The translations under genes were made by a program, and so were the position numbers. Of a stretch of DNA of 35,662 nucleotides, positions 1 through 35,662 are shown in pieces. The stretch's first letter is position 1. The number at the start of each line of letters is the position of its first letter. This DNA comes from an uncultured Candidatus Bathyarchaeia archaeon. GTDB taxonomy: Archaea > Thermoproteota > Bathyarchaeia > Bathyarchaeales > DTEX01. Below the pieces are notes generated by a model, which did no database searches, was not told the origin of the DNA, and saw only the letters and a list, made by a program, of their open reading frames with translations. Location: contig CAYNMB010000001.1 in NCBI GenBank assembly GCA_964398235.1, forward strand, positions 1 through 35,662, read 5' to 3'.

Positions 1-49
1 ATATTTAAAATCTCTTGGACACTACAAATTAAGTCGAAAATCAACTTAA

Positions 50-171
50 TGGTGGGCCGGGCCGGACTTGAACCGGCGACCTCAGCCTCTCTTAATAGTT
101 CTTCTCTATTCGTAAGGGCTGCTTCAGGTCCTTTATTTTTGGATGTCCTAGCCACACTAGACTACCGGCCC
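50..171 (-). tRNA. tRNA-Val (anticodon UAC) interrupted by two 22-nt introns; 3' CCA is encoded
   Basis: The reverse complement folds as a cloverleaf: acceptor GGGCCGG/CCGGCCC, D arm GTCT..GGAC, anticodon stem CAGCC/GGCTG, loop CTTACGA, T arm GCCGG-TTCAAGT-CCGGC, then discriminator A and CCA. It is 122 nt against about 78 nt expected. The intron at 37/38 (window 89-110) sits in a textbook hBHBh' motif: CAGCC-CTTA-[CGA]-ATAG...CTAT-TAAG-[AGA]-GGCTG. The second intron (window about 123-144) lies right after the D stem, with a relaxed BHB (TAGG/CCTG helix, ACA bulge, TCC/GGA helix). Confidence 0.85.
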
Positions 172-193
172 ACTCACACATCCTATTGCATCC

Positions 194-204
194 CTAAAAA
201 TTTT
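194..204 (-). promoter_or_regulatory. Putative TATA-like box for the tRNA gene
   Basis: The A/T block AAAATTTTTAG (minus strand) is centred about 28 nt upstream of the tRNA 5' end at 171. This matches archaeal TATA spacing. The call rests on position and composition only. Confidence 0.3.
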
Positions 205-346
205 GCTCTTTAAGAATTTTAAGTTTTGCTTACAATCCATTTTACAAGTCTCTGAACATGTTAATCAGATTATTGCATCTTTATTTGGATGCATGTTAAG
301 TAAGGCTTTAATACTGTTATCCTTCTCTGAATTCTTAGTGCCTAAT

Positions 347-1204
347 ATGACCTTAGAGGAGATAATTCAAAAAATTCTTTCAGCTAGACCAGAAATGACG
401 CGTAAAGAAATCATGAAAATGATTGAATTGAAAGAGAAAAGCGCAAAAGGATTTTTAACTCGTGAGAGTGCGGCTATATCCTTGGCTGCTGAGCTTGGGG
501 TTCCAATAGAGGGCTCTATACGTTTCTTTAGGCGTGAGATGTCAATTAAAGATCTGGTTTCCGGCTTAAGTAATGTGACCGTTAGCGGCAGAGTTATCTA
601 TATTTCACCAATAAAAAAGTTTATTCGCCGAGACGGAAAAGAAGGGGTGAAAATAAGCGTTCATATAGCTGATGAAACCGGAACTATAAAAGCAAATTTA
701 TGGAATGACAAGGCATTATCACTGAAACCAGAAAACATTCTAGACAAAACAATTAGACTTTCTCATGTATCTGTACGCAGAGCCGGCGGAAAACTTGAGC
801 TTAATGTAAGCGACAGAAGCAAAGTAGAGATAGAGCCGGAAGACCTGAAGAAAAAAGATTATCCGCCCATAACAAATTTTATGAATAAAATAGGTGAAAT
901 TACCGGTGATGAAAAAAGCGTGAATATAGTTGGGTTTGTAAGAAAGGTCTATCCAATCGTTGTATTTAAAAGACAAGATGGAAATGAAGGGAGAGTTAGA
1001 CGCGTAGAAATTAATGATCAGACAGGCGAAACCATGCTTATACTTTGGGACGATTTAGCTAGCATTATCTCAGAAAACCATGTTGGAAAATACGTTGCAA
1101 TTTTAAGAGCAGGCGTTAAACAGCGCTTTGATGGACGAATAGAAATACACACAAAGAACCAAACATCCGTATTCCCCCTAGCAAGAAAACCTTCAGGCTT
1201 TTAA
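347..1204 (+). CDS. RPA-like single-stranded DNA-binding protein with two OB folds
   Basis: Two repeated OB-fold blocks fit the RPA pattern: VSGRVIYISPIKKFIRRDGKEGVKISVHIADETGTIKANLWNDKA and VGFVRKVYPIVVFKRQDGNEGRVRRVEINDQTGETMLILWDDLA. I set the start at ATG 347 (MTLEEIIQK). The ORF-track start at 203 would run into the tRNA promoter region and adds a non-protein-like leader. Confidence 0.7.
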   Translation: MTLEEIIQKILSARPEMTRKEIMKMIELKEKSAKGFLTRESAAISLAAELGVPIEGSIRFFRREMSIKDLVSGLSNVTVSGRVIYISPIKKFIRRDGKEGVKISVHIADETGTIKANLWNDKALSLKPENILDKTIRLSHVSVRRAGGKLELNVSDRSKVEIEPEDLKKKDYPPITNFMNKIGEITGDEKSVNIVGFVRKVYPIVVFKRQDGNEGRVRRVEINDQTGETMLILWDDLASIISENHVGKYVAILRAGVKQRFDGRIEIHTKNQTSVFPLARKPSGF

Positions 1205-1295
1205 AACACTTAAAAAGTAGCCTCTTCAATCCCCTCTAGTCTAGATTTTCAACAATAAATAAAAGATAAAAATGGAGAGAAGATTTTCTCAGATT

Positions 1296-1574
1296 TCACT
1301 CCTTCTTCACTAGCAGTATCTCTATGGTTGAAACATTGACCTTAGGTCGCTCTGGCGTTGACATTTCCTGAGTGCCTATTTCAATTTTCTCTACAGCGAT
1401 ATCTTTGAGAAATACGCGTCTCAGAAGTTCAGCGACATCAACGGCTCTACTTATAGCTCTTCCTCTAGCTTTAATGACAACTCTTTTAGCGCCGGAGTTA
1501 AATGCTGTTAAACAAGCAACAACGTAGTTCATTATGGGTTTTTTACCGATCATCACCTGACTTTCTTCAGCCAT
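1296..1574 (-). CDS. albA: Alba chromatin / DNA-RNA binding protein
   Basis: The 92-aa product has the characteristic Alba sequence: [45 protein letters not shown]. It has an ATG start with GGAG upstream. Confidence 0.9.
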
Positions 1575-1678
1575 TGCAGATTCAACTCCTTTTAAGCTTC
1601 CTTATCTTCATCCTATTTTTAATTTCTATAATTTAAAAACTTTAATATAATGTTTTTCCTTAAAATTGGTTTCTTTCT

Positions 1679-3517
1679 CTACAAGAAAATCAAAACTAAA
1701 GAGAACATTAATCCAAACAATATTGGAATAATTAAATTTAGTTTGATCTTCCCTATAGCTTTATTGACAAGTAGGCTTAATTCATTGATCTGTCTCTCCC
1801 CCACAACTTTTATCTTTGGAACCACTACTCTTTGTAGTGCCACCACGGCTTCTTCAACGTTCTCCATAGCTTTTGAAACAGCCTTCCTAGCATAGAATAT
1901 TACTCTTCCGTGATCCATGACCTCACCTATTGGATGATAACCTCTTTCAGATAAAACAACAGCATTAACTACATGCGTGTCGGTTGTAAAAACTTCACCA
2001 TACTCAATACCCATCTTCTTTAGTTCTGAAAGTATTTTTTCTCGAAGACCTGAAATCATGTTGTTTCCATCCATCGTTATATATGCAGTTTTCTGCTCGC
2101 CGACTTTCACTAAAATTGCAGTTATGCCTCCAGGCCCCATTCCACTTTCTATTCCAAACTCTTTTGGAACAACCTTTCCAGCGCCAACCATTAGTGTCCC
2201 CATTCTATTTCTAAAGTTCACCGCCCTCCTTAATGCTGAAATTGCCCCCCTACTGATTGGCTTTGTTACGGCTTCTAAGCTGAATGTTCCATTAATACTA
2301 TTATGCGCATCAACTACTATGGCCCATGGAAAGCCCATTCTTTTAGCTTCTCGCAATATAACCTCATTTAACTCTAGAGGCAAGTCTTCCATCGTTTCTG
2401 GGGCTAGAGTCAAAGTTAAAAAGACATATTCCCCAAAAATTTGACATCCAATTTTTGCACCATTTTGCTTAATCATGAAAAAAGGAGATGCACTGTTAAA
2501 GAATTTGTGTGGTTTCTCTTTCAACGCCTTGATCAAAGTTTCTATAACCTTCATATTCTGCTTTTGTGAAGCCAAATCAAGTTCATGTCCAGAAATTCCA
2601 TGCGGAACAGAAACTACGCATCCCATCTCTTTCTCCAGCATTTTCTGAATCAATCCTGGAAGAGGGCTGCTACCCACATTCTTAAATGGTCCGGGATGTA
2701 AATTTGGAACAACAATTATAGCCTTTAATCTTCCGCTTTTCTTGCCCACAAAGATTAATGAAGAAACAACTATCTCCCTTTCTTCACCGATTTGTTCTAA
2801 TATTTCTTCAAATGGCTGTTCAACACTCTCAGTCCAATTGGCAAGAAAAGCCCTAAAAAGTTTAAGTGAGGGGATGCCAAGAGATTTTATGCCTATCTTG
2901 TCTAGAAGTTTCATGAAAAGCTGAACGCCTAGCATGGAGAAGATTATTGCCAATGGAAAATAGATGATTATAAAATTTATGTGAGAGCCTTTCAGACGAA
3001 AGAAAAACATCACTAGGGAAAATGCTAGAGGTTGAAGAATTGCTGAAAAAAATTTTCCTAGCCTATTAGAAAAGGAAGCTGCGTATATTGTTAGGAAACG
3101 TAATGTTAGAGCGGCGAACAATCCCAGAGAAACAATCTTGATGAAAAAATCAATGCTTAAAAAATGAAAGAACAGTATATGGGCTATGAAAACGAAAATT
3201 AATAGTAGCATGTTAGAGGCAAAAGATAAAAATGAACATCTCCTAAAATTCAAAATCACATCTCTTTGTAACAACAATTTAGTTGAAAAATATTCGGTAA
3301 GGAAGGTTGCTATAAAAAAGCATGTTCCAAATAAGAGGCTTTCAAGAATCCATAAAATATGAGGTTTCAATGGGACATTGCTTAAAAAACCTAAAACCAT
3401 ACTTTCAATAAGCAGAAGAATAAGAATTCTCCTAAAAGATGGAAGCTTAAAAAGGGAGGAGTAGTGTTTAACCGCTAGATCAATGTTACTTCTATATGAA
3501 GGGGGCTTTAGTGTCAT
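1679..3517 (-). CDS. Polytopic membrane protein, DUF2070-like (archaeal, function unknown)
   Basis: The N-terminal third or so is multiple hydrophobic helices. A soluble domain follows (HPGPFKNVGSSPLPG, VPHGISGHELD, VVDAHNS, TTDTHVVNAV), then a C-terminal TM helix. The family assignment is from memory. ATG 3517 is preceded by GGAG; the ORF-track TTG at 3529 is the alternative start. Confidence 0.5.
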   Translation of the reverse strand: MTLKPPSYRSNIDLAVKHYSSLFKLPSFRRILILLLIESMVLGFLSNVPLKPHILWILESLLFGTCFFIATFLTEYFSTKLLLQRDVILNFRRCSFLSFASNMLLLIFVFIAHILFFHFLSIDFFIKIVSLGLFAALTLRFLTIYAASFSNRLGKFFSAILQPLAFSLVMFFFRLKGSHINFIIIYFPLAIIFSMLGVQLFMKLLDKIGIKSLGIPSLKLFRAFLANWTESVEQPFEEILEQIGEEREIVVSSLIFVGKKSGRLKAIIVVPNLHPGPFKNVGSSPLPGLIQKMLEKEMGCVVSVPHGISGHELDLASQKQNMKVIETLIKALKEKPHKFFNSASPFFMIKQNGAKIGCQIFGEYVFLTLTLAPETMEDLPLELNEVILREAKRMGFPWAIVVDAHNSINGTFSLEAVTKPISRGAISALRRAVNFRNRMGTLMVGAGKVVPKEFGIESGMGPGGITAILVKVGEQKTAYITMDGNNMISGLREKILSELKKMGIEYGEVFTTDTHVVNAVVLSERGYHPIGEVMDHGRVIFYARKAVSKAMENVEEAVVALQRVVVPKIKVVGERQINELSLLVNKAIGKIKLNLIIPILFGLMFSLVLIFL

Positions 3518-3791
3518 GGATTTCTCCAAGTCGTCAACCTCTTTATTGGTTCAATATTTTTAAGGAATAATTTGATAATTATTTAATGTTTCTAGAATCT
3601 TCTCTAATTTTCAGATCACCAATTTTTCACATTTTTATGTCTTCCTCAAAAAGATAATTAAAGAATTTTGAGGAAATGGAGGAAATATTGCTGAGAAAGT
3701 CTCGTATAAATATCACTTAAGAAGCGAAAAATTCGTCTCTTAATCATGCAAAAACTTATTTTCTAAACTTACTTATTTTCTTTTGAATGGT

Positions 3792-4067
3792 ATGTCAGAA
3801 AAATCTCCCCCTATAACAATTTTCCATATGCTTGAAAAACATTTGGGAAAAAGAATTCATGTTATAATGAATTCATCCTATGGGTTTGAAGGCATATTAG
3901 CGGCGGTTACAACTCAGCCCCCCGGCATATGGCTTTCTGAAGCAGTAGCAACGGTTCTCAGATCTACCGTAGCTCAACCTATACCGCAAGTAGTAAGCAG
4001 AGAAGAACGAAGCGAGATATTCATAAATCTAAATTACGTTCAAAGAATAGAAATCCTACATCAATAA
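3792..4067 (+). CDS. Small hypothetical protein, possibly Sm-like (LSm) fold
   Basis: The 91-aa product has an Sm1-like stretch (KRIHVIMNSSYGFEGILAAV....IWLSEA) and an Sm2-like C-terminal strand (EIFINLNYVQRIEIL). The match is weak and pattern-level only. ATG 3792 lies three codons inside the ORF-track TTG start. Confidence 0.35.
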   Translation: MSEKSPPITIFHMLEKHLGKRIHVIMNSSYGFEGILAAVTTQPPGIWLSEAVATVLRSTVAQPIPQVVSREERSEIFINLNYVQRIEILHQ

Positions 4068-4094
4068 ATTCCATAAACGCTATCAACGTTCCCA

Positions 4095-4271
4095 CTAAAT
4101 TGAAATCTGAATTATTATGCATAATATTAGAAATGCAAGAACGAACACTATCAATGTTTTAGGTTTAATCTTTATCCCTAAACTTTCTTCTTCAAAGAAC
4201 CTTAGCAGTCCAGCGCTGGTGGCTGGTCCAGGCGCCATTCGCCGTCTCCGTCTCTCCCTTCTGCTACTCAA
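4095..4271 (-). CDS. secG: Preprotein translocase subunit Sec61beta (archaeal SecG); missed by the ORF track because it is under 60 aa
   Basis: My minus-strand translation is (M)SSRRERRRRRMAPGPATSAGLLRFFEEESLGIKIKPKTLIVFVLAFLILCIIIQISI*. It shows the Sec61beta hallmarks: a basic N-terminus, the SAGLxRFF(E/D)E motif and a single C-terminal tail-anchor TM. TTG 4271 is preceded by GGTGG at 9 nt; the alternative ATG start is at 4238. Confidence 0.8.
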   Translation of the reverse strand: MSSRRERRRRRMAPGPATSAGLLRFFEEESLGIKIKPKTLIVFVLAFLILCIIIQISI

Positions 4272-4325
4272 GTTTCATTCCACCAACACATAAAATATTC
4301 TTACGAAGTTAATTAATTTTGTCCT

Positions 4326-5954
4326 TTAAATAAGCCTTTCATTAATCTTTTTGTCTAGGCATGCTTTAACGAAACCATAATATTCTGGATCTGGTTTTCC
4401 CGGCCTACTTTTGAATTCTCCATGAAATTGAGAAGCAAAAAAGAAGAATCTGTTAGGCAACTCTAGAATCTCCATACGTCTGCCATCTGGGCTTCTGCCA
4501 GAAAAAATCATTCCATGCCTTTCAAGAATATCAATATATGCTGGGTTAACTTCATATCTATGCCTATGTCTCTCATAAATTTCTGTTGAGCCGTAAAGTT
4601 TATGCGCCAATGTCCCCTCCTTTATGATTATTTTGTGGGCGCCTAAGCGCATTGTAGCGCCAAGATATTCCGTTTGATATTGTTCAGGCATTAAGTCGAC
4701 AACTGGATGAGGAGTGTTTTTGTCGATTTCAGTGCTGTTTGCTTTTTCTAGCTTACATACATTTCTTGCAAATTCGACAACCGCTAACTGGAAGCCATAG
4801 CATATCCCGAGAAATGGAATATCATGTTCTCTAGCGAATTGGATTGCCATGATCTTTCCCCGAGTTCCCCGTGAGCCAAAACCATATGGAACAAATACGC
4901 CATCATATTTTTTCAGATCATTAACTCTCTTTGGATCTTCTTCAAAAGTTTCAGCTTCAATATAATCTATTAGGACACGCGTATCACATGCTGCGCCAGC
5001 ATGCTTAAACGCCTCGTTCATGCTAACATAGCTGTCCGTTAAACCAGTATATTTTCCGACGAGCGCTATCCTTATACTATGTTTACAGTTTTCAAGGGAA
5101 TCAACGAATCTTCTCCATTCTTCCACCTTCTTAGCATCTGGGCTTCTGTGAACAAAACCTAATCGTTTACATATATAGTCGCCCATTCCCTGCTCTTCTA
5201 GAATTAATGGAACCTTGTATATTGTTGATACATTATAGGAGCAGAATACGGCTTCTTTCGGTATTGTTCCAAACAACGAAATCTTGTCGAGAACCTCCTT
5301 CGTAATCATTTTTGCGCACCTAGCCACTATGATATCCGGCTGTATTCCTATTCGACGTAGCTCATTCACGCTATGTTGCAGAGGCTTCGTTTTCATTTCA
5401 GAAGTCACATCAAGTATGGGTACAAGAGCCACATGAATATACAATGTGTTTTCATATCCTTCCTCGAGACGCATTTGCCGCATTGCCTCTAGGAAAGGTA
5501 ATCCCTCTATGTCGCCCACAGTTCCTCCACACTCAGTTAAAACAACATCGGCTCCAGATTTCTCAGCAACGGAACGTATCCTAAATTTAATTTCATCCGT
5601 TATATGCGGAATTATTTGTACGCATCTTCCAAGAAATTCTCCTTTTCTTTCTTTCTCAATAACCGTCTGGTATACTTTTCCAGTCGTAATGTTGTTCTCT
5701 TTTGATAAGTTAATATCAAGAAATCTTTCATACCAGCCTAAATCTAGATCCGTCTCTCCCCCATCATCAGTAACAAATACCTCACCATGCATATAAGGAT
5801 TCATTGTTCCAGCATCGACATTTACATAAGGATCCATTTTAATAGCCGTTACAGAGAAATCCCTAAACTGAAGCATTTTACCGACAGAAGAGGTTACAAT
5901 ACCTTTACCAACGGAGCTTAGTACTCCGCCAGTAACGAATATGTATTTCACCAT
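4326..5954 (-). CDS. pyrG: CTP synthase
   Basis: The 542-aa product has the N-terminal [19 protein letters not shown] and a C-terminal class-I glutamine amidotransferase domain (GICYGFQ, HRHRYE). Confidence 0.95.
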
Positions 5955-6088
5955 GCTACTTCATCTCAGTAAAACAATAAGATATAGGGTTAAAACTTGC
6001 TTAAATCTCTTAATGATAACATAAAAATAAAAATACTGAGGATCTGTTTCCGAAAAATTTTTCTTTTAAAAGAATCCTTACCTTTAAG

Positions 6089-6101
6089 GGTGGTTTAAAT
6101 A
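6089..6101 (+). promoter_or_regulatory. Shine-Dalgarno plus spacer GGTGGTTTAAATA directly before the pfk ATG
   Basis: GGTGG is complementary to the usual archaeal 16S 3' end. The 12-mer GGTGGTTTAAAT recurs identically before the ferredoxin ATG at 13355-13366. Confidence 0.5.
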
Positions 6102-7130
6102 ATGAGGGTTGGAGTTTTAACTGGCGGCGGCGACGCTCCTGGACTTAACGCAGCCATAAGGGCGATTGTGAAAAAATGTGAAAAGTATGGCTTTGAGGTT
6201 TTAGGAATTAAACGTGGTTGGGCTGGAATGCTTGAAGGCGACGCCATGCCACTAAATTATGAAAGCATTAAAGATATCATTTCAAAAAGCGGAACCATGC
6301 TTAAAACTTCTAGGACTAATCCCCTAAAAGATCCGGAGGGAGTGAAGAAAGTAGCCGAAAACTTCAAGAAGCTTGGTCTTGATGCATTGATAGCGATTGG
6401 TGGAGATGATACGCTAAGCGTCGCTAAAGCTGTAAGCGATGCTGGATTAAATGTTGTTGGCGTTCCAAAAACAATAGACTATGACGTTCCGGGAACAGAG
6501 TTTACAATAGGCTTTGACACAGCGGTTAATGAAGCCATGCATGTGATAGAGAACATTAAAGCCACCGCGGCTTCCCATGAGAGAGTCTTCACCGTTGAAA
6601 TTATGGGCAGACATGCGGGATGGATAGCCCTATACTCCGGACTTGCGGCTGGGGCAGATCTGATACTAATTCCCGAGGAACCATTTAGCGTAGAGGATGT
6701 AGTAAACTTTGTGAAAAAGAAAATAGAAAGCGGGCAAAAATCCGTAGTTATCGTTGTAGCCGAAGGAGCGTTAATTAAAGGCTACAAAGGTCCAATAACC
6801 AAGGACGTAAAAGTTGATCAATTTGGCCATGTATCTCTGGGAGGAATAGGCGCCTTCCTAGCTAAGGAAATTGAGAAAGCATTGGGGGTTGAAACTAGGT
6901 CTGTTGCGCCAGCTCATACCATAAGAGGCGGTTCGCCGACAGCCCTAGACAGAATAATATCTACTAGGCTTGGTTTAGCGGCTGTTGATTTGGTTAAAGA
7001 AGGAAAATTTGGCATGATGGTTGCTCTCAGAGCTGGCGAAATCGTTGCAGTTCCGCTTTCAGAAGTTACTGGCAAAACAAAACAAGTGGATCTTCAACTC
7101 TATGAGGAAGCTAAAATATTCTTTGAATAA
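6102..7130 (+). CDS. pfkA: 6-phosphofructokinase, PfkA family, with signature residues of the PPi-dependent type
   Basis: Motifs seen are MRVGVLTGGGDAPGLNAAIRAIV, IGGDDT, VGVPKTIDYD, MGRHAGW and HTIRGG. Asp in GGDD(T) and Lys in PKTID occupy the positions equivalent to E. coli Gly104 and Gly124. This combination is associated with pyrophosphate rather than ATP use. Confidence 0.85.
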   Translation: MRVGVLTGGGDAPGLNAAIRAIVKKCEKYGFEVLGIKRGWAGMLEGDAMPLNYESIKDIISKSGTMLKTSRTNPLKDPEGVKKVAENFKKLGLDALIAIGGDDTLSVAKAVSDAGLNVVGVPKTIDYDVPGTEFTIGFDTAVNEAMHVIENIKATAASHERVFTVEIMGRHAGWIALYSGLAAGADLILIPEEPFSVEDVVNFVKKKIESGQKSVVIVVAEGALIKGYKGPITKDVKVDQFGHVSLGGIGAFLAKEIEKALGVETRSVAPAHTIRGGSPTALDRIISTRLGLAAVDLVKEGKFGMMVALRAGEIVAVPLSEVTGKTKQVDLQLYEEAKIFFE

Positions 7131-7163
7131 TCGCTAAATCTTCCTTCTTCCTTTTCTTAAGCC

Positions 7164-8135
7164 TTAAATTCTAATGCTTAAACCTTGGCTTTCAAGAAAC
7201 TTGTTCAATTCATCCCTATAGGGTAGAGCTGTTATTGCACCATGCTTTGTAACCACTAGAGCGCCAACAGCATTAGCTACCGTGGCGCACTTCTCTAAAT
7301 CCCAGCCCCTTAATAGCCCAATAAGTAAACCCGCATTCCATCCATCTCCTGCACCAGTAGTATCTACAGCTTTCACCTTAAAAGCCGGAGTATAGATGCT
7401 TTTTCCATCCCTAGTTTTAATTAAAGAACCCATTTCACCAAGTTTTATTCCAACAATTTCAACCCCATATTTTAGAGCCCTATCGGCAGCTCTCTCCGGT
7501 TCTTTAGTTTCAAAAATGAATTCAGCCTCCTCACGTGAAAACATCGCTATCTCTGATAGCCTAAGAATTCTCCTGTAAACTCTCTTTATCGCATTTTCAG
7601 ATCTCCAAACATCAAGTCTCAACGTTGGATCAAAGGAAACTTTAACCCCGCTTTCTTTGGCATGCATTATGGCTGAAAGAATAGCCTTCCTCGAAGGATT
7701 GCTTGACAAAGCGAAGCCTGAGACATGTAATATCTTTGCTGAAGAAATATATTCGTAATCAACATCTTCCGGCAACATTACATCGACGGATGTTCCCCTA
7801 ACCCATGGAGCCCTATAAAATATGAATGTCCGCTCCCCAGTTTCAGGCTCATTAACAACAAACGCTAAAGTCGTCCTTACATTCTCTTTGATTTTCACAT
7901 GTGATACATCAACTCCATTCCTCTTCAGCTCATTCAGCAGAAATTGGCCGAATGGATCATTACCAACAACCGTTATAGCTCCAGCGGAAGCACCTAGTCT
8001 AGCAGCTCCAACTATAGTGTTCATTGGCGCTCCACCAAAACATTTTCTGAAGGTGGAAGCTTCTAGATAAGAAACCGGTTCCGTGGATATGAAGTCTATT
8101 AACACTTCCCCCATGCCAATAATCTCAGGCTTCAT
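7164..8135 (-). CDS. PfkB/ribokinase-family sugar kinase (substrate unknown)
   Basis: The 323-aa product has the N-terminal GEVLIDF..GGAPMN pattern and the C-terminal DTTGAGDGWNAG anion-hole/ATP motif typical of PfkB carbohydrate kinases. Confidence 0.8.
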   Translation of the reverse strand: MKPEIIGMGEVLIDFISTEPVSYLEASTFRKCFGGAPMNTIVGAARLGASAGAITVVGNDPFGQFLLNELKRNGVDVSHVKIKENVRTTLAFVVNEPETGERTFIFYRAPWVRGTSVDVMLPEDVDYEYISSAKILHVSGFALSSNPSRKAILSAIMHAKESGVKVSFDPTLRLDVWRSENAIKRVYRRILRLSEIAMFSREEAEFIFETKEPERAADRALKYGVEIVGIKLGEMGSLIKTRDGKSIYTPAFKVKAVDTTGAGDGWNAGLLIGLLRGWDLEKCATVANAVGALVVTKHGAITALPYRDELNKFLESQGLSIRI

Positions 8136-8146
8136 GTTCGCCTCAT

Positions 8147-9433
8147 CTACCTCTTTCTTTCTAGTCTTTCAATACCGTTCATATAGGGTCTTAAAACTTC
8201 CGGTATTATGACGGATCCATCCTTCTGCTGATAATGCTCTAAAATAGCCATCATGGTTCTACTAGTTGCTAGGGCCGTGCTATTTAATGTGTGAACAAAG
8301 CCCTTAGGCGGTCTACCCGGTCCCTCCCTATACCTTATGTTTAGTCTTCTTGCTTGGTAATCGGTGCAGTTTGAGTTTGAACCTACCTCCCTAAATTTTC
8401 CATCAACCATCCAAACCTCTGTATCATACTTTTTTGCTGCCACAGTCCCTATATCGCCCGTACATACGTTAACTACTCTATAGTGTAGTCCAAGCATTTG
8501 ATACATTTGCTCACAGTTCCATTGAAGTTCTTCATGAATTTGCCAAGACTGCTCTGGTAAACAGAATACAAATTGTTCAACCTTATTGAATTGATGCATT
8601 CGGAAAAATCCTTTGGTATATTTACCATGCGTTCCAACTTCCTTTCTGAAATTGGTGCTTACGCCAACAAATTTTAGAGGTAAATCTTTCTTGTCGAGAA
8701 CTTCATCCATGAACATTGCTGCTATAGGATGTTCGCTTGTGGCTATGAGATATAAGTCCTCATTTTCAATCTTATACATAACATTCTCGAAGTCGCTGAG
8801 GTCAACGCAACCTTCATATGGTTTTCTACGTAGCATGTATGGAGGCATAATTAACGTGAAACCGCGTTTTCTTAGAAAATCTATTGCAAATCTTTGTATG
8901 GCGAGGTCCAGCAAGACGAGTTCTTCTTTGAAGTAAAAGAAACCAGCTCCCGCAACCTTATTTGCCCTCTCTCCATCAACAAGCCCTAGATCAATCGCTA
9001 TTTCTATATGGCTTTTTGGTTTGAAGTCAAATTTCGGTGGGGAGCCCCATCGCCTTATTTCCACGTTGTCATTTTCGTCACGACCGTAGGGAACTGATTC
9101 ATGAAGAAGATTTGGTATGCGCATAAGTAAATTTCTAGCCCTTCGCCTATATCTCTCAGTAACAGCTTCCACCCTTTTTATCTCGTTTTGTAAAATCTCA
9201 GCCTCATTGATCAGCTGAGTTACATCTTCTCCCATCTTCTTTCTTCGAGCTACCTCGATACTTAATTGATTCCTCTTTCTTCTGAGATTATTTAAATGGG
9301 TCTGCAACCGCCGCCATTGTTTATCAACTTCTATAAACTCCTCTAAAGTTTTAAGTTTCTCCGGATCATTTCTTCTCTTGAGGTTTTCTCTGACAAGATC
9401 AGGGTTTTTCCTTATTAGGTTAACATCGATCAA
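8147..9433 (-). CDS. serS: Seryl-tRNA synthetase
   Basis: The product has an N-terminal coiled-coil arm (MIDVNLIRKNPDLVRENLKRR...) and a class II core (FRKEVGTHGKYTKGFFRMHQFNKVEQF, GSNSNCTDYQARRLNIRY). The start is TTG. Confidence 0.93.
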   Translation of the reverse strand: MIDVNLIRKNPDLVRENLKRRNDPEKLKTLEEFIEVDKQWRRLQTHLNNLRRKRNQLSIEVARRKKMGEDVTQLINEAEILQNEIKRVEAVTERYRRRARNLLMRIPNLLHESVPYGRDENDNVEIRRWGSPPKFDFKPKSHIEIAIDLGLVDGERANKVAGAGFFYFKEELVLLDLAIQRFAIDFLRKRGFTLIMPPYMLRRKPYEGCVDLSDFENVMYKIENEDLYLIATSEHPIAAMFMDEVLDKKDLPLKFVGVSTNFRKEVGTHGKYTKGFFRMHQFNKVEQFVFCLPEQSWQIHEELQWNCEQMYQMLGLHYRVVNVCTGDIGTVAAKKYDTEVWMVDGKFREVGSNSNCTDYQARRLNIRYREGPGRPPKGFVHTLNSTALATSRTMMAILEHYQQKDGSVIIPEVLRPYMNGIERLERKR

Positions 9434-9435
9434 CT

Positions 9436-9449
9436 TAGAGGCGCCTCTA
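9436..9449. promoter_or_regulatory. Perfect 14-nt palindrome TAGAGGCGCCTCTA just upstream of the serS TTG start
   Basis: The element is self-complementary, and on the minus strand it contains the only GAGG near the serS start. It could be an operator or an SD-sequestering hairpin. Confidence 0.3.
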
Positions 9450-9561
9450 GGATGGAAACTACATTTTCTATTTGTAAGGCTTATATAAAAGCTGTGAGCT
9501 TGCTCAGCAAACCTTTAATATTACTCTATAAATTATTCTTGAATTGCAGTGGTGTTGAAAA

Positions 9562-10251
9562 GTGTCTAGGAGAGCCACTAAAGTTAGAGATAAATGGCGT
9601 AGCAAAAGATGGTATACGGTTGTTACGCCACCATATTTTGGGAGTGTTGAAATAGGATCCATACCAGCTGATGACCCGCAGAAGCTCATAGGGCGAGTTG
9701 TCGAATCCACACTTTACGATATAACAGAAGATTTTTCCCACCAATATCTAAAAACGTATTTTCAAGTCATTGATGTTGATGGTAGGAGAGCGTTAACGAT
9801 ATTTAAGGGACATGAATATTCACGAGACTATCTCAGAAGTTTGGTTAGAAGAAAGACCACCCGCGTCGACGGAATATTTGATGTAGTTACAAAGGATGGT
9901 TATAAACTAAGGGTTTCCGCCTGCGCTTTCACAAATTATAGAATAAAGACTTCCCAAGAAAGAGCTATACGTGCAATAATGAAGAGAATTGTTGAAGAGA
10001 AAGCAAAGGTATTGAACTTTGACCAGTTTGTGCAAGAGGCGGTGCTAGGGAAAATAGCTTCAGACATTTACAATGAAGCGAAAAAAATAGCGCCATTACG
10101 TCATGTGGGTATAAGAAAGTCGAAGCTCCTTTCAAGACCTGAAATCGTTAAAGTCGAAATTGCAGAAAAAGAAGCTCCCCCTACGATTACCGCCAACTCT
10201 TCAGAGTCATCGTCTTCGGAAACCCCCGAAGAGAATTTAGAAAAGCAGTAA
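9562..10251 (+). CDS. rps3ae: 30S ribosomal protein S3Ae (eS1)
   Basis: The N-terminus SRRATKVRDKWRSKRWYTVVTPPYFG is characteristic of S3Ae. The start is GTG with GGTG about 9 nt upstream. The C-terminal tail is acidic and Ser-rich. Confidence 0.9.
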   Translation: MSRRATKVRDKWRSKRWYTVVTPPYFGSVEIGSIPADDPQKLIGRVVESTLYDITEDFSHQYLKTYFQVIDVDGRRALTIFKGHEYSRDYLRSLVRRKTTRVDGIFDVVTKDGYKLRVSACAFTNYRIKTSQERAIRAIMKRIVEEKAKVLNFDQFVQEAVLGKIASDIYNEAKKIAPLRHVGIRKSKLLSRPEIVKVEIAEKEAPPTITANSSESSSSETPEENLEKQ

Positions 10252-10307
10252 AAAAGGAAGCGAATTAAATATTCATAGCATGATTGCTAATAATTGTTTG
10301 GAAAGCA

Positions 10308-10952
10308 ATGAGTAAAAAGTCTTCTAAACTTTATTTAAGAAGGAAAGTTGCAAGAGAAGCAGCTCTCTTACTGTATACGATGCAAGAAAAAGAATTCAAG
10401 CAAGCTAAAGAGAAAGCTGCCAAAATTTTAGGTTTAAGAATTATACCAACAAATTTTGAGGTTGCTGAAGAGCTTGACGCCATTGCAGATGAATACGAAG
10501 GCGAGGAGAGACGAAAGAGGCTAATACGTATGCGCAAAGAAGCTTTAGAGATAATGGAATCACTCAAGGAATTTAATCCAAGAGTTATAGGAAGTGTTTG
10601 GAGGGGAACCGTAAATAAAAACAGCGACATAGATATAGTTGTTTTTTCCCAAAATGAAGAGCATATTATAAGCGTTCTCCGCAAAAAAGGCTTCAAAATC
10701 ATCGGAACGAAATTCACTCCGGCTGCAAAGAATGGAAGTAGAGCTGTTCTACATGTATTTGTGAAACTTCCATCTAGTGACGAAGCAGAAATAGTGGTGA
10801 AACCTCCTGAAAACATGTATAAAGAAGAAGTGTGTGAAATATATGGAGATTTAAAGAAAGGTTTAACCATAGATCAGCTAAAGGAGGTTCTCGAAAAGAA
10901 TCCATTACAGAAATTCATTCCAAGCAAAAAAGCGAAACCTTCATCAAAATAA
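10308..10952 (+). CDS. Pol-beta superfamily nucleotidyltransferase-domain protein with a helical N-terminal extension
   Basis: The motif GSVWRGTVNKNSDIDIVVF fits the GS...DxD minimal nucleotidyltransferase signature. I took ATG 10308 (MSKKSSKLY) over the TTG at 10284. Confidence 0.65.
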   Translation: MSKKSSKLYLRRKVAREAALLLYTMQEKEFKQAKEKAAKILGLRIIPTNFEVAEELDAIADEYEGEERRKRLIRMRKEALEIMESLKEFNPRVIGSVWRGTVNKNSDIDIVVFSQNEEHIISVLRKKGFKIIGTKFTPAAKNGSRAVLHVFVKLPSSDEAEIVVKPPENMYKEEVCEIYGDLKKGLTIDQLKEVLEKNPLQKFIPSKKAKPSSK

Positions 10953-11013
10953 GTTCTCAAAAATATTTAAGCAGGTTTTTGCAGAAATACTCTGAGAATG
11001 GAGTAGAAGAAGA

Positions 11014-11361
11014 ATGGAATTCGATCGAGAGCAATTTAAGAAGATGTTTCCCAACCTAGCTAGAGAAATCGAAAATGGAGGATGTAAAATAGCGATAACC
11101 TCAGTGAGATTGAATCCAGAGGAAGGTGAGAAGGCAGCGTCAAAGAAATTTGAGGGATATAACCCGGATGTCATAGATTTTCTAAGAAGATGCGATACCC
11201 ATGAACAAGCTGAGGAAATAATAGCCTACCTAGAGAGAAGAGGGGAGATAAATTCGCAATATGCCGCAAATTTAAGGAAACAGTTAAAAGAAAAAGGCGT
11301 TCGAAGCTTCGGTCCAAAAAAGGAGGACGCATACTATCTGAGGCAAGCTGGCTTTAAGTAG
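11014..11361 (+). CDS. Conserved archaeal hypothetical protein (DUF2095-like)
   Basis: The 115-aa product shows the pattern FPNLAREI ... YNPDVIDFLRRC.THEQAEEIIAYLERRGEI ... FGPKKEDAYY. I recognise this from memory as the DUF2095 family. Confidence 0.45.
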   Translation: MEFDREQFKKMFPNLAREIENGGCKIAITSVRLNPEEGEKAASKKFEGYNPDVIDFLRRCDTHEQAEEIIAYLERRGEINSQYAANLRKQLKEKGVRSFGPKKEDAYYLRQAGFK

Positions 11362-11506
11362 ACAGAAACTAGGGGAATGAAATAAAGCTTCTTCGGATTT
11401 AGTGTATTCGTTGTTTTTGCTTCGAAGGTTATATATGCTTTAAATGATTTATTATTAGAAATATCCTAAATCTAAGCTCAAAAATTGGTTTGCGGGGTTA
11501 AAGCCC

Positions 11507-13249
11507 TTGAAGAAAAAAGCAACACCCTTAATATTATGCCTATTAACAGTTTTTCAAATATTAATTGTAGGCTCTTCACTTTCAACTCTTGCGGAAACCA
11601 AAGACAATATCTCCATAATCTCCATACCATTTAACATTGTTGTTGCAGTAAAAATGTCTTCTATAGAGAGAAGTATCGATTTTATTAGTGGCGGATACTT
11701 AATTATTACGGACACTTTCATTTTATCCCCCACTAATGCTTCAGGTTTTTCTATAAGCAATTATATTGTTGGATTACCGAAAAACTGCACCGATAATCTG
11801 GTTTATTATTCAGCTAGCGATCCTAAGGGATCTCTAAAAATAGATCCCATCGAAAATTGGGATGGAAACTTTCTCTGGTTAAACATATCATTTCCAGATC
11901 CAATTGAAATAGGGGATAATGAGACCTACAATTTTACAGTAACCTACGTGTTTTTTGATTTAATCATGGAGGAAAGTGAAAATGTTTTTAACGCCAGTTT
12001 TCCGCTCTATCCAGCTTTAATGAATGATGCTAAATACTGTAATGTAACCGTAAAACTTCCCGTTAAAGCCACTTCCCACTCCCAGAACCTCCTAAATAAA
12101 ACCAGCGATCAAACAGTATTTTATAATTTGACAAGTCCGCTTCCCGCTTTTTCAAATGTTTTTTCATGGGTGGAGTTTGAAACAACCACTTTCAAGCTAT
12201 TTGAGCTTAAAGAGGTAAAAAGAGAAATTAATATTGATCCTCTAGGAAAGATCTTTGTGACAGACTTCTATCACATAACTCATATGACGAATGTCCATGT
12301 GATTACGTTCATTTTACCCCAAGGCGCATCTGACATCTCTGTTTATGATGCTTACGGCACGTATGAGGGAAGCGAGCTAAGGATAATTCCAGAAGAAGAA
12401 TATACTGAAGTGAGCGTTTATCCTAGGGATCAGTTACAGGCAAGTAAAAAGGCGAAGATTGCAATATCCTATACCTTGCCCTTCTGGAAATACGTCGTTA
12501 GGAATGATTGGCAAGATTATGTTTTGCAGATAAACATTACAAAATCGGACATCAAAATCATAGATGATCCGGAGGCATGGATTATTAGAAAAATTGAAGT
12601 GTCTGTATCCTTGCCTGAAGGAGCAATTCCAGAGGGAAATCTTAAACAAGAATGGTCAAATGTAACAAGGTTTCAAGAATTAAAATTTTCCCTAAAATAC
12701 AAATATGCGTTTCTCTGGGCGGCCCTTAAGCCAACCTTATGGACTGGCTTAATCATAGGCTTAGCTGGCTTAATCTTTTTCTTTATTAAAATCTCCGGGA
12801 AACCAGTAAAACCAGCTGCAATTGCTGTTTCTACTGAAACTTTAAGGAAATTTGTTGAAACATTTGAGGAGAGAATCCAAGTTATGTCCGAGATAGAATC
12901 CCTAGAACAACTATCTAGGCGTAGGAAAATATCTAGGCGCCGCTATAAATTTCAAAGAAGAGCTTTAGAGAATCGTCTTTCAATTCTCCAAGAGAATCTT
13001 TCTGATCTTATGTCTGAAATAAAATCTTTTGGAGGCAGATACGCCGACATGATGAAACAATTAGAAGCCGCAACTCTCACTCTCGAAGCCATTAATAGAA
13101 ATATAATGGAGGTTGAAGCCAGATATCGACGTGGAGAAATATCCGCAAAAACTCGCAGAAAACTATTAAGCGAATATGCACAGAAAAAGGAAGATGCCGA
13201 AAGAACAATGGATGAAATACTCTTAAGGATTAGAGAAGAGCTTGCGTAA
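11507..13249 (+). CDS. Type I membrane glycoprotein, ribophorin I (OST1)-like ectodomain, single TM and basic cytosolic coiled coil
   Basis: The start is TTG. It has a signal peptide (KKKATPLILCLLTVFQILIVGSSLSTLAE) and about a dozen N-x-S/T sequons before the TM helix (LWTGLIIGLAGLIFFFIKI). A roughly 150-aa Arg/Lys/Glu-rich helical tail follows. The blocks IERSIDF..., ILPQGASDISVYDAYG and IEVSVSLPEGA resemble conserved ribophorin I blocks. Confidence 0.6.
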   Translation: MKKKATPLILCLLTVFQILIVGSSLSTLAETKDNISIISIPFNIVVAVKMSSIERSIDFISGGYLIITDTFILSPTNASGFSISNYIVGLPKNCTDNLVYYSASDPKGSLKIDPIENWDGNFLWLNISFPDPIEIGDNETYNFTVTYVFFDLIMEESENVFNASFPLYPALMNDAKYCNVTVKLPVKATSHSQNLLNKTSDQTVFYNLTSPLPAFSNVFSWVEFETTTFKLFELKEVKREINIDPLGKIFVTDFYHITHMTNVHVITFILPQGASDISVYDAYGTYEGSELRIIPEEEYTEVSVYPRDQLQASKKAKIAISYTLPFWKYVVRNDWQDYVLQINITKSDIKIIDDPEAWIIRKIEVSVSLPEGAIPEGNLKQEWSNVTRFQELKFSLKYKYAFLWAALKPTLWTGLIIGLAGLIFFFIKISGKPVKPAAIAVSTETLRKFVETFEERIQVMSEIESLEQLSRRRKISRRRYKFQRRALENRLSILQENLSDLMSEIKSFGGRYADMMKQLEAATLTLEAINRNIMEVEARYRRGEISAKTRRKLLSEYAQKKEDAERTMDEILLRIREELA

Positions 13250-13354
13250 GCCGATCAGATTTTGAATTTGAATAATGTAAAATACGTTATTTTCGCCATA
13301 TATTTTCCAAAAAATTTTATAGTGAGTTTTCTTAACTGATTAAAATTAAATTGA

Positions 13355-13366
13355 GGTGGTTTAAAT
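13355..13366 (+). promoter_or_regulatory. Shine-Dalgarno plus spacer GGTGGTTTAAAT before the ferredoxin ATG
   Basis: This is the identical 12-mer found at 6089-6100 upstream of pfk. Confidence 0.5.
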
Positions 13367-13552
13367 ATGGTGAAGATTGAAGTAGATCCTGAAAAATGCA
13401 CTGGCTGTGGAACATGCGTTGAAGTCTGTCCAGTAGGAGTTTATGAAATTAAGGATGATAAGTCGGTTCCAGTTAATGTTGATGAATGTCTCCTTTGTAG
13501 AGCTTGTGAAACCCAATGTCCTAGCAATGCCATAACAATTGAAGAAGAGTAG
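13367..13552 (+). CDS. 2x[4Fe-4S] ferredoxin
   Basis: The 61-aa product carries two CxxCxxCxxxCP motifs: CTGCGTCVEVCP and CLLCRACETQCP. Confidence 0.9.
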   Translation: MVKIEVDPEKCTGCGTCVEVCPVGVYEIKDDKSVPVNVDECLLCRACETQCPSNAITIEEE

Positions 13553-13678
13553 CCAGCTAGAACACGAAACTTTCCCGGCATCCTAGCAACAAATGATGCG
13601 TCTAAAGCTGCTTTTTAGTGAACCCCCTCCATTTTCCTTGCTTTTTCTAACCTCGTCCATATTACGGCAATTAAGTCA

Positions 13679-15160
13679 TCAAATATTGGATGCGTAATTC
13701 TCGTCTTTGTTAAACCATTTTATTTCCTCAAACATATGTTCAACAAAATTTTTCATACTTAACCCCATTTTTCTTCCCATTTTCTTGAGTACTTCATTAA
13801 CCTTGGTTCCATATTGAATAGCCTTTTTCGGCCTCCAGCATAGTTCTGGCGGTAAACCTATATGTTCAGCTAGTCTTCTAAGTATTCTTTTTCTTAAGAG
13901 GTCGTCTTCACCTATAATCTTTAACGTTATAGGCAAATTTACTGCGAAAGCCATTAGGTCATAATCTGCATAGGGAAACCTTACTTCTATCCCGTGAAAT
14001 GAACAGATTTTTTCAGCGGGCTCTAGGCTCTTTTCATGTAGGCTAAGTGCATCATGATAGATGATGCGTTCAACATATTCTTTGGATTTCTTATAATCCC
14101 CAAGATATCTATAGTAGCCGGCAAAAATTTCATCACTTCCCTGACCCAATAACATGACTTTACAGCCCATTTTTGCAGAGGTTTCCGCAGCCCAAAAGAT
14201 TGGAATTCCTATCGCTACCCTCAATGCATCCGCACTTTCAATTAACCATAAAACTTTGCGTGCACTTTCCTTAACATCCTCCGGAGTATATAATTCAGCC
14301 TGAAAAGGTAAACCTATTTTTTCAGCGGCTTCTTCCGCTTGATTTAGCTCCTTTGAGCCTTCCAGACCCACATATATTAGAAATGCTTTTACTCCAAGCT
14401 CTTTCACCAAAGCGGCAAGTATGTTGCTATCAACCCCGCCGGAAAATGCTATTGAAATTTTATCAGCATCAAGCGTTCTCTTCATTATTGAATTTGAAAG
14501 CAAAGAGTATAGTTTCCCTAAAACTTCTTTTTCATTAAAATTTTTTACTAGAGTTAATCCTATGGTTTTGATGGGTTTTAGCTTAATATTTCTATCACTA
14601 ATTTCAGCGATGTTTCCCGGCGGAAAAGATTTTATGTAATCATCTTTTATTCCAATCGCCCATAATGCTTTACGTTCTGAAGCCAACGCATAAATCTGCT
14701 CATTTTCGCCAAGATATAATGGAACCGCGCCAACAGGATCTCTTCCAACAATTAGCTTATCATCTTTAAGGATTGCAAAAGCAAATGCGCCATCCAATGT
14801 TTTAATAATATTTTTTGCCGAGTCCTCAACGTTACTGCTAGATCTTTCTATAAAGTCTATGATGTCACTCATACTATGGGGAGGAAATATCCTTCCGTCA
14901 AAGACTATTTTGAAACTTTTACCATCTATTGGCTGAGGAATATCGCTTGGAAAAATCCGTCTAAAATTATAGCCTAAAACAACACTTGACTTCATATCCA
15001 CATAAGTTATTTCCTTAAGATTCTTTGTAACGATAATCTTTTTTCCATCCGATATTCCATAGGCGTCAGAACCTCTATGTTTAAGTATTTTCAGCATTTT
15101 GATTGCTTCTGGAACAACATTTCTCCCATATTTTGATAAAACGGCTACTATAGCGCCCAT
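13679..15160 (-). CDS. Asparagine synthase (AsnB)-like PP-loop ATP pyrophosphatase with a degenerate N-terminal amidotransferase domain
   Basis: The synthetase half has the PP-loop SGGVDS. The N-terminus is MGAIVAV instead of the MCG(I/F) needed for a class II (Ntn) glutaminase. An in-frame TGA two codons upstream rules out a longer N-terminus. Confidence 0.75.
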   Translation of the reverse strand: MGAIVAVLSKYGRNVVPEAIKMLKILKHRGSDAYGISDGKKIIVTKNLKEITYVDMKSSVVLGYNFRRIFPSDIPQPIDGKSFKIVFDGRIFPPHSMSDIIDFIERSSSNVEDSAKNIIKTLDGAFAFAILKDDKLIVGRDPVGAVPLYLGENEQIYALASERKALWAIGIKDDYIKSFPPGNIAEISDRNIKLKPIKTIGLTLVKNFNEKEVLGKLYSLLSNSIMKRTLDADKISIAFSGGVDSNILAALVKELGVKAFLIYVGLEGSKELNQAEEAAEKIGLPFQAELYTPEDVKESARKVLWLIESADALRVAIGIPIFWAAETSAKMGCKVMLLGQGSDEIFAGYYRYLGDYKKSKEYVERIIYHDALSLHEKSLEPAEKICSFHGIEVRFPYADYDLMAFAVNLPITLKIIGEDDLLRKRILRRLAEHIGLPPELCWRPKKAIQYGTKVNEVLKKMGRKMGLSMKNFVEHMFEEIKWFNKDENYASNI

Positions 15161-15253
15161 GCTTCAGTCAATACCTCAAATTAATATCTTTGAAACCAAA
15201 CCCTATATATAGATACAAATCCTCTGAAAATAATTTATTTGGAGGATGCGATC

Positions 15254-16624
15254 TTGCCAATCCTTCCTATAGATACTGGACGCTACGGAACCCCTGAAAT
15301 GCGTGCCGTGTTTGAAGAAGAGAATTATATTCAGAAAATGCTTGATGTTGAGGCTGCCCTCGCCTGGGCGCAAAGCGAAGTTGGCGATATTCCGAAAGAA
15401 GCCGCTGAAAAAATAATGCAAATGGCGTCGACAAAATATGTTAAAATTAGTCGAGTGAAAGAAATTGAAAGAGAAATTAAGCATGACGTTATGTCCTTGG
15501 TTAGAGCGCTTGCTGAAGTCTGTGGCTCGAGCGGAGCGTTTGTGCATCTTGGAGCAACAAGCTACGATATTGTTGATACGGCTAAGGCGTTGCAATTTAA
15601 AGAAGCCTTAAAGATAATTGCCAGTAAGCTTGACGAATTAGAACTTGTGTTACTGAAATTAGCGGAACGCTACAAGAAAACAATCATGATCGGTAGAACC
15701 CATGGTCAGCATGCCCTGCCAATAACCTTTGGATTAAAAATGACCGTATGGATGAGAGAAATTTCAAGGCATATCCAGAGACTTAAAGAATGTGAGAAAC
15801 GTGTTTTGGTTGGCAAAATGAGCGGAGCAGTTGGCACACAAGCGGGTTTAGGTCCAAATGCCATGAAAATCCAAGAGCTTGTAATGAGTAAATTGGGACT
15901 ACGGGCTCCAGAGGTTTCAACCCAGATAATTCAAAGAGATAGACATGCAGAGCTTATATGTTTGCTGGCAATTATGGCGTCTTCTCTTGATAAATTCGCA
16001 ACAGAAATAAGGGAGCTTCAAAGAACCGAGATAGCTGAAGTTTTTGAACCATTTAGGAAGAGAAAACAAGTTGGAAGTTCGACGATGCCACATAAACGTA
16101 ACCCCGAACTTTGTGAAAGAATATGTGGCTTAGCTAAAATTGTGAGAAGCCTAGTTATACCCGCGCTTGAGAACGTTCCAACATGGCATGAAAGAGATTT
16201 AACTCAATCCTCCGCGGAAAGATTCATTATACCAGAAGCTTTCATCCTAGTGGACTACATGCTAAGTCTAATGATACATATTCTTTCCAACTTGGAAGTC
16301 AATGAAGAAAAGATGAGAAGAAACATTGACATAACTCAAGGTAGAGTTATGTCAGAAGCCATTATGTTAGCCTTAACGAAGAAAGGAATGAGCAGACAAG
16401 AGGCTCATGAGCTTTTAAGACAGCTAGCGATAAAAAGTGCTTCTGAAAATAAACCATTCAGAGAAATTCTTTTAGAAAATGAAGTTGTTAGAAAAATGTT
16501 AACTGTTGAGGAAATTGACGAGATATTGAAGCCGGAAAACTACTTAGGTACCGCAATTGAGCAAGTTGAATTAGCTATAAAGAAAACTATCGAAGAAAGG
16601 CTTCAAAGAGGAGCAAAAGTTTAA
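15254..16624 (+). CDS. purB: Adenylosuccinate lyase
   Basis: Fumarate-lyase superfamily signatures are present (GSSTMPHKRNP; N-terminal RYGTPEMRAVF). I prefer TTG 15254, which has GGAGG 8 nt upstream. The ORF-track TTG at 15239 is the alternative start. Confidence 0.9.
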   Translation: MPILPIDTGRYGTPEMRAVFEEENYIQKMLDVEAALAWAQSEVGDIPKEAAEKIMQMASTKYVKISRVKEIEREIKHDVMSLVRALAEVCGSSGAFVHLGATSYDIVDTAKALQFKEALKIIASKLDELELVLLKLAERYKKTIMIGRTHGQHALPITFGLKMTVWMREISRHIQRLKECEKRVLVGKMSGAVGTQAGLGPNAMKIQELVMSKLGLRAPEVSTQIIQRDRHAELICLLAIMASSLDKFATEIRELQRTEIAEVFEPFRKRKQVGSSTMPHKRNPELCERICGLAKIVRSLVIPALENVPTWHERDLTQSSAERFIIPEAFILVDYMLSLMIHILSNLEVNEEKMRRNIDITQGRVMSEAIMLALTKKGMSRQEAHELLRQLAIKSASENKPFREILLENEVVRKMLTVEEIDEILKPENYLGTAIEQVELAIKKTIEERLQRGAKV

Positions 16625-17322
16625 TGAAAATTTACGTTGGTACATCTGGATGGGCATACGACTGGAATAAAGGTGGAAGCTTAGATTGGTATGTTAAAAA
16701 TTCTGGATTAAATGCAATAGAGCTTAACGCTAGCTTCTATAGATTTCCCTTTCGAAATGCTATTAATTCATGGAGAGTGAAAGGAAAAAATCTTAGATGG
16801 GCGATTAAAGTCAATCGACTGATAACCCACCTCTTTAAATTCAATGAAAAAGCATTTGAGCTATGGAAAAAATTTAATGAACTATTTAAGTCAATGGATC
16901 ACTTAATCGATTTTTACCTTTTCCAGCTTCCCCCTTCAATGAAAACCTCTATTGTTCCAAAGATAGAGGTCTTCATAAAGAAAACTGATTTAAGCAGAAG
17001 GTTTGCTCTTGAACCGAGAAACATCTCATGGTTTAATGAAAGCATTGTTAAATGGGCCTCCGACCTAGGCATAACTCTTGTGAGTGTTGACTGCCCAAAT
17101 TTACCGAGAACCATATTCAACACGAATGATATTATTTACGAGCGTATGCACGGTAGAACCATATGGTATGGACACTATTATTCGAACGAAGAATTACGGG
17201 AAGTTGCTGAAAAAATAATCAAAACAGAGGCACAGAAAGCCTACGTCTTCTTTAACAATGATCATGCTATGCTCGAAAACTCTAGGAAAATGTTGACCTT
17301 GTTGAAACAATACTCAAACTAA
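16624..17322 (+). CDS. DUF72 (UPF0759/YecE-like) protein
   Basis: The sequence MKIYVGTSGWAYDWNKG....FYRFP is typical of DUF72. Its ATG overlaps the purB stop (TAATG). Confidence 0.8.
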   Translation: MKIYVGTSGWAYDWNKGGSLDWYVKNSGLNAIELNASFYRFPFRNAINSWRVKGKNLRWAIKVNRLITHLFKFNEKAFELWKKFNELFKSMDHLIDFYLFQLPPSMKTSIVPKIEVFIKKTDLSRRFALEPRNISWFNESIVKWASDLGITLVSVDCPNLPRTIFNTNDIIYERMHGRTIWYGHYYSNEELREVAEKIIKTEAQKAYVFFNNDHAMLENSRKMLTLLKQYSN

Positions 17323-17369
17323 TTTTTCTGTTTTAGCGAATATGTAGGAGAGCATGAAAGAGCCAAAAA

Positions 17370-18722
17370 TTAAATTATTTGTGCCTCCAAATAATTTATA
17401 TGCGCCTCAATAACCCTAACTTCAATAATTTTCCCTAGAAGATTTTCATCACTTTTTATCACGATAGGTTTGTATGCAAAATTTCTCCCAACCCACGAAT
17501 CTCTAGGCCCTTTCTCATCTATGAGTATCTTTCCTTCCCATCCAACCCAGCTTAAATTCCTTTCAAGTGAAATCCTACTGGCAAGATGAGTCATCATCCG
17601 GCTTCTGAATGCTACTTCTTTGGAATCGATCTGTTTCATCTGGGCGGCTGGCGTATTTGGCCTCGGGAAGAACTTTGAAATGTTAACTATGTCTGGCTTA
17701 ACTTCCTCAATAAGCTTCATAGTTTTTTCAAAGGCCTCCCTGCTTTCCCCCGGAAAACCGCAAATAACATCCGTAGCAATAGTTATGTTCGGCATCCTTT
17801 CTCTAAAACATCGGACAATTTCTTTAAACTCCTCAACAGTATACTTCCTATTCATCATCTTCAAAACTTCATTATCGCCGCTTTGAACTGGCAAATGCAC
17901 AAATTTAAAGATTCGTTCATCTTCATATGCTCCTATTAAATCCGAAAGAATTTTCAGGACATGGGCTGGATTCATCATGCCAACCCTTATAAAAAATCTT
18001 CCGCTTACCTTGCAACATTCCTTAAGTAGATTCGCTAAATTGGTTTTTATATCAAAACCATAGGCTCCATTATCCTGAGAGGTCAGCCAAATTTCTTTAA
18101 CTCCTTCAGAAACCGCATTTTTTAATTTTTTAACTATTGAACTAACCGGATATGAAAATAATGTGCCTCTTGCAAATCTGACACAACAATAGGAACATGC
18201 GCCAAGACATCCCTCAGAGATAGGTATGATCTCAATAACAGGATTAAGTCTAATCTGCGGCTCCTCTGTTTTGACATATGGTTTTTCAGAAAAGAAAATC
18301 TTATTTCTCTCACCTTTCTCAGCGGACTTTAAAGCTAAAACAATCTTATTAACGCTATACGGATCTACAATGGCTGAGAAGTTTGGAGCAGCTTTAATTA
18401 CCGCCTTAAAATCAATCTTTGGAAGACAGCCAGTAATTATGAGCCGTTTATTAAAACGGCTTAGGAAACGTAACCTATTCAATATGCGGTCTTCAGTCTG
18501 TTTCTTTACCCCACAGGTATTTATCAAAATAAAATCGGCTTCCTCTACATTAGTGGTGACTCTGTAACCAGAATTCAATATGTAAGCAAGCATTATTTCA
18601 AGATCCGCTTTATTTGCCGCACACCCATAGCTTTCTATATAAACACTCCTTCCTGATCCACCATCCGTAAAACTTGTAAATTTAGCTAATGACTTCTCCA
18701 TAGAAATCTCAGTTTTTTGCAT
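17370..18722 (-). CDS. Radical-SAM methylthiotransferase, MiaB/MtaB family (archaeal/eukaryotic CDKAL1-like type) with a C-terminal TRAM domain
   Basis: The N-terminal MTTase domain is VYIESYGCAANKADLEIM. The radical SAM motif is CLGACSYCCV. The C-terminal beta-rich stretch resembles a TRAM domain. I chose ATG 18722 because an ATATAAAA box (18748-18755) about 25 nt upstream fits a leaderless transcript. The alternative starts are TTG 18731 and ATG 18701. Confidence 0.85.
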   Translation of the reverse strand: MQKTEISMEKSLAKFTSFTDGGSGRSVYIESYGCAANKADLEIMLAYILNSGYRVTTNVEEADFILINTCGVKKQTEDRILNRLRFLSRFNKRLIITGCLPKIDFKAVIKAAPNFSAIVDPYSVNKIVLALKSAEKGERNKIFFSEKPYVKTEEPQIRLNPVIEIIPISEGCLGACSYCCVRFARGTLFSYPVSSIVKKLKNAVSEGVKEIWLTSQDNGAYGFDIKTNLANLLKECCKVSGRFFIRVGMMNPAHVLKILSDLIGAYEDERIFKFVHLPVQSGDNEVLKMMNRKYTVEEFKEIVRCFRERMPNITIATDVICGFPGESREAFEKTMKLIEEVKPDIVNISKFFPRPNTPAAQMKQIDSKEVAFRSRMMTHLASRISLERNLSWVGWEGKILIDEKGPRDSWVGRNFAYKPIVIKSDENLLGKIIEVRVIEAHINYLEAQII

Positions 18723-18918
18723 TTTTAACAAAAGAATTAGGAAGCCATTTTATATGGTTTACTCTTTTTACACTCTTAGCCTAAAAGCTTCAACCTAATA
18801 ATACTCGAGCTAAACGTAATTCTCATAATTTTTGACAATAGTTTACCGAGCTTAAGCGTTAATTTTATAAATGAATGGAGCAAACATGTTTAAATCATAT
18901 TTTGATATTATTATGCAA

Positions 18919-18926
18919 CTATTTAT
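18919..18926 (+). promoter_or_regulatory. Putative TATA box (CTATTTAT) for the RHH-ftsZ transcript
   Basis: It lies about 38 nt upstream of the RHH ATG. That would give a short leader carrying GGTGA. The call rests on position only. Confidence 0.25.
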
Positions 18927-18962
18927 CCAATTTCATTTACCTCATTCTTATGGTGATTGAAG

Positions 18963-19130
18963 ATGAAGCTTATCACGATCTATCTTCCTGAACCATATCT
19001 CGAAGCTCTGGATGAACTGGTAAATAGGCGATATTATCCTCATAGAGCTGAGGCAATAAGAGCCGCGATTCGAGATTTAATTGAAGTTGAGCTGTGGAGA
19101 CGGAATAGACATGGCAAAACTAGCAAGTAA
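18963..19130 (+). CDS. cdrS: Small ribbon-helix-helix (CopG/MetJ-type) DNA-binding protein, CdrS-like, overlapping the ftsZ start; absent from the ORF track
   Basis: My translation is [55 protein letters not shown] (55 aa). It shows the classic RHH layout: an N-terminal beta strand, helix LEALDELV, then helix [18 protein letters not shown] lies upstream. The gene ends 20 nt inside ftsZ in another frame. Confidence 0.8.
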
Positions 19131-20226
19131 GGCATTACAATATATGTGGAATGAGAATCTTCCTCAAGGTATTCGGGAGCCCGGTTACTGCCGCATACTT
19201 GTCATTGGTGTAGGAGGCGCGGGAAACAATACCGTAAACAGGCTGATGGAAATTAATGTGACTGGAGCGGAATGTATAGCGATTAACACTGACCTACAGC
19301 ACTTAAACGCTGTGCATGCGCATCAAAAAATCCTTATAGGCGAAAAGCTTACGCGTGGTTTAGGCTCAGGTGGAAATCCGGAGATTGGTAGAGCTGCAAT
19401 TGAAGAATCCATAGAGCAAGTGGAAAAAGTTCTGACTGATGCTGACATAGTTTTTGTGACTGCCGGTATGGGTGGTGGAACAGGAACTGGCGCCGCGCCC
19501 ATTGTCGCTAAACTTGCCAGAGAGAAGGGAGCAATAGTTATAGGCGTCGTTACAATGCCCTTCAAAATAGAGAGAGGTAGAATAGCATACGCCCTCAAAG
19601 GATTAACTGAAATGCAAAGAGAATGCGATACAGTCATCGTCATAGATAACAATAAGCTAATGTGGCTTGTACCACACCTTCCGATAAACGAAGCTTTCAG
19701 GGTTGGAGATCAAGTTTTGGCAAATATGATTAAAGGCATAACTGAAATTATATCAATGCCAAGCCTAATAAATCTAGATTTTGCCGACTTCAAAACAATA
19801 ATAAAGCGTGGCGGAGTAGCCATAGCGGGGATAGGGGAATCGAATGCGCCAAATAGAGCTGAGGATGCGGTTCAAAAGGCATTAAGAATGCCGCTTTTAG
19901 ATGTAGATTACAGTGGCGCTAATGGAGCTTTGATCCACGTTTCAGGTGATGAAAGCTTAACTATTGAGGAAGCGAATAGAGTTGGCGAAATAGTAACGCA
20001 GATGATGAGCGAAGATGCTTTAGTTATATGGGGCGCAAGAGTTGATCCAAGCTTAGCCGGATCCCTCAAAGTTACACTCATTATGACTGGCGTAAAGTCT
20101 CCATACCTATTGAGTGGCTTTGTTTCAAAAGCTAATGAAGTATACAATCTAGATCCGGAGAAGCGTTCAGAAAAACGGCTGAAAATTAACTTAGATTTGG
20201 ATGAAATACCAGTTCTAAGCGACTAG
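19111..20226 (+). CDS. ftsZ: Cell division GTPase FtsZ
   Basis: Signatures are [17 protein letters not shown], the tubulin motif [12 protein letters not shown] and NTDLQHL. ATG 19111 has GGAG 13 nt upstream. The ORF-track TTG 19081 and ATG 19147 are alternatives. Confidence 0.93.
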
Positions 20227-20233
20227 ACTTTGA

Positions 20234-20884
20234 CTAGAGAAAAATTTTCCAAGCCCTTTTTATTCTTAATGTTAGTGGTATCCCTTTACCCACTGGTGTT
20301 GTTAGCCCCCTCCGTATAGCTTTAATTACGTCGTCAACACTATCCCCATCATTATTTATGAGCGTATATGCCAAACCTATTGTTTCAGGCATATGGGAAT
20401 CGCTTCCCGCAGTTTGAGGAATATTGTATCGTTCGGCAAATTTTTTGGCTAAATACGTCAGTGGAAGAAAGGGGAAAACTGATGAATTTACGACTTCAAT
20501 AGCATCCAAACCTAAATTAAGTATTTTATGATTGAGTCCTAATCCATCTTTTAAAAGCGTTTGTGGATGGGCAGCTATAGCTATTCCGCCAGCTTCATGT
20601 ATTCTTTCGATGGTTTCCTCAACGCTTAATCCACTTGGTATAGGTTCCATAACATTTATACCTAGGATGTGCCCCTCCTTTGTGGAGACTTCTATTCCCG
20701 GTATTATCAGAAGATCGTCAATATTGCTTTTGAGAATCTTTTTTGCTCCTTCAATAGTATCATGATCGGTTATAGCCGCTCCATCTAGGCCTTTTTGCCT
20801 CAATTGCTTAATAAGTTCTTCTAGGGTTATTAGACTATCTCCAGAATAACATGTGTGAACATGTAAATCTATTTTAAGCGGCAA
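20234..20884 (-). CDS. PHP-domain metal-dependent phosphoesterase
   Basis: The N-terminal IDLHVHTCYSGDS and later AHP and GSDSH histidine motifs are typical of the PHP family. The start is TTG with GAGGA upstream. The gene lies 15 nt downstream of metG on the same strand. Confidence 0.8.
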   Translation of the reverse strand: MPLKIDLHVHTCYSGDSLITLEELIKQLRQKGLDGAAITDHDTIEGAKKILKSNIDDLLIIPGIEVSTKEGHILGINVMEPIPSGLSVEETIERIHEAGGIAIAAHPQTLLKDGLGLNHKILNLGLDAIEVVNSSVFPFLPLTYLAKKFAERYNIPQTAGSDSHMPETIGLAYTLINNDGDSVDDVIKAIRRGLTTPVGKGIPLTLRIKRAWKIFL

Positions 20885-20899
20885 CTTCTATCCTCTATT

Positions 20900-22882
20900 C
20901 TAGCTTACCTTGCTTCCGGGACTCACGGGTTTTTCAGGCTGTATGAAAACGACTTTTTCTCCATCCTGAGCTGCTAGAATCATCACCTCAGATTCTATGC
21001 CAAATATTTTTCTGGGCTTAAGATTAGTCACAACTACGATGTTCTGTCCTTCCAGTTCTTCAGCCCTATAGTACTTGGCTATTCCAGCAACAGCTGTTTT
21101 TAGATTTCCCCCGCCTATATCGATTGTTAGTTTGAGAAGATTTTTAGATTTGGGCACGTGCTCAACTTTAACTATTTTGCCGACCCGCAAATCGATCTTT
21201 GAGAAATCTTCTATGGAAATTTTTTCAGTCTCAGATCTAATTTTATCAAGCATGGCTTGTAATTCCTCCTCTGAGAGTTTAATTTTGTTGAATAGAACCT
21301 TAGCTTCCTTAATTTTATGTCCGCTTGTTAAAGGTTTGAGTGCATCGTTCCAGAGAGCCTTTTCTGGCAAATTCAGTAGATCACGGATTCTTCGCGCGGT
21401 TGATGGAATGAATGGTTCGAGCAGAATTGAAAGGGCTTTAACTATCTGAGCTGAAACATATAAAGTGTTTGCTGCAGCTTCAATGTTAGTTTTAATTGTT
21501 TCCCACGGCTTCTTCTCATTAAGATACCTATTTCCAATGCGGCTTAATTCGATAACTTCACGAAGCGCCAACTGAAGTTGAAAGTTGCTTAATGCCGTAT
21601 CAACAGATTTAACTTTCTCTGTAATGGCTTCCAGAACTTTCTCATCTAATTTATCTAATCTTGAAATTTTTGGAACTTTGCTTCCAAAATAAGTGTTTAT
21701 GAATTTTAGCGTTCTATGAATAAAGTTGCCCAATGTGTCATTTAAGTCTGAGTTAACTTTCTCAAGGAAGATTTTCCATGTGAAATCTGAGTCCTTTGTT
21801 TCTGGGCGAATCGAAATTAAGGTATATCTCCAGTAGTCGACTGGGAACATCTTAATGGCTTCATCTATCCATATGCCTATTCTGCGGCTTTTTGAGGATT
21901 TCTGTCCGCCGAAGATAAGCCATTCATTCGTACAAACATTCCACGGAAGGTTATAATCTTCATGGGTTGCCATTAAAAGCGCTGGGAAAATCAATGTGTG
22001 GAACGGTATATTATCTTTGCCTATAAAATACAATGTTTTAGCGTCTTTGTTGAACCAGTATTCCTTCCATTTCTCGCCATCTCCATGTCTCTTAAAATAC
22101 TCGATTGTTGCGGAAACGTAACCTAAAACTGCATCAAACCAAACGTATATCGTCTTGTTTTCAGCGCCCTTGAACGGCGCAGGTATGCCCCACTTATTAT
22201 CCCTAGTTATTGGCCTCGGTTTTAATCCCTCTTTCAGCAAATTCAGACTAAAGTTACGGGCATTGTCAGGAAGCTGTCTGTTGCCTTCTATGTATGCTAG
22301 GAGCTTATCTTGAAATTTTGGCATGTCAAAATACCAATGTTTAACAGTTTTTATTGTTGGTGTTGCGCCACATATGGCGCAGCGCGGTTCTTTAAGCCTA
22401 GTTGGTTCCAGAAGGCGTCCACACTGTTCACATTGGTCTCCACGGGCTCGTTCATAGCCGCAATATGGGCATATGCCCTCAACAAATCTGTCCGGCAAAA
22501 AGCGTTGACATTTTGGACAGAATAGTAGCTCATCTTCTTTTGTGAATATGTAGCCATTCCGCTCTATTTTGAGCATCAAATTTCTTACAAACTCTTTATG
22601 GACGGGGCTTTCGGTTCTAGTGTAATTGTCGAATGAAATATTCCACTTTTTAAATAGAGATGAAACAATTTTATGGTTTCTGTCAGTTAACTCTTTGGGT
22701 GAAATTTTCTGCCTTATGGCTTCAATCTCTATTGGAGTGCCATGCTCATCTGAACCGCTTACAAATAGCACTTCGTCGCCTTTAAGCCTATAGTAGCGTG
22801 CGATAACATCCGCTGAGAGAATTGGCAATAAATTGCCTAGGTGAGGTATGTGATTGATGTATGGCCAAGCGGCGGTAACCAA
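20900..22882 (-). CDS. metG: Methionyl-tRNA synthetase with a C-terminal Trbp111/EMAPII-like tRNA-binding domain
   Basis: Evidence is AAWPYINHIPHLGNL (the HIGH-type motif of archaeal/eukaryotic MetRS), the zinc knuckles CPKC...CPYC...CEQC...CAIC, the KMSKS-equivalent KSSKS and the C-terminal DLRVGKIVKVEHVPKSKNLLKLTIDIG. The start is TTG, the first start codon after an in-frame stop. Confidence 0.93.
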   Translation of the reverse strand: MVTAAWPYINHIPHLGNLLPILSADVIARYYRLKGDEVLFVSGSDEHGTPIEIEAIRQKISPKELTDRNHKIVSSLFKKWNISFDNYTRTESPVHKEFVRNLMLKIERNGYIFTKEDELLFCPKCQRFLPDRFVEGICPYCGYERARGDQCEQCGRLLEPTRLKEPRCAICGATPTIKTVKHWYFDMPKFQDKLLAYIEGNRQLPDNARNFSLNLLKEGLKPRPITRDNKWGIPAPFKGAENKTIYVWFDAVLGYVSATIEYFKRHGDGEKWKEYWFNKDAKTLYFIGKDNIPFHTLIFPALLMATHEDYNLPWNVCTNEWLIFGGQKSSKSRRIGIWIDEAIKMFPVDYWRYTLISIRPETKDSDFTWKIFLEKVNSDLNDTLGNFIHRTLKFINTYFGSKVPKISRLDKLDEKVLEAITEKVKSVDTALSNFQLQLALREVIELSRIGNRYLNEKKPWETIKTNIEAAANTLYVSAQIVKALSILLEPFIPSTARRIRDLLNLPEKALWNDALKPLTSGHKIKEAKVLFNKIKLSEEELQAMLDKIRSETEKISIEDFSKIDLRVGKIVKVEHVPKSKNLLKLTIDIGGGNLKTAVAGIAKYYRAEELEGQNIVVVTNLKPRKIFGIESEVMILAAQDGEKVVFIQPEKPVSPGSKVS

Positions 22883-23093
22883 GACTTTCCCGAGTTTAAC
22901 GCACCCCCTACAATCAGAAAATAATTATAACTCTTATACTTAAATGAAACGGAAACCGTCCGAAAAATTGTTCTTTACTTGAGGTTTCATGTCATGAAAA
23001 TAGCGTTAGCTAGGGTTCTGGCTAGTGCTCATGTAATATTCCTTATATTTGCCATTTTCCCATAATGCATAAACTAGAAACTGAGGGTTCAAT

Positions 23094-25373
23094 TTGCGCT
23101 TAAAAATAATTGTTTCCGGCATAGTTCAGGGAGTTGGTTTTCGTCCATTTGTCTATCGTATAGCGATTAAAAACCGTCTAAATGGATATGTGCGAAATAG
23201 AGGAGATTCATGTGTTGAAATATTTGTTGAAGGAGAAGAATTAAACATAAAACGTTTTTTGGATGATCTCGTTAAAAAGAAGCCGCCGCTAGCCCGTATA
23301 CATGAAATAATCTCCACTCCAATCGGAGTGTCAAGTCAATATGAAGGCTTTACCATACGTAAAAGTTCTACTCAATCGGAGGTTTCCGGATCTATTATAC
23401 CGCCTGATGTAGCCATATGTGATGAATGTTTAAAAGAGATGCGTGATCCAGCTAACCCAAGATATGACTACTTCTTTATTACATGTGTAAACTGCGGTCC
23501 AAGATACACGATTATTGAGAGCGTCCCCTACGATAGAGAAAACACAACCATGCGAGACTTCCCAATGTGTGATTTTTGCAGATCGGAGTATGAAGATCCT
23601 TTGAACAGGAGATTTCATGCCCAAACCATCGCATGTCCAAAGTGTGGTCCAAAAATTTATCTCCTAACTAACGACGGAGAGCTTGTCAAGCATAAGGATC
23701 CTATAAGGGAATCTGGTAAATTGATTTCTGAGGGATACATTGTTGCCATCAAAGGTTACGGCGGCTTCCATATAGCGGCATCGACGCTTCTAGATGAACC
23801 GCTAATAAAATTGAGGAAGGTTAAACATAGGAGACAAAAACCTTTCGCCATAATGGCTAGAGATTTAAACACCGTGAAAACTTTTGCTGAAGTAAGTTCT
23901 TGGGAGGCTAGTGTATTAACCTCTTACACTCGACCAATAGTCCTTTTAAAGAAAAGTGAAAATTATTACTTGTCGGATTTAATCGCCCCAGGACTCCATA
24001 ATATTGGTGTCATGCTCCCTTACACTGGCTTACACTACATGTTGTTTGATGAAGTTTCAGATCCAGCATTTGTTATGACAAGTGCTAATCCGCCAAATCA
24101 ACCCATAGTAAAAGATGATGAGGAAGCATTTAGAAAATTATCTGAAGTTGCCGATTATTTTCTGATTCATAATAGGCGAATAGCCCATAGATGCGATGAC
24201 TCAGTTCTACGCATGCATGGGAATAAAATAGTGTTTATAAGGAGGTCTAGGGGATATGCTCCAGAACCCATATTATTGAAGCATGAAGTTAAACACTGTA
24301 CGCTTGGTTTGGGTGGTGAAAAAAATAACACATCATGCTTAATTCTTGGCGGAAAGGCTTTTATGTCGCAACATATTGGCGATGTAGAGAATCTAGAAAC
24401 CCTAGAATTTCTTAAAAATGCTTCTAAGGGGCTTATAGAGCTGACGAATAGTAAGGTTGAAGCAGTTGCATGCGATTTGCATCCAAAATTTGCATCAACC
24501 TTCTTAGCTGAAAAATTGTCTGAGGAAAACGGATGGGAGATTATTCGCGTTCAACATCATTTTGCTCATGTAGCGGCGCTTATGGCTGAGCATGGTGTTA
24601 GTGAAATTATTGGCGTATGTTGCGATGGCTACGGATATGGTTTAGATGGAAAAGCTTGGGGAGGGGAAATAATATTAGGCATAGCTTCAAGCAAGTCGAT
24701 AGAATTCAAACGTTTAGGACACTTGCAGGAGCAACCCATGGTTGGCGGCGACTTAGCAACACTTTATCCACTTAGAATGGCATGTGGAATACTTTACGGG
24801 CATATAGATGTGGAAAATTGGCTCATGAAAAATGCTTCTCATCTCCCTCATGGGGAAACGGAAGTTCAAGTAATCCTAAGTCAGCTTAAAAGAGGAGTCA
24901 GCATTAAAACAACAAGCTGCGGAAGAATATTGGACGCGGTCTCAGCAATTTTAGGCGTATGCTATGAAAGAACATATGAAGGTGAACCAGCTATGAAACT
25001 TGAATCCACAGCCATTGGTGGAAAAAGAGTTTTAAAAAAGAAACCTGTGATCCGCGGTAACACTTTGAATACTACGGAAATTGTAACCCTCATATTCGAG
25101 GAAAGAGAGAAGCTCCCAAAACGCGACTTAGCTTTCTCAATCCACGCCTACCTAGCTGAGGGGTTGGCGCAATTAGCCATAGAAAAGGCTTTGGAGAATG
25201 GAATTAAGACAATAGGTTTTTCAGGCGGGGTTGCATGTAATCAAATAATCGCTCAAATGATGCGAAAAATTGTTGAATCGAATGGCTTAACTTTTCTTAC
25301 TCATGAAGCCTTGCCGCCGGGTGATGGCGGCATTTCGCTTGGACAAGCCTTTACAGCCAGCCTTCTTCAATAA
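23094..25373 (+). CDS. hypF: [NiFe]-hydrogenase maturation carbamoyltransferase HypF
   Basis: The product has an acylphosphatase domain (VSGIVQGVGFRPFVYRIA) and two zinc-finger pairs (CDEC...CVNCGPRYT, CDFC...CPKCGP). It also has a YrdC-like and a Kae1-like domain. The start is TTG with GAGGG upstream. Confidence 0.93.
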   Translation: MRLKIIVSGIVQGVGFRPFVYRIAIKNRLNGYVRNRGDSCVEIFVEGEELNIKRFLDDLVKKKPPLARIHEIISTPIGVSSQYEGFTIRKSSTQSEVSGSIIPPDVAICDECLKEMRDPANPRYDYFFITCVNCGPRYTIIESVPYDRENTTMRDFPMCDFCRSEYEDPLNRRFHAQTIACPKCGPKIYLLTNDGELVKHKDPIRESGKLISEGYIVAIKGYGGFHIAASTLLDEPLIKLRKVKHRRQKPFAIMARDLNTVKTFAEVSSWEASVLTSYTRPIVLLKKSENYYLSDLIAPGLHNIGVMLPYTGLHYMLFDEVSDPAFVMTSANPPNQPIVKDDEEAFRKLSEVADYFLIHNRRIAHRCDDSVLRMHGNKIVFIRRSRGYAPEPILLKHEVKHCTLGLGGEKNNTSCLILGGKAFMSQHIGDVENLETLEFLKNASKGLIELTNSKVEAVACDLHPKFASTFLAEKLSEENGWEIIRVQHHFAHVAALMAEHGVSEIIGVCCDGYGYGLDGKAWGGEIILGIASSKSIEFKRLGHLQEQPMVGGDLATLYPLRMACGILYGHIDVENWLMKNASHLPHGETEVQVILSQLKRGVSIKTTSCGRILDAVSAILGVCYERTYEGEPAMKLESTAIGGKRVLKKKPVIRGNTLNTTEIVTLIFEEREKLPKRDLAFSIHAYLAEGLAQLAIEKALENGIKTIGFSGGVACNQIIAQMMRKIVESNGLTFLTHEALPPGDGGISLGQAFTASLLQ

Positions 25374-25419
25374 TTGCAATAAGCTTATTTATTTGAGCGT
25401 CTTTAAAGGTTCGATGAAA

Positions 25420-25650
25420 ATGTGCTTAGCAGTTCCAGCTAAGGTTTTAAAGATTAATGGCGATTTAGCTAAGGTTGATTTTGGCGGTGTTGTGAGAGAG
25501 GTTAACATCATGCTTGTGAATGCCAAAGTTGGCGATTACGTTTTAGTACACGCTGGATATGCCATACAGGTTCTGGATGAAAGAAAGGCTGAGGAAACCC
25601 TAGCAATCTGGAGAGAAATTATGGGGCTAAAAGATGTTGATGAAGCATGA
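25420..25650 (+). CDS. hypC: [NiFe]-hydrogenase maturation chaperone HypC
   Basis: The N-terminus MCLAVPAKVLKI carries the invariant Cys2 of HypC/HupF, and the product is 76 aa. The ORF-track start at 25303 overlaps the hypF 3' end and would bury Cys2. Confidence 0.9.
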   Translation: MCLAVPAKVLKINGDLAKVDFGGVVREVNIMLVNAKVGDYVLVHAGYAIQVLDERKAEETLAIWREIMGLKDVDEA

Positions 25651-26738
25651 AGTGGGAAAGAGGATTTAAGGATCCAATTTTAGCAAAGAAGATAGTGGAA
25701 AAAATTCATGAAATAACACCGAAAAATGATCATGTTAAAATATGTCATATTTGCGGGACTCATGAATGGGTTATTTCGCATAATGGAATAAGAAGCTTGT
25801 TACCGGAAAATGTTGAGGTTATAGCTGGACCTGGTTGTCCAGTCTGTATTGTTCCAGCGGCAGAAATAGATGAAGCGGTTCAGCTAGCGTTAGGCGGGGT
25901 TTCTGTAACATGTTTTGGCGATGTACTAAGAGTTCCAGGCTCAGACATGTCGCTTTTAGAGGCTAAGGCTAAGGGCGCTGATGTCAGAGTTGTCTATAGT
26001 GTTATGGACGCGGTTAAGATGGCCGAGAAAAATCCGGAGAAGGACTTCGTCTTTTTTGCAATAGGATTTGAAACAACAGCGCCATCAACAGCAGCTGAAA
26101 TTGTGAGGAAACCGCCAAGGAACCTGAGTTTTTTAGTTTCACATAGGTTGATTCCCCCAGCTATGGAATTTATGATTGGACTAGGCGATTTACAAATTGA
26201 CGCTTTTATTGCCCCAGGTCATGTAAGCACGATAATAGGTTTAGAGCCATATGTAATATTTCCAAAGGTTTATCGTATGCCAACAATTATTGCGGGCTTT
26301 GAACCAATAGACATTTTAATCGCTATTTATATGGCTCTCAGACAAATTGTAAAACGCACAGCCATACTAGAGAACGAATATAAGCGTGCGGTAACATGGG
26401 AGGGAAATGTGAAAGCTAAAACGTTAATCAATAAGGTTTTTAATGTTGTTGGCGCTCCATGGCGTGGACTAGGTAGGTTGCCTAACTCTGCCTTAAAAAT
26501 TAAAGATGTTTTTCGTGATTATGATGCCAGAGAAAAATATGGTGTTAAAATCAAGCGTGGTAGAGATATTCCACCCGGCTGTCAGTGTCATCTCGTCATC
26601 ATTGGGAAAATTAAACCCACCGAATGTCCCCTCTTTATGAGAGAATGTACTCCTCAAAAACCTTTGGGTGCATGCATGGTTAGTAGTGAGGGAACATGTC
26701 GAATATGGTCGCGCGTCATCTCAAATCCTCCACTTTAG
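25647..26738 (+). CDS. hypD: [NiFe]-hydrogenase maturation protein HypD
   Basis: HypD motifs are present: CHICGTHEW, GPGCPVCI, GFETTAPS and the C-terminal Cys cluster PGCQCH...C. There is an ATGA overlap with hypC. Confidence 0.93.
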   Translation: MKWERGFKDPILAKKIVEKIHEITPKNDHVKICHICGTHEWVISHNGIRSLLPENVEVIAGPGCPVCIVPAAEIDEAVQLALGGVSVTCFGDVLRVPGSDMSLLEAKAKGADVRVVYSVMDAVKMAEKNPEKDFVFFAIGFETTAPSTAAEIVRKPPRNLSFLVSHRLIPPAMEFMIGLGDLQIDAFIAPGHVSTIIGLEPYVIFPKVYRMPTIIAGFEPIDILIAIYMALRQIVKRTAILENEYKRAVTWEGNVKAKTLINKVFNVVGAPWRGLGRLPNSALKIKDVFRDYDAREKYGVKIKRGRDIPPGCQCHLVIIGKIKPTECPLFMRECTPQKPLGACMVSSEGTCRIWSRVISNPPL

Positions 26739-26822
26739 TAAAGACTAAGATAGAATGGACGGTAATATTCCTTAATCAATAACTTAAAGAGTCTCTTGAT
26801 GCAATTATTTTCTCTGTGAAAA

Positions 26823-27509
26823 ATGTTGCTTAGGAATAGAGAATTTGGTGAAATAACTGATTCATGGAACCCTATAGTTGGCTGTTTGCATGGTTGTAGT
26901 TATTGCTGGGCTAGAAATTATGCTAAAAAACTTGCGGCCATGGGTGTTGAACCCTATAAGACGCATTTTTTTGAGCCGTTTTTCGCTGAGTGGAGACTTA
27001 AAAAAAGTTTTCGTGCTGGAAGCTTTATTTTCGTATCTGACATGGGTGACATGTGGGGCGACTGGGTTCCCTCTGACTGGATCGAGAAAGTTTTAAGGGT
27101 TGTTAGATCTAAATTTAGAACGAAATTCTTCTTTTTGACAAAGAATCCTAGACGTTATTTTGAGTTTGAGAATAAATTTAGCGATAATATGGTTCTTGGC
27201 GTAACCCTAGAAACTAACAGGGACTATAAGTTAACGAGGGCGCCATCTCCTGCAGAAAGATATGAAGCCTTCCGAAAACTCAACTGGAAACATAAAGCTA
27301 TAGTTATAGAACCCATACTTGATTTTGATGAACTCTTCATAGACTGGATTTACGAGTTATCACCGAAAATCGTCTATGTTGGATATGATAACTATGGCAA
27401 TAAACTGCCAGAACCAAAATTAGCAAAAACGCAAATACTCCTAGAAGCATTGAAAGAAATAACGGATCTAAGAATCAAAACCATAAGAAAAGCATGGTAT
27501 GAAACCTAA
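26823..27509 (+). CDS. DUF5131 (phage Gp37/Gp68) family protein with an N-terminal CX3CX2C motif
   Basis: SWNPIVGCLHGCSYCWARNYA, IFVSDMGDMWGDWVP and FFFLTKNPRRY parallel the family blocks as I remember them (TWNPxxGC...GCxxCYA; FVxSMSDxF; LTKRPxR). The cysteine spacing here matches the radical-SAM CX3CX2C signature. Confidence 0.6.
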   Translation: MLLRNREFGEITDSWNPIVGCLHGCSYCWARNYAKKLAAMGVEPYKTHFFEPFFAEWRLKKSFRAGSFIFVSDMGDMWGDWVPSDWIEKVLRVVRSKFRTKFFFLTKNPRRYFEFENKFSDNMVLGVTLETNRDYKLTRAPSPAERYEAFRKLNWKHKAIVIEPILDFDELFIDWIYELSPKIVYVGYDNYGNKLPEPKLAKTQILLEALKEITDLRIKTIRKAWYET

Positions 27510-27714
27510 TATTCCACGTTTCAGAATCGATTCTGCTTCAGTCAGACAATATGTAGACTTGCTACACATTTGTTGCCCCAGTCTCTATAACTATCTCTCC
27601 ATTTCCTATTTTGAAGCTAGTAAATTAGTCTAAAGATCTCTAACATCGTGGTAGATAACTACTTTCATATCAATTACGCAAATTCCCTGAAATTAGAAAC
27701 TCAAGTATATATGC

Positions 27715-28515
27715 ATGTTTAAAATAATTTCATTTATGAGGTGGATTGAGCTACGTAGGGAACTTAAAGGCAAATTGTTTCTTTCTTCGATGATGCATTA
27801 TACGGATGGTAGATTTTGTTCTGAGCGTGGTTTAGGTTCGGCTATGGTTCAGCTTGGCGCCTATCTGGCCGAGCCTCCAGCCTATAATGTTTTGGAGCGT
27901 GGTTGGATTCTTCCCCCTAAAAAGGAGGACTGCATAAATTTTCTTCGCAAAGAAATAGAGGCAATTAGATCCAAACTTAGAGAAGTTAAGGTTTGCTTAA
28001 ATTTGGCGACTCCAAAGCTTGAGTGGGGATTGAAGGCTGCGGAATGTTTCAAAGAAGCTGGCGGCGATATATTGGAACTTAATTTTCACGGTGGATATAA
28101 GCGATATTTAGAAATGGGTAAGCTTAGAGCAATGGTTCTCCCAGAAAATAGGAATGAGCTATATAAATGGCTTGAAAGCTTCTCGACGATTGACTTTCCA
28201 GTAATAGCGAAGTTTCGGCTTGGAGTTATAGCAGACTACACGCCAATTTTAGATTTTATAGATTCACTGGATTTATTTGGAGTGCACTTTAATATTAGAG
28301 ATGAACCTTCCAAAAGGCCGAATTTTGAATTTATCAAGCAGATAAGAAAATATAGGTTCTTCATTCTGGCTAGTGGATATGTTAGATCTGTAATGGATGT
28401 TAAAATGTTGTTTGAGGCTGGAGCGGACATGGTTGGTCTAGCAGAACCAACCATAAATAATCCTAGCCTCATAGCGGAAATAGCCGATTCCCTAGATCAG
28501 AACATAAGGAAATGA
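27715..28515 (+). CDS. Dus-like (dihydrouridine synthase / FMN oxidoreductase-fold) TIM-barrel protein, divergent
   Basis: SSMMHYTDGRFCSERGLGSAMVQLGAY parallels the Dus N-terminal block (APMxxxTDxxFR...). The remainder alternates beta and alpha elements. ELNFHGG sits where Dus has the DxNxGCP catalytic-Cys motif. An alternative leaderless start is ATG 27736, about 25 nt after GTATATAT. Confidence 0.4.
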   Translation: MFKIISFMRWIELRRELKGKLFLSSMMHYTDGRFCSERGLGSAMVQLGAYLAEPPAYNVLERGWILPPKKEDCINFLRKEIEAIRSKLREVKVCLNLATPKLEWGLKAAECFKEAGGDILELNFHGGYKRYLEMGKLRAMVLPENRNELYKWLESFSTIDFPVIAKFRLGVIADYTPILDFIDSLDLFGVHFNIRDEPSKRPNFEFIKQIRKYRFFILASGYVRSVMDVKMLFEAGADMVGLAEPTINNPSLIAEIADSLDQNIRK

Positions 28516-28588
28516 TAAAAAGGCTAAATGAAGCGCGCCAAATATTTTTAAACTCTTAGTACAAAGAATAAGGATTGAGGTGCATATT

Positions 28589-28735
28589 ATGAAGCTCGTG
28601 ACAGTTTTACTTCCAGAAGCATATCTTGAAGGTTTAGATGAGTTAGTTAGGCAGAACATGTATCCAAGTAGGAGCGCCGCGATAAGGGCGGCTGTTAGAG
28701 ACCTATTGAAAAGGGAGCTGTGGTCTAGGCAGTAA
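28589..28735 (+). CDS. Second small ribbon-helix-helix protein, paralog of the ftsZ-linked RHH; absent from the ORF track
   Basis: My translation is MKLVTVLLPEAYLEGLDELVRQNMYPSRSAAIRAAVRDLLKRELWSRQ* (48 aa). By my hand alignment, 30 of 48 positions are identical to the 18963-19130 product. GAGGTG lies 6 nt upstream of the ATG. The 97-aa track ORF on the opposite strand is its antisense shadow. Confidence 0.75.
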   Translation: MKLVTVLLPEAYLEGLDELVRQNMYPSRSAAIRAAVRDLLKRELWSRQ

Positions 28736-28772
28736 CGTTTAATATGTTGATGCTGAATCAAAAATTTATTGT

Positions 28773-28846
28773 GCAGCTGACCCATGAAGAAGCCCGTTGC
28801 TGAGGAATAATTGATGACCGTAGGACGGACATCTAAGGTCAGCTGC
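28773..28846. repeat. Perfect 10-bp inverted repeat (GCAGCTGACC ... GGTCAGCTGC) enclosing 54 nt, between convergent genes
   Basis: The repeat is read directly from the sequence. On the plus strand the interior carries box-like elements in the order AUGAAGA, CUGA, UGAUGA, CUAA, plus a small hairpin CCGT-AGG-ACGG. It abuts the pyrF stop codon. Confidence 0.6.
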
Positions 28847-29596
28847 CTAGACTTTACTTAAAACCTTGTTTGCTAGGTTTCGTATTACTTTTGCAGCCTC
28901 CGCTGGATTTTCCGCCTCAATTATAGATCTTCCAATAATTAAATAATGTGCGCCAGCTAAGAGGGCTTTTTCTATTTTTCCGCCCTGCACGCCTATTCCT
29001 GGAGAATATATGGGAACTTTTGTCCCTAGAATAGAGTATATCTCTCTTATCTTTTCTGGATACGTTGCACCGACAATTACTCCATCAGCCCCCCACTTTA
29101 ATGCCTTTTCCGCGAATATTTCATATTGAGGCTTAATTTTCCCCGTTTTTTCATCGTAAACTTTTTGGCCATAACCTTCCCAAGAAGCTCTATGACTCAT
29201 ATATGTGAGGAGTATAACTCCCTTTAACATTTTTCTCGCAACTTCAAAAATCGGCTGAAGTCCATCCTCCCAACCGACGAATGGATTGGCTATTATGGCG
29301 TCGAATCCAGCTTTATAATAGTTTTCGGCTATTACTCGATTCGTGTTTCCAATATCGTTTGCTTTACAATCCATTATTGTTGGTAAACCTAGCTCATGCG
29401 CTCTCTCTAAAATCTTTTTAACGCCATTAAATAGCCCCAAAGGAAGAACCAGATGATGATTAATTTTTAGGGCGCAAATATACTCATTCGTAGACTCAAG
29501 AATATTCATGCTCCTGGCAAAGAGGTTTTTTCCATCATCTATGACATCAAGCGCTAAAACTATTCTAGAATCTTTCCTCTTTTCGGATTCTTTCAT
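28847..29596 (-). CDS. pyrF: Orotidine 5'-phosphate decarboxylase
   Basis: Motifs are IVLALDV, KINHHLV, MDCKANDIGNT (the DxKxxDIxxT motif) and IIGRSI. I prefer ATG 29596 (MKESEKRK). The GTG at 29650 is the ORF-track alternative and would overlap the upstream gene by 29 nt. Confidence 0.88.
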   Translation of the reverse strand: MKESEKRKDSRIVLALDVIDDGKNLFARSMNILESTNEYICALKINHHLVLPLGLFNGVKKILERAHELGLPTIMDCKANDIGNTNRVIAENYYKAGFDAIIANPFVGWEDGLQPIFEVARKMLKGVILLTYMSHRASWEGYGQKVYDEKTGKIKPQYEIFAEKALKWGADGVIVGATYPEKIREIYSILGTKVPIYSPGIGVQGGKIEKALLAGAHYLIIGRSIIEAENPAEAAKVIRNLANKVLSKV

Positions 29597-29621
29597 AATG
29601 GACCTAAAATGAGAAGAACCA

Positions 29622-30290
29622 TCAATTTTCAAGAGCGACAACACCTCCACAAAACTCTCTTACTAACCTAATAGTAATATCTCTTGCTTCCTGAAGTTTA
29701 TCTAAACTTATGTCAGGCACACCGCAGAATATTAGGAGCGCATTATACGTATCTTCCGTTATCTTTGTACGCTCAGAATCCCTGTATGGGTAAATAGCGA
29801 TAATCCCCTCATTATCGGAGATTACAATTTCTCCTCCCTTTAAACTCATAGGCTCCTTCATGCCGATACCATAAAACTTTTCACCCTTAACGGCGTAGCG
29901 TAGAACCGGTTTTCCAAATATTTTATCAACATCAAATGATGCTATGGGAACCTCAGACTTTATTGATGCTAGATTAAGAGAATCAACAAACGTGTTAATC
30001 CTAGGTAAACCACTGCCTGAAAGAATTCTCCTTATTAAGGCTTCAGCAGCTGGCCTACGCTTTGTTGGATCAATTCCAATTTTCCAGAAAAAGTTACGAT
30101 ATAACCTTATAGTTGGCAGATCCTTCAAAGAAGTAATGTTATATTTATCTTTTACTTCGTTAATGACTTTCATTTTAAGAGATTCGAGACGCGCATCTTT
30201 TTTCTTAATTTCTAATCCTTTAATAAGCGCTGTCAAAATTAGAAGGTTTGGAAAATCTTCTTTTATCTTCGCATCCACTCTTACATGCAT
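29622..30290 (-). CDS. Stand-alone B3/B4 (PheRS-beta-like) tRNA-binding domain protein
   Basis: YRNFFWKIGIDPTKRRPAAEALIRRILSGSGLPRINTFVDSLNLASIKSEVPIASFDVDKI follows the B3_4 domain pattern (G.DP...RPS.EAL.RR......P.IN..VD..N). Confidence 0.65.
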   Translation of the reverse strand: MHVRVDAKIKEDFPNLLILTALIKGLEIKKKDARLESLKMKVINEVKDKYNITSLKDLPTIRLYRNFFWKIGIDPTKRRPAAEALIRRILSGSGLPRINTFVDSLNLASIKSEVPIASFDVDKIFGKPVLRYAVKGEKFYGIGMKEPMSLKGGEIVISDNEGIIAIYPYRDSERTKITEDTYNALLIFCGVPDISLDKLQEARDITIRLVREFCGGVVALEN

Positions 30291-30425
30291 GTTTTAAGCC
30301 CCAGAAATTATACTTGATGCATAGAATGTTAAATTCATTACCCTTAGATACTATGCCTTCTAAGTATGCGGAAAGAGTATAAAATATAAACTGGTCAGAA
30401 ATATATGCATAATGGATGATGCTCC

Positions 30426-30884
30426 ATGTCTCTTGATGAGTATTTAAGGAAGAGAGATTTCAGCAAAACCCCCGAACCTCTTAGTGAAAAAAAGGCTAAT
30501 GCTGAGAAGAAAAGAGAGGGAAGAATCTATGTTATTCAGAAGCATCATGCAAGCCATTTACATTATGACCTCAGGCTAGAAAAGGATGGTGTTTTAAAGA
30601 GCTGGGCTGTGCCGAAGGAGCCGCCTGCAGTTAAAGGCATTAAGAGACTGGCTGTGCAAACTGAAGATCATCCAATTGAATATGCTGATTTCGAGGGAGT
30701 TATCCCTGAAGGTCAATATGGTGCTGGAACGGTTGAAATATGGGATAAGGGAACATTTGATGAGGAAAAGTGGGATGAGGATAAAATAGTAATTCATTTA
30801 CATGGTAAAAAACTTAGTGGGCGATATTGCCTTATTAGGTTTAAAAAACAAAAAAATGGCTGGTTATTCTTCAAAATCTCTTAA
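30426..30884 (+). CDS. Stand-alone LigD-type 3'-phosphoesterase (PE) domain protein
   Basis: [65 protein letters not shown] and VEIWDKGTF are the conserved LigD PE blocks. Confidence 0.85.
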
Positions 30885-30988
30885 ACCACTATTCTTCTCA
30901 CAATCTTTTTAACATAACAAGGGAATTTTTAAGTAAATGATCTTCTACAAAAAATTGTTCTACAAATGAGGGGCGGATTGCAAGAATT

Positions 30989-32926
30989 ATGAAGACTTCC
31001 GAAGTAATCTTCCAGCCTGAAGGAAAACGAGTGACTGTTCCTTTTGGAAGTACTATTTTGGAAGCCGCAAAGTCTGCTGGCGTAGATTTAATATCAATTT
31101 GCGGCGGTAGAGGAATTTGCGGAAAATGTAAAGTTATAGTTGAGGGGGGAGAAGTAAGCCCATTAACTCAAATTGAGAGAAAACTGCTTTCAGAGCTTGA
31201 GAGATCTATGGGCTATAGACTTGCATGTCAAACATCAATCCTCAGTCAAGTTCTTGTCATTAAAATCCCGGAGGAGAGTAGAACCGGTAAACAAAGGCTT
31301 CAAGTAGAGGGTATAGAGACGCCGGTGAAAATTGAACCGTTGGTCAAGAAATATTTTGTTAAGATAAAGAAACCATCGCTTCAGGATATACGATCTGATT
31401 TTGACAGATTGGTGGAAGAATTAAAGAGGACGTACGGACTAGAAGGATTAAAGATCACATATGATGTTCTCCGAAGATTGCCACTCATCCTTAGGGAAAG
31501 CGATTGGGAAGTCACTGTTGTCATATGGAACGAAGACACTATAATAGATTTAGAGATGGGAAACTCGGTTAACAGAATTTTTGGATATGCAGTTGATATA
31601 GGTACAACTAAAATTGCTGGTTACTTATTGGACTTGAATTCCGGAAAGGTTTTGGCAGTTGATTCTCTAATGAATCCTCAAATACCCTATGGTGAAGATG
31701 TTATTTCAAGAATAACCTACGTATCCAACAATCCCGATGGATTAAATGAGCTTCAACGAACCGTCGTTGACGGAGTAAACCAGATTCTTAAAACGCTTCT
31801 TGAAAAAACAGGTGTGAATCAAAGAGAAGTTTATGAAATGACTGTTGTTGGAAACACTGCTATGCATCATTTATTTTTGGGGATAAACCCAAAGTATGTG
31901 GCCTTAGCGCCTTATCCGCCGGTCATAAAAAATGGGGTGAACGTTAAAGCAAGAGAAATCGGAGCAGATATTAATCCAAACGGTAATGTGCATGTTCTTC
32001 CTGTGATAGGCGGCTTTGTTGGAGCTGATGCTGTTGCAGTAATTTTGGCTACTGAAATCTATAGAAGAAAGGAGCTCTGTATGGCTATAGATATCGGAAC
32101 AAATACTGAAGTTGTTTTAGGTAATAAAAATGAGATTTTAGCCTCTTCATGTGCCTCTGGACCCGCCTTCGAAGGAGCGCATATAAAATATGGTATGAGA
32201 GCCGCAACTGGAGCCATTGAGAGGATAAAGATAGACCCCTATACGCTTGAAGTTCAGTATGAGACTATAGATAATGTTAAACCACGCGGCATATGTGGTT
32301 CAGCAATGGTTGATGTTGTAGCTGAAATGTTAAAGTCTGGTATAATAGATGTTTCCGGAAGATTTAACAAGAATATTTCTTCTCCAAGGCTTCGTTTTAC
32401 TAAAAGTGGAGCTGAATTTGTTTTAGCATGGAAAAATGAAACTGCAATCAATGATGATATAGTTGTAACCCAAAGGGATATAAGAGAGATTCAATTAGCT
32501 AAGGCTGCCATACATACCGGGTGTGCCTTGCTGATGAAAAAAATGGGTGTAACGGAACAGGACATAGATTTAATGTTTATAGCTGGAGCCTTTGGTTCAT
32601 ATATAAATCCAGAGAATGCGCGAATCATAGGAATGTATCCTGAGATACCGCTAAATAGGGTGCGTATCGTTGGTAATGCAGCTGGAACTGGAGCAAGGAT
32701 GGCTTTAATCTCAAAATCATTCAGGGAGAAAGCTGAGAAAATAGCGAGGAAAGTCAACTATATTGAGCTTGGGGCTGAACAGGATTTTCAAGCAGAATTC
32801 TTTAATTCTCAATTTATACCCTATGCTGATTTAACTAGGTATCCAGAAACTATTAAGTTGTTAAAAAGATTAGGTAAGTATCCGAAGAAGCTTCCACCCG
32901 TCTTCATGTCTAATAAGAATCGCTAA
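30989..32926 (+). CDS. [2Fe-2S] ferredoxin / ASKHA-ATPase (DUF4445) fusion, RACo-like reductive activator of corrinoid proteins
   Basis: The N-terminal plant-type ferredoxin motif is CGGRGICGKCKV...C. The C-terminal actin/HSP70-like ATPase blocks are AVDIGTTK, AIDIGTNTE and FIAGAFG. Confidence 0.8.
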   Translation: MKTSEVIFQPEGKRVTVPFGSTILEAAKSAGVDLISICGGRGICGKCKVIVEGGEVSPLTQIERKLLSELERSMGYRLACQTSILSQVLVIKIPEESRTGKQRLQVEGIETPVKIEPLVKKYFVKIKKPSLQDIRSDFDRLVEELKRTYGLEGLKITYDVLRRLPLILRESDWEVTVVIWNEDTIIDLEMGNSVNRIFGYAVDIGTTKIAGYLLDLNSGKVLAVDSLMNPQIPYGEDVISRITYVSNNPDGLNELQRTVVDGVNQILKTLLEKTGVNQREVYEMTVVGNTAMHHLFLGINPKYVALAPYPPVIKNGVNVKAREIGADINPNGNVHVLPVIGGFVGADAVAVILATEIYRRKELCMAIDIGTNTEVVLGNKNEILASSCASGPAFEGAHIKYGMRAATGAIERIKIDPYTLEVQYETIDNVKPRGICGSAMVDVVAEMLKSGIIDVSGRFNKNISSPRLRFTKSGAEFVLAWKNETAINDDIVVTQRDIREIQLAKAAIHTGCALLMKKMGVTEQDIDLMFIAGAFGSYINPENARIIGMYPEIPLNRVRIVGNAAGTGARMALISKSFREKAEKIARKVNYIELGAEQDFQAEFFNSQFIPYADLTRYPETIKLLKRLGKYPKKLPPVFMSNKNR

Positions 32927-32982
32927 AACATGTTTCATTTATGATGAAATCATAATGCTATTAAGGATTCTTTGAGCTACGC

Positions 32983-34491
32983 TTATTTTGCCGCAGTTAT
33001 GCCATACTCCTTATAGTATTTTTCAAATAATTCTTCTCTAAGATTCTTTAATTTCTCACTTATCTTAACTGGATAAGCTTCGCTTCCTCTAATCCTCTTA
33101 TATTTTTCCGGTAAGGCTGACAATTGTTCCATACAATATTTTCTGATTTCCTTTAAATTCGGGAAATCGTAAACTATTTCACCTTTGATCATTATGGGAA
33201 TGAGCAATGGTTTAGCGCCTTCAATCTTCTCATCCCACAATGTAATTATGTCTTCAACAAACATGTTATCTTCGATTCTTCTCCAAACCTGTTTTTTGCC
33301 CGGTAATGTCGCCTTTCCAATACTGCTTGTAAATTTAGTTGCAGGAATCATTTTTCCATTTTCATCGCTTGTTTCAGCAAGTTTAAATATTCCATCTAAA
33401 GCTGAAACTCCGCCTTCTTTGGTGAGCGAATCATAGTTTGCGCCAGTTATCAATTTTGTTCCAACTCCAAACCCATCTACGGGCGCACCTTTAGAGAGCA
33501 TGTCCTCTATGACAAATTCGTCAAGCTTATCGCTTGCAATTATCTTCACATCGGTTAGTCCTGCTTCATCAAGCATCTTACGCGCTATTTTACTTAACTC
33601 AACAGGATCTCCGCTGTCAAGTCTGATTCCAGCTAGTTTATAGCCCCTCTTTTTCATTTCTAAGCCAACTTTTATGGCGTTTTTGATGCCTTCAATGGTT
33701 TCATAAGTGTCTACTAGGAGCACGGTTTTATGGGGGAAGCTTTCCGCATATTCTCTAAAGGCTTTTAGCTCTGTTTCCTTAAAGGATTTTTCACTTCTGT
33801 ATCTCTCCTCAATGAATTTATGTGGTATGGTTCCAACGAACGGTATATCCCATTTCATTGCAGCTATGACAAGTGACGTTCCATCGGCTCCGCCAATATA
33901 TGCTGCCCTAGCGCCTAAAACAGCAGCATCTCTTCCATGAGCTCTCCTAGCGCCAAAGTCAACTACGGTTTTTGGCGAATAAATTATGTTTTTACCTTTA
34001 GCCGCGTAAACTATTCGTGATGTTTTTGTTGCTATCAGGCTTTCAAAGTTCATTACATTAAGCAGATAAGTCTCAAAAAGCTGAACATCTATTGATGGCC
34101 CCGTAATATTTATTATTGGTTCATTTGGAAAAACTAGGGTTCCCTCTGGAACAGCATATATGTCGCCTTTAAACTGGAACTCCTCTAGATAATCTAAAAA
34201 CTCTTTACTAAGATCCTTTCCAGCAACTCTCTCAAGCCATTCACGATGTTTCTTACTTAAACCACGGTTCAATATTTCAATATAGCTTATAAATTGTTCT
34301 AAGCCGGCTGCAATAATATAGGAGCCCAAATGTTTCGGGATTTCTCGGAAGAAATATGTCTCAGTTATAATATTGTTTACTCCATGATCAAAATTGCATT
34401 TTCCAGAGGTTAATTCATAGTAATCGATAAAGAGAAATAGGTCTTCCTCCGTTAATAGTCCGGTTTCAAGTTGTTTCAAGATTTTCGCCAC
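32983..34491 (-). CDS. pncB: Nicotinate phosphoribosyltransferase family protein
   Basis: IDYYELT (the TDxYxxT-like N-terminal block), FGARRAHG, LLVDTYETIEG and GIRLDSGD are NAPRTase family blocks. The start is GTG. The substrate (nicotinate or nicotinamide) cannot be decided by eye. Confidence 0.8.
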   Translation of the reverse strand: MAKILKQLETGLLTEEDLFLFIDYYELTSGKCNFDHGVNNIITETYFFREIPKHLGSYIIAAGLEQFISYIEILNRGLSKKHREWLERVAGKDLSKEFLDYLEEFQFKGDIYAVPEGTLVFPNEPIINITGPSIDVQLFETYLLNVMNFESLIATKTSRIVYAAKGKNIIYSPKTVVDFGARRAHGRDAAVLGARAAYIGGADGTSLVIAAMKWDIPFVGTIPHKFIEERYRSEKSFKETELKAFREYAESFPHKTVLLVDTYETIEGIKNAIKVGLEMKKRGYKLAGIRLDSGDPVELSKIARKMLDEAGLTDVKIIASDKLDEFVIEDMLSKGAPVDGFGVGTKLITGANYDSLTKEGGVSALDGIFKLAETSDENGKMIPATKFTSSIGKATLPGKKQVWRRIEDNMFVEDIITLWDEKIEGAKPLLIPIMIKGEIVYDFPNLKEIRKYCMEQLSALPEKYKRIRGSEAYPVKISEKLKNLREELFEKYYKEYGITAAK

Positions 34492-34599
34492 CTTCTACGA
34501 TTGCTGAATATTCAAAGTTAAAAAAATGGATTGATATATTTAATCTAAGCGCTGCTACTGATTACTAAAATAAAATGGAGGTGTTTCAGGAGAGATTGT

Positions 34600-35662
34600 T
34601 TAGGCTTTCCGTCTCGATATGTTCCGTCTTTTCTTTCTGATCTCCTTCTCTAATGTGGTCATCTTTTTAAGGGCTTTTGAAATTTCATCATAAATTGCGG
34701 GTAGATCCCATCCCCCCGATGAATAATTGTATGAGGTTTTAGCGGTTTTTATGCTGACGGTGACTTCATAGCGTTTCTTTGGTCCCTTAGAGGCCGACTT
34801 TATAATACTCTTTGCCTCAAGGATTGGTGGAAGAAATCTGCTTAACCCGTTAACTAAACGTATGAACTTTACTTTTGTAGCCTCAGCCTCAAACGGGTCG
34901 GTTGGCAACCCAATCATATATACTGGCACTTCAGGCTTAATGTTTCTAGGTGAAACAAGGTTTGCATAGTCCCTATAGGTTATTATTCCTTGAACTTCAT
35001 CGCCAACGGTTACTAGACAGTATGAGGAGTTTTGATTAAGCATGTTTTCAGCAACTTTCCCTATTGGGGTTTGGGGATCGCAGGTCAGTAATTGTGTAGA
35101 CATTGCGGTTTCTACAGGTCGATTTAAAGGACTAATTACGTTTGAAACGCCCATGACATATCTCTCGCTTTCTACGCTAGCCAAAAAATCGAATACTATT
35201 TTAGTGGAAGTTATGATTCCAACCAGCTTCTTGCTCTCAACTATTGGTAGATGATCAATTTTCTCTCGTAACATTATTTCCCTTGCTTTAGAAACTTTCT
35301 CTTTAGCCGATATTGTTGTAGGCGTGGGCGTCATAATTTTGGAGGCTCTTATCTTTCCTAGGGCGCTATCCTTAACACTATTAACTATGGTTTTAATGTC
35401 TATTTTACCGATGATCTTATTTTTTGCAAAAATGGGTAATGCCCTTAGTCTATATTCCGACATTATTTTAGCTGCTTGAAACAATTCAGCGTTGACTGAA
35501 ATTTTCGGAACGAGATTTAGGAGAGATTCAATTTTTGTTCCAGCGATCTTCTTTACACTTAAAAGATCCCTTACTGTAACTGTTCCAACCTTATTATCCA
35601 CACGAGTGAACACTTCATAGGAGTTTTTTTCCTTCATTAGGCCTACTGCCTTAGATGCTAGG
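34600..35662 (-). CDS. Multi-CBS-domain protein with a C-terminal HPF/RaiA-like domain; 5' end probably lies beyond the window edge
   Basis: There are at least three full CBS repeats plus a partial first one. The reading frame stays open through the last 25 nt of the window upstream of the track ATG at 35637 (..LASKAVGLMKEKNSYEVF reads like mid-CBS). The C-terminal roughly 100 aa has a beta-alpha-beta-beta-beta-alpha pattern and a basic tail. Confidence 0.7.
   Translation of the reverse strand, partial: LASKAVGLMKEKNSYEVFTRVDNKVGTVTVRDLLSVKKIAGTKIESLLNLVPKISVNAELFQAAKIMSEYRLRALPIFAKNKIIGKIDIKTIVNSVKDSALGKIRASKIMTPTPTTISAKEKVSKAREIMLREKIDHLPIVESKKLVGIITSTKIVFDFLASVESERYVMGVSNVISPLNRPVETAMSTQLLTCDPQTPIGKVAENMLNQNSSYCLVTVGDEVQGIITYRDYANLVSPRNIKPEVPVYMIGLPTDPFEAEATKVKFIRLVNGLSRFLPPILEAKSIIKSASKGPKKRYEVTVSIKTAKTSYNYSSGGWDLPAIYDEISKALKKMTTLEKEIRKKRRNISRRKA

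Follow-up and report, generated by a model that had tools for sequence, protein, structure and literature searches.

A ribophorin I (OST1) homolog with a predicted cytosolic four-helix bundle in Bathyarchaeia

Is the 580-aa protein encoded in the stretch of archaeal DNA analysed here (35.6 kb; hereafter the window) a genuine ribophorin I, and how much of the organization of its eukaryotic and Asgard counterparts does it retain? Prokaryotic Ost1 has been described as an Asgard feature in major surveys (e.g., Eme et al. 2023, PMC10307638), and Carilo et al. 2024 (PMC11417166) give 'TACK and Asgard archaea' as the range of OST1. The window belongs to Bathyarchaeia of the TACK group and not to an Asgard archaeon, the type in which the initial annotation took the protein to be mainly reported. 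Judged by both sequence and fold, the protein is almost certainly a member of the Ribophorin_I family, and it is probably the OST1/ribophorin I ortholog of Bathyarchaeia, which would make it an accessory, non-catalytic component of the N-oligosaccharyltransferase/translocon machinery.

The ORF call returned exactly the gene boundaries initially proposed (Table 1), and the TTG start codon is supported by the alignment of homologs from residues 1-3 onward. Several TATA-like boxes (TTATATAT, CTTTAAAT, TTTATTAT) can be read in the spacer immediately upstream, which might possibly serve as the gene's own promoter; a scan for sigma-70 (bacterial-type) promoters and terminators was uninformative, as it is not applicable to archaea. 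Scans of the window for tRNAs and Rfam families returned no match.

Table 1. Coordinates in the window of the OST1 homolog, its upstream spacer and the segments of its product.
Feature	Coordinates	Strand	Description and basis
Intergenic spacer 5' of the OST1 gene	11362..11506	+	145 bp, AT-rich; read from sequence
OST1/ribophorin I homolog CDS, complete	11507..13249	+	580 aa, TTG start, stop codon included; ORF call
Signal-peptide-like N-terminus	11507..11593	+	aa 1-29; hydropathy, sequence; cleavage predicted
Ectodomain beta-rich module 1	11654..12211	+	aa 50-235; AlphaFold strands, pLDDT about 85-93
Ectodomain beta-rich module 2	12212..12706	+	aa 236-400; sequence-conserved Ribophorin_I core; contains ILPQGASDISVYDAYG and SLPEGA
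Single TM helix	12707..12799	+	aa 401-431 (hydrophobic core 409-431); hydropathy; model helix 402-430; profile alignment with RPN1 TM
Cytosolic four-helix bundle	12833..13246	+	aa 443-580; AlphaFold model; 8WHN match

The Pfam profile PF04597 matches the protein with E=1.6e-13 (51 bits against a gathering cut-off of 25; best stretch, residues 263-373 against profile positions 257-357), and a precomputed match to the same profile is present in 23 of 26 close homologs. The family profile in turn recovers human RPN1 (E=2.8e-19), with an alignment that runs from the ectodomain through the TM helix into the beginning of the tail, as well as plant ribophorin I (E=7e-19 to 1.8e-14); yeast Ost1p was not detected by it at E<=1. 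In a Foldseek search of the PDB with the AlphaFold model (mean pLDDT 81.9), the best eight matches are all RPN1/Ost1 chains from human OST-A and OST-B and from yeast OST (E=3.5e-30 to 1.9e-18; chain identities confirmed), and a gap of 12 logs separates them from the next match (3e-6), where generic beta-sandwich proteins begin. The modelled ectodomain has a two-module beta-sandwich-like fold, with TMt 0.62-0.70 for the ectodomain-plus-TM Ost1/RPN1 chains. The two checks suggested in the initial annotation, the PF04597 profile and the AlphaFold/Foldseek comparison, thus gave a match above the curated gathering score and a predicted fold specific to RPN1/Ost1, and its ribophorin I (OST1)-like identity stands. 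If the protein were instead a surface glycoprotein or adhesin specific to its lineage, built from generic beta-sandwich domains on a coiled-coil anchor and resembling ribophorin I by coincidence, this would account for the integrins and adhesins further down the Foldseek ranking (E about 3e-6 and above) and for the N-terminal module, whose profile (aa 46-240) by itself found no match among PDB sequences at E<=10. This alternative is, however, effectively refuted by the Pfam score, by RPN1 being the only non-trivial PDB sequence match of the ectodomain, by the exclusive run of Ost1/RPN1 chains ahead of the structural gap and by the specific match of the tail to PDB 8WHN (see below).

The product is a type I membrane protein with the full metazoan/Asgard-type architecture, comprising a signal peptide, two beta-rich extracellular modules, a TM helix and a basic four-helix bundle. 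Its N-terminus combines an MKKK n-region with a hydrophobic core (residues 5-28) and the sequence STLA preceding E, in line with the (-3,-1) small-residue rule, and is modelled as a helix (6-22) that leads into a disordered linker of low pLDDT; the hydrophobic stretch and the predicted cleavage site agree with the cleavable-looking signal peptide recognized earlier. The ectodomain (residues 30-405) measures about 370-390 aa, close to the initial estimate of about 390 aa, and it holds 12 of the 13 N-x-S/T sequons of the protein, matching the approximate count first given, with the remaining one in the tail. This compares with 3.7 +/- 1.7 expected, and none of 2000 composition-preserving shuffles reached 12. 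The closer (bathyarchaeial-type) homologs carry 9-14 sequons per protein, almost none of them in the tail. The restriction of the enrichment to the ectodomain fits an N-out/C-in topology, as does the only other hydrophobic segment (409-431), which is followed by KISGKPVKP in keeping with the positive-inside rule. Hydropathy, sequons, the positive-inside rule and the model helices (6-22 and 402-430) all point to the same arrangement of signal sequence, large ectodomain and single C-proximal TM helix, the last as originally described.

Within the ectodomain, module 1 bears nine of the 12 sequons, including three that are near-invariant in the homolog columns (N142-F-T, N179-V-T and N197-K-T). 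It is covered by the Foldseek match to Ost1/RPN1, and its likeness to these proteins is visible in the modelled structure but not detectable by sequence alone. Module 2 aligns with human RPN1 residues 282-378 in a single-sequence phmmer comparison (E=0.0018), and the residue-by-residue alignment shows the core motifs of lumenal domain 2 (ILPxxAxDxxxxDxxG and LPEGA) to be present. The initial annotation had lined up three blocks with eukaryotic ribophorin I. For the second and third, the profile and phmmer alignments bear this out, with FILPQGASDISVYDAYG pairing with TILPAAAQDVYYRDEIG of human RPN1 and VSVSLPEGA with the human VKIILPEGA. As for the first, the eukaryotic motif does exist (KRTVDL in human and KRTIDV in yeast), but its pairing with IERSIDF lacks statistical support: an hhalign comparison of the N-terminal profile with the human RPN1 N-terminus instead places IERSIDF opposite TRVIEV, where RPN1 domain 2 begins, at a non-significant probability of 0.2.

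No part of the protein is better conserved in the family than the tail (residues 432-580, 149 aa; R 14%, K 7%, E 14%, net charge +7), where 22 basic columns and the segment K-I-S-R-R-x-Y-R-L-Q-R-R (474-485) are conserved; conservation of the ectodomain is high as well (column identity 0.59-0.61). The length of the tail, about 150 aa, and its basic, helical character are as first described, but the long coiled coil proposed for it is replaced in the model by a compact four-helix bundle (helices 443-471, 477-506, 510-541 and 547-579). The bundle shares homology with the cytosolic domain of MK-D1 OST1, which has been crystallised (8WHN) and binds human ribosomes in vitro: Foldseek superimposes the two with a TM-score of 0.84 (rmsd 2.4 A over 142 columns, about 20% identity), the single sequence matches 8whn_A at E=1.6e-4, and a Bathyarchaeia-only tail profile retrieves it at E=6.5e-13 as the sole PDB match at E<=0.01. 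We use this last figure because a tail profile that included a Lokiarchaeon sequence gave an inflated score (1.5e-23). The human RPN1 tail was not found by the tail profile among PDB sequences, where only coiled-coil noise such as tropomyosin appeared beyond 8WHN. NCBIfam matches of the tail, for example to SMC and CdvA, were all sub-threshold and of the coiled-coil type, and were rejected as compositional. The homology to 8WHN supports the earlier comparison of the tail with the ribosome-contacting domain of RPN1. The MK-D1 cytosolic domain pulls down human 80S ribosomes while its ectodomain does not, and the domains for which direct ribosome binding has been demonstrated are those of MK-D1 and human alone, in the MK-D1 case with human ribosomes only and with a tail about 20% identical to that of the window protein (PMC11417166).

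The family comprises 323 representative clusters at E<=1e-30. Another two word-indexed searches for homologs contributed no more than three plant proteins and six that are Loki-type or divergent. The closest relatives (P0002 and P0003) are 95-98% identical to the window protein. Across Bathyarchaeia, the gene lies in a syntenic block of 13 housekeeping genes that begins with ribosomal protein S3Ae; the ectodomain diverges fast between species, at 31-58% identity against 42-88% for the neighbouring genes. The conserved synteny, together with more than 100 diverged clusters, indicates a maintained and perhaps vertically inherited gene. The product of a neighbouring DUF2095 gene found no match among PDB sequences. 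There are no STT3/AglB, OST3/6, Sec61-beta or glycosyltransferase genes in the window, and none within +/-8 kb of 13 bathyarchaeial homologs. The multi-subunit machinery that the initial annotation had suggested from the protein is therefore not backed by the gene content of the window, and genomic context lends no support to an OST role here. To our knowledge, AglB is nearly universal in Archaea, so that the missing linkage is weak evidence.

We lean, by a little, toward an AglB-coupled, ribosome-docking mechanism in the bathyarchaeial host. OST1 would be exported through SecYE-beta with removal of its signal peptide, and would itself be heavily N-glycosylated at its 12 ectodomain sequons. 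Its TM helix and membrane-proximal ectodomain may associate with a catalytic AglB/STT3 encoded elsewhere in the genome, and the conserved Lys/Arg surface of the cytosolic bundle may contact large-subunit rRNA at the translocon. By analogy with the mammalian OST-A complex, AglB would then be held beside the SecY exit for co-translocational glycosylation of nascent chains. RPN1 is said, from work by Braunger and colleagues in 2018, to contact the mammalian ribosome through eL28 and rRNA expansion segments, which archaeal ribosomes are not known to share in general; the archaeal docking site would then have to differ. We know of no archaeon in which a physical OST1-AglB complex has been demonstrated.

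A true OST1 homolog could also act solely as a ribosome/translocon receptor or organiser at SecYE-beta, without an AglB complex, the link to glycosylation having been added later in the Asgard/eukaryote line. The supremacy of the tail and its basic columns in conservation would be expected on this account, as would the position of the gene in a housekeeping block headed by S3Ae with no glycosylation genes nearby, when the Lokiarchaeon homolog, by contrast, adjoins such genes and OST3/6; ribosome binding is, moreover, the sole biochemical activity shown for an archaeal OST1 (PMC11417166). We nevertheless judge it unlikely, as the ectodomain is well conserved too and keeps the Ribophorin_I core motifs, which in the matched eukaryotic OST structures belong to the lumenal part, and as the S3Ae linkage is non-specific, being part of the 13-gene syntenic block. 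Quite improbable, in our estimate, is a true OST1 homolog whose ectodomain serves mainly as a substrate-selective chaperone/holdase or envelope scaffold, with the tail reduced to an anchor or regulatory module: the fast divergence of the ectodomain relative to the neighbouring genes is what a surface-exposed, substrate-contacting protein would display, and the predicted heavy glycan load agrees with it, but both the top conservation of the cytosolic bundle and its homology to a demonstrated ribosome-binding domain are left unexplained. The AglB-coupled, ribosome-docking reading remains the one that we prefer.

Both the archaeal OST1 family and the ribosome-binding tail have been described before; the window gene is useful for dating translocon/OST complexity and is not a new kind of system. 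As a complete OST1 with a bundle in Bathyarchaeia, it backs the one-line TACK statement of Carilo et al. 2024, and it makes available a second archaeal lineage, independent of the first, for work on archaeal ribosome docking and OST1-AglB pairing. We tentatively entertain, at somewhat less than even weight, that the complete architecture including the bundle is ancient and vertically inherited in Bathyarchaeia, predating the TACK/Asgard divergence, as opposed to an Asgard innovation or recent transfer. A rapid tree of bathyarchaeial, Asgard and plant proteins with capped distances did not resolve the groups (between-group p-distance 0.80-0.82), and its 'bathy-type' bin turned out to include Odinarchaeia. 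If OST1 is this ancient, archaea would have possessed a ribosome-coupled, multi-subunit N-glycosylation/translocon assembly long before the Asgard-eukaryote lineage, and ribophorin I would cease to be an Asgard-restricted 'eukaryotic signature protein'.

Among the closest known systems is OST1 of the Lokiarchaeon MK-D1, 'Ca. Prometheoarchaeum syntrophicum' (WP_147663064.1; tail PDB 8WHN; Carilo et al., J Biol Chem 2024, PMC11417166), which at 607 aa, versus 580 aa here, likewise joins a signal peptide and an ectodomain of some 390 aa through a single TM helix to a cytosolic four-helix bundle of some 150 aa. Both tails are basic and homologous by sequence and structure, but their identity is low (see above) and the host of MK-D1 OST1 is an Asgard archaeon and not a member of Bathyarchaeia (TACK). 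The related homolog of Lokiarchaeon CR_4 shares about 22-23% whole-protein identity with the window protein; its gene sits in a Sec61-beta/glycosyltransferase/OST3-6 island as opposed to a housekeeping block, and the whole CR_4 protein has five sequons against the 12 of the window ectodomain.

Human RPN1 (PDB 6S7O chain E, 8B6L, 6S7T) shares with the window protein the PF04597 domain and the ILP..A.D....D..G and (I/S)LPEGA blocks. The full-length structural match (E=3.5e-30, about 594 columns; TM-score 0.70 to 6s7t_E for ectodomain-plus-TM), the TM-spanning profile alignment and the cytosolic four-helix bundle in both confirm the overall topology like that of metazoan RPN1 that had been proposed for this protein. 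Their identity is nevertheless only 12-14%, and the likeness of the tails is undetectable by sequence alone. RPN1 is an ER protein with TMEM258/Ost5, OST4 and STT3A as partner subunits, whereas the window protein is expected in the cell membrane; the human protein has a single used sequon, and the archaeal ectodomain, with its 12, carries far more. Yeast Ost1p (476 aa; PDB 6EZN chain A, 6C26 chain 1, 8AGB, 7OCI) shares the two-module lumenal beta fold and the single TM helix (Foldseek E=1.8e-20 to 1.9e-18, TM-score 0.62-0.65) but, unlike the window protein, has no cytosolic four-helix bundle. Most database entries of the bathyarchaeial OST1 family are unannotated ('hypothetical proteins'); KYH42048.1 from Ca. 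Bathyarchaeota archaeon B26-1, labelled 'Ribophorin 1 superfamily protein' in GenBank, belongs to the same family, the cluster representative of its group (P0037) being 33% identical to the window protein. From these bathyarchaeial relatives the window protein shows no difference in kind, and it is another complete member of their family.

We found that the window protein, likened to ribophorin I in the initial annotation, is a ribophorin I/OST1 by both sequence and structure. PF04597 (Ribophorin_I) matches it with 51 bits (E=1.6e-13; gathering score 25 bits), best over residues 263-373, and the A1 profile of 26 homologs recovers plant ribophorin I proteins (E=7e-19 to 1.8e-14) and human RPN1 (6s7o_E, E=2.8e-19), with A1 positions 78 to 540 aligning with RPN1 64-563 from the ectodomain through the TM helix into the early tail. 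A 118-aa piece of the protein, as a lone query, matches RPN1 282-378 (E=0.0018), placing FILPQGASDISVYDAYG opposite TILPAAAQDVYYRDEIG and VSVSLPEGA opposite VKIILPEGA. Two of the three motifs initially aligned with eukaryotic Ost1 are thus verified against the human protein, but not the third, IERSIDF. Human KRTVDL and yeast KRTIDV are real sequences, the N-terminal module profile (aa 46-240) had no match among PDB sequences, and hhalign against the verified human N-terminus pairs IERSIDF, non-significantly, with TRVIEV, the strand that opens RPN1 domain 2. Judging by the similar pattern in IERSIDF..GGY and KREINID.LGKI, it looks like a strand pattern recurring at the start of both ectodomain modules. 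Since the two beta modules open with similar strands (SSIERSIDFISGGYLIITDTF and KEVKREINIDPLGKIFVTDFY) and hhalign pairs the former with the beginning of RPN1 domain 2, these modules hint at an internal duplication.

The AlphaFold2 model built on A1 (mean pLDDT 81.9) has strands spanning residues 50 to 399, followed by a TM helix and four cytosolic helices (Table). Its eight best Foldseek matches in the PDB are all RPN1/Ost1 chains, namely human 8b6l_O (3.5e-30), 6s7o_E, 8pn9_E and 6s7t_E (TM 0.70) and yeast 8agb_E, 6ezn_A, 7oci_A and 6c26_1 (1.9e-18), and the subunit 1 sequence was confirmed in these entries; the ninth, an integrin, follows only at 3e-6.

The six-frame ORF list has the 580-aa gene exactly where it had been placed, with a TTG start supported by homologs that begin at the equivalent position. 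The topology proposed from the sequence also stands. The N-terminus (MKKK, a hydrophobic core at 5-28, then STLA|E) agrees with the (-3,-1) rule, from which we infer a signal peptide cleaved after STLA, and the sole further hydrophobic segment, 409-431, precedes KISGKPVKP, in keeping with the positive-inside rule. There are 13 N-x-S/T sequons, one in the tail and, as had been estimated, 12 within residues 30-405, where 3.7 +/- 1.7 are expected (none of 2000 shuffles of this segment reached 12). Enrichment on the extracellular side characterises the family: closer, bathyarchaeial-type homologs bear 9-14 sequons per protein, with hardly any in their C-terminal 150 residues. Several sequons, N142-F-T, N179-V-T and N197-K-T, are near-invariant.

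The 149-aa tail (aa 432-580; R 14%, K 7%, E 14%; net charge +7) is indeed basic and helical, but is predicted to form a compact four-helix bundle rather than the long coiled coil first envisaged. The tail model and 8WHN, the crystallised OST1 cytosolic domain of Lokiarchaeon MK-D1 (Carilo et al., J Biol Chem 2024, PMC11417166), superpose at TM 0.84, with an rmsd of 2.4 A across 142 columns. The single-protein sequence finds 8whn_A at E=1.6e-4, and a bathyarchaeial-only tail profile recovers it as the sole PDB match at E<=0.01 (E=6.5e-13; the 1.5e-23 from a profile including a Lokiarchaeon sequence was discounted). The MK-D1 cytosolic domain bears basic surface patches and, unlike the MK-D1 ectodomain, pulls down human ribosomes (PMC11417166). 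The literature on this organism conflicts: Ost1 is absent from P. syntrophicum per PMC11284389 (2024), whereas P. syntrophicum MK-D1 Ost1 (WP_147663064.1, PDB 8WHN) was expressed and crystallised per PMC11417166 (2024). The tail of the window protein is homologous to this MK-D1 domain, for which ribosome binding has been demonstrated. Within the family no other region is as conserved (mean column identity 0.64-0.68 vs 0.59-0.61 for the ectodomain), and 22 of its columns, including the K-I-S-R-R-x-Y-R-L-Q-R-R segment between helices 1 and 2, reach 80% Lys/Arg or more.

The closest named relatives are from Candidatus Bathyarchaeia, each of the 13 related loci from species-representative genomes belongs to a Bathyarchaeia/Bathyarchaeota MAG, and neighbouring genes are 66-88% identical and keep their order in the closer ones; the carrier is hence a member of Bathyarchaeia (TACK/Thermoproteota) and not of Asgard. 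Searched exhaustively with HMMER, 1.84 billion representatives yielded 1065 family clusters at E<=1e-3, falling to 630 at E<=1e-10 and to 323 at E<=1e-30. Of the best 150, most are 560-620 aa long and align as far as the tail end. Among sampled names, five clusters came from Bathyarchaeota, Bathyarchaeia or Thermoproteota, one from Odinarchaeia and one from Promethearchaeota; KYH42048.1 (bathyarchaeial archaeon B26-1) already carries the annotation 'Ribophorin 1 superfamily protein', and most others are listed as 'hypothetical protein'. A quick distance tree (between-group p-distance 0.80-0.82, poor support) does not separate a position of the bathyarchaeial proteins inside Asgard diversity from one outside it. 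Some members (P0053, P0062, P0087, P0160, P0171) are shorter (about 400-450 aa) or differ N-terminally, matching only profile positions ~230 to 588 (module 2, TM helix, tail) or the tail with a reduced ectodomain; gene fragments may account for some of them, and genuine single-module variants for others.

Coordinates of OST1, its parts and other features (nt of the window unless stated)
Feature	Position	Strand	Details
OST1	11507-13249	+	580 aa
OST1 beta modules	11654-12706	+	aa 50-400
OST1 TM helix	aa 402-430		AlphaFold2
OST1 cytosolic helices	aa 443-471, 477-506, 510-541, 547-579		AlphaFold2
DUF2095 gene	11014-11361	+	115 aa; PF09868, E=5.7e-32
2x[4Fe-4S] ferredoxin ORF	13368-13553	+	61 aa; MVKIEVDPEKCTGCGTC...CRACETQCP...; GAGGTGG ribosome-binding site
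Phosphofructokinase	6102-7130	+	PF00365-type, E=6.7e-105
PfkB-family sugar kinase	7164-8135	-	adjoins phosphofructokinase
HypF-HypC-HypD	23094-26738	+	hydrogenase maturation cluster
RACo	30989-32926	+	reductive activator of corrinoid proteins
Lokiarchaeon CR_4 translocon/glycosylation island (L014)	MBAA01000164.1, 1944-14842		Sec61-beta divergent, directly upstream; epimerase; Glycos_transf_4 (Alg7/AglH-type); weak OST3/OST6 match

The window is archaeal housekeeping DNA, encoding among others an OB-fold/DUF2240 protein, DUF2070, CTP synthase, PFK, PfkB, SerRS, ribosomal protein S3Ae, a nucleotidyltransferase, DUF2095, OST1, an AsnB-like protein, adenylosuccinate lyase (ADSL), DUF72, a MiaB-like protein, FtsZ, MetRS, HypF/C/D and RACo. 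The two sugar kinases are 66-87% identical in the related bathyarchaeial loci carrying them, and the Hyp cluster and RACo agree with proposals that Bathyarchaeia have a hydrogen and Wood-Ljungdahl-type metabolism. OST1 lies in a conserved bathyarchaeial block, SerRS(-), S3Ae(+), nucleotidyltransferase(+), DUF2095(+), OST1(+), small ferredoxin(+), further genes, AsnB-like(-) and ADSL(+), and, from identities across loci (31-58% vs 42-88% for its neighbours), evolves much faster than the genes around it, as expected for an exposed glycoprotein. DUF2095, for which no relative was found among PDB sequences, is directly upstream on the same strand in all ten bathyarchaeial loci with upstream DNA (L001-L009, L011), usually preceded by the nucleotidyltransferase and S3Ae; because the whole 13-gene block is syntenic, this adjacency may not be specific, and it is gone in the most divergent homolog (L015). 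No neighbour is linked more persistently than the ferredoxin, 119 bp downstream on the same strand and below the length covered by the ORF lists, with no evident functional connection: a 58-61-aa homolog (63-80% identical), found in 12 loci, closely follows OST1 in 10 of them, and the linkage extends to the loci of P0025, a 26%-identity OST1 homolog.

These data establish the family membership and architecture of OST1; the protein has every feature of PF04597 and of the tail-bearing OST1 type that could be checked. Its gene is not linked to other OST genes. In the proposed mechanism, the protein would be exported via SecYE-beta, lose its signal peptide, be N-glycosylated on its ectodomain and join AglB by way of its TM helix and membrane-proximal module; the basic bundle would contact the large ribosomal subunit, letting AglB act on nascent chains leaving SecY, in analogy to the mammalian OST-A translocon (8B6L). 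Genes for AglB/STT3, OST3/6, Sec61-beta and glycosyltransferases were looked for near OST1 in the window and the bathyarchaeial loci and none was seen, so genomic context here does not back the AglB-coupled mechanism or the multi-subunit N-glycosylation machinery initially suggested; nor is an OST1-AglB complex known from any archaeon. The main alternative is that OST1 serves as a ribosome/translocon receptor independently of AglB. Braunger and colleagues reportedly identified, in 2018, eL28 and expansion segments as the contacts of RPN1 on the mammalian ribosome, which to our knowledge are not general archaeal features. In Lokiarchaeon CR_4 the homolog sits beside Sec61-beta, two GT4 glycosyltransferases, an Alg7/AglH-type transferase and an OST3/6 homolog, whereas the Bathyarchaeia gene has a housekeeping context.

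Proteins of this kind are already known: Asgard Ost1 was reported in 2017, according to the passages citing it in PMC10307638 and PMC8993221, the tail structure and ribosome binding were published in 2024 (PMC11417166), one sentence of which mentions TACK occurrence, and an annotated bathyarchaeial entry also precedes this work. The value of the finding is modest, and lies in documenting a complete, conserved and syntenic OST1 with a docking bundle across Bathyarchaeia. This lineage offers a second one for OST1 experiments, and its OST1 fits poorly with the description of prokaryotic Ost1 as an Asgard feature (PMC10307638).
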